Positions 1 to 64,000 of a DNA stretch of 64,000 nucleotides are shown here, piece after piece. The translations under genes and the position numbers were made by a program. The notes below the pieces were generated by a model. The model saw only the letters and a program-made list of their open reading frames with translations, did not search any database and was not told the DNA's origin. The stretch is from Bigelowiella natans CCMP2755 (lineage: Eukaryota; Protista; Cercozoa), in NCBI GenBank assembly GCA_000320545.1, contig ADNK01000140.1:1-64000 (forward strand). The letters run 5' to 3'. Position 1 is the stretch's first letter, and each line of letters opens with the position of its first letter.

Positions 1-345
1 TCAAACACACAATCCCTTATTACATCTCATCTTATGTGACAAACTCGTTTTCCAGCTCCGTGCTTCTCCTCGTTCTTGGAAAAGCAGATTATTACATACC
101 ATGGTTCACGGGATAGAAAGATGTTATGGCCCCAAATGCCATTATGGTGAGGTACAGAGATCGAGGACGACCAGCTGTCAGGAGGGGGGGGGATGGAGGG
201 AGGGGGAGAGGAGAGAGGAAGAAGAAAAAGCAGAAGAAAAAGCAGAAGAAGAAGAAGAAGAAGAAGAAGAAGAAGAAGAAGACAACAACTAAAGTTACCA
301 ATCACGGCAACAATTCTTACCCAACTAATGATAGATAGAAGAGAT

Positions 346-392
<47 letters not shown>

Positions 393-1946
393 GAGAAGAA
401 CATCGGGGGAGAACGGATGAAATTTGATAACAAGAGATTTTTAAATTTTCCATTCTGTTAGAGCTCACTTACATCCAAATGTATATCCGCAATCGAAGAG
501 GAATGCCAATATTGATATGCACATCAATATGACCAGCAAAAGTAGTCCTGCTCCCTGTGTAAGGTAAAAATGAGAAAATAAGATAATGAGAAATAATTCT
601 AAAACTCTACATGGCCAAACTCAAGGAACCATGTTTGTCCAAATGCTATGAATTGCTGCAGCGTGTTGGGTTTTCCTGCTTCTTATGTTTCTTCTTTCTT
701 CGGCTTCACCTCAGTTGTAGCCACGACGTATTCGAACCAAACCCAGTTATCTCCTTCCTATTTGAAGTAAATTGTATATTAGTAGTAAGGCTGTTGGTTC
801 CCTATGAGGGGGAGGTATGGCGGAGGAAGCATGCAGGTGAAGATAGAAACTAGCAAATAACCAGCTCTTTTCTATATTACCGTAAAACCACCACAGTTAT
901 ATTCCTTTCTTGCATCATGATGGACTCTTCTACTGTTTTGTTACAATTGCGTTTGTGTTATGATGTAAACAACTACCTTGGGCGGCACACAGTATGCGTG
1001 ATCCCCAAAAGCGCATGGACGATGTGCGAAGTTATTTGCGACCGCGATGATATTCAAGATGAATCTTGCAAGAGTGAAGAGGAACAGCCTTGAAAGCATA
1101 CATATAATACACAATCAAACAAAGGCAATCACGTGGCAAAAAGAAAAAAACGTAGTTATATTAATGAAGGTGGCGATTGAGGTGTTGATGATGTTGATGG
1201 AAATGATGGATATTGTAACGATAGGATAGGTGATGTTAATTACCCCCATTCTATCCAAAAGAGCCCGTTGTAGCAGCTGGCGAGAGGGGCTAGGGGACTC
1301 TTCCATTGGTCAATAACTAGTTGTCGTACCTTAATAATAATGATGAAGAATGAAGAAAGATAGAGCAAAGAAAGATAGAGCGAAGAAAGAGGAAAGTCAA
1401 CCCTTCTTAACCTGCCAGCATAGTCGAATACTCAGACGCTGCTGCTGCTACTATACACTCCTCTACTAAATTGAGTAGACCTCGTCAAGCGACCGAATGC
1501 GCCCCGTCATTATGCTACGCTGAGACCTTAAGACACAAATTTCAAAAATTAGAATATCTCCTAGCGACATAACTTAATTCTATGGAGTGGAAAGCAGCAT
1601 GTTGGATGCTTTAATCTTTGTTCTTATTTCTCATGAACCAAATAATACCTATATATTCCCGTTACCTTAGTTGTTTTTCCACCACTCGAAAAGTCTCGTT
1701 TTCTGAAAGCCATTGAGGGTACGCCGGCATACCGAATCGCCTTTTGAGGTGCATCTTTTGGTGCTGACGACGACCCCTCAGCTCCATCATGTGCAAGTGA
1801 GAACGTGGGGTCGCCATTCCCACTCTTCTTCAAAAAGAGTATCGGTGATATGGGTACTAAAAAACGATATTGTAGAAGAGGGGAGAGACAAGTAGGTATA
1901 CTCCTTCCCTTTCTTCGTTTGTTAGTCCTCCTTCCGAGAGGGGGAG

Positions 1947-1992
<46 letters not shown>

Positions 1993-2381
1993 GAGAGAAA
2001 GAGAGAGAAAGTTGTTTGATAATGAATTAAGATGATGATAATGATGATGATGAAGATTACGATGTTTCTCCATATAATTATTTATCTAAATCGTACTTAC
2101 TTTACTACTTGGATAATACCAAGTCAGATGCGGAGTCAAACCAGTCTATTATATACCATTATTTCTTAGATATATTGCTATATAAATTTGGCCATAATAC
2201 CAAAAGCAGCACAATATTGTTGTTGTTTTTGTTGTGGGTTGTTGTCGATTACTCGGATTACAGCCACGTATTTCACTCTCCCCACCCACCCACCCACCCA
2301 CATAATCGGATCTTGTAAAGACGAAGCAGATTCAGGTGGAGGGTCATCAGAATGTCCATGTGGAAGAGGTTTTGAGCGCAT
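1..2381 (-). CDS. Multi-exon gene of unknown function, probably a membrane protein; 3' end runs off the window
   Basis: Exon-like segments with splice boundaries: ~465-545 (GAGLLLLVILMCISILAFLFDCGYTFG, then GTAAGT donor), ~100-178 (GRPRSLYLTIMAFGAITSFYPVNH, then GTATGT donor), ~1245-1315 and ~1630-1935. The start at 2381 is a guess. Confidence 0.45.
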
Positions 2382-2404
2382 TGTTGCTACTGTTGGGTCC
2401 TCTC

Positions 2405-4079
2405 ATGAGTATGGCAACTATTATATCTCTGATGGGCTGCTCTACTATGAGACCACGGGTATTTATTGTTCCTTTTCCAGTATGGTTTTCAATGCAGTGG
2501 ATTCTCTCAATAACTTACACGACTGACTATTACCCTCTAGGTACTCTGCACTTTTGCAGCAAGTCTGTTGGCATTGTTAATAACTCCTGTGGCAGCATCC
2601 CTTGATCGTCCTCTGTCCTGGCAACCATCGTCGTCGTCATCATCATCATCATCATCATCATTATCATCAATTCCTGCGACATATCGAGGCCGACATGTTC
2701 GCATAAATGGAAAAACTTCATGGTGCCAGCGACGACGACAACGGCAAGAGCCCCGATTAAGAGATTTAAGCCGTAGTCGCCTGATCGTGAATGCCAAAGA
2801 TACGAGGAGTGAAATGTTTCATCGGGAATCATCATCACTGACGACATCCCAAGAAGAAGGGGACGGAAATCCGAAGATTGTTCAATTTGTTCTGAAAAGC
2901 AATCGGGATTATGACGAAAATGGTGAGTCTGGAAAAGTGAGACAGAAAGCTGGACCAGAGGAAGCATTTCAAGCAACAGAGAACGATGACGTATCAGCAA
3001 GTGGCGTCATGAATACCGCTTCTTCTACTACTGCTACAACTTCCAAAGGCGATGCTCCTGCTACTACTAATGCTGCCGCTGCTACAGCTGCTGCTGGTAC
3101 CGCTGCAGCAGCTGCTTCAGTAGCAGCCAGCATTTGTGGCGGTATATGTGTTGGAGGAGCATGTCAGCTTGGAGCTGGAGCAGTGGCTACTGCTTCAGGG
3201 GGTTCATTACTAGCTTCGCTCTCATCGTTTGCAGCAACTACATTAGCGACTTTGATCGGTGGAGGTGCTATTCTTGCCCAAGTACTGAGAAGCATAATGA
3301 AGAAACATACAGTCTCTAACTTCCACATACGGAAAATTATATACACATGCAGTGTTTATCACCGTTCATCCAAAGACACACGCACGCACGCACATACGAC
3401 TCACGACCTACGTACTAAACGACAAGAGTTTTAGAGTAAACGGGGAAGTTACTATTATTAACAAAAATCAAATTTGAATAGGGTCCCATATCATCATCTT
3501 CTGCTATGAATATATTTGAGAGACTGGAAGCAAATTCTGTCAAATACAATCAACATCTAGTTGCACAAAACCGACCGGCTGTTCTTGAGGTCAATCAGAG
3601 AGTAATACGTATAATATTTAGAGAATTACTTGCAAGATTTCGAACCCCTTTACTGATACTGATAATAATTCAGTATTAATAACTATCGATGAAAATGCCA
3701 TTAGATATATTCACACAACTGTCCCGTATGTGCAAAGACGGGCAAATCTGCCTTAAAAGCAATACAAAAATTCCATAGCGGTACGTGATAATATATAATT
3801 ATTCGTAGTTCTCAATCATTATTTTTCTCTCTTTCCCTTTGTGATATTCTTTGTCATATTTCTTATTATTACTTCTATTACCATCTACATCAGATGTAGA
3901 CTGGGTGATGGTAGACGGTATGGATCCAGAGAACTTTCCGTTAGTTCAGGTGATTCCACGAAATAATATTACTCACTCAGTCAAGTGTAAAAGATTTTAT
4001 CTTATGTATTATGTAGGAGTACAATGTGGATTCCATTCCTCACTTCGTGTTCCTTGGTACCGATGGTTCTATCATGGTA

Positions 4080-4114
<35 letters not shown>

Positions 4115-4469
4115 TTGTCGTTATTGTTTCCAGCACCTCTTTATCGATCTTCTTTCTTTGTGCCTCCCGTTTCACAATTCTAATTTAATACTTATTCAGG
4201 GGGAAGCTGTTGGAGATGTACCTGAAAAGCTTCTGCTTGAGAACACAGATGCCTTGGCGCACAATAAAAAAGTACTACCGAATCCCACGTTTGCAAAGTG
4301 TGACAATGCGAAAAAGGTACTCCATTTCTTTTGTAGTTGTCATTATTCATCTCAGTAACATGAAACATTCTCATCTTAGGAAATTAGAAATATCCAATTG
4401 AATTCAGCTTTGCAGAAAATGAAACAAGCTGCAAAACAAGCTCCAGGGGCTAGTATTTTGTCTGAGTGA
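2405..4469 (+). CDS. HCF164: HCF164/TxlA-like membrane-anchored thioredoxin with a bipartite (signal plus transit) leader
   Basis: Phase-consistent exons 2405-2458, 2541-3281 and 3482-~3588, then four more and a last exon 4416-4469. They give MSMATIISLMGCSTMRPRVLCTFAASLLALLITPVAAS..., a hydrophobic anchor, NRPAVLE-IYSHNCPVCAK, DVDWVMVDGMDPENFPLVQ, EYNVDSIPHFVFLGTDGSIM and GEAVGDVPEKLLLENTDALA. This matches the HCF164 pattern (PTVVEFYADWCEVC...GIPHFAFL...G.LP...L.EN.NALA) from memory. Confidence 0.75.
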
Positions 4470-4549
4470 GAAGCAACTTTTAAACGACTTCTGATTCAGA
4501 TGGCAACATATTTAGACGATGATTTACATTCATCCGTACTATGTACTTT

Positions 4550-5240
4550 CGTATCAAGCATATAGTGCATGGTATGAATTTTAATCCTTGAATCAATGAT
4601 AGAGCTATGCATGCATGCCTACATTAATTAAATAATATATTAGTAGATGATTGACCGAAAGTTTTTACTAGGCTATCTTCTGATAAAGCATCAACATGGA
4701 GCACTAGAGCACCGCCATGAAGCATAAGCAATTATGTAATAGCGCATCTACAATGCTCATGCTGTCTACATGGCTTATGTTGAAACATTTTACATTGTTT
4801 CCAAGAAACTGCTAAGCGACAAACAGCAAAAGGTTACTCTTGTTTCGGCTGAAGAGCAAAAATTACTAGTCGGTATCAACCGGTAGCTAAATCGTCGTAC
4901 ATGCGCCACATCACGTTGCGCATCGCATGGTAGTATTCTAAAGGTATTGAACAAAGACATGTCACAGCCATGCTACCACGCATGCAACTACACATCAGCT
5001 ACATTTCATCGCGTTTGTTTATTTTGTCTACATTGCTGAAGCGGTGCAGGCATGAATGTCTATTTGCTTACGAGCGTGCGTGAGGTAAGAAAGTTTCACA
5101 GGTGCGCATTTTTTATCATTCTCATCATGTCCACATCGGATCGATTCATTTCCGTGTTTGACCATGAACGTCGGCAATGTAACGTGAAAAATACAACCAG
5201 CTAGCTAGTCATATAATACCACATGCAGTATGACTTGATT
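4550..5240. other. Palindrome-rich intergenic spacer A between convergent 3' ends
   Basis: No long ORF or microsatellite. Many CATG/TGCA/CTAG words, e.g. ATGCATGCAT at ~4608 and AGCTAGCTAG at ~5200. Confidence 0.6.
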
Positions 5241-5304
5241 TTAACAAAATGGAAACATCCTTTACACAATCCGTTCTTGATGTTGTTCGTAGCCTCCATT
5301 GTCA

Positions 5305-6831
5305 TTACAACTTTGAGCGAACGACATTTCTAGGAGGAAATGGACCTTGACTCAGATTATGCGTCAACCCTTTCTCCACTTTCTTAGCCAATGACTTGTC
5401 ACCCTTTAACTCATCATACCACTTTTGAGTTCCTTTCCAATCTTCTTCATTTCGTGGATATATTTGTTTGACCCTTTTGCGTCCTTTAAGAACGATATTG
5501 TGGACACGGTCTTTTCGGTGTTCCACGTATCTCTTCAGAGCATCCAGGACAGACACGTTCGACGTTTGTAGCATGTACGACAAAACCTGCGAGTCTTCTA
5601 GAGCTAAAGCCCCTCCCTGTCCCATGACAGGCAAAGTTGGGTGTGCTGAATCACCCAATAGCACAACTCTACCGCGGTTGAATGTTGGTAGGGCGTCTAT
5701 ATCACAGATAGGAATTCGGTTGCAAGACCGCTTTACATCGATCGAGTTTATTAAATTTTGCACCCTTTTAGGGAAATTTTTAAATAAAGTCTTGAGTTCA
5801 TCTCTCATAGCCTCGCTGGCTCTCGGAGGTGGGGTGTTGTTTTCAGGTAAAGGAGCACCCATGAAAAAGTAGAATCGGTCTTTTCCAACAGGCATCAGGG
5901 AGGCACGTTTTCCTTCGCCCACCCACATTATCCATTCATTAAACTTTCCGAGATTAGGAGACATCTTCACCAAGCCATTCCAGTTTGTATAGCGGTAGAA
6001 AATGGGAAGTTTCTTTCCAATGACATATTCGCGTACCATAGAACGAATGCCATCGGCTCCAATCAGGATATCTGCTACAGCGGAACGGCTTCCATCATCG
6101 AACACTGCATACACCTTGCTGTTTTCATCATTCGGATTTACTCTTTCAATTTTCTTGCATGTCTTTCCCAAAGAAAGTTGCCCCCCCGTGGATTTGTACG
6201 TGTCCATGAGAAGCTGTTGAAGGTATCCCCTTGCGATAGGGTACCCACGCTCTCCTAGTTTTTGGAACATCGGGTTCAGGTCAAGATTCACCAAGGGTTC
6301 ATCCATTTTGCTGTGATATATCATCTTATCCATCTGGCCTCCGTGCTCTTGCATTTCCTTGCCAAGACCCAGACTGTTCATAACTTTAACTCCGTTAGTC
6401 CATAGGGAGATAGCGGCACCGATGGGCAGGATCTCCTCCGCCCGTTCATACACATGCACCTTATACCCAATACGTCTGAGAAACACTCCGCAAGAGAGTC
6501 CTCCAATGCCGCCACCAATTATCACCACGCTCAGATCGAACATCGCCAAAGCAGTCTTAGGGGGTGGGTTTGATTGTGTGGCACGTGTCCACGTTGAGAC
6601 CTTGTTTTTCCAACCGGATTTCCGAAAAAAAGAGAAAAAAGAAGAGCGTTTTTCCCTGTCAAGCTTTTCTGGAGGGATTTCCTGATTTCGCCGAATTCCG
6701 TTCGGACGAAGTCCATTGAAGAAGATATCGAAATAGCCTTTGTCGTATTCTAGAAACCGTCTATATTTGGTGTCCAGAAGAGATGTTGTCGTAGGTAAAG
6801 TATGGACTGCATTTTTGTTGTTCGTAAGCAT
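5305..6831 (-). CDS. hpxO: HpxO-type FAD-dependent urate hydroxylase (flavin monooxygenase), intronless, C-terminal PTS1 (SKL)
   Basis: 508-aa ORF with GGGIGG FAD motif, PIGAAISLWTNGVK, GADG, YTNWNGLV, WVGEGKRASLMPVGKDRFYFF, GDSAHPTLPVMGQGG and WYDELK. These follow the bacterial HpxO motif series as recalled. It ends RSKL-stop. Confidence 0.85.
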   Translation of the reverse strand: MLTNNKNAVHTLPTTTSLLDTKYRRFLEYDKGYFDIFFNGLRPNGIRRNQEIPPEKLDREKRSSFFSFFRKSGWKNKVSTWTRATQSNPPPKTALAMFDLSVVIIGGGIGGLSCGVFLRRIGYKVHVYERAEEILPIGAAISLWTNGVKVMNSLGLGKEMQEHGGQMDKMIYHSKMDEPLVNLDLNPMFQKLGERGYPIARGYLQQLLMDTYKSTGGQLSLGKTCKKIERVNPNDENSKVYAVFDDGSRSAVADILIGADGIRSMVREYVIGKKLPIFYRYTNWNGLVKMSPNLGKFNEWIMWVGEGKRASLMPVGKDRFYFFMGAPLPENNTPPPRASEAMRDELKTLFKNFPKRVQNLINSIDVKRSCNRIPICDIDALPTFNRGRVVLLGDSAHPTLPVMGQGGALALEDSQVLSYMLQTSNVSVLDALKRYVEHRKDRVHNIVLKGRKRVKQIYPRNEEDWKGTQKWYDELKGDKSLAKKVEKGLTHNLSQGPFPPRNVVRSKL

Positions 6832-7049
6832 GGTTTGTCTCCCAACAAGCTGGCAACAACATGTGCAGTAAAGGAAGAAGAATAACGAGGCATGGGTGAT
6901 GATGATGATGGGTTTGGGTTATTTAGGGTTAGCTCTAGGGGGGTGCTATGCCACGACACTTTGTGCACTACTAATACTACTACTACTAACACTACTAGAA
7001 TATCTGCTGCTTCTGATGACGACACTCTGCTTGCTGCACACTAGCATGA

Positions 7050-8241
7050 GAGAGGAACTCTACTTCAAACAGATTCGTGTGTTTTTTGAACACACCTTCC
7101 CTGCCTTGACGCCCGACCCAGGAAGAACTCAAACGCCAGGGTCCTTTCTCTCTCTTGTGGCAACATATTAAAAGTATAAAGAAGGCACAGTATGGCCAGT
7201 GCACATACAGCAGCGGCAGTAGTTGCTGGAAAATATGAAGTGCGTTTATACGGAATAGAAGTTCAAGACCTGCAGTCGATTGGAGTTCACGGAAAAAGGA
7301 AGACTAAGAAGATATTTGCGGTCATCAATTTCGACCAATTTCGTGGAGCAACGACATCGGTACTACACTATAAATTGAAATTATCCTAAACGTATGACAT
7401 GAATATGTTGTTTAGAGCGTAAGATACTTCGGGCGTGCAGTGAAGGTTCCATTGGATTTGCGATTCAACTATTCTACTCAGTTCGCGCATAGACTGCGGT
7501 CAAAGTTTTGCAGTATACAAATCAAATCAAAAGGTCAATCTCTACAGCACTACATCACTTGCTGTTTCTGCTTTCGTATTCTCTAGTCGTTGTCCCTCAA
7601 ATCAATTCGAACAATAACGACGCTATCGTATCGTGAACCAGGTCTGTTCTCGTCGGAAAGCATTGGCTTTGTCCGTGTTGACCTCCACACCTTACTAACA
7701 GGGCCTATAAACCATAAATTGACCATTTGGAGTCGAAATGCACCCGTTGGTATTGTTAGCTTCAAATTGGAAATGAAAGAAATCGTCAACCTCTGGGTGC
7801 TGCAAAACAACATCATTCTCGACTACTTAAGTACATCCATAATGAAGTCTGAATATGGATATGTTGTCTCTGTTACCAGGTAATCTTGAAGAACGTATCA
7901 GTATCTAATATTCCCAAATTGAAGAATGGGAGGGACGCATCCGTATTTCTTCGGGCATCGATACCAGGCTTCAAAGGTGTAACCACCAAGGTACTGGTGG
8001 TAGTAGTAGGATACTAGGGGTGGTAGGAGTAGTAGTAGTAGTGACAGTTGGAAAGTGGTAGTAGTAGTAGTAGTAGCTAAAATGCAATAAATAAAAAAGA
8101 ATTCTGACAAGCTTTTCTACTTACTTGCTACCATTGTTTTCTTCAGGTAGAAACACCACTCGCAACAGAAACCAGAAATGCAGGTAGTAGTCGCACACAT
8201 AATACGTTCTTCACTATGAATTTTATCGTCAAGACTCTTAA

Positions 8242-8277
<36 letters not shown>

Positions 8278-8902
8278 AGAGTGGCACATGATTGAGAAGT
8301 TACGATTCAAGACTTGCTTCCATGAGATCATGTTTTCAAACGTGGAAATGCAGCTAGAGATCATTGCAGCAGGTGGCTCCCAAATGGCAACAGTGAGCTT
8401 GCCATTGAGGAATCATGCACGGTACGACTACCACAAGATGAATAAATGAATGAATGAAATACTCATGGCAGAAAAGAAGAAATAGTGAGTAATTCTCCTT
8501 ATTAAGTACTTGAAAAAGTAATTTATACGTTATAGTCTTTTCATATATGGGGTTGATTCAATGTAGTAGTAGTAGTGATAGTAGTAGGAAGAGTGACGTC
8601 AACCAATTTGACACATACATATGTATGTACTTCGTGGAAGTAAATCAAACGAACAAGTGAGGAGGGATTAGTCTTTTTCTACATGTTCTCCTGTTTCTTG
8701 TTTTACTCTCCTGTATTATGATGTTAAAATATGGTATCATAATCATCATCATCATCATTATCTGTCAATCAGCTTCAACGATGGAGAGGTAGTGAAGTTT
8801 CAAAGGCGTATGTACCTTGCTCAAAAGTATGCTGCTGTAGGACAACAACGGGAAGGAGGGGCTTGTAATAAAGCACTAAACTCAATGCTACTAATATTCA
8901 AC

Positions 8903-8978
<76 letters not shown>

Positions 8979-9179
8979 ATACACATGCTGATCAGATCAT
9001 GAAGCAGGCTCATCAGCTTCATCTTTGCTGCCTGTGGAAATCAAGGGCACGTTTTTTTACAAGAACTTCCCCAGCTCAGCACAGATGGTGTGCGGTGTGC
9101 ATACGGACACAGGTAGTAGTAGTAGTAGTAGTAGTAGTGGTATCAGTAGATGATAAAGGGTGGTGATTGTAGTTGGATG

Positions 9180-9211
<32 letters not shown>

Positions 9212-9919
9212 TTGTGTGTGACATTAGTAAAATGTTGAGAATATTTGTTTGTTTCTTATTTCGCCGAATGGATGCTGCATTAGTAAAATGTTGAGAATAT
9301 TTGTTTGTTTCTTATTTCGCCGAATGGATGCTGATGCGTAGGGATCGAAGACGCATTACCGGCGCATTTACAGTGCGTTCGCCCTCTTATTCGTGTATCC
9401 AAACGTGATTTAGCGAGGCGAAACTCAATGCCAGATAATATCACCAATAAACGTGGTAGTGATGATGTTGGTGGGTCTCCTATGACAGCAAAGGCAACAG
9501 TAGCGGCACTAGCACCACCGTGTACCGCTATCAATACTACTTCCACTACCATCTTAGCAACTCCTTCTGCTAACGATCTGCAAGGACAAATGAAGGACTA
9601 CTACTACGATGATGATGATGATGACAACAAGGAGGGGGAGGAGAAAAATGAGGAGGAATTAGTAATGATCAAGATGTTACAGCCTAGAGCCATAGTTGAT
9701 GATGACGATAGGAAAATACAGAGAAGGCGTGGAAATATCATTATCAATGATGACAAAGCCAGTTATAGTAGCAGCAAGGAGGTAATGTACATTATTGTGG
9801 AGTGTAAGCGATAGGCTACAGCTACTGCTGTGTACTGTTTTCATAAAATGACTCTGCATGATAATGATAACAATAATGTCGATAATTAACACAGTAAAAG
9901 AATATGATTTGTGCATTAT

Positions 9920-9972
<53 letters not shown>

Positions 9973-10072
9973 ACAAATAATGTGTGTGTATGTGTGTGTG
10001 TGTAAGTGGAGGATGTTGTCCTCTACCCGTGCTGCACGCCAGAGCAAGAGCGCGCTCGCACTCTCCCGCTCT

Positions 10073-10118
<46 letters not shown>

Positions 10119-10145
10119 ACACACACACACACATACACACACATA

Positions 10146-10183
<38 letters not shown>

Positions 10184-10327
10184 TCATACATTAGATTTAC
10201 TGATAATATGGTTCTGATCAATGAAACGGACACAGCATTACGCGAACAAATCGACGCCGGATATGATCTGTTGATGCTTAGCCCCAATCACCCGCTCCTG
10301 ATACGAACGTGGGAAGATATTGTAAAG

Positions 10328-10405
<78 letters not shown>

Positions 10406-12087
10406 CAAGAAGGACGACGATTACGACAATACACAGAAATTCAAACACTATCGTGGTACTACAGCATCATCAGCGAAAACTCATTCTTCTTCCTCCTTCT
10501 TCTTCTTCTTCTTCTTCATACGTTAGTGAGTATGTTGTACGAGTATCGTAGTAGTAATAGTAGTAACAGTAGTAGTAGTAATAGTAGTAGTAATTGTAGT
10601 CCTCTTCACCGTATGTAGTTTGAAGAACAACATATTATTTCCAACTATTCGTTATACATCATTCTTTCATTCTTTCTCTATGATAAAATGTCTACTACTA
10701 CTCCTTTCAGAGCACGGTCGTATTTATGACAACAATAGCCTTTCTGTTAACGCTGGAAGTTTCGAAGAACAGATAGAAGATGGTGAGAACAAAGAAACCA
10801 TCATTGTATCTCCTAGAAGGTAATCATCAACTACTATGTTTGTCACGTGATCCCTGTCACATTACTGAGTATATATCATCATTGACGTCAGAAGCGAAAA
10901 GAACAATATTATTATTCACCGGAAAGAAGTCGTTCTAAGTGACATCAATCCGGAAGGATGTAATGATGATGTAGAAAAGATAAACAGGAAGAATATGGCG
11001 AAGAAGATGAAAGAGAGAAAGAATAACGATGGGAAAGAACGAAGGAGGGATAGAAACGGAAGTAGTGAGAAGGAGAAGGAGCAGTTAGTCCCCTCATTGT
11101 TATCACCAAAGCAGCAGCAGCAGCAGCAGCAGCAGCCAATTAATACTACAAGACCTAGGTAATGATATAACATATTCACAGTATATCTATGCTATCTGGC
11201 ACCAATAAATACCAGCAGCAACACCTATAATCGTATGCCTCTGGTAGTACAATTTTGTCGGTTTTGATTGATTTATTTTCTCTTATGTTTATGATGAGCA
11301 TCTTGTGATCTGAATCTAATGATAAATCAATCATCCATAATAGCTTCAATAACTTCGCAAACATCAAACTACGTCAACCAAATTATTAATCAATCAATCA
11401 ATTAATATTCAGAAAAGACTCAGGACAATCTAGCTGCCGCTCACTGTAAGGGAGGGGAAGAGGAGGAAGAAGAAGAAAAAGAAGAAGCATGATATAGATA
11501 GTATTAAAATAGTGTACACAGCAAGACAGCCATCTTTTTGTTGTGGTAGTGCTCTATGGTCATGATCATCATCATCGTCATCATGAATATCATAATTATC
11601 ATAGTACCTATCTACTACTCACCTACATTCCTTCTCCTCCTACATGGCACAGATCTGAGAGTTCATCAGTCTTCACAATTCCTGGTTGAAATAATACAAT
11701 ATAAGGCACTAGCACTGATTCATTATAAAATCAATAGCATATGCTATACTCTTCTTCTTCTTCTTCTTCTTCTTCCTCATCTTCTCTGAATCAACAATCG
11801 ATAGAAGGACCTCCTCCCATACACCAGTTTCGCCGTGCAAGATCTTCTAGGTAGTACTATCTTCTTTATCGATTACTTCTGACTATGATCTTCATGATAT
11901 GAGAAAAGGAAGAATATAATCATTCTTCAGTAGTAGTATGTATGCGTGTATAGATGATATCTCCTTCGTTCAACCATGTCACAAAAAAGAACCAACACAA
12001 ATACAGAAACACACACACACACACACACACACACTCACTCACTCACTGATATCTGTCGTATACTGCCAGATAAGAAGATATTTGCAT

Positions 12088-12120
<33 letters not shown>

Positions 12121-12714
12121 CACATTTCCTCGTTTTTATGCTAGTTACTCTTCTTCCTCCTCCTCCTCATCATCGCTATTGTCTTTCCCTTCCCTTGGTA
12201 TTAGTGCGTATAAAAGTGATGAATCTGTAAAGTATTTTTACAATGCAAAGCTTGGACGATTTGAGCCACAACATCGTTCACGGCGTAATCGTACAAGGAA
12301 TTTGAACAGTAATGCTCCCCAATACCAGCAGCAGCAGCAGCGACGGGCTTTTACCCCTTTACCCCCTGCTATGAAGAAGAAGAGAGGAAACGCAGATGAA
12401 TTGATTGTTATCAGAGAAGCAAGGGCCTTCACAGGGGTAATAATCATATCTATCACCATAATAAGAATGATCAAATTTACTGTAAAATATTTTATTGTAT
12501 TCAATTGTATTGATTGATTGATTGATCATTTCTGAGATAACTAATTATTACCACAGCCTCGGTTTCGAAGTCGTAGTGTGAGTAGCTACCACACAACTAC
12601 AACAACTACTACTACTTCATCGCCTCTTGATGACGATGATGATGATGACCACAAAGAACAAGAAGAAGAAGGAGGAGATTCTATCGTTGCCTTCCCTTTA
12701 AAGATGATTCCATG

Positions 12715-12750
<36 letters not shown>

Positions 12751-12897
12751 CCACAGCAACACACCATTAACATCGTCATCATCGTCATCATCATCGTCGA
12801 GTATCATCTATCAATCGGCAGCAGAGAGAGAGAAAGTTGGCTCACAGAGCAGCAAAATAAAGGATATGATCGATTAATAGTATTGCTATCACAATTG

Positions 12898-12931
<34 letters not shown>

Positions 12932-15411
12932 TGCTACAACTGCTGCTGCTGCTGCTGGTACTGCTCAGGTATTTCAAACACATCAGCGAAGAAGCAAGGA
13001 CTCTTACACTAATGCTACGCATCTCTCCACCCTGGTAAGAGTTTGCAGCAGTAGTAGAAGGAGGGGGGGGAGGACGAGTGGGGTGTAGTTAACGTGCTGC
13101 TAGAGAACAAATCTACACAATATACAACATGAATACTTTTACCACTCTAGTATCACAATCCACAGTGAGAAAAAAAAAAATAATAATAAGGAAAAGCAAC
13201 AAATTTATGTCTGTTGCTGGATAGGAGTGTTCATAGAGAGAAGAAGACTCGTAAGATTTACTATGTAAATCATGAGGTAGTGCTTAATGGCTTCCTACTA
13301 CCTGTTTCTTCCACAACCTACAATAAACAACAAAGAGGGGGCGAAGGAGAAGCATTTATTGTATTTTAATAAGACCAAACCATACGAGAAAAGTGTTGAT
13401 AAGTGTTACAGCTAATATCTGCACATGTACGTAGATAGATACTTGGCGATTTTGCTCTCCTCCCTTTCCTCCTCCTCCATGATATAAACTACATATTGTG
13501 TTGATTGTTTTGCTCTTTAGACCCGCACTACGCAGTGGTCGTCGCCTGTGCCTTTACGTCGTCGTTCTCTCGTCCTCCTAGAAAAAGAGAAAAATACACA
13601 AAGAGGAGAAGAAGGGGGGGGGAGCATAGGAAGAAAACTCACATCTCATTGCGGTACTACGCTTGTGATTGATTTTCAATGTATATTTGTCTTCTTCTTG
13701 ATATTTTTCTTGGAATAGTGCAGCAAACAAGCATCACACACTGTCCCCCATCACCATCTTTGATTTTCCTTATCTTGTCATTATATTTATTACCTAATGA
13801 TGATACCGTCACTATGACTGACTACCATGTCCGTCATTTTAGGCAAAAAACAACAACAGCAACATAGCCAAAACAAGCTCAAAGAAAATATCAATGCTTA
13901 TCACCAGCAGCAGGAGCAAGAAAAACAGAAAGAACACAGAAGACTCTTTTCAGTCGATAATACTTCATTACCAGCGGGGCATCATCATCGTCGCCGTCAC
14001 CATTATCATCATCATAATCATCATCGTCGTCGTTCTTCCCTCCTTATTCCTTCTCCAAGAGCTATTTTGTCCTCCTCCTCCTCCTCCTCCCCAACATCCA
14101 ATCAACGAAGAAATCATGCCAGTTGTTTCAACGTCTCTACTAGCACATCTCCGGTCACTTATCATCCTCCTCCTCATCATCCTCTTGATTCACCTTCATT
14201 CAAAACAACACCTCCGCAACCATCATCAACGAGGAAAAAAAGAACAACACCCGTGAAATTGTTTATTGCTGAGTCGCCTCCATCTCCTCCTCCACCAACC
14301 AAATCGCACCAGCACCAGCAACAGCAGCACGAGCAACAGGCTCATCAAAGGACACTCAAAACAACAACAACAACAACAACACCATTTGAAATACCTGCAG
14401 GGGCTACTATTTCTACTACTAGTAGTGTGTCACCGACATCTACATCATCATCATCATCATCATTAGCTCCACTAGCATTGGAGGAGGGGGGGGAGGAGGA
14501 GGAGAAAAAGGACATGATGATGCTAGCAATTGCTGGAGAGGAGGAGGAGGAGGTAAAGAGATTTGCTACTGCAAGAAGAAGTCCCGAGACTTCAGCAATG
14601 CCTCCACCAGTAGCAGCAGTAGCAGTAGAAGCTATAATGATGAAGAAAGTAACTGTACATTCTGTACCATTTGGAATGACTGCTAGACGATTACTTGTGA
14701 TCAACGTGTGGGGAGAAGCTGCTCAACAAGGTGCTAGTAAACTTCATTATAATCAGTAGCGAGATGATATCATCACGGGTACAACAAACAGCGGGTGGGT
14801 GAGTAGGACAACATTTGTTATCATCATCTGCTATATTACATCACATCATATTTGAAGAATCATGTTATTATTAATAAATGATGTAGGTGTATCTGTGGGC
14901 GATAGAATCCTGAAGATCAATAATCAAAGCCTTTCTTCGCATAGGGTACGACTTACAGCAGTAGTAAGAAAAGGAGGAGGAGGAGGAGGAGGAAGAGGGA
15001 ATCTAAGAAGAGAGATAATAGAGAATCATCATTTACCAAAGCAGAGCAGAGATGCAAGAATTATGCGTATATGATGCATGCACATGAGAAAGAGAAAGAG
15101 AAATAGTTGACATCATCATGAGGTGCTCCTTCCAATTTACCACTACATACTACAACCACAATCGTTCTTCGTTATCATCATCATCATCATGATCATCATC
15201 ATCATCATGATCATCATTGTCAATAATAATACATTGAAGGATATGGAGAAAATATTCGTTGAATCTGTTCCTCCATTTTCCATACTCCTCCTTGGCGCAA
15301 CTGAGAAGTCCATTTTGAAAGCAAAGAAGGTGGTGCTTCATTCTTTCGGCGTTTTGTTGTCAAATAGCTAGGAATAATAGCAAATAAGCAGCAAATAATA
15401 CTTTACTGCCG

Positions 15412-15443
<32 letters not shown>

Positions 15444-15562
15444 GATGCTTCTATTTACTACTACTACTACTACTACTACTACACAGCTCATGGCCAATTT
15501 GAGGCTAAAACAGATGCAAAATGGAAATGTAATCGTCAGCATAACAGATAGAACAAGAGAGC

Positions 15563-15598
<36 letters not shown>

Positions 15599-15855
15599 AA
15601 AATTATTAAACATAGAGCCATGGCTGAAAGAGTCGTAACTTAAATATATTCTATTTTGGCAGTTATCAGTCACTCACGCGTATTTCTATTCGAAGATCAT
15701 TCCTCATCATCATCTTGTTCTTCTTCTTCTACTATTAATGTCATCTATGCTTCTATGTTCTCTTCACAACAGCTTATATCAGTGAGGCCAAAACGACACT
15801 TTAGTGTACCAGTCAATAAGGTGGTAGTAGCAGCGCAATTAGTACGTAGGATAAC

Positions 15856-15888
<33 letters not shown>

Positions 15889-17162
15889 TCATCCTCCTCC
15901 TCCTCCTCCTCCTCCTCTTCATCATCATCATCATCACTACTAGGATCATGGTAATTTATCATCAATCAATGACAAAATAGGGAAAACTGAACAAAATTGT
16001 GAATCTTGGATTTGATGAAGAATTGAGCCATGAAGCTCTCTACGTCTCTCGGTAAAGTATGGTGATGCTGGTTGTTGCTGATGTTATTGTTGGTATTGTT
16101 GTCGTAGTAGCTGTACTTGCTGTCGTTGAAAATGTGCACTACTACTGCTACTACTGCTACTACTACTAGCACACGGGTTGTAGTTCTAGTGTCGTGATGG
16201 TGGATGGTATTTTCCTTAAATTTGGTCTTCAGTAACACTCTTTGTATCATCTCAAACAAAGACGTAATCGTCTTGTCGTCGTCTGATATGAGACTCATCT
16301 TCTTCTAAAATACAATTGTCAATAATACTGTAGCGGCAAGACTCAAAAAGCTCTAAAATGGCTGTTCGGAAAACCACAGCGACTGTACATCATATACCTC
16401 TTCCTCACACACACACAAACATATATATTTATATATATCATACGTACTTAACATTAGTAGTACCTTCAAATAACGAAGAAATAGAAGAAGAAGAAGAAGA
16501 TGATGATGATGGTATTGATGAAGTAGATAACTGATATAAATTAACAGGCTATCATTAAGTAGCAGTAGCAGTTGTAGCAGCCATATTGCAGCACTACTCA
16601 CTGACAGCAGCATTTTCTACTCTTGTTCTTGTTCTTCTCCATCGTCCTGATAGATGTATTTGTGAATGGGACATAAGATATGATACAAGATCACAGAAGG
16701 TAGTATTATAACTACCACAACTATGCATAAATAAACCATCAGATGTAAGTATCCACTAGAATCAATGGAATTTGTGATGACAACGAAAGAGACATCAAAC
16801 TTCGTTACATCGAGCTTACGCAAACAATCTAATTCTTCGAGCTCTAGCACAGTTATGATTCACAGTGTAATTATTATATGTGAGCGGTGAACAATCACAA
16901 TTGCTACTACTCAGGAAGTAGTTGTTGTTGTCGTCTGATGACGATTTAATCTATTAATGGTGTTTTATGTTAAGAATACTACGTGACTTGTTCGGTGTCA
17001 ATGATCAGGTCTACTATGCAAACAACACGAGCAAACAAACACAATGGCATCGTCCAATCGTTCCTGGTTGGTAGATAATAACTACAAAGTCTTGTTAAAG
17101 TAGTAGTGAATATAATACTCTTAATGCAGATTATCTTCTTGACTAACTCACACATGTTGCTC

Positions 17163-17199
<37 letters not shown>

Positions 17200-17886
17200 G
17201 ATATTGTGTTTCTTTAGAATCAATGCAACGAATATATAATAAAATGGTGCGAGATACAGAGGACGTTGATGCAAGGTGGAAGAAATAATAATTCGTTGCT
17301 TAGCAGCTGTGATGAAAATTGGAAGAAGATGAAAGACTGCAATGTAAATTTGGTGGACAAGAAAGAACAATAATATGTTTTTAATTAAAATAGTTGCGAA
17401 TAGTAGACGATGTGTTAAGGAGGATGTATATAAAGTATAGTGTGTATAATTTTGTTGGATATAGTAGTCAAAAGCAATCTACACATTTCTCCATTGTAGT
17501 AGCAGTAGCAGCAGCAGCAGCAATAGCAGTTGAAGATGCAGTTTTGAACAACATCATTATGAAAGCACCCTAGCTCCTCTAATACTTCGCATGCTTATCA
17601 TTATTATATTAGACTTTTATCGGAAGCTCTTATTCATTACAAGGCCGATGTTACCAAAGCTATGCGGTGGCTTAGACTTAAATCTCCCAAACCATTACCT
17701 TTGAATTTCATTATGCAGGTATTAGAACGTATATACATAGAAGAGGAGAGGCTTTCCTATGACTTTGTCAACCGACTTATAATTCATTGTACATATCTAC
17801 AGGTTCTACGTGGAGAATTGATTTATATTGATAAAACTACCCGTAAACGGTACACAAAGCGACCGGTTGATCCAATGTTTTGCTAA
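7050..17886 (+). CDS. Large multi-exon scaffold protein: C2-like region, WW domain, PDZ domain, UBA-like and WW-like C-terminal segments
   Basis: C2-like exons at 7192-7380 and 7590-7880. A WW domain spliced from 3 exons (SPPW|SVHREKKTRKIYYVNHE|TRTTQWSSP; ~13020-13035, 13226-13276, ~13521-13550). PDZ segment VHSVPFGMTARRLLVINVWGEAAQQ|GVSVGDRILKINNQSL (14655-14940). Terminal exons EALIHYKADVTKAMRWL and VLRGELIYIDKTTRKRYTKRP-stop at 17886. The start position and single-gene status are uncertain. Confidence 0.65.
7990..17520. repeat. Dense microsatellite field in introns (GTA, GAT, GAA, GGA, GCT, CA, GA, TA units)
   Basis: Dozens of perfect di- and trinucleotide tracts. Similar fields occur at ~24700-34100, 37650-41760 and 54200-60300. 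Confidence 0.95.
9222..9333 (+). repeat. 56-bp perfect tandem duplication near an intron 3' end
   Basis: CATTAGTAAAATGTTGAGAATATTTGTTTGTTTCTTATTTCGCCGAATGGATGCTG at 9222 and again at 9278. Confidence 0.95.
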
Positions 17887-17899
17887 CTGGCATATTTGT

Positions 17900-18880
17900 T
17901 GTTGGCAACGTTGTTATGTTGTCCATAGAAGAATAACAACTACGCAGCGATCATAAGCATGTACATAGAGATCTTAGATGAACGCTATATGTAAAGAACT
18001 ACTTCATTAACATGATTACTGTTGTCATGATTAAATTCTATGCAGCAACATCCCGTTATAGCATCTGGGTGGTAACACTACCAGGCGCGTAGGATGCTAG
18101 CTAATGCTCATGTCATGCATGTACAAACGAGCTAGTACTTACCAAAGTATGAGACGGATGTAATGAACAAGTTAAATTTGTTCAATTGTCATCCATAGAT
18201 CCTAACGTAGCTCTGCAAAGTACATACGATACGGTAGTACCCGTGCGCTAAACGAGTATCATCCGCCACATGGGGATTTGACATCTCCCATCACATTTGA
18301 GTACACCACTCCAGTACCACTCTAGTACTGACGACTCTACAACAGCATTGCTAGGTTGTGAGCCATGTGACATAGCTTAGATAGCTTCATGGAGTCTACA
18401 TGAAAATGTGGGCAGCATGGTGGACGCGTGGCTAGAAAGCGACTGCAACAACAAAACATCAACTGAGCAAGCTAGCAAGAGGCACACGCGCACGCTAGCA
18501 CGCACATTTAGCAAAAATATGGAATGCTTCGTGTGTTACAAATTGCACTGCTGCACGTGCAACGCTACTAGTCTACTGCGCTTCCGCACACATGCTAGCA
18601 TGGTTCTTAACACTGAAAATCAGCATGCCGTGGCATCATTAGCGTGCTAATCATTGTCTTATGAACTGAGAATCCATCATGTGCTACGAGAAGATAGCCA
18701 TAGCATGGTGTAGTGTGGCGTAAGTGCGTGCTAGTGTGCATTAGTTGTTGTTATGTGCATCGTATATGATGCTGCTGCAACAAATCTGGGCTTGCTAGCT
18801 TACTTCATCAGTTTCATAGCATTCTAAATCATTGCATGCGAACAACTCCACCAACACCATTACACACGAATAAGTGACGT
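17900..18880. other. Palindrome-rich intergenic spacer B between convergent 3' ends
   Basis: Dense CATG/GCTAGC/GTAC/TGCA words, with CATGCTAGCATG at 18591-18602. No microsatellite fields. Confidence 0.65.
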
Positions 18881-18889
18881 GTTGAATCG

Positions 18890-20599
18890 CTAGCTTGCAA
18901 TCGCATAGATCCGAATCGACAGTATGACCGATGCCATTGTACACCAATATATCACACCATGATTTTTCCAATTGTCTCTCGCCTCGTCTCGGATGTGTTT
19001 GACTGATGTGCGTCGGATCTCGTCATGATCGATTTTTCTATCATCCCCTTTCCTGGCTATCACCGCGTTTCCTCTGCGTGGCGGTGGTTGTGAACCAAGG
19101 GAGATTGCTGCGGACTTTTGAGAGTTATTCTGTGAAGAGTTTTTGATGGTGTTAATGGACTCTCGAGCACTACTGGTGATGGACTTTCTTCCTGTAAATG
19201 CCAACCCTTTACTAAGCCGTGCAATCGCCTGTAGTTCTACTTCTGCATTTACTTCGAGCCGAGTTAGCCGGTTGGTAAGGGAGCGAGTAGCAAAGAAACG
19301 GATCATATATGTCGTCGGAATTAGAACCGAAAATACGTAAAGAGTATTGATTATAGCATTTCTTTCCAAAGGTAGCAACTGATTACCCCATTGAGAGCAG
19401 AAATACTGGACAACCACAACTACGAGGATGAGGGGCGACGCAGCAGTCTCAGACACGGTGTTCTGCTTTAAAATTACTACATCAGCTTTGAACAACTTTA
19501 ATAGTTCGCTTGGCGTCTCTGCGTCACTGAAGTTATTGTTGAAATATTCGTGCAAGAAGCCGGAGTCGCGAACATAATTTGAAGATGAAGTTAAGAAGAG
19601 CATTATAGCAAACTCCAAGTTGAGCTTACTGTCTGCATAAAGCGAACTGATGATGAAGTCCTCCGCAAACTGCCAGCTGAATATCAGGGAATGTAATCTC
19701 TTGCGCTTATAAATGTTGTTAAGTACATCAAGATGGCATTGTGTCGCGTAAGCACCAAGGGGGAAAATTATTTTTAAGATAAGAAAGAGGCCCACATGTT
19801 TGAACTGAATACCTTCGATTAATCTACTTAAATACCAGTAAAGAGAGCCGCTGACCCTCGGATTATATGCTGCTAATCCAACATATAAAATGTATCCAAT
19901 CTCGTCATGCTGCAAGCATGTTCTCATTGAGGGGAGAAGTATAAAATAACTGAGTATACTCCATACAACCCAGACAAATTCAAACAACAAATATAAATTG
20001 TAATTGTGGGCAAATGCTACCATCTGCAATGCTGTGAGTAACATCAAAGGGCCATAAAATAGGCACAAAACAGGATAATCCCTCACACTCAGTAATTCGA
20101 ACCAACTAAGATCCTTGTCTCGCTCTTTTAACTTATAGAGCGGGTAGAAGAACAGTCCTGTTAAAGTGGACGACATGTAGAAAAGGGAAACAAAAGACCT
20201 CACAAAGAAGTTATGGCGCAATGCCTTAAGGTCCGTCATGAAAAACAAGCTTCCCATGAAAAATAGGATAAAACACCACGTTCTTATATTCTCCCGATTG
20301 ACCGTCTGTGGCTCAACGCGTTGTAGATACAGAACGAACAGGGCAGTCTCAATAACAAAGAATACTCCGAATGGGGCTGCAATATCAGGATCTGTCCCAT
20401 ATTTTGACTCTTGATGTCGCCTCTTCAAGGTTAGTATAAGCAAGATGGTTGCTATAGTAGCAAAGACTATGAGTCCCAGCATGCCATAAAAAATTTTCGC
20501 TTCACCAGAGCAGAACAAAGACCGTTTCTTGCTCTTCTCAGACCCGTCCTTGTAATTTCCCTCCTCATTTGCCCAAGACTTTCTCATCCCCAAATGATT
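18890..20599 (-). CDS. Large terminal exon (~570 aa) encoding a multi-pass membrane domain of unknown function
   Basis: Uninterrupted ORF with roughly 9-11 hydrophobic helices. It is preceded by an in-frame TAG that doubles as a phase-0 acceptor (AG at 20601-20600), matching a phase-0 GTGAGG donor at 20778. Confidence 0.8.
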   Translation of the reverse strand, partial: NHLGMRKSWANEEGNYKDGSEKSKKRSLFCSGEAKIFYGMLGLIVFATIATILLILTLKRRHQESKYGTDPDIAAPFGVFFVIETALFVLYLQRVEPQTVNRENIRTWCFILFFMGSLFFMTDLKALRHNFFVRSFVSLFYMSSTLTGLFFYPLYKLKERDKDLSWFELLSVRDYPVLCLFYGPLMLLTALQMVAFAHNYNLYLLFEFVWVVWSILSYFILLPSMRTCLQHDEIGYILYVGLAAYNPRVSGSLYWYLSRLIEGIQFKHVGLFLILKIIFPLGAYATQCHLDVLNNIYKRKRLHSLIFSWQFAEDFIISSLYADSKLNLEFAIMLFLTSSSNYVRDSGFLHEYFNNNFSDAETPSELLKLFKADVVILKQNTVSETAASPLILVVVVVQYFCSQWGNQLLPLERNAIINTLYVFSVLIPTTYMIRFFATRSLTNRLTRLEVNAEVELQAIARLSKGLAFTGRKSITSSARESINTIKNSSQNNSQKSAAISLGSQPPPRRGNAVIARKGDDRKIDHDEIRRTSVKHIRDEARDNWKNHGVIYWCTMASVILSIRIYAIAS

Positions 20600-20778
20600 C
20601 TATAGATGAAAGGGATGATGACAAATTTTATGGCTGTAATTGATTTTCACATGTATTCACACACAGAAGAGAGTGGGAAGGGAAGAGTGGAGAGTATGTA
20701 AAATTGTGAAGACATACGTCAAAAGAGGAGATTGGAATACAATGGCACCGGATAATATGCGTTACATAATGTCCTCAC

Positions 20779-22674
20779 CAGGTCATTCGCTTTTTCATCT
20801 TCGACAAGGGACGGCTCTTCTTTTTCATCTTCCACATGGGACAAGTCTTTTTTGATCTGTACATGGGTATCTTTCGATTTAGAATCTTCATCAATGTTAC
20901 TGACAATGGGTGCGCCATGATCGATGTTCCTGTTCCTATCAGCAAGCCGAGTTGCCCAGTTATCGTCTGCTTTTAGTCCCCCTGCTCCATCAACACCGAC
21001 GATCTCTGCAGCAAGATCCCCTAATCCCATCTCGATGAGAGCGAGTTTCGTATCCGTTCCTCTCAATTTTGTATCATACAGGGAGTCGAGGTCCAAGGAT
21101 CTGGATCTTCTCTTTCGTCTATTGGTTGAGTTCTCCCAGGGCAACTTATTCCCGTCTTTGTCGAGATCAACATGAAAGTTTCGGAGCTTTGCGAGCACAG
21201 CAAGGGTGAGAGGTATTCGTGACCTTTGGGTTGGGTAAATATTCATACAAATAGTAAGCTAGTAGTTTACTTTCCAAGTGGTACATAGCAATGTTAAGGG
21301 CCAGGTTGGTCAATACTTGTTCAGATAGAAATGTCGATGCCCTGAAGTCTTATGCTTTCGAAGAAAAAATCCTGCTTCTTTTAGTAATTTGCGATCGTTT
21401 GCATCCCACGCAATAGCTCCATTTTCTGACGATTACACGTTAAAGGTTCAAAATTTGTGGCGATTTACTTTTAGTCATTTCTCGAAAAATATGTGTCCTA
21501 GAACCTCGAATGGATGTCTCTATCTCTCTCAACCAAGAAGGGGTAAAGGGATATTTAATTACCTTCCAAATAATTCAAGACTCTGTACTTTTTCCTTTTT
21601 GGAAATGCTTCTACAGCAGTAAGGGCCTTGAAAACTTTAAATGACATTCTTTCCAATAGATCGATTTATCTTAAATTATGAATTTTCAGTGGGATGACAC
21701 TGCTGTTCCCCAGTCATTGTCCAAGGCTTATTCCTTAGGGAGGCCATCTTCTACATGAACAATGAACAATGAACAATGAACAATGAACAAAGCGTTGATC
21801 AAATCTACATGCGCCAGAACCACATGGGAGAAGGCGTTTGCATGAATGAACTACACGTTTCCCAAGCAGCATCCAAACGAGCACAGTGGTACCACCCTAT
21901 TTAGCACAGAATTAAAGCATATGTCATTGTCGCAGTTCCCAATAGCAGGAAATATCTGTGTCAGCCACAAAGCCGGAAGAGAGGAATTGTGTTCCGTCGG
22001 TTGTTGGTGTATGATGATGACGCACAACAATAACGACAACAACAAGAGCAAGAATATACCGGTAAAGAATTCTATTTTGCTTCATTTCACCTACATTTCA
22101 TCCCAAATGGAGCTCAATTACCGGTAAACAACTACACCTGTCAAAACGTACTCATCTGAATGAGAATTTAAAAATCCTTGCCATTTTTGAGTTGGCATGG
22201 AGTTTCAGGTGTGATGTGAAAAAAGTACGATGGTGTCGTAAGAATTATTGTGAAAAGCCTCAGGAGAGAATCGGTATTAATATTGGGCTATTTAGTGTCT
22301 GTGTATATGTCGCATTGAAATCTGATGTGTGTTTGGGCATCCATCTGGAGTATAATTGAACTTATCTGTCCATGACTGTGCTGAACGAAGCTTTTGTAGT
22401 TCTGAGCAGTGTGATTAGATCTAACTCGAGCATTGCACTCGTCCGCCTCCTGTAAACCAAACCCGTACGACGCACCAAGGAAATAAAGATGGTCGCACTT
22501 CCCCCAGAAATAGATAAAAATATAACGAAGTATATATTTTTCATCCTCTCTGCTGAAGGGCATATGCGATTCGTCTCCCAAATTCAAACGCACTGAACGA
22601 ATCTGCACAGCGTAAAGTTCATTTTTTTGTTCGAGTGGGTTCGAACGATTTGCGTATTCGTTCCCATTTGGCAT
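20779..22674 (-). CDS. Upstream exons of the same gene: soluble N-terminal region of unknown function
   Basis: ORF 20779-21246 (RIPLTLAVLAKLRNFHVDLD...DEKANDL) splices in frame to the 18890-20599 exon. Further exon-like segments extend to ~22700. Confidence 0.5.
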
Positions 22675-23501
22675 GACTTTCTTCGTAAGATAACGAAACA
22701 TGGGAAAATAATATTTTAACGAAGATTTTGGATGTGATGATACCACTTAGCCCAAGCTTAAATTTGGCGGAGCTCCAAAGTGCCGAGTCTGCCAGAAATC
22801 TGTCTATGGTGAACCACAGCTCTTGATGAAGAATATTCCTTATTTCCTTTCCTGATCATATTTCCACGCACTTCACGTTTAAGAAAAATTTATTCCAATC
22901 TAATTCGATAGCTATGGAAATGCTGAAGTACGACGGATACGGTAACCAATTATCCATTTATTCTTTTGAGGAATGGTAAGTGTCTGGGCGATTTCTAATA
23001 TTTTCTTTCTTGACCATTTTACAGTCTACCACAAAAACTGCTTTCAATGTCTTGAATGCAAGAGCGTTCTTAGACCTTCTGCGGTTGCTATGATGTCCGG
23101 TGATCTTTACTGCAAAGGTAGTAGTGGATATTCGAACCTCCAATTATATCTGGATGTGTAACCATTATTCGATTTTAATCAATACATGGCAACTATCTCC
23201 CCAGCCTAAAAAAAATCATCTTCATTTCAGACATCTTATTTTGCACTGAGGTTGATAGAAAACTAGCCATCTCATTTTGTACATTCAACAACAACTTCAT
23301 ACGCATTTAGTTACACATTGCCCTCCTCTGCTTTTCACAGTTTGCTTTAAGAAAAAGTTCAAGGCTCGCGGAAAGTACGACGATATCTCCAAAGTCATTC
23401 CAGGAACACAAGGCAAGAAAGCACAAGCACCTAGCAAAAAAGTGGAGGAGGGCAAAAAAGATGTACAACCTCCGAAGGAGGAGGAAGTGAAGGAGACGTG
23501 A
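22673..23501 (+). CDS. Small single-LIM-domain protein (CRP/CRIP-like)
   Basis: Exons assemble to PKLKFGGAPKCRVCQKSVY|AMEMLKYDGY|VYHKNCFQCLECKSVLRPSAVAMMSGDLYCK|VCFKKKFKARGKYDD..., a complete C-x2-C...H-x2-C-x2-C-x2-C...C-x2-C LIM motif. Stop TGA at 23499-23501. The start ATG at 22673 is inferred. Confidence 0.88.
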
Positions 23502-23829
23502 GGAGGAAGAAGATAGAAAGGAGGAAAGCAAATTCTCTCCCGCTCTCTGGATGAAGTCATTGGTAAATCAAGGAGAATTCTTACTCATATACAACATATT
23601 GAGGCCTTTGGAGATTAACCCCTCTTCGAGTGTCGTAGATATCGGGGGAAATCTCGCAGTTATGCGCAAATATCTACTCACAACATCTAATTGTAAAGTT
23701 TGGCTTCAGCATCCAATCTGTGACCAATTGTGCAGCCCACCTTTGAAGAGCATTTCACGTGTCAATTTGACAATATTCGACCACCAGCGCAAGACTATAC
23801 TCTTGTTACACATACTACAGCATGGTCAT

Positions 23830-24200
23830 TACATGAACTAGCGTCGCATCGTCGCAGCAGCGGCCATTACGATACAGATACAGCATGCTATTGCGTGCGT
23901 GCGCGCAAACAAATTTGACCCATACTAGCATAGTCGTGTTTACGCTCTGCGCTACGTTGCCTTCAATTACACTAGTACAGTCTGCACTGTACGCACATCA
24001 CACATCATTACACGTGCGCTCCACGCTACACAAGGCGTGAGTGAACCAAGCTATGCAATGGATTACGAGAGAGCCAGGCTAAGCGGGCCACATGCGGATG
24101 CATTGTGCGATGACGGACCTGCTGTGTGATGCACGTTGCATGTCCATCAAATTAGTAGCAACATGTAGAAACAGTGACGCCTAGCCCCATGCGTCATTAT
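23830..24200. other. Palindrome-rich intergenic spacer C between convergent 3' ends
   Basis: Alternating purine-pyrimidine sequence (GCGTGCGTGCGCGC, CACGTG, GCATGC, ACTAGT). Confidence 0.6.
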
Positions 24201-24246
24201 TATTGCGTGCTCATTTATAGCATACGCAACACATGAGAAAGCAGAA

Positions 24247-24697
24247 TTATGGCCGGGTGCCAGGGTGCCCGCATACATGTGAAGACATCGGGATTGTTTG
24301 CAACGATCTGCGTCGCACGTTCTCACGATCTGAGAGTGTACGGATGATAATTGAGCTAGATTTCGATGTAGATATTTTACTACTTCGAGAATTTTGCAAG
24401 CCAACAAATTTTGATGACATATTTGTGTATTTCTCTTCTTCAACTACGTCCAGGTGAAGGCGGTAGTGGCGGTTGTAGCTGGTGCTATGAATGATAAAAA
24501 TGTTTCTGATGACAAAGCACCCTCTTCGCGCGCTATTTTGGCTTCTAAGAATTTCTTTCTCCTGGTGTTCCTCCTGATTTCGCACTCTTGGATCTCCTCC
24601 CGTACAAATTATTTATCTTGGTCTCGCCATTATTATCAATAATAATGCTGTTTTTGCCGCCACCTTCGCAGATAAATTCGTCTGGAAACACGTAAAA

Positions 24698-24755
<58 letters not shown>

Positions 24756-26204
24756 CTATGAAGGAATACCAATCAAGTTACGGTAATAAAAGACAGCTAT
24801 GGGTGTGTTTCCTGTTTATGCACTAGTTCGGGGATTAATCATATTAGTGCCTGCAGGTACGGGAGAGGGAGAGGAAGAGGAGCATATTGGATGACAGACA
24901 TAGTAGTATACCCTTAAAATCTGGCTTAGCTACTTCTGACAATCTTTTCTGGTACTTTTCGCCTCCGCCTGGAAGAGGAGCCACCTACAGACAACACAGT
25001 GACAACAGTGCACATGGAGGGGGAGGGTAACGATCTAATCAAGGTCAAACCGGCGATATAACATACCACCTTACTGTCTTTATTACCCATATTAAGCAGC
25101 GCGGTTCGCCTGGATTCAAACTGACTTTACTGTCTTCCTCGAGTTGTTGCCGAATCCTTCGCTTTTCCTTTTCTTCTTCTTTCTTGTTCTTCTTATGACG
25201 CTGGCGACTTCTTCCCTCCAGACTAGTTCTATGTGCTTTCTTCCTTGCTTGCACCCTCGCAAACTTATCTTCTGCTTCTTCGAGAATAGTTTCCAGCACG
25301 GCCTCGCTCTCATTCTGCCTTCTTCCCTGAGGGAAGAAGATGGTTTGCCGGCGCCAAGCAAATTCGCTCGGCTGGATATTATGCAGTTGTAAAACCTGTA
25401 TTATTATATATTTAACATTAATTATTCCATACCATAACCTTTGGATGATGACCGCCATCGGGTGAATACATTACTTGGATGGAGATATATAGAAATTTGA
25501 GAAAGGTGTGTTGTTGTTACCTCTGCAAGCTTTTGATCCCATCCCTGGACAACGCCACCATTATCATGATAATTATAATAAGTTAGATGATAATAATGCA
25601 GTACTTCTAAAGGAATTAGGTAAGTAGGTAGTAATAGTAGCATCACTCCACCTATATCGAGACAAGAGCAGAAGCATATTTACCAAAGAAAAAGAGGAGA
25701 AGGAAAAAGAAAAAAAAAGACAAAGATAAAGACACACAGAGAGAGGGGGGGGGGGGGGGAGATGGCCACTACTAAATGCGTAATATATCATTCTAATAAA
25801 TGCCTGATGTCATCTCTATCATATGATTTGTGTTTTGTTTCACGATGTCAGATTTTGTATCATCGATGATGAAAATACATCAGTTACATCATCATCATCA
25901 TCATCATCATCATCATTATCATCATAACCACTATCATCATCTTACTATCATTGCTACGCACAAGGGTCGGCAGCAGCTTCGTCGTATTCTTAGCTACTCT
26001 CCAGTTCTTGAGATAAAAATGGAATAGCTGCATGATTCTTGCACTCAGAATCACAACATTACCTTGGACGAAAAACCTATCCCCCCCTGCCATAATAGTG
26101 AAAGGAGGGTAGAGGAGGGAGAGGAGAACGAGGAATAAGTTGTAGGTATTACTACCGCTTTGGAATATAAAATTGCAAAGTGATAATGTTCTACTATTGG
26201 CCAA

Positions 26205-26235
<31 letters not shown>

Positions 26236-26371
26236 CACAACCAACCAATCAATTATTCACCAATTATCCATCAGTGTTAATCAATTTTGTCTTTGTGTTA
26301 ATTGAGACAGGAAATAGTCAGTAGGAAATTAGTACGAATAATCACATGGGTAGATTGGGAGATACTACCGC

Positions 26372-26404
<33 letters not shown>

Positions 26405-28110
26405 TTGATACGAGGGAGAACAGCGAGGACAGTATTCATAAGATGAGATCAGTAGTATGATGACTGTCGCTGCTACACCCGCTACAAGTACTATATATTA
26501 ATGTTGTTTATTTATTACCAGTATTACTTCCAAGTACAGTGCCAGAATAGATTTCGCTTGAAGGATTCAAGCATTGCAACCTCCTCGCCATCAATGGTTT
26601 GTTAATCTGATGACGATGACGATGACGACGACGATGATGATGATGATGATGACAATGTTCATATGTGTTACAGCAGCAACTTCTCTCAGAAATGCACGTA
26701 TACCAGCGACAGTGCTTGTCATTCTCTTGAAAGAAGTCGGAGAAAGAGAAGAAGGAAAAGAAGAAAATACAGTAGTAATTCTTCTTGTTATTACTAGTAT
26801 ACTAAAACAGCAGTAACAAGAACTGCTACTACAACCACTAATCTTTGATTCGATTATTACCCACACATCAGAAGATGTGCGCACAAACCAATCACATTTA
26901 TCTTTCCTTTATGGAGGAGGAGGAGGAGGAGGAGGAGGGAAGAGAACAGTAGAGCAATTAAACCAAAAATATAACAATAACGTTGATTGACATAAATATT
27001 TAGTCTATATTTAGTCTAAATCTAGTCTACATCTATGGTGATAGATAGGCCTCCTACTCTACGGGTTATTCGCATCTTCTTCTTCTTCTTCTTCTTCTTC
27101 TTCTTCTTCAGTTTCTCATGATTTCTTCTTTTCTCTGCTCACTGTTAGGGTCATTCTTCTTTTTCTTCTTCTTCTTCCACCTCTAGAACTCTTCCGGTGT
27201 CGTAGTACATTATTATCATCATCATCATCATTATCCAACAGCATAGCAGCATTGTAAGAAAAACAAAGAAGATATTGTTTGTTTGTTTGTTGTGGGATCA
27301 GGTTCATAGAGACCACAATGTTTCGTGCTCGAGAGAAAGAAGATCGAAGAGTATTATATCCTCATCTGATTATTGCAAGGAAGAAAAGAAAACAAGTAGC
27401 CATAAGGAGGGACAATAAGACTTACAGCAGCACAAATAGCAGAGCAGCAATATCTTCATTCTTTGCCAGCATGAGGACGAAATACATTATCATCATCATT
27501 GTACGCTTGTTTATATTTTCAAACACACTATAATAATCACGTCGTACTTTGGTCCTCATCTTCTCCCTCTTTGGGATCCTGGTAGTAGTTTATACTTCCC
27601 GTCTCAAACATAGATGCAAGTATGCCTTAGATATATGTGTTTAATGACACCACCGCATTAGTAAATAGTGAATCACAGCAGTGATATGCGTCTATTATCA
27701 AGTTATATATTGCGTAGTTGCAGTGTTATCGCGGTCGTTGTCATTTCAACAAAGAGAAAGAAAAAGAAGAAGAAGAAGAAGGAAAAAAAGATACACCACA
27801 CTGACTACAACATAACATGTTACGAGAAGAAAATAATACACCATTCTATACAAGTTTTCTTCCACACTGACAACATGTTACTAGTATTGCTTGCCGATGA
27901 CGATGAGATGTTTCCTCCCTGTCCTCCTTCTCTTTCTACTCCTCCTCCTCCCCCTTCCTTCTTCTTCTTTCTCAGAAGGAAAACCACCTACATGACGGTG
28001 AATAAAATCATCGTAATGGCAGGTATAGAAATTGAGAAACATTGGTTGTTTATCTCATCAGCAAGTATATGATGCTGCCGTCCTGATCTATCCAGAACTT
28101 ACATAAATGC

Positions 28111-28148
<38 letters not shown>

Positions 28149-28831
28149 TGTATATATCATATGTGCGTGTGCGAATGCGTATATCTTCACTCAATCGAAT
28201 TTTGATAAAAAGATGATAGACACACCGATGAAGAAGACGACGAAGAAGTTGTCGTAGAAGTAGTAGTAATAGGAAGAGGAGGCATTCCTGAGAAGCCCAT
28301 CGTTCCTCCTCCTCCTCCTCCTCCTCCTCCTCCTCCTCCGTGGGTACTGCTATTGGTTTCTTCTTTTTCTAATTTTTCCTTAACTAGGTAACACACCTAA
28401 GAATAGCAACCAACAAAGAAGGCTGTTGGATTCGGGATCCTTCATGCAAATGTGTAATATATTTAATTGATCATCAATATTCATGAATGGATGATGGCTG
28501 CTGCTAGCATAGTACCTTAGCATGTAAATTCTGTCGCTTTAGTGGTGAAGGCGGCCGCACGTAGATTTTCGGTGAAGTTTTGCCTGGTGTGATTGTTGAA
28601 AGAGACGATATGAGCATAAGAAGAATAAGTAGGAGCATCGTGTTGTCTTCTTTGTTTAATTGTTACATTTCTTGAATTTCCACCACGCTGGAGCATACTT
28701 CGGTACTCTGAGGAGATTGCTTGGTGTTGATTTGGGAGCTGACGAAGTGTATATATATATAAAAAGGGTTAGAACTCATGATGAAGATCATGGTGATCCT
28801 AATCATGCAGCAGATGAAGGCCCATGAGTAA

Positions 28832-28866
<35 letters not shown>

Positions 28867-28950
28867 ATTATAATTACATATATACGTTTCTTGCTAGTGC
28901 TACTACTACTGCTACTGTGGGACTGAGCAGTCCGTAATTGCTACTGCAGT

Positions 28951-28982
<32 letters not shown>

Positions 28983-29373
28983 CTTGCAAAATAGGAGTAC
29001 TCCATCATACACGACGTCGTCATGTGTGAGAATAATAATAGTAATAACAACAACAATAACAGTAATAATAATAATAGTAATAGCTCTTGTTGTTGTTGTT
29101 GTTGTGTTATTGCAGAGCAGCTGTTCAGACAATGGTCACTTGCAGCATACCAGTATTCTGCGGCGAGAAACCATATAGATCGCTTAAATTTTGGCATGAG
29201 CAATCCCACGGACGGCAATGTACTATTATAGTTAATGATGAGACGATGTTCTTACAGAATGATGATGAGTAGCCATCATCAAAGATAAGAAGAGGGTACT
29301 GTTATATCACTATCATCGTCATGGGAAATAACCACCTTCACGTGATTTTTTGAATCCATGTTTGTTGAGCCTG

Positions 29374-29405
<32 letters not shown>

Positions 29406-29495
29406 TTTATAATGGTGTGATAACGATAAATCGTGATGTATCGTGATAATTAAGTTGCTCAATAGCGAAAAAGAAAGTGGTTCCTCAGTATGACA

Positions 29496-29527
<32 letters not shown>

Positions 29528-29568
29528 TTACTACTATTATTACTAGAAAGTGGTTCCTCAGTATGACA

Positions 29569-29600
<32 letters not shown>

Positions 29601-29641
29601 TTACTACTATTATTACTAGAAAGTGGTTCCTCAGTATGACA

Positions 29642-29673
<32 letters not shown>

Positions 29674-29714
29674 TTACTACTATTATTACTAGAAAGTGGT
29701 TCCTCAGTATGACA

Positions 29715-29749
<35 letters not shown>

Positions 29750-29848
29750 TTACTAGAAAGTGGTTCCTCAGTATGACATACTACTACTACTACTACTACT
29801 ACTACTATTACTACTATTATTACTAGAAAGTGGTTCCTCAGTATGACA

Positions 29849-29883
<35 letters not shown>

Positions 29884-29924
29884 TTACTACTATTATTACT
29901 AGAAAGTGGTTCCTCAGTGTAACA

Positions 29925-29956
<32 letters not shown>

Positions 29957-31084
29957 TTACTATTACCCGTTTTGCAGAGTACATTTCCGGTGATCTTTGA
30001 ATATCGATGGATCCAGCCTGATCATACATACGACGATAAGTTTACTACAACAACACTACAACATTCCAGAGAGAGGAGGAGGAGGAGGAGTATCATCTAA
30101 GTACTACTACTCCTACTACTACGACTACTACTAAAATATATGAATCTCTTCTCCTGACTGATTTCTCTGATAGCAGTGGTGATGGCGGCAAGCTTCGAAT
30201 TTCTCTCTCCGGAGCTCTAATTCGTACGCTATTGTTTGAAAGTACTTCGGTGGCACCTTAAAAACACCACCACCAGCATTATAACCACAGGAGAAGAGAA
30301 GGAGCAAGAAACGGGGGAAAGGATAGGGGATATGGGCAGGAAGAAGAAGAAGAAGAAGAAGAAGAAGAAGAAGAAGGAGGAGGATAGGGGATATGGGCAA
30401 GAAGAGGAAGAAGAAGAAGAGAACAATTCAGGCTGTGGTCTGCCGCACGGAATAATGTTGTTTGCGATTATTTGTAGGTACGATGAGATGTAAACAACAA
30501 CAACAACAACAATAATAACAACAACAACAACAACAAATTATGGATATACTGCTACTAGTAGTAGTAGCTATCCTCGTGAATAATCCTTCTCTTTTCAAAG
30601 CAGCAGCATCTAAAATTGTGGATGATGCTGATGCCATTCTTCTGCGGTTAAATCCCAAAACATGTTGCTTGCTCCATATCATGGAAGAAGAAGGAGGATA
30701 TCGTCATTATTATTATCATTATTATTACTATTACTACACAATAAGCTTGATAATAACATTATGTTCTTTTGATCTATCTACTACTTGGATCATCATCACC
30801 ATCATCACCACCATCCTCGTCGTTACTATGGTCATCTATCTATCTATTTACCACCATCGTTATCGTTCATTTACCACTAAAACACGTATGACAGCTATAT
30901 TCTACTACCTTGTGGAAGTACATCAGACAGTTTTGAGCGTCGTCTTTTAATTAATAATCATAATAAATAATACATAGGCACTGATATTGTTTGTATCGGT
31001 GTATATGCTAACATGCATACATTACTCCTACCCTGAGTGTGTAACCATGTTGTTATGCTTTCTCTCGCCTCGTCGTCTCTCCAA

Positions 31085-31119
<35 letters not shown>

Positions 31120-31564
31120 AAAGATGATACGATAAAACACCAACCCGGAGTTTCACCAAAAGGCTCTAGTTGTTTCATAAGCTCTTCCTGTTTGAGGATA
31201 AGAGAGGATTGCGAGCAGTAGCAGGGAATGTAACTCAGTATACAGAATCTGGCTGAGGTACACCCAGGAACAAAGCACAAAACAATTTAGAAAGAGGTGG
31301 ATGATACGAGGACCACATGCAATGATATGCCCTTCATCATCTTGTGGTAATCGTGATGATGATGACGATGATGATGATGATAGTGTTTTGTGCTGCTGCT
31401 GCTGCTGCTGCTGCTGCTGCAGGGAGAGACACACAAGTGTTACACCACCCTTGGCAGAAAAACACTATCATCATAATCATCATCATCATCCTCATCATTG
31501 ATGTGGCCTTCATCCTCCTCCTCATTCTCTTTCCTCTTCTTTCCTTAGTTTGATTATCATTCGT

Positions 31565-31599
<35 letters not shown>

Positions 31600-31698
31600 T
31601 GATCATTCCTCTTCCTTACGCGAGACATATTAGGCGTTGGAGTGAACCAGATTTGCGTTTTCTCCATAGCCAGACTGCCCAGGAGGTAGTAGAAGAAG

Positions 31699-31730
<32 letters not shown>

Positions 31731-32372
31731 CACAATATACTGTGTGAGATATTGATTATACATCTAATGTTTCAGCTACTGCTGCTACTGCTACAAGTAG
31801 TCTTTCTAATGTCTTATCGAGTAATAATACCTACCTTGGGTGGCCAATTGTATTTTCGAAGCAAACTTCGTGTTTAAGCTAGGAAAGGAGGGAGGAGGGT
31901 CAGTAGAAGGAGGAGGAGGAGGAGGAGGGACCAATAACTTGTTTCAGTAGCTTTCTTTTGATAAATTGTTTCATAAATTCTAAATATCGGTAGAGAAAAG
32001 AATAACTAAAGCAGCAGCAGCAGCAGCAGGAGCAGCAGAGGAATTATGATAGATATACTGTTTCCACAATGATGATAACCCCAATAATACCATTACTACA
32101 ACACGCCCACTACCGCATCATTCACACAGCAACAATAACAATAACAGCATGCTCCAACTACTACTACTTCTACTATTACGGTTGCAGATGACTACGTTCT
32201 TAAAGACAATATTTTATACCAAGAATCTTGCAAATCGTAGATCCTCCCCGAGGTACCTATTGGCTACAATAATACACAGCAGACGAGGAAAAGGAAGGTA
32301 CTTGATTAATGAAGACGATTTCTTGTTCTCATTCTTTTTCTTCTTCTTTCTTCTTCTTCTCTTCCTCCTCCT

Positions 32373-32410
<38 letters not shown>

Positions 32411-33581
32411 TGCTACAGATCATATAGAAAGGGAAAAACTCAACAACAACAACAACAACAACCAAGATAACACCACCTACCTATCTACCTACCTTTTAAC
32501 TTCTTAGTTCTATCAGGTGTAAGTTAACACCACCTACCTATCTACCTACCTTTTAACTTCTTAGTTCTATCAGGTGTAAGTTGCCACTTGCCGTTCTCCA
32601 TCCACTCGTCAAAACGAAGCTGAAAGATGAGATGAGATAAGATTAGAGACGAACGTGATGTGAGTGAGGATAATAATATTACAACAACGAATGCATGGTT
32701 GTTCACAGTTAAGTCTTAACTCCTCCTCCTCCTCCTTATTCTTTATTATAGTTTCGTTATTATGTGTTTGCAGAATAAATATATGGGGAGAGCAGAGTGC
32801 CAAGCCCATTACCGCAAGCCCTCTTGAAACAAAATAACACGCTCCGACAGCATGCTGTAATCCCATTATGCCGTTCTGCTTCCCAGTCAAGTCTAAAAGC
32901 ATCAGTTTATCACTAAATCAATGAATGAATCAACACACATCATGATGATGATGATGATGATGGATTCCATTAAATGTCTTCTTCTTCTTCTTCTTCTTCT
33001 TCTTCTTCTTCATAATCCTAGATAGTAACTGCAATAATAACCATCAACACGACGTATCCTTGCAAACCCCCGCCCAAAATAGCCGGAGTATAGTTCCATC
33101 ATGGGATCTCTACACCTGTATGGTACGTTATTTGCTCATGAACTGCGCCAAGAAGACGACACGACTGAGACGGTCAAGAGAGGAGGAATAATGTGCTGCT
33201 GCTGCTTTTGTTGGATTATGTTACTATCCATGACAATTTACAATCTACTTATTACCGCAGGGTTTCCTTTAAAAGTGGGTAGTTGATGAAAGTGTCGTCG
33301 TCGACTTTCATAATCCAGTCACACTCTAGAAAGAAGAGGAAGAAGAAGAAGTAAACAGTAGTAGTATAGTAGTAGTAGTAGTGAGATTATTCAAAAGAGG
33401 CTGAAAGGGAGGAATATGTAATGGATTACGAAATATGATGCTGTCACTACTACTACTAGTAGTAGTGCTATTCTTCCTTTTCTCTTACCACTAAACGTAG
33501 TATTGATGTTGTCTGAGATGAATTGGTACATAAGCTCTGTCTTCTTATATAGCATCGTGTAGGAATCCTTGTAGTAGATTA

Positions 33582-33614
<33 letters not shown>

Positions 33615-33661
33615 CGACAAGGACAAGATCAATAAGGGGGTTGCAGATACTATTCATAAGG

Positions 33662-33717
<56 letters not shown>

Positions 33718-34743
33718 TATAACTTATGTGCATTGGCGGGTGGTGTGTGTGTGTGTGTGTGTGTGTGTGTCTGTGTGTGTGTGTAATATTAGATACACAT
33801 GTACTGTGTGATATTGCTATATTTTATACGGACGTTGTGGGGCACAATGAGCAACTTGTCTCTATCATCCCAGGGATCATCCTATTAAAGGACATACACT
33901 ATCATCAGCGAGGCCGAAGCAAATGATATTCGAGGTATTCGGAAAGCGACGATAACGTTATGAATATGAAACTATCAGGCAGTGTTTTTTCTACCACCTA
34001 CTACTACTACTACTACTACTACTACTTTGTCCTCGTCAGTTTTATGTTACACAGGTAGTAGCTACCAGCACACACGAACAACAGCAACGACGACGACGCA
34101 CAAACACAGATGCAATATGCACATACATACTACCACAATGATTGTTTGCTGGATACTTGGATCGGCAAGAACCCAATAATTTCGTAGTGGGAATCCTGGC
34201 ATTGCCTACGGTGAGTGAGATGTTACGAAGCAGAAGAAGATGAGAGAACATCTTTAAGACCTTCATGGCGAATTTAGCTTCTGAGTTGTTTGTCCGTGTC
34301 ATTGCAAACTGACATATCGTTTGCTCTCTGGATGGGATACAAACGTCAAAGTGAGATGGGGGGACAATGAGTATTTTTCATAGGAGAAGGAATTGTGATA
34401 ATGATGCTGGACGAACAAATGTGGGACTTTAATACTTTGGTTGTGGTGACAGTGCTGTTTCCGTTGGCAAAGCTATTTCTTGTGCGGAAGAATTCCCTTC
34501 TTGTTGTGCTAAAATGATGCTACTATCTACCCTGTACAACAATCGAACACAGTCATCATTGGACATCAACCTTTCACAGAAATCGAAAACTAACCTTAGA
34601 GCAGTTCTGACTGGGGTTTGAAAGTTAAAATACATCAGCCCGTAGAAGAGGAATATGGTTGCTAGTGTCGCGGGACAAAGCATTAACACACCCCATCCCC
34701 TTCTTCGCCAGGAGAATACATTCCAACTGATTCTCATTTTCAA
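24247..34743 (-). CDS. One or two heavily intron-split genes; N-terminus resembles a type II membrane protein (possibly glycan-modifying); function unknown
   Basis: First exon MKMRISWNVFSWRRRGWGVLMLCPATLATIFLFYGLMYF has a short basic tail plus one TM helix. Phase-compatible follow-on exons EQTICQFAMTRTNNSEAKFAMK|AMPGFPLRNYWVLADPSIQQTIIV. Charged exon at 25090-25330. Candidate last exon ends at 24247. No family motif was recognised. Confidence 0.45.
29474..29960 (+). repeat. Compound minisatellite: 7 units of a 24-bp core plus (CTA)n, intronic
   Basis: The core AAAGTGGTTCCTCAGTATGACATA starts at 29474, 29547, 29620, 29693, 29757, 29827 and 29903 (last copy variant). Each is followed by a variable (CTA)n tract, ending ...TATTACTAG in the first six units. 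Confidence 0.95.
32468..32581 (+). repeat. 57-bp perfect tandem duplication, intronic
   Basis: TAACACCACCTACCTATCTACCTACCTTTTAACTTCTTAGTTCTATCAGGTGTAAGT at 32468 and again at 32525. Confidence 0.95.
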
Positions 34744-35479
34744 TGCTGGGTCTCTATAGCTGCGAAATCTTTCTTAGCTGAATCATCGGCAAAAGCAGCA
34801 GAAAGATCGTATAGGGTCGATTATCATCCTCCTCCCCTTCGACTCGTCATCGTCATCATCGTCGTCGTCGTCGTGTGAATTGATCAGTGGTGATGATAGC
34901 CTTCCCATTTTGTTGTGCGACAACCTAAAACAGACTTATTATGTATAAATTCCCACGTGTTTTCCTCATCATTTGTTGGCATGCGATTGAAGCAGTGCCT
35001 GATTGGTACCTCCAAGGATCCTTTCAACCCCGCCATTGGAATCGATTCATTCATTCAGGATGCGTTCACATCCCCCCCCCCCCCCCTTTTCGTGTCCTTC
35101 TTCATATTTTTCTTCTCTTTGCCTGACGCGAGGATGGAAAAGTGTGATGATTCTGCGACGACAACACCACTGGCATGCCAGCATGGGTGGCATCGATGAT
35201 CAGAACCACGAAAACAGCAGAAGAAAATGAAAAGGACCAACACCAATTCCATTTTTGTGTCAACGGTTCATCTGCATGTTTCAGACTCGAAATCATGGCC
35301 TTTTGTTAGGCTTCCACAAAAGCGTAGTTGGGAAAGTGTCACAAAATCGCAACACCACCCTCACAGCTCAGCACGGATTGCCCCTGCCTCCCCTTGCTTC
35401 ACTTTTGAAACCAGACGATCCAGTGTGGCTCCATGGGGGTGGGAGGCACCATCATCGTCATGTTGGTGCCTACATCCTA

Positions 35480-36000
35480 CCCCCATGCTAGCATGGGTGC
35501 TAGCTGCGCTGCGGTTGCACAGTGCACTTGACGCACAGCGTGGTGTCGATTTGCTGCACGTCTAGACGTGTCTGGAGGCCTGGGCGACATCCAGACACGT
35601 TGAAGTGATCTGACCGTGCGTGCACGCTTCAGCTTGCACAAGCACATCGCGAATGACAACGCAACACTGGACCACTCTGGCACTGCTAGACTGCTAGACT
35701 GCCCATGCTAGCATGCTAGCATGCCGCAGCCAGCATCGCACTGGAGCATGCTACACGTGGCATGCATGGCATGCTAGCACACTTGCTAGCTCTAGAGCTG
35801 TTGCGATGACGATTGAGTGTCCGGCAGAAAGAAAGCACGATCATGCACCGCTGCTGCGTGCGCACATATACAGCACATGCTAGCAGGGCTAGATGGATGC
35901 CCACGCAATGAGCTCATGCCATGCTAGCATGACTCACACATTTTCTGCATCACTGCATCCACCATTGTTCTGTGATGCCTAGCTAGCTAGCAGTAATGTG
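35480..36000. other. Palindrome-rich intergenic spacer D
   Basis: CCCATGCTAGCATGGG at 35482-35497; CATGCTAGCATG at 35704, 35712 and 35920; CACGTCTAGACGTG at 35557-35570; 11-bp stem ACGTGTCTGGA/TCCAGACACGT at 35566-35600. Confidence 0.75.
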
Positions 36001-36372
36001 CGTGCAAGCTTGGTGCGATCTGTATATTCAATGTATACTTTTGTGGTCAGTTACCATTCCATCGATTCAGCGCTCGTAGGCATTCGCAAGTGCCAGCACA
36101 GCAACGATGGATGGCTCCAATGGACTTGCTACTTCAATTGCAACAGCACACTAACGTGCTATTACGTGCACAATATGTGTGACGGCGTCATCATCGTCCA
36201 CTTCATTGTGTCGCCCTCCGCTTGCTCTAGATTTGCACGAGCTACACATATCTGGCATGTGTCCCATTCATGATCCTTCACAACCACGTTTGCGCTACAC
36301 GTTTCTCCTTGTTCGTCTTCAGAGCTCAAAAACTACGCAACGTCTTGTAGCATTTCGGCATCCAAATTGCCA

Positions 36373-37791
36373 TCATCTCTCAGTTGTAGATTCATCAGAA
36401 TCACGAAAGTTGTTTTGGACGTTACTTTCCTCCTCCTCGCCAATTTTATCCCCAAACTCTTCCTCACTGCTGAAGTCGCTCCAATCACTCCACTCTTCCT
36501 CAGTCACTTCGCTGTTAAAAGCATCGGCGACACCAATGGTAGCCATATTATTCGTCTTAGCAAGGATTTGGTGCTGCTGCATTGATGGTGAAGGATTGTC
36601 CCCTTCTTCGTCTCCTTCTTTTTAAAGAAGAATATGTTAAAATAATGAACAGTCCCTTCATGCTTCTTCAATGATTTTACCATCAATTTCATCTGAAGAG
36701 AAATCGTCGATTCCATCCTCGAAGTCACCTGGTAAAAATTCGCATAGATTATTTTCGGCTAGCAGCCAAGAACGAGCAGGAAACTACGAAGGTACTACTT
36801 GTAAATCTACAACATACCGTCCACTGGGATATATTCCGGAATTATGCCTTCGCCAGTTGCTTTAAGCTGCGCAATACACCGGCATTGATAAACATTTCAG
36901 AGTACTAATCCGCTACGAAATTCACAGCAGTGTACATATATTTAGTCGAAGAAGTGGTAGACGATTATATACCCTACCTTGCAAAATGTATTACATATTT
37001 TAGCACACCATATACTGAACGTATAGATACTTTCATAAAGAGGTGGAAATGGAAGAGCTGTACGAATCTCACCCACCGTTTTTTGATGTTTATCGTAGAT
37101 GAGAGCCCTCATTAGGGCAGCTTTCCAAGGGGAGAAGACCTAAGAAAGCATTGACTATTTTCGATGAAATATCACGAAAGAACAACATCAAAAAGAGACG
37201 AACGGACGCTGAATACTATGACGTAAGATCGTCGCGGTAGTTGCAAGTCAATTTTCAATAACGACTTTGAAACAAAAAACATGATATCTGCTAGATTATC
37301 GTCACCATTACTATTAGCAGCACTCACTATATATGACCACCTCCAAATCTTCCAGGGTTCCATCAAGTTTTGCAGCTTGAATTGACTAAGAGGGGAGGAG
37401 AAACAGTATACGATAATACTCCACAAACAAGTATAATTCTATCAATAAGACAACTGTCCTGGTCATCTTCTACTTTGTTGCTTTTCAGTTTGTTCTAGTC
37501 GTCGTTAACGTCCTTCGTGGCGTTTGGTGATCATCATGCTGAATGCTTATGTTTTATGATGTGACATATCATCACATACATACCGCTCCAAGGGCTACAG
37601 CATAGTCTGGGTCCACTGTGCGACTTGGCGCTATCTGTGTAACAACAAGACAACGACGATGACGACGATGAAAGCTGATGATTTGACTACTGCTACTACT
37701 ACTACTACTACTAATACTACCACTACTACTACTACTACTAGATTGGAGATGTGACTAAAAACAGGTAGTCATTCATTCACACAAAGTGGTA

Positions 37792-37827
<36 letters not shown>

Positions 37828-39676
37828 CTGGTTGTAGCACTACGTGTTGTTAAACTATTCCTTCTTCTTCTTCTTCTTCATCATCATCATATTCTCTTTA
37901 CTGAACGAGTACTCACCCCAGTAACACGGGTTAGCATACGTATTATGGAGGGTGTGCGAGTCGCCCCTCCCACCAGCACGACTTGATCCAAGGGCTGACC
38001 CTGATATCAAGGATGAGGAGGAGAATAATAGCGACTTTTAAGAAAGGAAATATGACAAACTCACTCAAGTAAGCTTTGGGATTGAAAGGCGTGATACGGA
38101 TTAAAACACCCTTAGATTTCACCATAAAGGATGGTGCTATGAAGCTATCATGATGCATGTCACAGTCTCGTTTCGATAGCTCGAGCAGTAGCAGCACGGG
38201 TGCTAGCAATTGCAAAACCTATTCATAACTACATACTACTAATACTACTACTGTTACTGATACTACTCCTCTACACGTAGTACCTGTGGTATCTTTGATA
38301 ACTTTACAGTATTTCCTCCTCCTCCTCCTCCGGATCCTCTATCTCCCTTCTTCTTCTTCTTCTGTCCTTGCCCTAAAGAAAAGAAGAAAAATGAGGAGGA
38401 GGAGGATGAGGTACCATGGGCGCTTGTATTCATTAAAGGATGGCAAACAGACAACCAACCTGCAGATTCGTCCAAACGTTTTCGGAGTAGGTTCATTTCC
38501 CTGAGTGTCCTATATATGCATCATAGCACCGCACTATACACTTAGATTATTGAGGACAGACAGTATATATCTGGGGGAAACAGCCATAATAGTCACAAGA
38601 GCATGCAATGGGATTATGATAAGACGGTCAATACAACGATATAGTAATGGATGATTATACCTTTCCTTCTTACGCTTGGATCTCTTTATCTCAAGTCGCT
38701 GCTTGTCGTCCAGCACTCCTGGTTATCACATGAAATATGATGATGAAGACAGGAGGGGAGGAGGATTAGAAGGATGATGATGATGTCCCTCTTATCAAAT
38801 GGAGAAGTAACAAGCGTGGTATTGCTACTGCAGGAGTAATTGTATCAGTATTTAATTTAATATCATCTATCCATAGACTGTTCTTCTATCAAGAAAGGAG
38901 GAGGAAGAGGAGGAGGAAGAGGAGGAGGAAAAAGAAAAAGAAAACAATCAAAGAAACTCAAAAGCTGCTGCAACCTTGAATTTCATCGTCTTGGAATAGC
39001 ATTTCACTGGCACCTTCGTCACCTATTATGCAGAGAAGTAGCTACGTAAATGATATAGGATCATTCTCAAATAAATATGATTACAAAATAACCTGGGAGT
39101 GCCACTCCGGCAGTCAATGCAACCTACCCAGTGATGCATAAGAAACAATAGAAATCGACTGTTATGGATTTAAATTTAGTTATTTTAACCAACACTTGTG
39201 GTGTATCAGAAGCAAAAAAGATTGGTGATAAACATCAAAACACGAATAGAATAATATAAGTTTCACTTTACCTCACATACACACAGGCGCACACACGGTT
39301 GTCATTGAAGTGACTTCACTAGGAACAATGAGCTCTTAGAAGTATTACCTGCCGTAGTGGTTTCATCAAACGCTCTAGTAGAGGTGCTATAACCTAAGGA
39401 AAGAGGCTTCTCAATCAGGAAAGAAATACACTCACAGGAAGATACTAATATTTTGTCATCACGAAGCTATTATTAATGGACAAACGAACGAGAAAGAATC
39501 AACAGAATTGCACTTCATTGCGAGTTGATAGATTGTTTCACAGTTATGATGGAGATGATCTACCTCCTCAAACTTTTCCCTTGTGAGTTTTTCCTCAAAA
39601 TTAGTCAACCCATCTAGCTTCTCAAGCTGCAGTTAGTGATAGTGATCATAATCACCAGTATCATTACACATTATGT

Positions 39677-39711
<35 letters not shown>

Positions 39712-40706
39712 CACACAAAATGCGTTAAACAGGACTAGCTATGAGGAGGAAGATCAGATTGCTTGGCAATACTCGGTCCGCGAGAAAACACCTCCTCCTT
39801 CTCCTCCTCCTCCTCCTCCTCCTCCTCCTTTTATGACGACGACGACCTTAATGGTGACGGATTTCTTGTCACTCAGCCTCTCACGTGCCGCTCGCATTGC
39901 TAGCTTCAAGCGCGCCATACTTACACCTACCGGTTGTGATCATCATCATCGTCATGATCGTCATCATCATGCCCTCCACAAATTGTTGTCATAAACATTC
40001 CAGAAGTGTAGCAGTGTATGTAGCAGCAGCAGCACCACAGAGAATCAGTAGACACTACTACAGTAGTACTTAAACACATACATACATACATACATACATA
40101 CATACAGCTGTGGTTTACTAAACCTATCTTTTCAATATCGTCTCGCCCCCCTTTGGATTTGAATACTTGGCATGCCCAGGAGACGAGGTAGGAATCGAAG
40201 TCATCTCCTCCAAGGCGGTCATTCCTACAAATATAGGTGTTAGTAGGTCGGAGATCTAATCCAGCAGCACTTTTGATTGTTGTTTCGTGCAACTGAGAAT
40301 GATGGTCACTATCATTGCAAGCATTTCCCTTCAGTAAGAGGAGAAAGTGTTTGTGCAATATTAATATTTCTATTACAATAACAACCCTAACCTCTCTCTC
40401 TCCCTCTCTCTCTTTCTTGCACAATGTACTTCTGATATCATATTTTGATTTGATAGCTGCAAGTACCCTCCTGTTGCTATGACTTCAATCGCACCTCCAC
40501 CAACCTAAATTGCCATTTGTAGAAGAGAAGGAGGAGAAGATCAGTAAAAGGTGCTGCAAAGAACAAAATAAGGTCACGAATCTTCCATACAAATTTTATA
40601 TTTCTGTCCTACACTACAGTCCTCCTGCTATTATATATCTCTCTCCTTCTCTCTACACACATATAGAGGCATTATGGAAATCCACACACGCGCGCGCACA
40701 CACACA

Positions 40707-40743
<37 letters not shown>

Positions 40744-41156
40744 TTCGTTATCGCCATAGTCCTTTACTTCCAATACGGAGCAATCGAACGTTCCACCACC
40801 AAGATCAAATACAAGAATAAGCTGTAATAAAGGTTGTTGCGAAGAGTACAGTAAGAATAGTAATGACGATTGCAGGAAGGAGGAGGAGGAGGAGGTGTAG
40901 GAGAAGGAGGCCAAGAGAAAAAAATAAGGACATGACTAGTGAGTTGTATGACAGCAAGATAGATTTTACGTGGAAAATAATTTGATGAGCATGCTTCTTT
41001 GTTGCGATTGATAGTTGCATCACCTGATCTTCACTCTTATCTACTCCATAGGCCAAAGCAGCGGCTTCTGGCTCCCTTAATAGCTGTACCTTCTCAAAAC
41101 CACCGAGTTGCCCTGAATATGTCGGCGAAAATTCATCAAGGATTATGTATATGTTT

Positions 41157-41203
<47 letters not shown>

Positions 41204-42498
41204 AAGCTCTCTTCTTGTTGTAATTGATCATTGTCAATTATTATTATCATCATGCTGCTACTACCTACCTACCTACCTACCTGCTGATAGTGTTGCTTGT
41301 CTTTGCCTTTCGTTAAACCAAGCTGGTACCTGGAAGTCCACATGAAGAAGAAGAAGAAGAAGAAGAAGAAGAAGAGAATGATAGGAGAGGTCAAAAGATC
41401 GAGTAGGAGCTTAACACAAGATGATGATGATGCTACTGATGACGATATACTTTTAAAGCAATATGGAAAAGACCGTGATGACTGCCTTGGTGGCTCTTCC
41501 TCCTAGTCGCATCTCTGCTCGCTTGGAGAGAGCTTTCACGATTTGCGCACTCACTTCTTCAGGATTCACGGTACCGTTGACCGCCGCAGGGCATTTGAGT
41601 CGTACAGGGTCATTCTGAGCAGTAATCAGAAATGTTTCTTGAAGAATATGCAGGTGTATCTCAACAGTGTACCATTTTGAAAGTGTGACAGTAAGCAGAT
41701 ATTAAAGATTGTTCACACTATTACTACTACTACTACTACTTCTTCTTCTTCTTTTTCTTCTTCAACAATTACCTCACCACCGTGCAGTTGAGAACGAAGT
41801 GATTCAACACTTGCTGAAGCACGAGCATCTTTCACATCCCTCCCAATTACTCTCTTAACGCTGCCGAAGACTGCGCCTCCGGCCCGTGAAAACTTCCCTC
41901 CTGCTCCAGCTGCAGCAGTTCTTTCTGCGGATCTCCCAACAACAATATTCTTTCCTCCTGGTAGATACGCAACCATCGAGGGAATGATGGGATCTTCGTT
42001 CGGTGATGTTGCTGGTGCTCTAGGTCCCTCAGTCCCCCCCTCCCCCGAGTAGTCGTCTCCAGGAAGCCCTGGAAGTATTCTAGGGCATTTGACGGAGGGG
42101 TCATAGTACGCAACCAGTGAGTTGGTAGTGCCCAAATCGATCCCAACAGAGAAATCGGGAGATGATGATGAACCGCGAACACCGGCAAGGGGGACATTAT
42201 CATATGAAGTACTACTACTGGTAGTAGAGCTTTGTTCTTTGCGCATTGAAGAGCCAATGCTAGTAGAATACTGACGTATTTGAAAACGAAGAACAGAGGA
42301 AATTCTGGAGAATGCCGGTGGTTCTAAAGGCTGTGTATGGAGTATGTTTGTTGCCTCCCTGGTTGGGCACCTCACAGCAAACCGCCTTACCCCCATCCCT
42401 GTAGCCTTGGAATCTCTAGATGCACCTCCAAACCCCCAAGTTACAAACAACAATGCCTGGACCAAAAGAAGAAGCCACACAATGCGCCGCATGTTCAT
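36373..42498 (-). CDS. Hsp70-family ATPase with bipartite leader; nucleotide-binding domain plus acidic tail, no substrate-binding domain seen
   Basis: Motifs in order: GIDLGTTNS, LLREPEAAALAYG, VFDLGGGTFDCSVLEV, LGGDDFD, VVLVGGATRTP, VDPDYAVALGA|SIQAAKLDG, then ~140 mostly acidic residues to the stop at 36373. The N-terminus MNMRRIVWLLLLVQALLFVTWG is followed by an Arg/Ser-rich stretch. Confidence 0.85.
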
Positions 42499-43015
42499 AA
42501 TGGGGTAAGGGGGGGAGTAGGGTACCCCACAGGGTGAGTGGTATCTATTTGGAGCACAAGTCGTAGTAGGGGACGGAATAACGCTCAGAATGCATGAATG
42601 ATCACATGTATTTGGTCAAAATAATTTACCGCATATAACCACTTTCTTCTGACTCATCATTGATTGATTGCTTAACTGGAGTTCCCTCCATTAGTTCTTC
42701 TTACTGGTACTTTCTAGTAGTTTTTAGTATATAATATAGTCTTGATTTGTTGTCATCGTATTCCTAAAATGGACAATTTTTTTTTTTTTTAGGCGTTTTT
42801 GTGGTGTTTGTTATCTTCTCTGATTTGTGGCAGAGCACAAGGTGCATCAAGATAATCACCGTGACACGTGAATTAGGATAAACAAAGGGTATTTTATTTA
42901 TCCAATGACAACAATTCGAAGTGAGTGCTCAAACAAGTCGGCTCTGAAACTCGCATCGGAAGTGGAATCGGTGGCTCCACCAATGGAATCCGTCATCCAT
43001 CCATTCATTCATTAG

Positions 43016-43139
43016 CACTTCTGAGGATGCTCTCAGCTGCACCATTGGAACTTCCACGTTCGTTCAATCATTTATTCATCTTGCTGATTGGGAAGAAGAA
43101 GAAGAAGAAGACGATGATGATGATGATGAATCGGTGTGA
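43016..43139 (+). CDS. Possible terminal exon of a small gene with an acidic C-terminus
   Basis: After an acceptor-like CATTAG (43010-43015): TSEDALSCTIGTSTFVQSFIHLADWEEEEEEDDDDDESV-stop. Upstream exons are unresolved. Confidence 0.3.
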
Positions 43140-43465
43140 AACTGCATGTGCCGCCCAATTTGGTGCCGCCTGCAGTCAAGTACTTACGTGCGCATGGACA
43201 CTGCATGTCACGCCACAACTTGCTTGCTTAATTGCAGGCGAACACTGTGTCCGCAGAAGCTAGTCACAGTGCACGCAATGCCGCGGCTGAGCTGCAATGC
43301 TGTGCAAACTCGCGAAAATCGCAATGTCAATTGGCCTGCTGACTGGCTGAGTGAACTCTGGCGGCTAGGTGCACATGTGCACTTTTCACACTATGATAGT
43401 CCAGTCATTCACTAACAACAGCTAAACTGCATGCATCCGATCGGATGCACACACGTATACACACG

Positions 43466-43499
<34 letters not shown>

Positions 43500-43690
43500 C
43501 ACAGACACACGTACACGCGTATGTCTGTGTCTAGGTGTGTGCGTCGTGCGTCGCAGCCGTGTGCACAACCACCGCAGTGCATTTTGCATAAGTATACACG
43601 CGCGAAGGAAATTCACAATGTGGAAGCTAGTATCGTTTTAAATTTGTACTTCATGAAATGCGCCGAATGGATTGCGAACATAAAACTTTG
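43140..43690. other. Palindrome-rich intergenic spacer E
   Basis: GTGCACATGTGCAC at 43369-43382, TGCATCCGATCGGATGCA at 43432-43449, and a (CA)n tract. Confidence 0.7.
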
Positions 43691-43692
43691 AG

Positions 43693-45870
43693 CTAAGACT
43701 TCGAATTCGTACGACTGATCGCCAATGCGTCTGTATAGAGGGTATACCCAACGCTAAATCCATCAATACAACTTTCCTCTAACTCCCACTTGCCTCTGAC
43801 CTGGTAGGATATATTTATGGAAGTAAGCTATGTAGTGATCAGGAAATTCAACATCGACAGTAAGCTGCGAATAACTTGTTCTCGTGCAAACAATCTGGAA
43901 TCACATTTATGCATATGGCTCCCTCTACTTTATTTACAAATAGTGTTCAGTACATTAAACACATTTTCGTCTGAGCTCTATTCTAAAAGCAATATAGGCT
44001 ATATCGAAGAGTGGGAATAAAAGGGGGAGGCAGGGAAGCTTCTCTTACGATTCCTTCCAGTTGCTTCAAGTTTATATTTTTTGGGAGGTAGCATACAACT
44101 CCGCCCTTGTGCTTTTCGCGAACAATGTTTCTCGATATATCTATGAGCTATGGATGATATTCTCAGCCAATAAGCATCACTATCGTAGGATTGATCTTTT
44201 TACCGTAGCCATTGTTGCGTTCGGCCCTGGTAGTAGAGAGTGAAAATCGAATGCTCCTTTTGATCGATACTCGGGTCCACCCCTTCATATGAATGCATGA
44301 TTTATAAACAATGATGAAGAAGAAACAAATTCCTCGTCTCATACCAAGGTGGGGAAAGGAAAACAATATCCGCTTTGAGTCTGTGATTTTTTGCCAAGTT
44401 TACAAAATCGCCTTGAATAATTGAAATTTTCTCTTCTCCTATGCCATAAATTCGAGCATTGTGGCGAAGCAGCTTGAGGCGATCATAAGATATGTCGATA
44501 GCTGTGACTGCAAATAAGCCATTTGATAAGATTTTCAAGTTGAAAACATTATGCATTGCATCTACCATTCGCTCCTTCATTTGCAAATGCAATTGCGTTC
44601 CCTCCGCAGCCGGCAAATGCATCTAGTATTTTTCCCGTCCTGCATCGCCTTTACATAACAACGAATGGATTACTCCTTCTTCTTCTTCTTTTTCTTCTTC
44701 CTCGTTTTCTTCTTCAACATGAGAAAGAGACAATCGAGTGCCATACCGTGCTTGGTGTTTCGCAAGTATTTCTGGGGTCACCGACCAGAAGCCTTCTTCG
44801 TCGAGTAAAATCTGTGGAAGAGAAAAAGAAACCTTATTTTGAAACTATTTTTTGCTGAACAGAAAGCATACGGAAATGAAAAAGTGTTCTCTAACCCCTT
44901 CATCGAAGCGTGAAAAGAGTTTGTATCGGCGATTCCAGTACTTTTGAATTTTACTAAGGACACAACATTGGGAACTGATGAGTTTAACAATAAATACTAA
45001 GTGGATAACATTGAGATCAGATAATGTACCTGCCCCTTTCTTTCTGTCTATCATTGCATCGTTGCTGTTGAGAGCAACCGCTGCCAATCATTATTGTAGG
45101 TGTTTGTGAATGGTGGGCAGTGGAGGTGGTGGGGAGCGCAACACGATGATAAGTCAGCCACAACCAGAGAGCGAACAACACCACCGGCCACATCCCCATA
45201 GCCATGATTTTGCAAGGAGAAATGCGGACAGAACCAGCTTCTCTTATCCTAGAGGTACAGTTTGGGAAACCATTCCGTGTTTTACAAGCGGTCACAATCC
45301 AACGAGTTCGCGACCGACGCCGCTTCTCTCGTTATTAAGTGCTGTCCCATTGAAATGTCCTCAAGTGTCTGAGATGTTGACAGGTTGCCTGTAGATCTAG
45401 ATGCATCCTCTCATTGATATATTACCGATAAAAGTCGACCAGGTGCTGGTGTTTGGCCGTTGTTTCATGTGTTCTTGCAACTGTGAATGTTATTTTCTGG
45501 AATTTCGGTCAATTAATAAGATCATGAGATCCTCGAGATTCATCAGAGACCTCGAGAAAGGTCCATCTATTTGACGCTCGTTGAACGCTTCACACTCCAC
45601 GAGAATGAATACCGGTAAAATTTGAAGAGAAAATGAAATCTGATGCATTTTATATTGTTCGTAGCCTTTTTGGGTTGTCGTTATACGAAATGGGGTCTAT
45701 TACTTTGTCAGGAGAATTTAAATCATAATAATCTCCACATATTTCGCCGTTCGGGAAGAAGTCGGAAAATACTAAGAACAACTCCGATCTTCCGGTCTCG
45801 GGAAGAAAGAAGAAAGGGACTTCCAAAATATCCAAAGAAATGTTGTCGTTGAGATAAAACAGCATCATTC
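43693..45870 (-). CDS. TGS1: Trimethylguanosine synthase (RNA cap hypermethylase)
   Basis: Exons give KIQKYWNRRYKLFSRFDEG, LLDEEGFWSVTPEILAKHQAR, KILDAFAGCGGNAIAFA, VTAIDISYDRLKLLRHNARIYG...GDF...KADIVFLSPPW|GGPEY and VCYLPKNINLKQL. Stop at 43693-43695. The N-terminal boundary is approximate. Confidence 0.92.
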
Positions 45871-45995
45871 AGCTAGGATTAATTACACGTTCATAACACT
45901 TCGTGACCTGCGGTACGATGGATCCTAGCTGGTGTCAGGACGTGCATAACATACGTTAAAGGGAAGGATTAAAGTCGCAGCACTTGTGAGCCTAG

Positions 45996-47821
45996 ATGAA
46001 AATCTTCGATCATTCTCACACAATGGCAGCGACGATGTTGCTAAGTGTGACCGCTGTCCAAGCGTGGACAACTAACTCGACGAAGAAGCGTCGATTAATC
46101 CTTGGAGCTTTTCTGTTGCTCATTCTATTGGTACAAAGCACAATTTAAACACATCAATCTCACCATATGATTTTCAGCTTTATGGAGGGGCAGATCAATT
46201 TAGTTCATATATTTACACAAGATTTTATGTTTTTACAAAGATTGTATCCGAGACTAATTTCGGCAGCAGAGCAAACTGTAAAGTAGCTGTGCTATCACGA
46301 GCCTTAACTTTGATTACTTTTGCTTGGATTTCCACCTATATCGCTGGTCTTCTTATCGGTCTGTGGAAAAATTGTCGTTATTTTTCTTCCAGTCGCAGTT
46401 CATTAATTATCTCATTTTTTCTCGAATTCCATTTTCAGTTTCGGTTCGCCGTGTTGCTCAGCTCTTCGAAGAGAGACAAACAACTGTCTCAAGCAAATGC
46501 ATCAAGATTTTTCGTGCAGGGACTACATCCTGCGTTTTACTAAGCTATTCAATGGTTTTCTTCAGAGGTTCGTTGGTATTTTAAGTATCCATCGTTATTA
46601 CTTCTCACTCTTTGTCACTTGTTCTTGTTCAGACGAAGCATCGAATGCTTTGATAGCCAAGCTTTCAGTTACATTGTTGATGATGGCACTTTTCTACCTC
46701 TTTCTAAAGAGCATATGGAGGCTTTTAGAACTATCCACTCGGATATCAGCACATGTTGAGAAAACTATTGTTCCAGACTATTCTTTAGGTACCCAGCACT
46801 CAGCTGTAGATTCGCACCACTTTTCGCAGTAATCTTTGTAGATATAGATGGGATACGGCTACTGGTACTACTTGTGATACTGTAAAAGAGATCTCTAGAC
46901 TGTCATAATTTTCAGGCTGTGAAAGTATCTGAGGGAATATCAATAAAGTTCAATGTATCTCATTGATTTTTGCTCACCACAATTAGGCGTCGATGCCGTC
47001 AAGGGCATACGAAAGACATACATAACGAAGAGCGAAAGGGCCATTTACTCATTACAGAAGCAGCTTATTGTAGGCGCTTGTCTTGGTAAAAGCCTACCAC
47101 CTAAATTTTTAAGACCTAATACGTCTAAGATTAATCGTTGTAGGGCAGTTTCATTGATGCTGAATTTCACCTCACACTCTCACCTCACAATAACTATATG
47201 CTACACGCTAACACGGATAAAATAACAGCTCTTATATCGATCATGCGAAGTTTCTATGCTGTGACCGAATCTGTGGAACGTCTAATGCATGGAGTTCAAA
47301 GAAACGGGTGGTGCTCTAAAGAACTCGAGCACAATGAGCTCTTTCACTCTCTACAGCTCTATGTGCCTTTGTTTCTGCTGTGGTATACGTGGACGATGCC
47401 ATTTCATTCTGCACTGGAAATATGCTATACGAAAACAAAGCGTCGGAGAATAATTTCGATTGGTAAATTTAGATCGATAGAAGGAATTGAGGGAAATAAG
47501 AAAATGGAACCAGCGAGACCAGCGGATAAGAGCGATGACTTAAACAGAGAGCATGGAACACATTTTTTTTCGCCTGTCATGTCTGTCCCATGTGGAACTT
47601 CTACGATGCGACAACGAACAGTTTGTGAAAATGTCCAGCAGCGACACACTCCCTGTCAAAACATCCATTTCCATCACCATCGGCTGCAAACCCTGACAAG
47701 AAGGGTGATGAACAGCATTCCCGAGGAAGAAGATGAATTAAAGGAGGAGAAAGAGTTAATGGAAAACAGTAATCTACATTATGCAGCCAACAAAACCCCA
47801 ATTTTCGTTGGCAGATGTTGA
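45996..47821 (+). CDS. Multi-exon multi-pass membrane protein of unknown function (GPCR-like topology possible)
   Basis: Several hydrophobic exon segments (46030-46140, 46289-46400, 46630-46740, 47330-47410) and a long hydrophilic last exon ending at 47821. Confidence 0.55.
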
Positions 47822-47999
47822 AAAACCATTGTGTTGCATCCAGAGCCATGAATGTAGGCTCATTCATATCGTTTGTTGAAATTGAACGTTGAAAAATGTA
47901 CTCATTGCACACACAAGAGATTGATAAGGACAGTGCTCGTCTCAAACGGGATCCAGGAGTTCGATCATTCCAACAGTGTCGCTCCTTGTAGCGTGTCCT

Positions 48000-49320
48000 G
48001 AACAAGTACACACTCGTCGTGACCTGTTTTCCTGCTGTTTAATCAAGCGCTAGCGTAGCGCAATTCATCGCAATCAATCTGCACATGTTTCGAAATTTTC
48101 CACTCGATCATGATCAAGAATCGAAGATTTTGTTTTGTTTGACGATGTACATGCAGTGCTCTAGTGCTGATGTGCTTCTAGTGTGTCCATTGTGGTGGGA
48201 TCTCATGCGTGCGTGCACCAGAATTGCCATGAGATCGAATCGAAGTCCACAGCGGTGGCTCAGCTTGCATGCATTTCAACGGGCACACGCTTGACGTTAG
48301 ACACGACTGATCATCATTGATTCATCACTAGATCAGCGATCAGAACACACATTGTCTCCATGCATGCGTGCAATTCAGATTGACTGACGTCAGATGAACA
48401 CTGCGTGCGAGACAGGACAGTGGGGGAGGACTGAAAGATGACAAGTGAGACCACAATGTTGACTAGTCATTGGCAACTAGGCAGGTCTCTAGGTCTAGCT
48501 AGCTAGAGGTCACAACGTCACAACTGGACAAGTTGAGTGCTCATCGCCTGTCATTTTTGAACCACTGCCGCGCCAGCGCGGAGCGTGGCACACTTGTCAT
48601 TTCGCCAAAAATCGGGTTCGTGTTTGTGTGGCACAAACTCACCTAGTCACATTGAGGCACATCCATCTAGCCATGCTGAGGTGCAGGTGTGCACACTCGC
48701 ATGAGTGATGAATGAATGAATGAAGCGCTTCAACAGAAGCTGTTGATGTGAGCTGTTGATGTGAGGCACGCTCCCAGTTTCCAGCTCCATTTTCCAGGTT
48801 TGTCCTGACTCTCAATGAAACAATGAAACAATGATGAAAAACTACATTTCCAAAGTGTTGCAAGACACTTGCAGCGTGCAAAATGCAGTGCCTCGAACTG
48901 GTTTCAGTGAGGACTGTGACTTGCAAATCAACTAGCTGGTTTGCCAAAATGGCATGACTTGGTCATTGAGAAGCAATGACATTGGCAGCAAAATTCTGAC
49001 GGCGCAAGACCTCGACTCTGAGCAAAAACTTCCTGAAGGCCATGTCCACATGACGATCTACGATTGGATCATCTGAGGGGGCCCCCAGCAGGATTTTGGT
49101 TTCTCTCGATGCTCATTTTCACACAATTTTGCAAGCTTGGTCTCACTCCGAAGAACTCCGCTCCTTCATTGTCGCTGTGTTCAACTTGGCATGCACACCG
49201 AAAGAAACCTCTGAAACGAACACCGAAACGGCATCATGTAATGGATTCCTCATGAATGCAGGCTGAAACATCTTCTCAGGGATCAATGTCGCATGTTTTC
49301 TTTGGAAATGGCTCACATGA
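48000..49320. other. Palindrome-rich spacer F including a probable decayed element (~48600-49320)
   Basis: TCTAGCTAGCTAGA at 48494-48507 and TG/CA-rich sequence. Reading frames are broken mainly by TGA stops. Confidence 0.5.
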
Positions 49321-49699
49321 TCAAGATTATTCAGATTTTAAATGTTGGAATATGATTTTATATAAATAAGAACACAACGCATTTAACTCAATTTATCCTT
49401 AAATATGGCTAAAATGAATGTAGATTTTCATTTGATGGATTCGCTTCAGACGATACTTTGCTGAATAACACAAGCGTAACTTGCACACTGAAGTCATGAC
49501 AACACAATGTATGAATCGAAACGGATATAATTTTTAATGAGCGACAACGAAATGATGATCTCTTAACAATAATTTGCCGATTTTAAAATTGCGGCATTTG
49601 CACAAAATTGAGCTACTTGCGTGTCCAGCCTCCATAGCTAGCTCCATTAGCACGGCGGGTATCAAAGAGGGTTTCTCAATCAGGATACCTGTTCGAAAC

Positions 49700-51736
49700 A
49701 TGGCTCTCTTATTCTTTCTAGCCTTCTTGCAAGTATCATGGGGTCTTCAATCACGGAGTACTTCTGCAACCCTGGATTCCATAGCAAGCAACAAAACATC
49801 AACCCCTAAGATGTTAACTTTAAATTACCCAGCAAAATGCGTTATTCCAGATTTTCCAGTTCCATCACTTCAGGAAAGATCTGATAGAAACGTTTGCAAG
49901 CATTCCTTCTCTTTTGTCGGGGAAGCAAATTTTTACGAAGACCGACAAACAATAGACATGATTAAACAATATAGGAGAAAAACTGTTCTATTCAAGGGTG
50001 GGACGACTCACATTGTCATCAGCTCCCTAACATTCTCAGCTGCTATGATCCTTATTGGGCTTATCATGTACAAGGCATATGAAGCCGTGAAAATGAACAA
50101 GCGTCAAAAGTTATACCGTGCGATGGACGCAATGATGATCATCTGGTGTGGCGTATTTGGAATCAGCATGGCTGTTATACTCCTCGCGATCTACCGTGGA
50201 CAGGGCCTTAATGCTGTGGTTGAAGGATACAACTATTTAGAGTTTATTAGGACAAATAAGGGGAAGTTCAAGTATGACCCGGAACTCTTCATTCCTGCTG
50301 TTGTCGTTGCAGCAGTGATGGTGGTTGCTATTGCCATAACGCTCACTCTCAAGAAAATGCGAGAAAACCGATACCTGTCCGTAGTGGAAAAGGATCCTAA
50401 CACCGTAACTACGGATTCTACTTCAGGAGGCCGTCGTTATGAGCTCGACTATATGAAATACTACCAGATTCTCGGTATTGTATGCCTGGCACACTTTTGG
50501 CAGTATGGAGAAACTGGCAGAGCAGGAATGGATATTTCACCTATGTTCTGTGGGATGGATGTTTTTGCTTGGACCCATTGGCTTATAGGTTTTGTCATCA
50601 TCTCAGGATACAATGCTCCAGTACGCTATTCTGACCTCATCTCACGTAGGACAAAGCGTATTTTCAAAGTTCTATTCATGTATCTGTGGTGTCAATTTCT
50701 CTATCTTATGTACTATTACTACGTGTTTACTCCAATCGTTCTGGCGAGACACAAGGGTTCACGAGCAACTGCAGAGGATATTATACAAGGAAACAATGAT
50801 TTCGCAATTGATCATGATCACAACAATCAGTCGTACCTCGAACTCACTCTAAACGGCACTTCGTTCTTCTTACATTGGTTGGGCAAACCAGCGTACGTGC
50901 TCTGGTACCTTCGATCACTTTTTGCGTGGCTTCTGGTGATTCCAATGTGGCTCCAACTCGCTTATCCGATTACCCTCTCGTTCTTCGTGGGACTTGTCGG
51001 AATGTATTTCCAGCCGAATGTATCGATTGTTCCCCTAGACTATGGACTAACATTGGAAATGTTCCCATACTTTGTGATTGGAGCATCTGTCAAGTACTAT
51101 GGTTGGGACAAATGGTTGTTTGATTTCGCAAAGGACCGTCTTACTCAATATGCCAGCGCAGCAATGATACTTATTACATTCTCTTTCGCCTTCGTGTGCC
51201 CCTTCTATGTTAATGGAGAGTGGCATATTTTTTACCCCTCGTTTGGAGCTATGAAGGACAAGGCTTATGATGGTCAATGGTGGTATTCTATTGGTGTGGG
51301 CAGTTTAATGTTGACTAACTGCGCAATGGTGTTCTCCTGTTTCTCCGTTGCTCCTACATTTCCTTCATACTTTACCAAGGCTGCAAGTTTCTCCCTGGTA
51401 CCCTACATGCTCCATTACATGGTGGTTCTCCTCCTCGTTGCTTTTGGTTTCTACGGAGAGGGGTTCTCATATCGCTTCGACGATGGCAAGTGGTGGGCAA
51501 CAAATTTTATTGGATTCGGAACAGCAATGGTACTAATGCATCCTCCGATTGGTTCTAAATTCATGTATGTGATCAATCCACCTTTCATTGATTGGCTCTT
51601 CCCTGGTTCGAAAAAGAGTGAGATTGATTCCTTAAAAGATGGATTGGGAAAGGGGAAATATTTGAGTAAAAAAACTATCAATAGTAGTTCACGAATCGAA
51701 AGGGAGGGTCTTCTCGATGCTAAGCATAAAAACTAA
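49700..51736 (+). CDS. Intronless acyltransferase-3 (OafA/YkrP-like) membrane O-acyltransferase with signal peptide and N-terminal extension
   Basis: Signal peptide MALLFFLAFLQVSWG from the ATG at 49700. AT3 motifs RRYELDYMK...LAHFW, GFVIISGY and LWYLRSLFAW, with about 10 TM helices in the domain. The ORF track starts earlier, at 49574 (TTG). Confidence 0.78.
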   Translation: MALLFFLAFLQVSWGLQSRSTSATLDSIASNKTSTPKMLTLNYPAKCVIPDFPVPSLQERSDRNVCKHSFSFVGEANFYEDRQTIDMIKQYRRKTVLFKGGTTHIVISSLTFSAAMILIGLIMYKAYEAVKMNKRQKLYRAMDAMMIIWCGVFGISMAVILLAIYRGQGLNAVVEGYNYLEFIRTNKGKFKYDPELFIPAVVVAAVMVVAIAITLTLKKMRENRYLSVVEKDPNTVTTDSTSGGRRYELDYMKYYQILGIVCLAHFWQYGETGRAGMDISPMFCGMDVFAWTHWLIGFVIISGYNAPVRYSDLISRRTKRIFKVLFMYLWCQFLYLMYYYYVFTPIVLARHKGSRATAEDIIQGNNDFAIDHDHNNQSYLELTLNGTSFFLHWLGKPAYVLWYLRSLFAWLLVIPMWLQLAYPITLSFFVGLVGMYFQPNVSIVPLDYGLTLEMFPYFVIGASVKYYGWDKWLFDFAKDRLTQYASAAMILITFSFAFVCPFYVNGEWHIFYPSFGAMKDKAYDGQWWYSIGVGSLMLTNCAMVFSCFSVAPTFPSYFTKAASFSLVPYMLHYMVVLLLVAFGFYGEGFSYRFDDGKWWATNFIGFGTAMVLMHPPIGSKFMYVINPPFIDWLFPGSKKSEIDSLKDGLGKGKYLSKKTINSSSRIEREGLLDAKHKN

Positions 51737-52289
51737 TGCAACATACTGTGGCTGTGTTTCGCATTGGACCTCCTAGTGTGCTACCATGGCACTTCTAGTT
51801 GGAACATCAATATGACTTAATGATTCACGCACGGTCTTTCGTGCCCATATATTGTACTGCCAGTTATTAAATTATATGTGGAAAACAAACAAACTACTGA
51901 GCTGTGACATCCACGCGTTGCGAAACGCAGGTTTTGTGCACGCGAGCCACACAGTTTACACAGCATTGTCGCACGTGTGTCATGTACAGTGTGTACCATG
52001 TCTACTGCATTTCAACCAATTAAACTTGCCAAAAAATGTCACACGGATGGGTGCGGTATGTGCGAGAATGGAATGCGTGCGGCGACGGTGCATAATATAT
52101 GCATTCTAGCATATTGCGTATACGTTCTGGTCATTGCACGGCACATGTTCACAAGCCATGTTGCTCCACCATGTCTGCATGTTTTCTTGGCGAGCGCTCA
52201 TAATAACTGTAAGAGCGAACCTCTTCAACTGCTAACGTAACGAAACAGGTTTTATCGCAGCACATGGGCGGATTCCAAGCAGTACGCGA

Positions 52290-52620
52290 AGCTGTAGTAG
52301 AAACAAACAGATGTAATTGTGCAACCTTGGAACTTTTTTGCTGTCCAGAGGACAACACACAAAATTGGAAGCAATGTGTGACACATGCAACACATTGCAA
52401 GACATGGACCACATTCTGCAATGCAAGAAATGCGGACCACAGAGACTCAGACTCAACAAACAACTGACGGCCATCATGAATCGCAACGATGAGACTGCGC
52501 GTCTCACAACTGCAGAAAAAACAAGTCGCAAAGCTGCGCGCGATGCGCGACATGCTGGACCAAATCATGATGCATTTTCATGCATGCAACACGTGACCAA
52601 GGAAACAAACAGATGCAACA
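52290..52620 (+). mobile_element. Possible decayed 3' end of a non-LTR retrotransposon (CCHC zinc motif)
   Basis: Frame from 52317 reads ...CNLGTFLLSRGQHTKLEAMCDTCNTLQDMDHILQCKKCGPQRLRL, i.e. C-x2-C-x7-H-x3-C (52377-52424), resembling the motif downstream of LINE reverse transcriptases. No RT domain is visible. Confidence 0.42.
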
Positions 52621-52783
52621 TGAGCGCTGTAGCCGCTGCATTGCACAGCTACATCAGGATGACCATTGAAAAAAATTGAACACTTCATCACATCCGTCTC
52701 ACATGAGCGCTGTAGCCGCTACATTGCACAGCTACATTGGGATGACCATTTAAAAAATTCAAACATTTCATTGCATCCGTCTC
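52618..52783 (+). repeat. 83-bp diverged tandem duplication with reciprocal CA/TG differences
   Basis: Copies at 52618-52700 and 52701-52783 differ at 10 positions, 6 of them in three CA/TG swaps. Confidence 0.92.
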
Positions 52784-53699
52784 ATGATTTATTTAAGTGC
52801 TGTGGCCGCTGCTCATTTGCACGTGTCACAGCATGTCTCATTGCAGTGGTGACAGGTGTCGCCGCAGCTACATGCGCTGCGCAGCTGCACATGTGTCAAT
52901 TGTTTGGCATTGTCGCATTGTCGTCCGGCAAATGCACGCCTCCACGTATGATAGATGTGCCGGATCGGAGAGCTTCGATTCCGGTGCTAAAAAGTTTCTG
53001 ATCATACAATCACAATGCGAAACCCTGCCCGGTACATGTGTGGGCGACGTGTACCCGTTCATTGCAGGGCGAGAAGCAACAGCCGTTTTACTCGTCACAC
53101 CTACAACTATAAGCACGTATCTACTAGTCTAGATATGTGCATACTTTTCTAGACATGTGTGTCGCTATCGCGATTATATTTATTTGTGCGCTACGCGTGC
53201 TGCGCGGCGCTGTTGAGCTGTAGTGTTTCATGTCGAACAGCAGCTCAATTGCTTAGCTTCTGTGTATATGCGCTTCATTGCTCGACCACACACAACTGTA
53301 GACCCACTTTACGGCACTTACGGTGCAATGCCATGCATTTATATAGTTCGGTTTCTTGTGCATGATCAATCATCAGCATTATTACATGCAATTTGCTATG
53401 CAATTTATAAATTTTTATTCGTGATACCAATGTTGGTCCCCACAACATTGCTAGATTGCGGTCATATAGATACATAAATGCTTTTATACGTAAAGAATCT
53501 GAGATGTATTTGCTGAATATCGTCAATGGAAATTTCGTTACTGCTGCTAAAGAATCCATTACCATGGATTCAATCCATAGAGAAAGGCCATAATTCGGAC
53601 GAGAAATAACGCGAAGATATTTTACTCTTTACCTAATATTGTTCGGATGAAGTTAGATTCAGCATGTGACATAAATGAATGATTTGCCACAATCACATA

Positions 53700-54844
53700 G
53701 AAACCACCTTCCTCAGCTACTTCGCACTTTTTTTTATCCTGCTGAAAAGCCTGGACAATGATATCAATCATGATTAGATTGATAGAAAGTAGCTTCATAT
53801 AATACTTCTCGCGTGACAAGCATACACACCATGGTTATACATTACAACTTCCACGTAACACCAGAAGATCACCATCTTTTGCCACGAGGCAAGAAGCATT
53901 GCTACACTAAAGAAGAAAACCACCTTTTTCATGCTCTCTACAAGATCCTCCAATTTTACTTCGTCGCCTAATATGTTACCAGGGAAGGGGGGGGGGGGGA
54001 AGACTAAGCAAAAGTATACAATGTTTACAGCCGTATGAACCATGAGTTTTTAATAATATTTCCTTTGTTGTGATCATGTCTACATGGTTCAATGTTTGTT
54101 TTATATAATTTTGTTGCTCTTCTTTCACGCCCTTATGCTGATTCGTATTCTTTACCCTTGTCATTTTCGTCACCCACTTTCCTCAAGTCCTTGACTTTGA
54201 CAGATTTCTGTGATGAAGAAAAAGAAGAAGAAGAAGAAGAAGGACAGATTTCTGTGAATAATAATAATAATAATGATAATAATAAAAGAATAAGGAAAAG
54301 ACCGAGGTGTGATGGTTAAAGATGGGCATAAGGAGGAGGAGGAGGAGGAGAGAGGACATATGAATGATCTACGTGATGTTCTTCAAGAGGGAAGGGAGGG
54401 TTGCATTCTCTTTTCCAGAAGGAAAGTGAGATGATAATAATAATACAACGCCCTTTCTCTCCTTCTTACACACGAGGGTTGTATTCTCTTTTCCAGAAGG
54501 AAAGTGAATGTATATCAATATGTAATATTACCAACAAAACACAAGTCGCGTGTAGTAGCGAGTAGGTAAAACACGAAGAAAGAATCATCGAGGACTAGTT
54601 TTTCATCATCATCATCATCATCATTATCATTATCATTATCCCACGACAACGACGACTAAATTGAGAGATTGGACAGCACCTTCTCCCATTCAGTAGGAGC
54701 AACAAGAACGATCCTCCTTGCTCCTGCTTTATCTGAAGAGTGGTGGTGGTGGTGGTGGTGGTGGTGGTGATTATGACGAACATCGAAACGATGAAGGGAA
54801 TATTTAGATTGTTTGATTGACATCAATCAAAAGCACCGACATTG

Positions 54845-54875
<31 letters not shown>

Positions 54876-55694
54876 CACTATTCCTACTACATGTACTGCT
54901 AAGGTACTACACTACCAGCGTATGAGAAGGCTTTTCGGACTTTCTTTTGAGGCTCCTACAAACAAACATCACATCCATGCAACGAACACAGTATCATTCA
55001 TATGTTATACTAGCCTTCATCATAAAATGCAATTATGATTAGATGTTATATATACATATATGTATATAAGCATGTAAGGATGTATCCGCGAGATGAAACG
55101 TAGATGGGTAGGAACTATCATACTACCGCTGTTTAATTTGTCCCTCCCTATTTCTCCAACCACTCTTCTTCCTTATTGTCATCATCATTATCATCATTCT
55201 CATTCTCATTCCCCCCCCCTCGGCTCACCAGTAACATCTCCACCGAAAACCCATTTTCTCTCAGCGTATTGGCCACCTATATATCAGCGGCGTTGTTGTA
55301 CGAGAATCAACACTTAGATAATGATGATCATCATAATATGTCTTCTTATTATTAAGAGAAAATAGAAGAAGAACAAGGAGGAGGAGGAGGAGGAGGAGGA
55401 GGAGGAGGAGAGGAAGAGGAGGGAGGAATCATACCGAGCATGCAGGTCCGTAGAGGTCATCATTGAAGGGTGCCACGACAAAATCAACCTGTGGTAGTAG
55501 ATGTACGTGTCACCATGAATAGCTTTGCCGACCAACAACTTTGTTTATTTAATGATTACAGGGACAAGTATCGATTATTGGTATAATTTACTAAAACTAC
55601 TATAGTGATGTGTCAACCCTCCGTTTCGTCTTCTCCACAACGCTTGGTAGCAGGTTAAGCTCCTGGTAATGATAACAGACAACAATGCAAATAA

Positions 55695-55727
<33 letters not shown>

Positions 55728-55735
55728 GAGTGGAG

Positions 55736-55769
<34 letters not shown>

Positions 55770-56820
55770 GAACAAAGTAAACAGGATCAACAAGAAATAG
55801 GAAAGGGAGATATATCCAGCAGAGAAAGTAAGAAAGAAAGAGAGAAAGAAAGAGAGAGTGAAAGAAATCAACAAGGGTGTAGATTAAGCTGCAGCAGCAG
55901 TAGTAGTAGCAGTAGCAGTAGATTCTTCTTCTTCTTCTTCTTCTTTCCAATGTCTTCTTGACTGTGTGGTTGAATGGCACTCATGTATCAATAGGCGTCG
56001 ATATTGTTGATACCTTTAAAAGCTCCATGATGACGCAATCACCAAAACCTTTCATTGATAGCAATCAATCATTCAATCATTTAACACAAGATGCAGTTGG
56101 TATTATTATGATTCATCGGACAATACAAGGCAGCTTGCACTCTTCAGTTTCATCACATACGCTCAGCAGTATATATAATCCACACCGATCGAACATGAAA
56201 TGCACAACCGCATGCCTAATCAGAAGTGGTAGAAGAGAGTAGTAGCATTACCAAATCCAACACAAGGAACTTCCTTTTGCGAGCCGTAGAGTGTCATCAA
56301 GCGGTCATATCGCCCCCCACCACATATTGCTCTACAATGATGATTTCATTTCATTTGATTTGATTTGATTCTCATGATTCAATGAAGACAATACGATTAT
56401 GATGACGGAAAGGGACAACTCATTTTTTCAAGATGACAAAAAATTTATGTATTGTAGGAGGAGGAGGAGGAGGAGTGGCAAACAGACCGAAGTTCTCCAC
56501 GTCTGTCAAAACACTCAAACACGATTCCAGTGTAGTAAGCTAGTCCTACTCGCAGCAGCAGCAGCAGCATCAAGAGTACAACGATGGAGAAACCGAGGAG
56601 GAGGAGGAGGAGGAGAAACGACACGAATGTATGAGAAGTGATGATGAGTCATTTATTATGATGATGTAGCATGGTAACGTACTGTTCTCGTCTCCTTTAT
56701 TATTATTATTATTACCTCTAACAACGGAGGCATCAAAGATTAGATAATCCTCAAACCCGTATGCTTTTGCACAACCTTAATATTTAACAAAATGCATTAT
56801 CATCAATCAATCTCTTAGAT

Positions 56821-56857
<37 letters not shown>

Positions 56858-57037
56858 GAAGAGAGAGAGAAACAGAGGGGTTGGTTCTTCTTACTGTTCG
56901 CATCTGCAATAGCGCTCACTGTTTGGGGCTTTATGAGGGTAGATTTATTTTATTGAGTGTAATTTATCATTACGAAAGAGCTGCTTCATTTCCTCGACTG
57001 CTGTCATATCAACCTAACAAGACAATCAAGCATTATC

Positions 57038-57068
<31 letters not shown>

Positions 57069-57627
57069 GGATGATGCTGGGGATAATACATTAGTAAACA
57101 GACCTTTCCTTCACAGAGCTTAGCCAGCTCATCGATGGATTTACACTTCATTGCATCAAGTATCATCTTGGCGCTCTCGACCGGAACCTAATAATAAAGA
57201 TGATGATGATGATGACAGCTGCAATTGTATAATGAACGATGGTGGGTTTATATCGTCGGCATCAGTAGCAGCATCATTATCATCATCATCATCAAAAATC
57301 ATCTATATCATCACTACATTTATATCCACATTTTAATATCAACATATGAACGACACCAACAACAATGAAGCGTGATTGATTTGCAGCATCCATCTCCTAT
57401 CCTCCTTCTTCTTTTCTTCTCTTGCAACTAGCACCACCACCAACACCTTCTTGTTCTTCAATTCCTCAGTGACGGCTTCAGGGCCAATTTTGTCCAATTT
57501 GTCAATGATAACACACACTGGTGCAAACATTTCCTTGGATACCTACAAGAACCACCATCACGCCATCATCATCATCATCAACAACAACAACATTGTCATC
57601 ATCACCACCTTCATTCTTATCATTGTG

Positions 57628-57659
<32 letters not shown>

Positions 57660-57730
57660 TGTAGTATTATGAGTCAAAAAGGTAAACAGACTTACCCCTG
57701 CTGCATGGACGATGGCACCAAGAACTTTCC

Positions 57731-57762
<32 letters not shown>

Positions 57763-60026
57763 GAATCAGTTTAAGAATAACGTCACATCATCATCACTTG
57801 ACTACCGATATGTGCTGCCGTCCTTTATCATCATCATCATTATCATTATCATTTTTATCATCATTATCATTATCTAGCAATATAGGTTCTACTTGTACTA
57901 CTTGTTCTACTACCTAGAGTTGATCTTTATGCCTACATCTTTACAGCCGATGCCCTTTGATGATGATAATGATGATGATGATGATGATAATGATGATGAT
58001 AATAATGATGATGATGATGATGATGTAGTAGTAGTAGTAGTGGTAGTAGTAAAAGAAGTAGTAGTGGTAGTAAGTCACCAAATACAGAAAGTTAGAAGAG
58101 GAAAAAGACAAAGATCGGTGAATGTGTATGTATGTATGTAGAAGACGAATGATGTATCTATCCCCCCCCCCCCCCCCCCTCTCTCTCTTTCTCTCTTCTT
58201 CTTACGAGATTGGTGAAGAATGTTGTAACGGCGGCTAGCAGCTCAAGCTCAGCAGTCACGCCTTTGTTGTGTATAAATGTGGAACCAACCGGCGAAGTTA
58301 GAAGGAAGAAAGAAAAAGAGGGAGGGAGGGAGAGAGAGAGTAACGAATCTCATCAGGAGGAAGGAAGAATATTCTCACATGTAATATCTCGCAGCAAATC
58401 CTCTCAGCAACAATAATAATAATTATAATAACAATAATAATTACATAGGTAGTAGTAATAATAATAATACTTTTACCTTCGACTCCCACAATATCCATGT
58501 TCCATTGGTAGTGCTCACGCTATTAGTAGATATAATAGGCTCATCATAAACAACCCACTTCGCAATCGTCATCATCAGATAATTATGATCGTGATCTTTA
58601 TTATTTTTTTCTTCTTTCATTCTTCTTCCACCTTCCTGCCTCTCTGCGTTGTTTCAAATCGCCAGCATTGAGGAATACTGAACCTAGATGAGATAAGGAG
58701 GAGGAATATATTTTTTGAGGAGAACAATAAAGACAACACTCCCCCAATTTAATTCTTTTCTAAAGGATGAGCCTCCCACCCATCCCAGGAAGACAAGAAC
58801 AGTGTATATATGCTGCACAAAAATAATATTAGAAAGGAGTATCACCTCCTCCTCCTCCTCCCCCCCCTCACCACCACCACTACCACCATTATTTATTACC
58901 ACTTCAGGGGCAGAAGATCTCGAATTTCTCCCGATTCGTCCATCTTTTTGAGGACCTGAAAGGGGAGATAACCAGAGCTCAGCACAAGGAGGCATATATG
59001 TGTACACACGGGAGGAGGAGAATAAGGAGGAGATGTGGACGCCATAATACTTGTCCATGTCCGACAGCTACAGCGGTACATTGATTCATCATCGATGTCA
59101 TTGATGTTGTTTAGTTCATAGCGATGACCATTCTTGCCAGGGTGGGAGTCATCTCTGGACGCAGTGTTACTTCTGCTCCTTCCTGAAAAGAAAGAATGGA
59201 TCAAACAGCATCATCATACTTGCGAAGGTGGAGGAAGAAGAAGAAGAAGTAGAAGAGGAAGTAAAAGGAGAGAGAGACAATGAAAAAGGTTGGGATGCAG
59301 TAGCGAGAATGGACCTTATCAATAAAATTGTACATTTGCTGTGTGATCTCCTCGCCAGCCTGGGAGAGAACAATGCAGAAGAAATTCATTAAAAATATTG
59401 ATGCTGCAGCAATGAACAAGTCAGATAGATGATGCTGTTGATGATGGTGGTGATGAGACGATTGTGATTATGAGAACAATTCCGTTCATGTACGATGATG
59501 ACTATGGAGCAGCGGCCAATGATTACTAACAAGAACCGCAGTGGTGGACTAAATATATAGCTATTCATTTCTTTTGCATGCACACTTCTTAATACTAGTG
59601 ACAATAATCCTAGCAATAGGAAAAGAATAGCACACCTTTCTTTTGTACAGTTCTGCGTGCTCGAGCACTGGCGCATCGTACTCTTGGAACCCAAAAGCCC
59701 TTGCAACCTCTAAGATAAGTGGAAAAGAAGGAGGAGGAGGAGGAGGAGAATGAGGAGGAGGAGGAATAACAACACTTCACGCACTTGCTCAGTGATCGCA
59801 TGACTGTCATCGTCATCATCATCATCACCATCATCATCAACATCGTCGTCGTCATTGTCATCACTATCTCTTCATGATTGAGTACTTTTCATCTCTCCAA
59901 AGAGCCAACTTTGGATCTGCAGGAAAGGAAAGGACGCATAGAGTAGTAGTAGTAGTAGTAGTAGTAGTATCACATTATCGAGCTGCTACATACAAAACAA
60001 GCTAAGCACGAGCTGCTGACTAATTA

Positions 60027-60063
<37 letters not shown>

Positions 60064-60391
60064 TATTATTATTATTACCGCGTAGTCTTCAGGGAAGAAA
60101 TCTCGAGTGCCGGAGGGGGGTTCAACCGATATAGCCTGCAAAGAGGGGGGGGGGAGAGGCAAAAAGGAGGAGGCGGAGGAGGAGGAGGAGGATGGATATC
60201 GACGACGATGATTCAATCGAAATTGAAAACACGGTCATTCCCATCAGCACCATTATTCTCAAGATACACAGATAGTCAGTAGTAGTAGTAGTATTCATAG
60301 TTGTAGTTGTACGTAGCGGTACCCCTCTAGATTTCTTCTCTTCCGAAGCAATCGATTTCTGAGAGAAAAGCATAGAGGGGGGACAAGACAA
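53700..60391 (-). CDS. hisS: Histidyl-tRNA synthetase, plant-organellar/bacterial type, about 20 exons
   Basis: Exons in order: [44 protein letters not shown]|[34 protein letters not shown]|[17 protein letters not shown]|[33 protein letters not shown]|[35 protein letters not shown], then the anticodon-binding domain. Both ends are approximate. Confidence 0.93.
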
Positions 60392-60449
60392 ATGATGGGC
60401 CTTTCGTATTACCAGGTATTACTACCTAGATCGATCTACGAGAAGATGT

Positions 60450-62090
60450 TATTTTCTCATTAAGAGAGAAGATACAACATATTGATGATTTGGGTTATCA
60501 TAAAATTTGAAATCCTGACAACACAACTTGCTTGTCCTCCCAAGCCATGGTGTGCAAGTGATGATTCATTATTCCGTAACTACGACACTACAGCAGTAGT
60601 ACAACTACGATTCTGACTTTGAGCAGCTGATCAAGAGCTTTTCCTAGCTTTTTCGCGCTCCTGTTATTATAAATCCATTAATCTACACTTATCATCATCA
60701 GAGCCTTTTGGTAAATGTTATCTTTCGCAATTGCAGCAGTACGATATCGGCTTGTACGTGGTTATTAGACATACCACTGTTTTTTGTCCAGGCTCAGCCT
60801 CTGTTGGATCTAAAACATGTGTTTGTTTTGTGTACCCCCACAAAGAAAAGAAGAAGAACAAGAACAAGAAGAAGAAGAATCATCATGTGTTCAAACACAA
60901 TTACATGAAGATTAATGGATATTCTATTCTTAAATACCTTCTGAGAAAACTCCGCCATTGCACCTTTCTGCTTCTTCATTGCCGCCTTTTGCTGTTTGTT
61001 GCCGGATGGACGGCAGAAGATGCAAACATACAATCAGTATATCGGTCTTACAGATACATCATCATTTTGATGGCTTGCTATTGTTTCTTTAAAACCTTCC
61101 CTTTTTCGGTAGGAATTCTCTCTCATGAGTGAAAGATGTTTGTTTTTTATGTTAAGAAACAGCAGGCTGCCTCTTCTTCCTTATTCACCCCTTTCCGTTA
61201 GGCTCTTCCTCTTCTCACCTCGTCTGTTGGTTTGCCTTTAAATTCCGGTGCCATGGCCTTGATCTCGGCATACTAGAAATCAGGTGACAACGACAACACA
61301 AGTATCTTCATCTAGTGTGGCGTTGGAATCAATCAAGATATTGTAGTGTTTAGATCCGTATGTGAAGCGAACAAATTGCGGCACAACTACCTCCTTCAAT
61401 TCTTCTGCTGAGAAGTTCAATGCATCAGCTCCTAAGAAGAAGACGTGATGTTCAAGCAAGAGGAGGAAGGAATGAGAAAAGATTGCGGAGACTATCGACG
61501 CATGGATTTCGAGATGGTCCTACATACAACCTTTCGATGCCTTGGCTTCTTTTATTGCCTTTTTTACTTGCCTGATATCTACCTTCTTCCCTGATGTTAA
61601 AATCGTATAGTAAGTATTGGTAGCAGGAGCGGTTCTAGTTGTGCGAATATTGTTGCTTTTAGTAGAATTGTATTCGCGACCCTCGAATGCCTTGCTGATG
61701 GAGTCGACAGGAATACTATCACCCTCTTTGATCTGGTGATTATTACGAAATACATGATGAATGTGTTGATTACAGATGTGATATTCTGACGGTGACAATG
61801 TGATTAGGATTGATGATTGTGATAATGAGGGTTGAAGATGACTCAGTAGCAATCGTTATTCGCTTAAAGGTGTGCACTAACAGATTTCAGCATATCACAA
61901 GCTGCAGTCGCCAACTTCTTTGGTAATTTGGAAGTAACCTTCAAGTACATTTAAACAGTCAATTTAGATCAGAATGCTGATGCTTCTGCTCCGTGTTCAT
62001 TCGTTACCTCCTTGGCGAATTTGTACCCTATTTCGCCCTTGTCTTCCTTGTCCAATTCTTTGATGATTTTACTGGCGTCAGCCCCCATGA
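60450..62090 (-). CDS. Lys-rich soluble protein (~180 aa) with an EF-hand-like N-terminal segment; may be a separate gene or the N-terminal part of the HisRS gene
   Basis: Phase-consistent exons: MGADASKIIKELDKEDKGEIGYKFAKE|VTSKLPKKLATAACDMLKS|IKEGDSIPVDSISKAFE|GKKVDIRQVKKAIKEAKASK|GADALNFSAEELKE|YAEIKAMAPEFKGKPTDE|QKAAMKKQKGAMAEFSQK|IQQRLSLDKKQW|SAKKLGKALDQLLK. Confidence 0.6.
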
Positions 62091-62730
62091 CTACTTGATG
62101 TTATTATTACTTGCTTCTCAGGTTGATGCGGAGAGAGGTCAGAGCACTCGCGGCACTAGCGAAAGTTCGGCTCGAAATTTCCAGTGATTGTCAGACATAC
62201 GTGTTATTATTGGCACATTATTATGTACTGAAATCCAACCCATTTATGTCCTACGACAACATACACTTAGATGGATGCAGAGAACTGCTCGGTGATTTTA
62301 AGTTCGATGTTTTACCGATGAAAAGAGCTCACTTCTACTACTAGGAAACACTACTAGCTCAAAACAATCATAATAATGCGGATATACAGATGGATGCATG
62401 TTAGATTTTTACAGATAAAAATAGCTCATTTATTTCATCGGAATGATCTGCAGCCTCAAAACCAACCTAATAATACGGATTGATAGATGGATTAGTGTCA
62501 GATGTTTTGCCGATAAAAATAGCTCCTTTATGTCATCGGAATGATTCTACTGCTGCCTGGTAGACTACTACCTCAAAACCCGTTAGAGAAGATGGGATAG
62601 AATGGTGGGCGGAAGGATGGAGCACTCATGGAGAATCTTACGACTAGAAGACAGGTTGCAGGTCATGGGGCTGCATAGGTCATAGAGCCTTGCCATTGGA
62701 TATGGTAAAGGACTCGTGTGAAGCAAGAAA

Positions 62731-64000
62731 ATGAGGCGATTCGATAAGACTACCGAGGATGTGGCCAGCTCCAAATTTGCTGCTATGGTCTTCTTCGCTG
62801 TAGTCTTCTGCTTTGCCTTGTCTCTTGGCACTCCACGTGCCCGTCATGCAAAGCTAAAGAGTGCAATTATAGAACTGCCACCGTTCTTAAACGGTTTCAA
62901 GGTTAAGCTTAGCCTATGAGATGGAAAGAAAGGGGAGTTTTTATACATTTTCCATTCTCACTAGTTGTCCATTTTTGCAGCCAGAGAAGATGAAGACTGG
63001 GGACGCTCGAGTCACCCTTGTTCGTAACATAAACTCTCCCGACCCTTGGGATTATGACCCCCCCGCTGGTTGTTTTTCGTGAGATCTGTTTCTACCCTTC
63101 TAAGCCTTGCTAACGTACAGAGAAATCCTTCTCCTCCTGTGCAGTTCTGATATCGTCTACAATCATCTTCCCAGGGGTCGCTCCCACCCCAGCACCAAAG
63201 CGAAGACCAGAGGAACAATGGGTTCCCCTTTTTGGAACCAATATTTCGGTGCCTCCCGGTAAGAACGTACATCCTCGCAGCATTGTAAGCTTATACCAAT
63301 ATCACGACGTTTCGGACTCAGACTTCCACGGAAAATTCAAGGGAGAATTTCTAACCCCTCCACATCTTGAAAAAGTAAGGATATTCTCAGTTTATGATTC
63401 ATTTAATTGCATGTTCGTATTTTACTGTCTTTAGGACTGCAGCATGCATTTGTATAGTACAAACCTAAATAATCTATTTGGCACTATTATTACAATATAT
63501 ATTCTTTGAATTCTAAATTGAAGTATATGTGTACAACTGAATAAATGGCAAATAAAAGGCGCAACAAGCATATGAGGATCCCAGGAACTATTTAGAGGCT
63601 GTCAACTTCACAATTGCCAATGTCATAGAAACTGGAATGGTAGTTCGCATCATCACGATGTGGTTGTTGTTTTTGTTGTTGTTGTAGGATTGCTGTTTGC
63701 TGCTGCTGCTGATACTACTGCACCATCTGCAAAGCAGTAAGCTTTCACATCATAATTCTTATAACCATCTCAGGTCGAAATTCAGGGAAAGAACTATAGG
63801 TTTGCGAGTTTTAGCATGTTATGAAGAAGCTGGAGAAGAGAGGGAGTAGCTGATCTTCTATACCTTCTCCACTATTCTGACTTTGTTCCTTAGCATTTGG
63901 GATGGGCTTGACCCCAAGTATGCTGCACACCTCAAGGAGAAAATGTAAATGTGAAGTAGATATATCAGTTATGGGATCTCTCTTTCTACCCCTTCTTTAG
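62731..64000 (+). CDS. Type II membrane or secreted protein of unknown function; continues beyond the window
   Basis: MRRFDKTTEDVASSKFAAMVFFAVVFCFALSLG, then spliced exons PEKMKTGDARVTLVRNINSPDPWDYDPPA|VLISSTIIFPG...EFLTPPHLEK|AQQAYEDPRNYLEAVNF. Confidence 0.65.

Follow-up and report, generated by a model that had tools for sequence, protein, structure and literature searches.

An expressed HpxO-type monooxygenase of Bigelowiella natans with a C-terminal SKL, a candidate peroxisomal stand-in for uricase

A eukaryotic HpxO-type gene

The window analysed here, a 64,000-nucleotide stretch of DNA from the chlorarachniophyte Bigelowiella natans, contains an expressed, intronless, nuclear gene whose product is an HpxO-type class-A flavoprotein monooxygenase of 412 amino acids ending in SKL. 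Taken as a whole, the evidence is best explained by a peroxisome-targeted HpxO urate hydroxylase standing in for uricase, a reading that we regard as probable. Urate oxidase (Uox) is listed as the eukaryotic enzyme for this step, with HpxO and HpyO described as limited to few bacteria, and the peroxisomal location of the urate pathway has been attributed to the H2O2 formed by Uox (PMC4562309). The literature searched (on HpxO, urate hydroxylase and urate oxidase in eukaryotes, algae, thraustochytrids and peroxisomes) yielded no description of a eukaryotic HpxO, and in it the eukaryotic clade is so far undescribed. Where transcriptome papers on plants label genes as 'FAD-dependent urate hydroxylase', the label looks, from the titles of those papers, like automatic annotation.

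Gene model and transcript support

The ATG-to-stop open reading frame spans 508 codons on the minus strand (5305..6831), and the gene consists of the last 412 codons only (Table 1), a protein called identically from two transcript assemblies, L006 and L007. The transcript contigs came from two JGI assemblies together with four runs belonging to four studies. Six transcript assemblies follow the genome colinearly between ~6562-6598 at one end and a poly(A) site near 5138 at the other; no splice joint lies within 5121-6598 in any transcript contig, bearing out an earlier note, made from the letters of the window, that had described an intronless frame. At the 3′ end of L006, ...GAATCGATCC is followed by seven non-templated A residues where the genome reads on as GATGTGG. 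Across 6 studies, 20 runs have the gene in their transcript assemblies. The product ends ...VVRSKL-stop (tail ...RNVVRSKL), with a tripeptide of the [SA][KR][LM] PTS1 type at its extreme end, and this ending is present in mature polyadenylated transcripts, no transcript having a different C-terminus. The C-terminal extension proposed in the earlier note is real, though short, with 11 residues beyond the conserved GP compared to 2 in bacterial HpxO.

Table 1 Features of the HpxO-type locus, in window coordinates
Feature	Position	Strand	Basis
HpxO-type FAD-dependent monooxygenase CDS, 412 aa (MFDL...RSKL) plus stop	5305..6543	-	intronless; ORF, transcripts, family models
5′ UTR	6544..6598	-	transcript assembly ends fall at 6562-6598
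3′ UTR	5138..5304	-	poly(A) addition site ~5138-5140
SKL codons (C-terminal tripeptide, canonical PTS1), Arg at -4	5308..5316	-	genome and all transcript contigs, unchanged
GGGIGG dinucleotide-binding (FAD) motif, residues 10-15	6499..6516	-	Pfam N-terminal Rossmann-fold families match here
ADG motif	6049..6057	-	located in ORF
VGEGKRASLMPV motif, includes Arg213	5887..5922	-	alignment to 3rp6/3rp8
LLGDSAHP motif	5638..5661	-	located in ORF
In-frame open stretch, promoter/intergenic and untranscribed, separating two divergent genes	6599..6831	-	zero contig depth; homologue starts
Divergent neighbour gene, first exons	6872..7359	+	transcript contig pieces 6872-6894 and 6998-7359, continuing beyond

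The divergent neighbour has a 103-nt GT..AG intron at 6895-6997 (transcript joint 6894>6998), so the locus is intron-bearing nuclear DNA; its plus strand is read solely from the GT..AG ends, as the contigs carry no RNA strand information. A Pfam search of ten ORFs neighbouring the HpxO gene, the divergent neighbour included, gave no meaningful match, and a purine gene cluster around HpxO in the Bigelowiella genome was rejected since these ORFs are without recognisable domains.

The earlier note had given the protein an N-terminal extension of ~97 residues, and translation of the full 508-residue frame would make this stretch (~96 residues) a second targeting signal, mitochondrial or other, or a regulatory region. 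The frame is open for 125 codons above Met97, a length equalled at 2.1% of random window positions, which is unusual, not extreme, and the final ~25 residues of this stretch are basic, with many hydroxylated side chains. The extension nevertheless falls outside the mRNA: none of the four runs gives any transcript depth across 6611-6792, no contig from the six transcript assemblies extends past 6598, although contigs cannot formally fix a 5′ end, and the ATG at 6829-6831 lies within the ~270-bp gap separating the two divergent transcripts. It is also absent from every homologue, as all 18 eukaryotic homologues start at MFDL, corresponding to Met97 of the long frame, including transcript-derived proteins of Chlorarachnion and Lotharella, and the N-terminus of cyanobacterial HpxO (MYNLK...) falls at the same position. 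On these grounds the extension is unsupported and translation of the longer frame very improbable. That the gene is a bacterial contaminant or an assembly artefact might be suggested by its lack of introns and by its best non-eukaryotic relatives, which are all cyanobacterial, but it has a spliced gene beside it within a contig at least 64 kb long, its mRNA is polyadenylated and recurs across the studies cited above, and the proteins nearest to its product belong to Chlorarachnion and Lotharella, two further chlorarachniophyte genera, at 77-78% identity, whereas cyanobacterial proteins reach just 44-50%. Contamination is effectively refuted by the spliced neighbour, the poly(A) mRNA and the chlorarachniophyte relatives.

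Assignment to the HpxO family

The series of class-A flavin monooxygenase/HpxO motifs that had been noted in the frame was located (GGGIGG, ADG, the Arg213 motif and LLGDSAHP), and family scores, PDB match, tree and fold together place the protein in the HpxO lineage, not among salicylate- or maleamate-type monooxygenases. The NCBIfam HpxO model (NF033623) was the top model at 438.5 bits, with the runner-up at 203.5. This score and those of the other eukaryotic members (444-476) all fall short of the equivalog cut-off of 500 bits, while cyanobacterial proteins, called HpxO by NCBI naming, score 597-634 and a Halomonas/Klebsiella-type representative, P0125, scores 584. Pfam FAD_binding_3 matched at 7e-27 over model positions 2-346 of 349.

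The best solved relative in a PDB search was Klebsiella pneumoniae HpxO (3rp6; E 4e-75, 37% identity, 256 bits), and the AlphaFold model (pLDDT 87.5) matches 3rp6, 3rp7 and 3rp8 over the full-length fold at TM 0.86-0.93 and rmsd 2.2 (0.86/0.91 for 3rp7). The next fold was NicC at TM 0.74-0.81. NicC, 3-hydroxybenzoate 6-hydroxylase and salicylate hydroxylase share the class-A flavin monooxygenase superfamily and overall fold with the algal protein but are more distant, at no more than 135 bits in the same search, 21-28% identity and TM 0.71-0.81.

Along with the class-A fold, the protein has the GxGxxG, DG and GD FAD motifs and an arginine, Arg213, that aligns with Klebsiella Arg204, the residue altered in the crystal variant R204Q (3rp8); this site was read from the PDB sequences, the alignments to 3rp6 and 3rp8 differing at R/Q only. 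The arginine is invariant across the HpxO rows, 18 of them eukaryotic and 27 bacterial, yet it is common in the outgroup as well. Because Arg213 and Tyr225, the equivalents of Arg204 and Tyr216, are conserved in the non-HpxO outgroup too, they are no proof of urate specificity, and their use as a test of it was dropped. The algal enzyme would presumably carry out the same chemistry as Klebsiella HpxO, an NAD(P)H-, FAD- and O2-dependent hydroxylation of urate at C5 with no H2O2 formed. The algal gene differs from that of Klebsiella in being a eukaryotic nuclear gene whose mRNA is polyadenylated, and its product in having a C-terminus that is nine residues longer and bears SKL, in scoring below the equivalog cut-off (438 vs 500) and in belonging to a separate sister clade.

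Phylogeny and origin

In a tree of 70 rows (LG+C20), in which Klebsiella HpxO itself was represented by the proxy P0125 (401 bits to 3rp6), the 18 eukaryotic sequences, from chlorarachniophytes and labyrinthulomycetes, formed one clade with support of 99/99. Together with one metagenomic sequence, P0122, this clade is sister (94/86) to the clade of cyanobacterial HpxO and P0125 and lies outside it; the neighbours of P0122 on its 6-kb contig were uninformative. The HpxO-like group including the eukaryotes is supported at 100/97 and excludes the other sampled monooxygenases, with class-A representatives to which no names were assigned branching outside. Twenty positions that are rare in the outgroup are shared by the eukaryotic rows (at least 94%) and the bona fide HpxO rows (at least 90%).

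The closest prokaryotic relatives are cyanobacterial HpxO proteins (Nodosilinea, Spirulina, Phormidium), and the best 80 genome loci were all cyanobacterial. Unlike the algal protein, these are ~387 residues long and are encoded in operons. An ultimately bacterial origin of eukaryotic HpxO is plausible given the wide bacterial and patchy eukaryotic distribution of the family and the intronless genes. The horizontal acquisition proposed earlier is thus credible in its bacterial source, but it is not private to this genome, being shared with labyrinthulomycetes.

Gene content and clustering with purine catabolism genes

The HIU hydrolase (HIUase) and OHCU decarboxylase expected from the earlier note's reading are both encoded in the Bigelowiella genome (HIUase at 71.6 bits; both models read exon by exon, unjoined), as are allantoicase and a pair of XDH-type genes. 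When the 3736-contig assembly was scanned exon by exon with HMMs, uricase (PF01014) gave no candidate, and none was obtained for PuuD (PF06181). The genome therefore contains urah and urad with no other urate oxidase of the types searched (Uox, PuuD), a combination that makes sense only if a urate oxidase of some kind is present (PMC4562309). The earlier note had left it open whether HpxO would replace or supplement uricase; since uricase and PuuD gave no candidate while the enzymes that consume the shared product of HpxO and uricase are present, replacement is the better reading and supplementation is less favoured.

HIUase or OHCU decarboxylase was found in the fetched flank of 54 of the 80 cyanobacterial loci, mostly just downstream of HpxO, as in one operon (L021) with the order permease, HpxO, HIUase, OHCU decarboxylase, amidohydrolase. 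The same kind of linkage is seen in eukaryotes, where HpxO homologues on four contigs lie in purine-breakdown gene clusters, as in labyrinthulomycetes, close to genes for HIUase and OHCU decarboxylase. On L091, L097 and L099 (Hondaea), the homologue and a gene fusing malate synthase, OHCU decarboxylase and allantoicase form a divergent pair; an HIUase gene adjoins it on L097 and L092; and a TauD/XanA-like dioxygenase and a deaminase are nearby on L091 and L097. This clustering, together with the gene content of the alga, suggests urate as the probable substrate.

Predicted peroxisomal targeting

Residues 405-412, the tail of the AlphaFold model, have pLDDT below 50 and are predicted to be disordered, as a flexible, exposed tail would be. 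PTS1-like ends occur in 12 of the 18 eukaryotic members (SKL in two, AKL in one, PRL in nine); of the 101 full-length cyanobacterial matches, which end two residues after GP, none has such an end. Targeting is not conserved even within chlorarachniophytes, since the Lotharella orthologues end in SKK or NAS. Exons of Pex2/10/12-family (61 bits) and Pex14 (40 bits) proteins were found in the genome. The HIUase of the genome has a PTS2-like RVSILSCHA just N-terminal of its catalytic domain, aligning with RLSKLSCQM of the L097 HIUase, and the last exon of its OHCU decarboxylase appears to end in SRL, via an inferred GC-AG intron join. The XanA-like neighbours in the relatives end in SKL or SRL, and on L092, where HpxO is without PTS1, the adjoining HIUase is also without an N-terminal extension. 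Import of the algal HpxO into peroxisomes is a reasonable expectation from these signals.

Both the compartment and the substrate could be read differently. The enzyme might be a urate hydroxylase working in the cytosol, its SKL fortuitous, masked or unused. HpxO makes no H2O2 (PMC4562309), so it lacks the usual reason for being in peroxisomes; moreover, the enzyme requires NAD(P)H, and six of the 18 eukaryotic members, Lotharella species included, are missing a PTS1. Against this, the short SKL, AKL and PRL extensions are confined to the eukaryotic clade, the tail is predicted to be disordered, the partner enzymes and the XanA-like neighbours have candidate signals of their own, those of HpxO and HIUase are lost jointly on L092, and peroxins are present, making a cytosolic enzyme unlikely, though an alternative with some weight. 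An HpxO-like monooxygenase whose substrate is, for example, a different purine, a hydroxybenzoate or a hydroxypyridine rather than urate, following functional divergence of the eukaryotic clade, is also doubtful and to our minds slightly more so. Such a change of substrate would suit the score under the equivalog cut-off, the position of the eukaryotic clade outside the one holding the characterised type, an arginine that is not HpxO-specific and a family with many paralogues of differing substrates, but it sits poorly with the physical linkage to HIUase and OHCU decarboxylase genes on four eukaryotic contigs, with the twenty HpxO signature positions held in common and with a genome that has urah and urad and no candidate for Uox or PuuD.

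Proposed pathway and implications

For a peroxisomal urate hydroxylase, we propose that NAD(P)H would reduce FAD, and that reduced FAD and O2 would form a flavin hydroperoxide, which hydroxylates urate at C5, yielding 5-hydroxyisourate with the release of water and not H2O2. The PTS1 receptor would read the disordered ...RNVVRSKL tail and the folded enzyme would be imported into peroxisomes, where the PTS2-bearing HIU hydrolase and the SRL-ending OHCU decarboxylase would finish the conversion to allantoin, to be taken further by allantoicase. HpxO would in this way substitute for the cofactor-free uricase that is seemingly not encoded in the genome. The two enzymes would share the step from urate to 5-hydroxyisourate, the proposed compartment and a C-terminal PTS1, whereas Uox is unrelated in sequence and fold, needs no cofactor and produces H2O2.

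Purine nitrogen recycling is important to marine algae, and HpxO would fill a pathway hole in a marine alga that has urah and urad and no candidate for Uox or PuuD. If the proposal is correct, the non-orthologous replacement of the first step of uricolysis extends to eukaryotes, the peroxisomal compartment has been retained though its peroxide rationale is gone, and the peroxisomes of these protists must provide reduced pyridine nucleotide. A wider version, which we hold only tentatively and with slightly more doubt than confidence, is that a distinct eukaryotic HpxO lineage, mostly fitted with PTS1, displaced uricase in two or more distantly related protist groups, chlorarachniophytes (Rhizaria) and labyrinthulomycetes (Stramenopiles), giving an H2O2-free, NAD(P)H-consuming peroxisomal urate oxidation with a PTS2-bearing HIUase and PTS1-tagged partners, and that its gene, acquired once from bacteria in the distant past, probably then passed from one eukaryote to another.

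The contigs of the relatives also indicate a compact eukaryotic purine-catabolism gene cluster that includes the malate synthase-OHCU decarboxylase-allantoicase fusion, and this fusion gives independent support to a previous proposal that connects malate synthase with the breakdown of ureides (PMC10120013).

Gene structure and expression

The minus strand at 5305..6831 holds an ORF of 508 codons that ends ...NVVRSKL-stop, so the RSKL terminus reported in the earlier note was read again here. From the stretch 5000-7300, 63-80% of sampled words were present in 20 runs from six studies, and in four of the runs, each from a different study, contigs, an inexact guide to transcript ends, reached from 5079/5121/5149/5150 to 6471/6562/6572/6580. 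Over the gene these contigs contained no joints, mismatches or indels, confirming that it is intronless, and contig depth was zero at 6611-6792. Two JGI transcript assemblies (5138-6598 and 5140-6587) each encode a product of 412 aa, and the non-templated A7 that closes one of them puts the poly(A) site near 5138. The protein starts with MFDL in all 18 eukaryotic homologues, matching Met97 of the long ORF, and cyanobacterial HpxO starts at the same position. From the contig extents, the zero depth and these starts, the gene is therefore 5305-6543. The N-terminal extension of ~97 aa that had been proposed is thus not supported; it falls in the ~270-bp gap before a divergent neighbour.

A stop-free run of 125 codons (6599-6918, minus strand) lies in frame 5′ of the real start and outside all transcript contigs. 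An open stretch as long precedes 2.1% of randomly chosen positions in the window, so the run is unusual but not extreme and may be due to chance. The divergent neighbour was expressed in all four runs examined, and its ORFs had no match in Pfam.

Features located by transcript and sequence comparison
Feature	Position	Strand	Remarks
HpxO-type gene	5305-6543	-	intronless; from transcript contigs and homologue starts
5′UTR of HpxO-type gene	about 20-55 nt	-	transcript contigs
3′UTR of HpxO-type gene	about 167 nt	-	transcript contigs
Neighbour gene	6872-7359 and onward	+	transcript contigs; start near 6872; strand read from the GT..AG intron
Neighbour gene intron	6895-6997	+	103 nt, GT..AG; transcript contigs
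Second splice donor of neighbour gene	7359	+	transcript contigs
OHCU decarboxylase exons	L005:1055-1129, 1504-1572, 1678-1776		contig C999
Purine-catabolism cluster	L097:3636-12202		JGI 3300007522 contig Ga0105053_10006604
Purine-catabolism cluster	L091:4990-13999		
Purine-catabolism cluster	L099:3819-11218		Hondaea fermentalgiana BEYU01000048.1

Family, fold and origin of the protein

The ORF product contains a complete FAD_binding_3 domain (Pfam, 7e-27), and the top NCBIfam model was NF033623, the HpxO urate hydroxylase equivalog, at 438.5 bits (aligned to positions 2-381 of the model's 381), below the curated cut-off of 500 bits; the second-best model gave 203.5 bits. Eukaryotic members scored 438-476 bits on NF033623, compared to 597-634 for cyanobacterial ones. 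The nearest proteins, at 77-78% identity, came from MMETSP transcripts of two other chlorarachniophytes, Chlorarachnion reptans and Lotharella, and the top solved relative was Klebsiella pneumoniae HpxO (3rp6, E 4e-75), followed by NicC at 135 bits. An AlphaFold model on alignment A1 (pLDDT 87.5, pTM 0.87) superposed on 3rp8/3rp7/3rp6 with TM 0.86/0.90-0.93 and an rmsd of 2.2 A, a fold far nearer to Klebsiella HpxO than to NicC, 3-hydroxybenzoate 6-hydroxylase or salicylate hydroxylase. At twenty alignment positions the eukaryotic clade and the bona fide HpxO clade share a residue seldom seen in the outgroup. Arg213, the algal counterpart of the R of VGEGKR at which 3rp8 (R204Q) differs from wild type, is not discriminating, and neither is Tyr225, since both are kept in the outgroup.

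Matches from an exhaustive search of 1.84 billion representatives were used for a 70-row maximum-likelihood tree, in which Klebsiella HpxO is present by proxy through P0125, the Halomonas/Klebsiella-type representative (584 bits to the HpxO model, 401 bits to Klebsiella HpxO). The window protein lies inside an HpxO-like group that splits from other class-A monooxygenases at 100/97, as the earlier note had expected. The 18 eukaryotic sequences, from chlorarachniophytes and labyrinthulomycetes, are monophyletic (99/99), and with the metagenomic P0122 they are sister (94/86) to cyanobacterial HpxO, P0123, P0125 and P0131.

The proposed horizontal acquisition is plausible. HpxO genes are common in cyanobacteria and other bacteria (the best 80 loci among 185,579 prokaryotic species genomes were all cyanobacterial) and patchy in eukaryotes, and the homologue lacks introns in each eukaryotic contig seen, which would fit an ancient transfer from bacteria; but the eukaryotic sequences stand beside the sampled bacterial clade as its sister and do not nest in it, so the tree fixes neither donor nor direction. 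Inside their clade, the chlorarachniophytes fall amid labyrinthulomycete-type sequences at no more than moderate support (85/67; P0010 is their sister at 98/84), and a transfer between eukaryotes may have taken place as well.

P0131 is a basidiomycete protein (Cylindrobasidium torrendii KIY70105.1) whose annotation is that of a monooxygenase for aromatic compounds. It sits inside the bacterial HpxO clade beside the Halomonas-type representative, reaches 466 bits with the HpxO model and ends without a PTS1-like sequence. It may represent a second, independent eukaryotic acquisition.

Urate pathway context

In a cyanobacterial locus (L021) the gene order is amidohydrolase, porin, xanthine/uracil permease, HpxO, HIUase, OHCU decarboxylase and amidohydrolase, and HIUase or OHCU decarboxylase lay inside the fetched flank at 54 of the 80 cyanobacterial loci, mostly just downstream of HpxO. 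Similar partners accompany the homologue on contigs L091, L092, L093, L097 and L099. Genes for cyclin, CRAL-TRIO, protein kinase and reverse transcriptase on these contigs mark them as eukaryotic. L097 reads fusion gene <- -> HpxO, <- HIUase, <- TauD/XanA-like dioxygenase, -> double deaminase, the fusion being malate synthase-OHCU decarboxylase-beta-lactamase fold-allantoicase. The divergent HpxO/fusion-gene pairing recurs in L091, which additionally has a deaminase and a TauD-like gene, and in L099; in L092 and L093 a HIUase gene directly adjoins the homologue. The fusion is a single ORF of 1416-1591 aa with two allantoicase repeats, on labyrinthulomycete-type contigs, and physically ties malate synthase to ureide breakdown. 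The double deaminase has a cytidine-deaminase fold and is guanine-deaminase-like.

The B. natans assembly (91.4 Mb, 3736 contigs; the window is C3597) contains a HIUase (C565:36644-36958, minus strand, and upstream; 71.6 bits, ending ...GYTTYRGS), OHCU decarboxylase exons with HPRIG and FGFKF motifs on C999, an allantoicase (C990) and two XDH-type molybdenum enzymes. The earlier note suggested that the enzyme may replace or supplement uricase, and a profile scan of this one draft assembly gave zero candidates for uricase (PF01014) and PuuD (PF06181); this is not proof of absence, and the scan was reasonably sensitive, since other genes were detected from single exons of 24-44 residues. Doniselli et al. 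(PMC4562309) argue that HIUase and OHCU decarboxylase (urah and urad) are meaningful only alongside some urate oxidase. The HpxO homologue is the sole candidate urate oxidase found in this genome, and we infer that urate is the substrate of the eukaryotic enzyme.

Predicted peroxisomal signals

Bacterial HpxO ends two residues past a conserved GP. Short C-terminal extensions are present in the eukaryotic clade, ending GPFPPRNVVRSKL in the window protein, where the last eight residues are disordered in the AlphaFold model, ...PLRSKL in Chlorarachnion, ...PPRAKL in one member and ...GPWPPRL in nine; six members, Lotharella species among them, have different C-termini. PRL is a recognised plant PTS1. 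Genes for Pex2/10/12-type proteins and Pex14 were found in the B. natans genome.

Pathway partners carry putative signals as well. In the B. natans HIUase, RVSILSCHA, 11 residues N-terminal of the catalytic domain (L004 about 2024-2050), fits the PTS2 consensus, with an estimated chance expectation of ~0.01 over the ~1300 residues scanned, and aligns to RLSKLSCQM, with which the L097 HIUase has its N-terminal counterpart. The final OHCU decarboxylase exon ends ...AEKAKKTSRL-stop, SRL being a canonical PTS1; its in-frame join to the preceding exon would need a putative GC-AG intron of about 84 nt, and alignment to the L097 OHCU decarboxylase domain favours this join. The XanA-like neighbour ends in SKL in L091 and SRL in L097. 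In L092 (ENA ERZ26167977, 752-kb contig; 10001-11720) the HpxO ends ...PWQSVE with no PTS1, and the HIUase, tail to tail with it, is without the N-terminal extension, suggesting that in the L092/L093 lineage this pathway operates in the cytosol. This co-variation among pathway partners suggests, at the level of sequence, that the signals are in use, and we infer a peroxisomal location for the window protein.

In the literature, urate oxidation is assigned to cofactor-free uricase (Uox) in eukaryotes and, in a restricted set of bacteria, to HpxO/HpyO (PMC4562309), and a 2026 review names hpxO only for Klebsiella (PMC13751858). Neither an HpxO from a protist nor one with a PTS1 was described in the literature that we searched. 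The enzyme family is known, and what appears to be new is a eukaryotic HpxO clade with predicted peroxisomal signals in organisms apparently without uricase.
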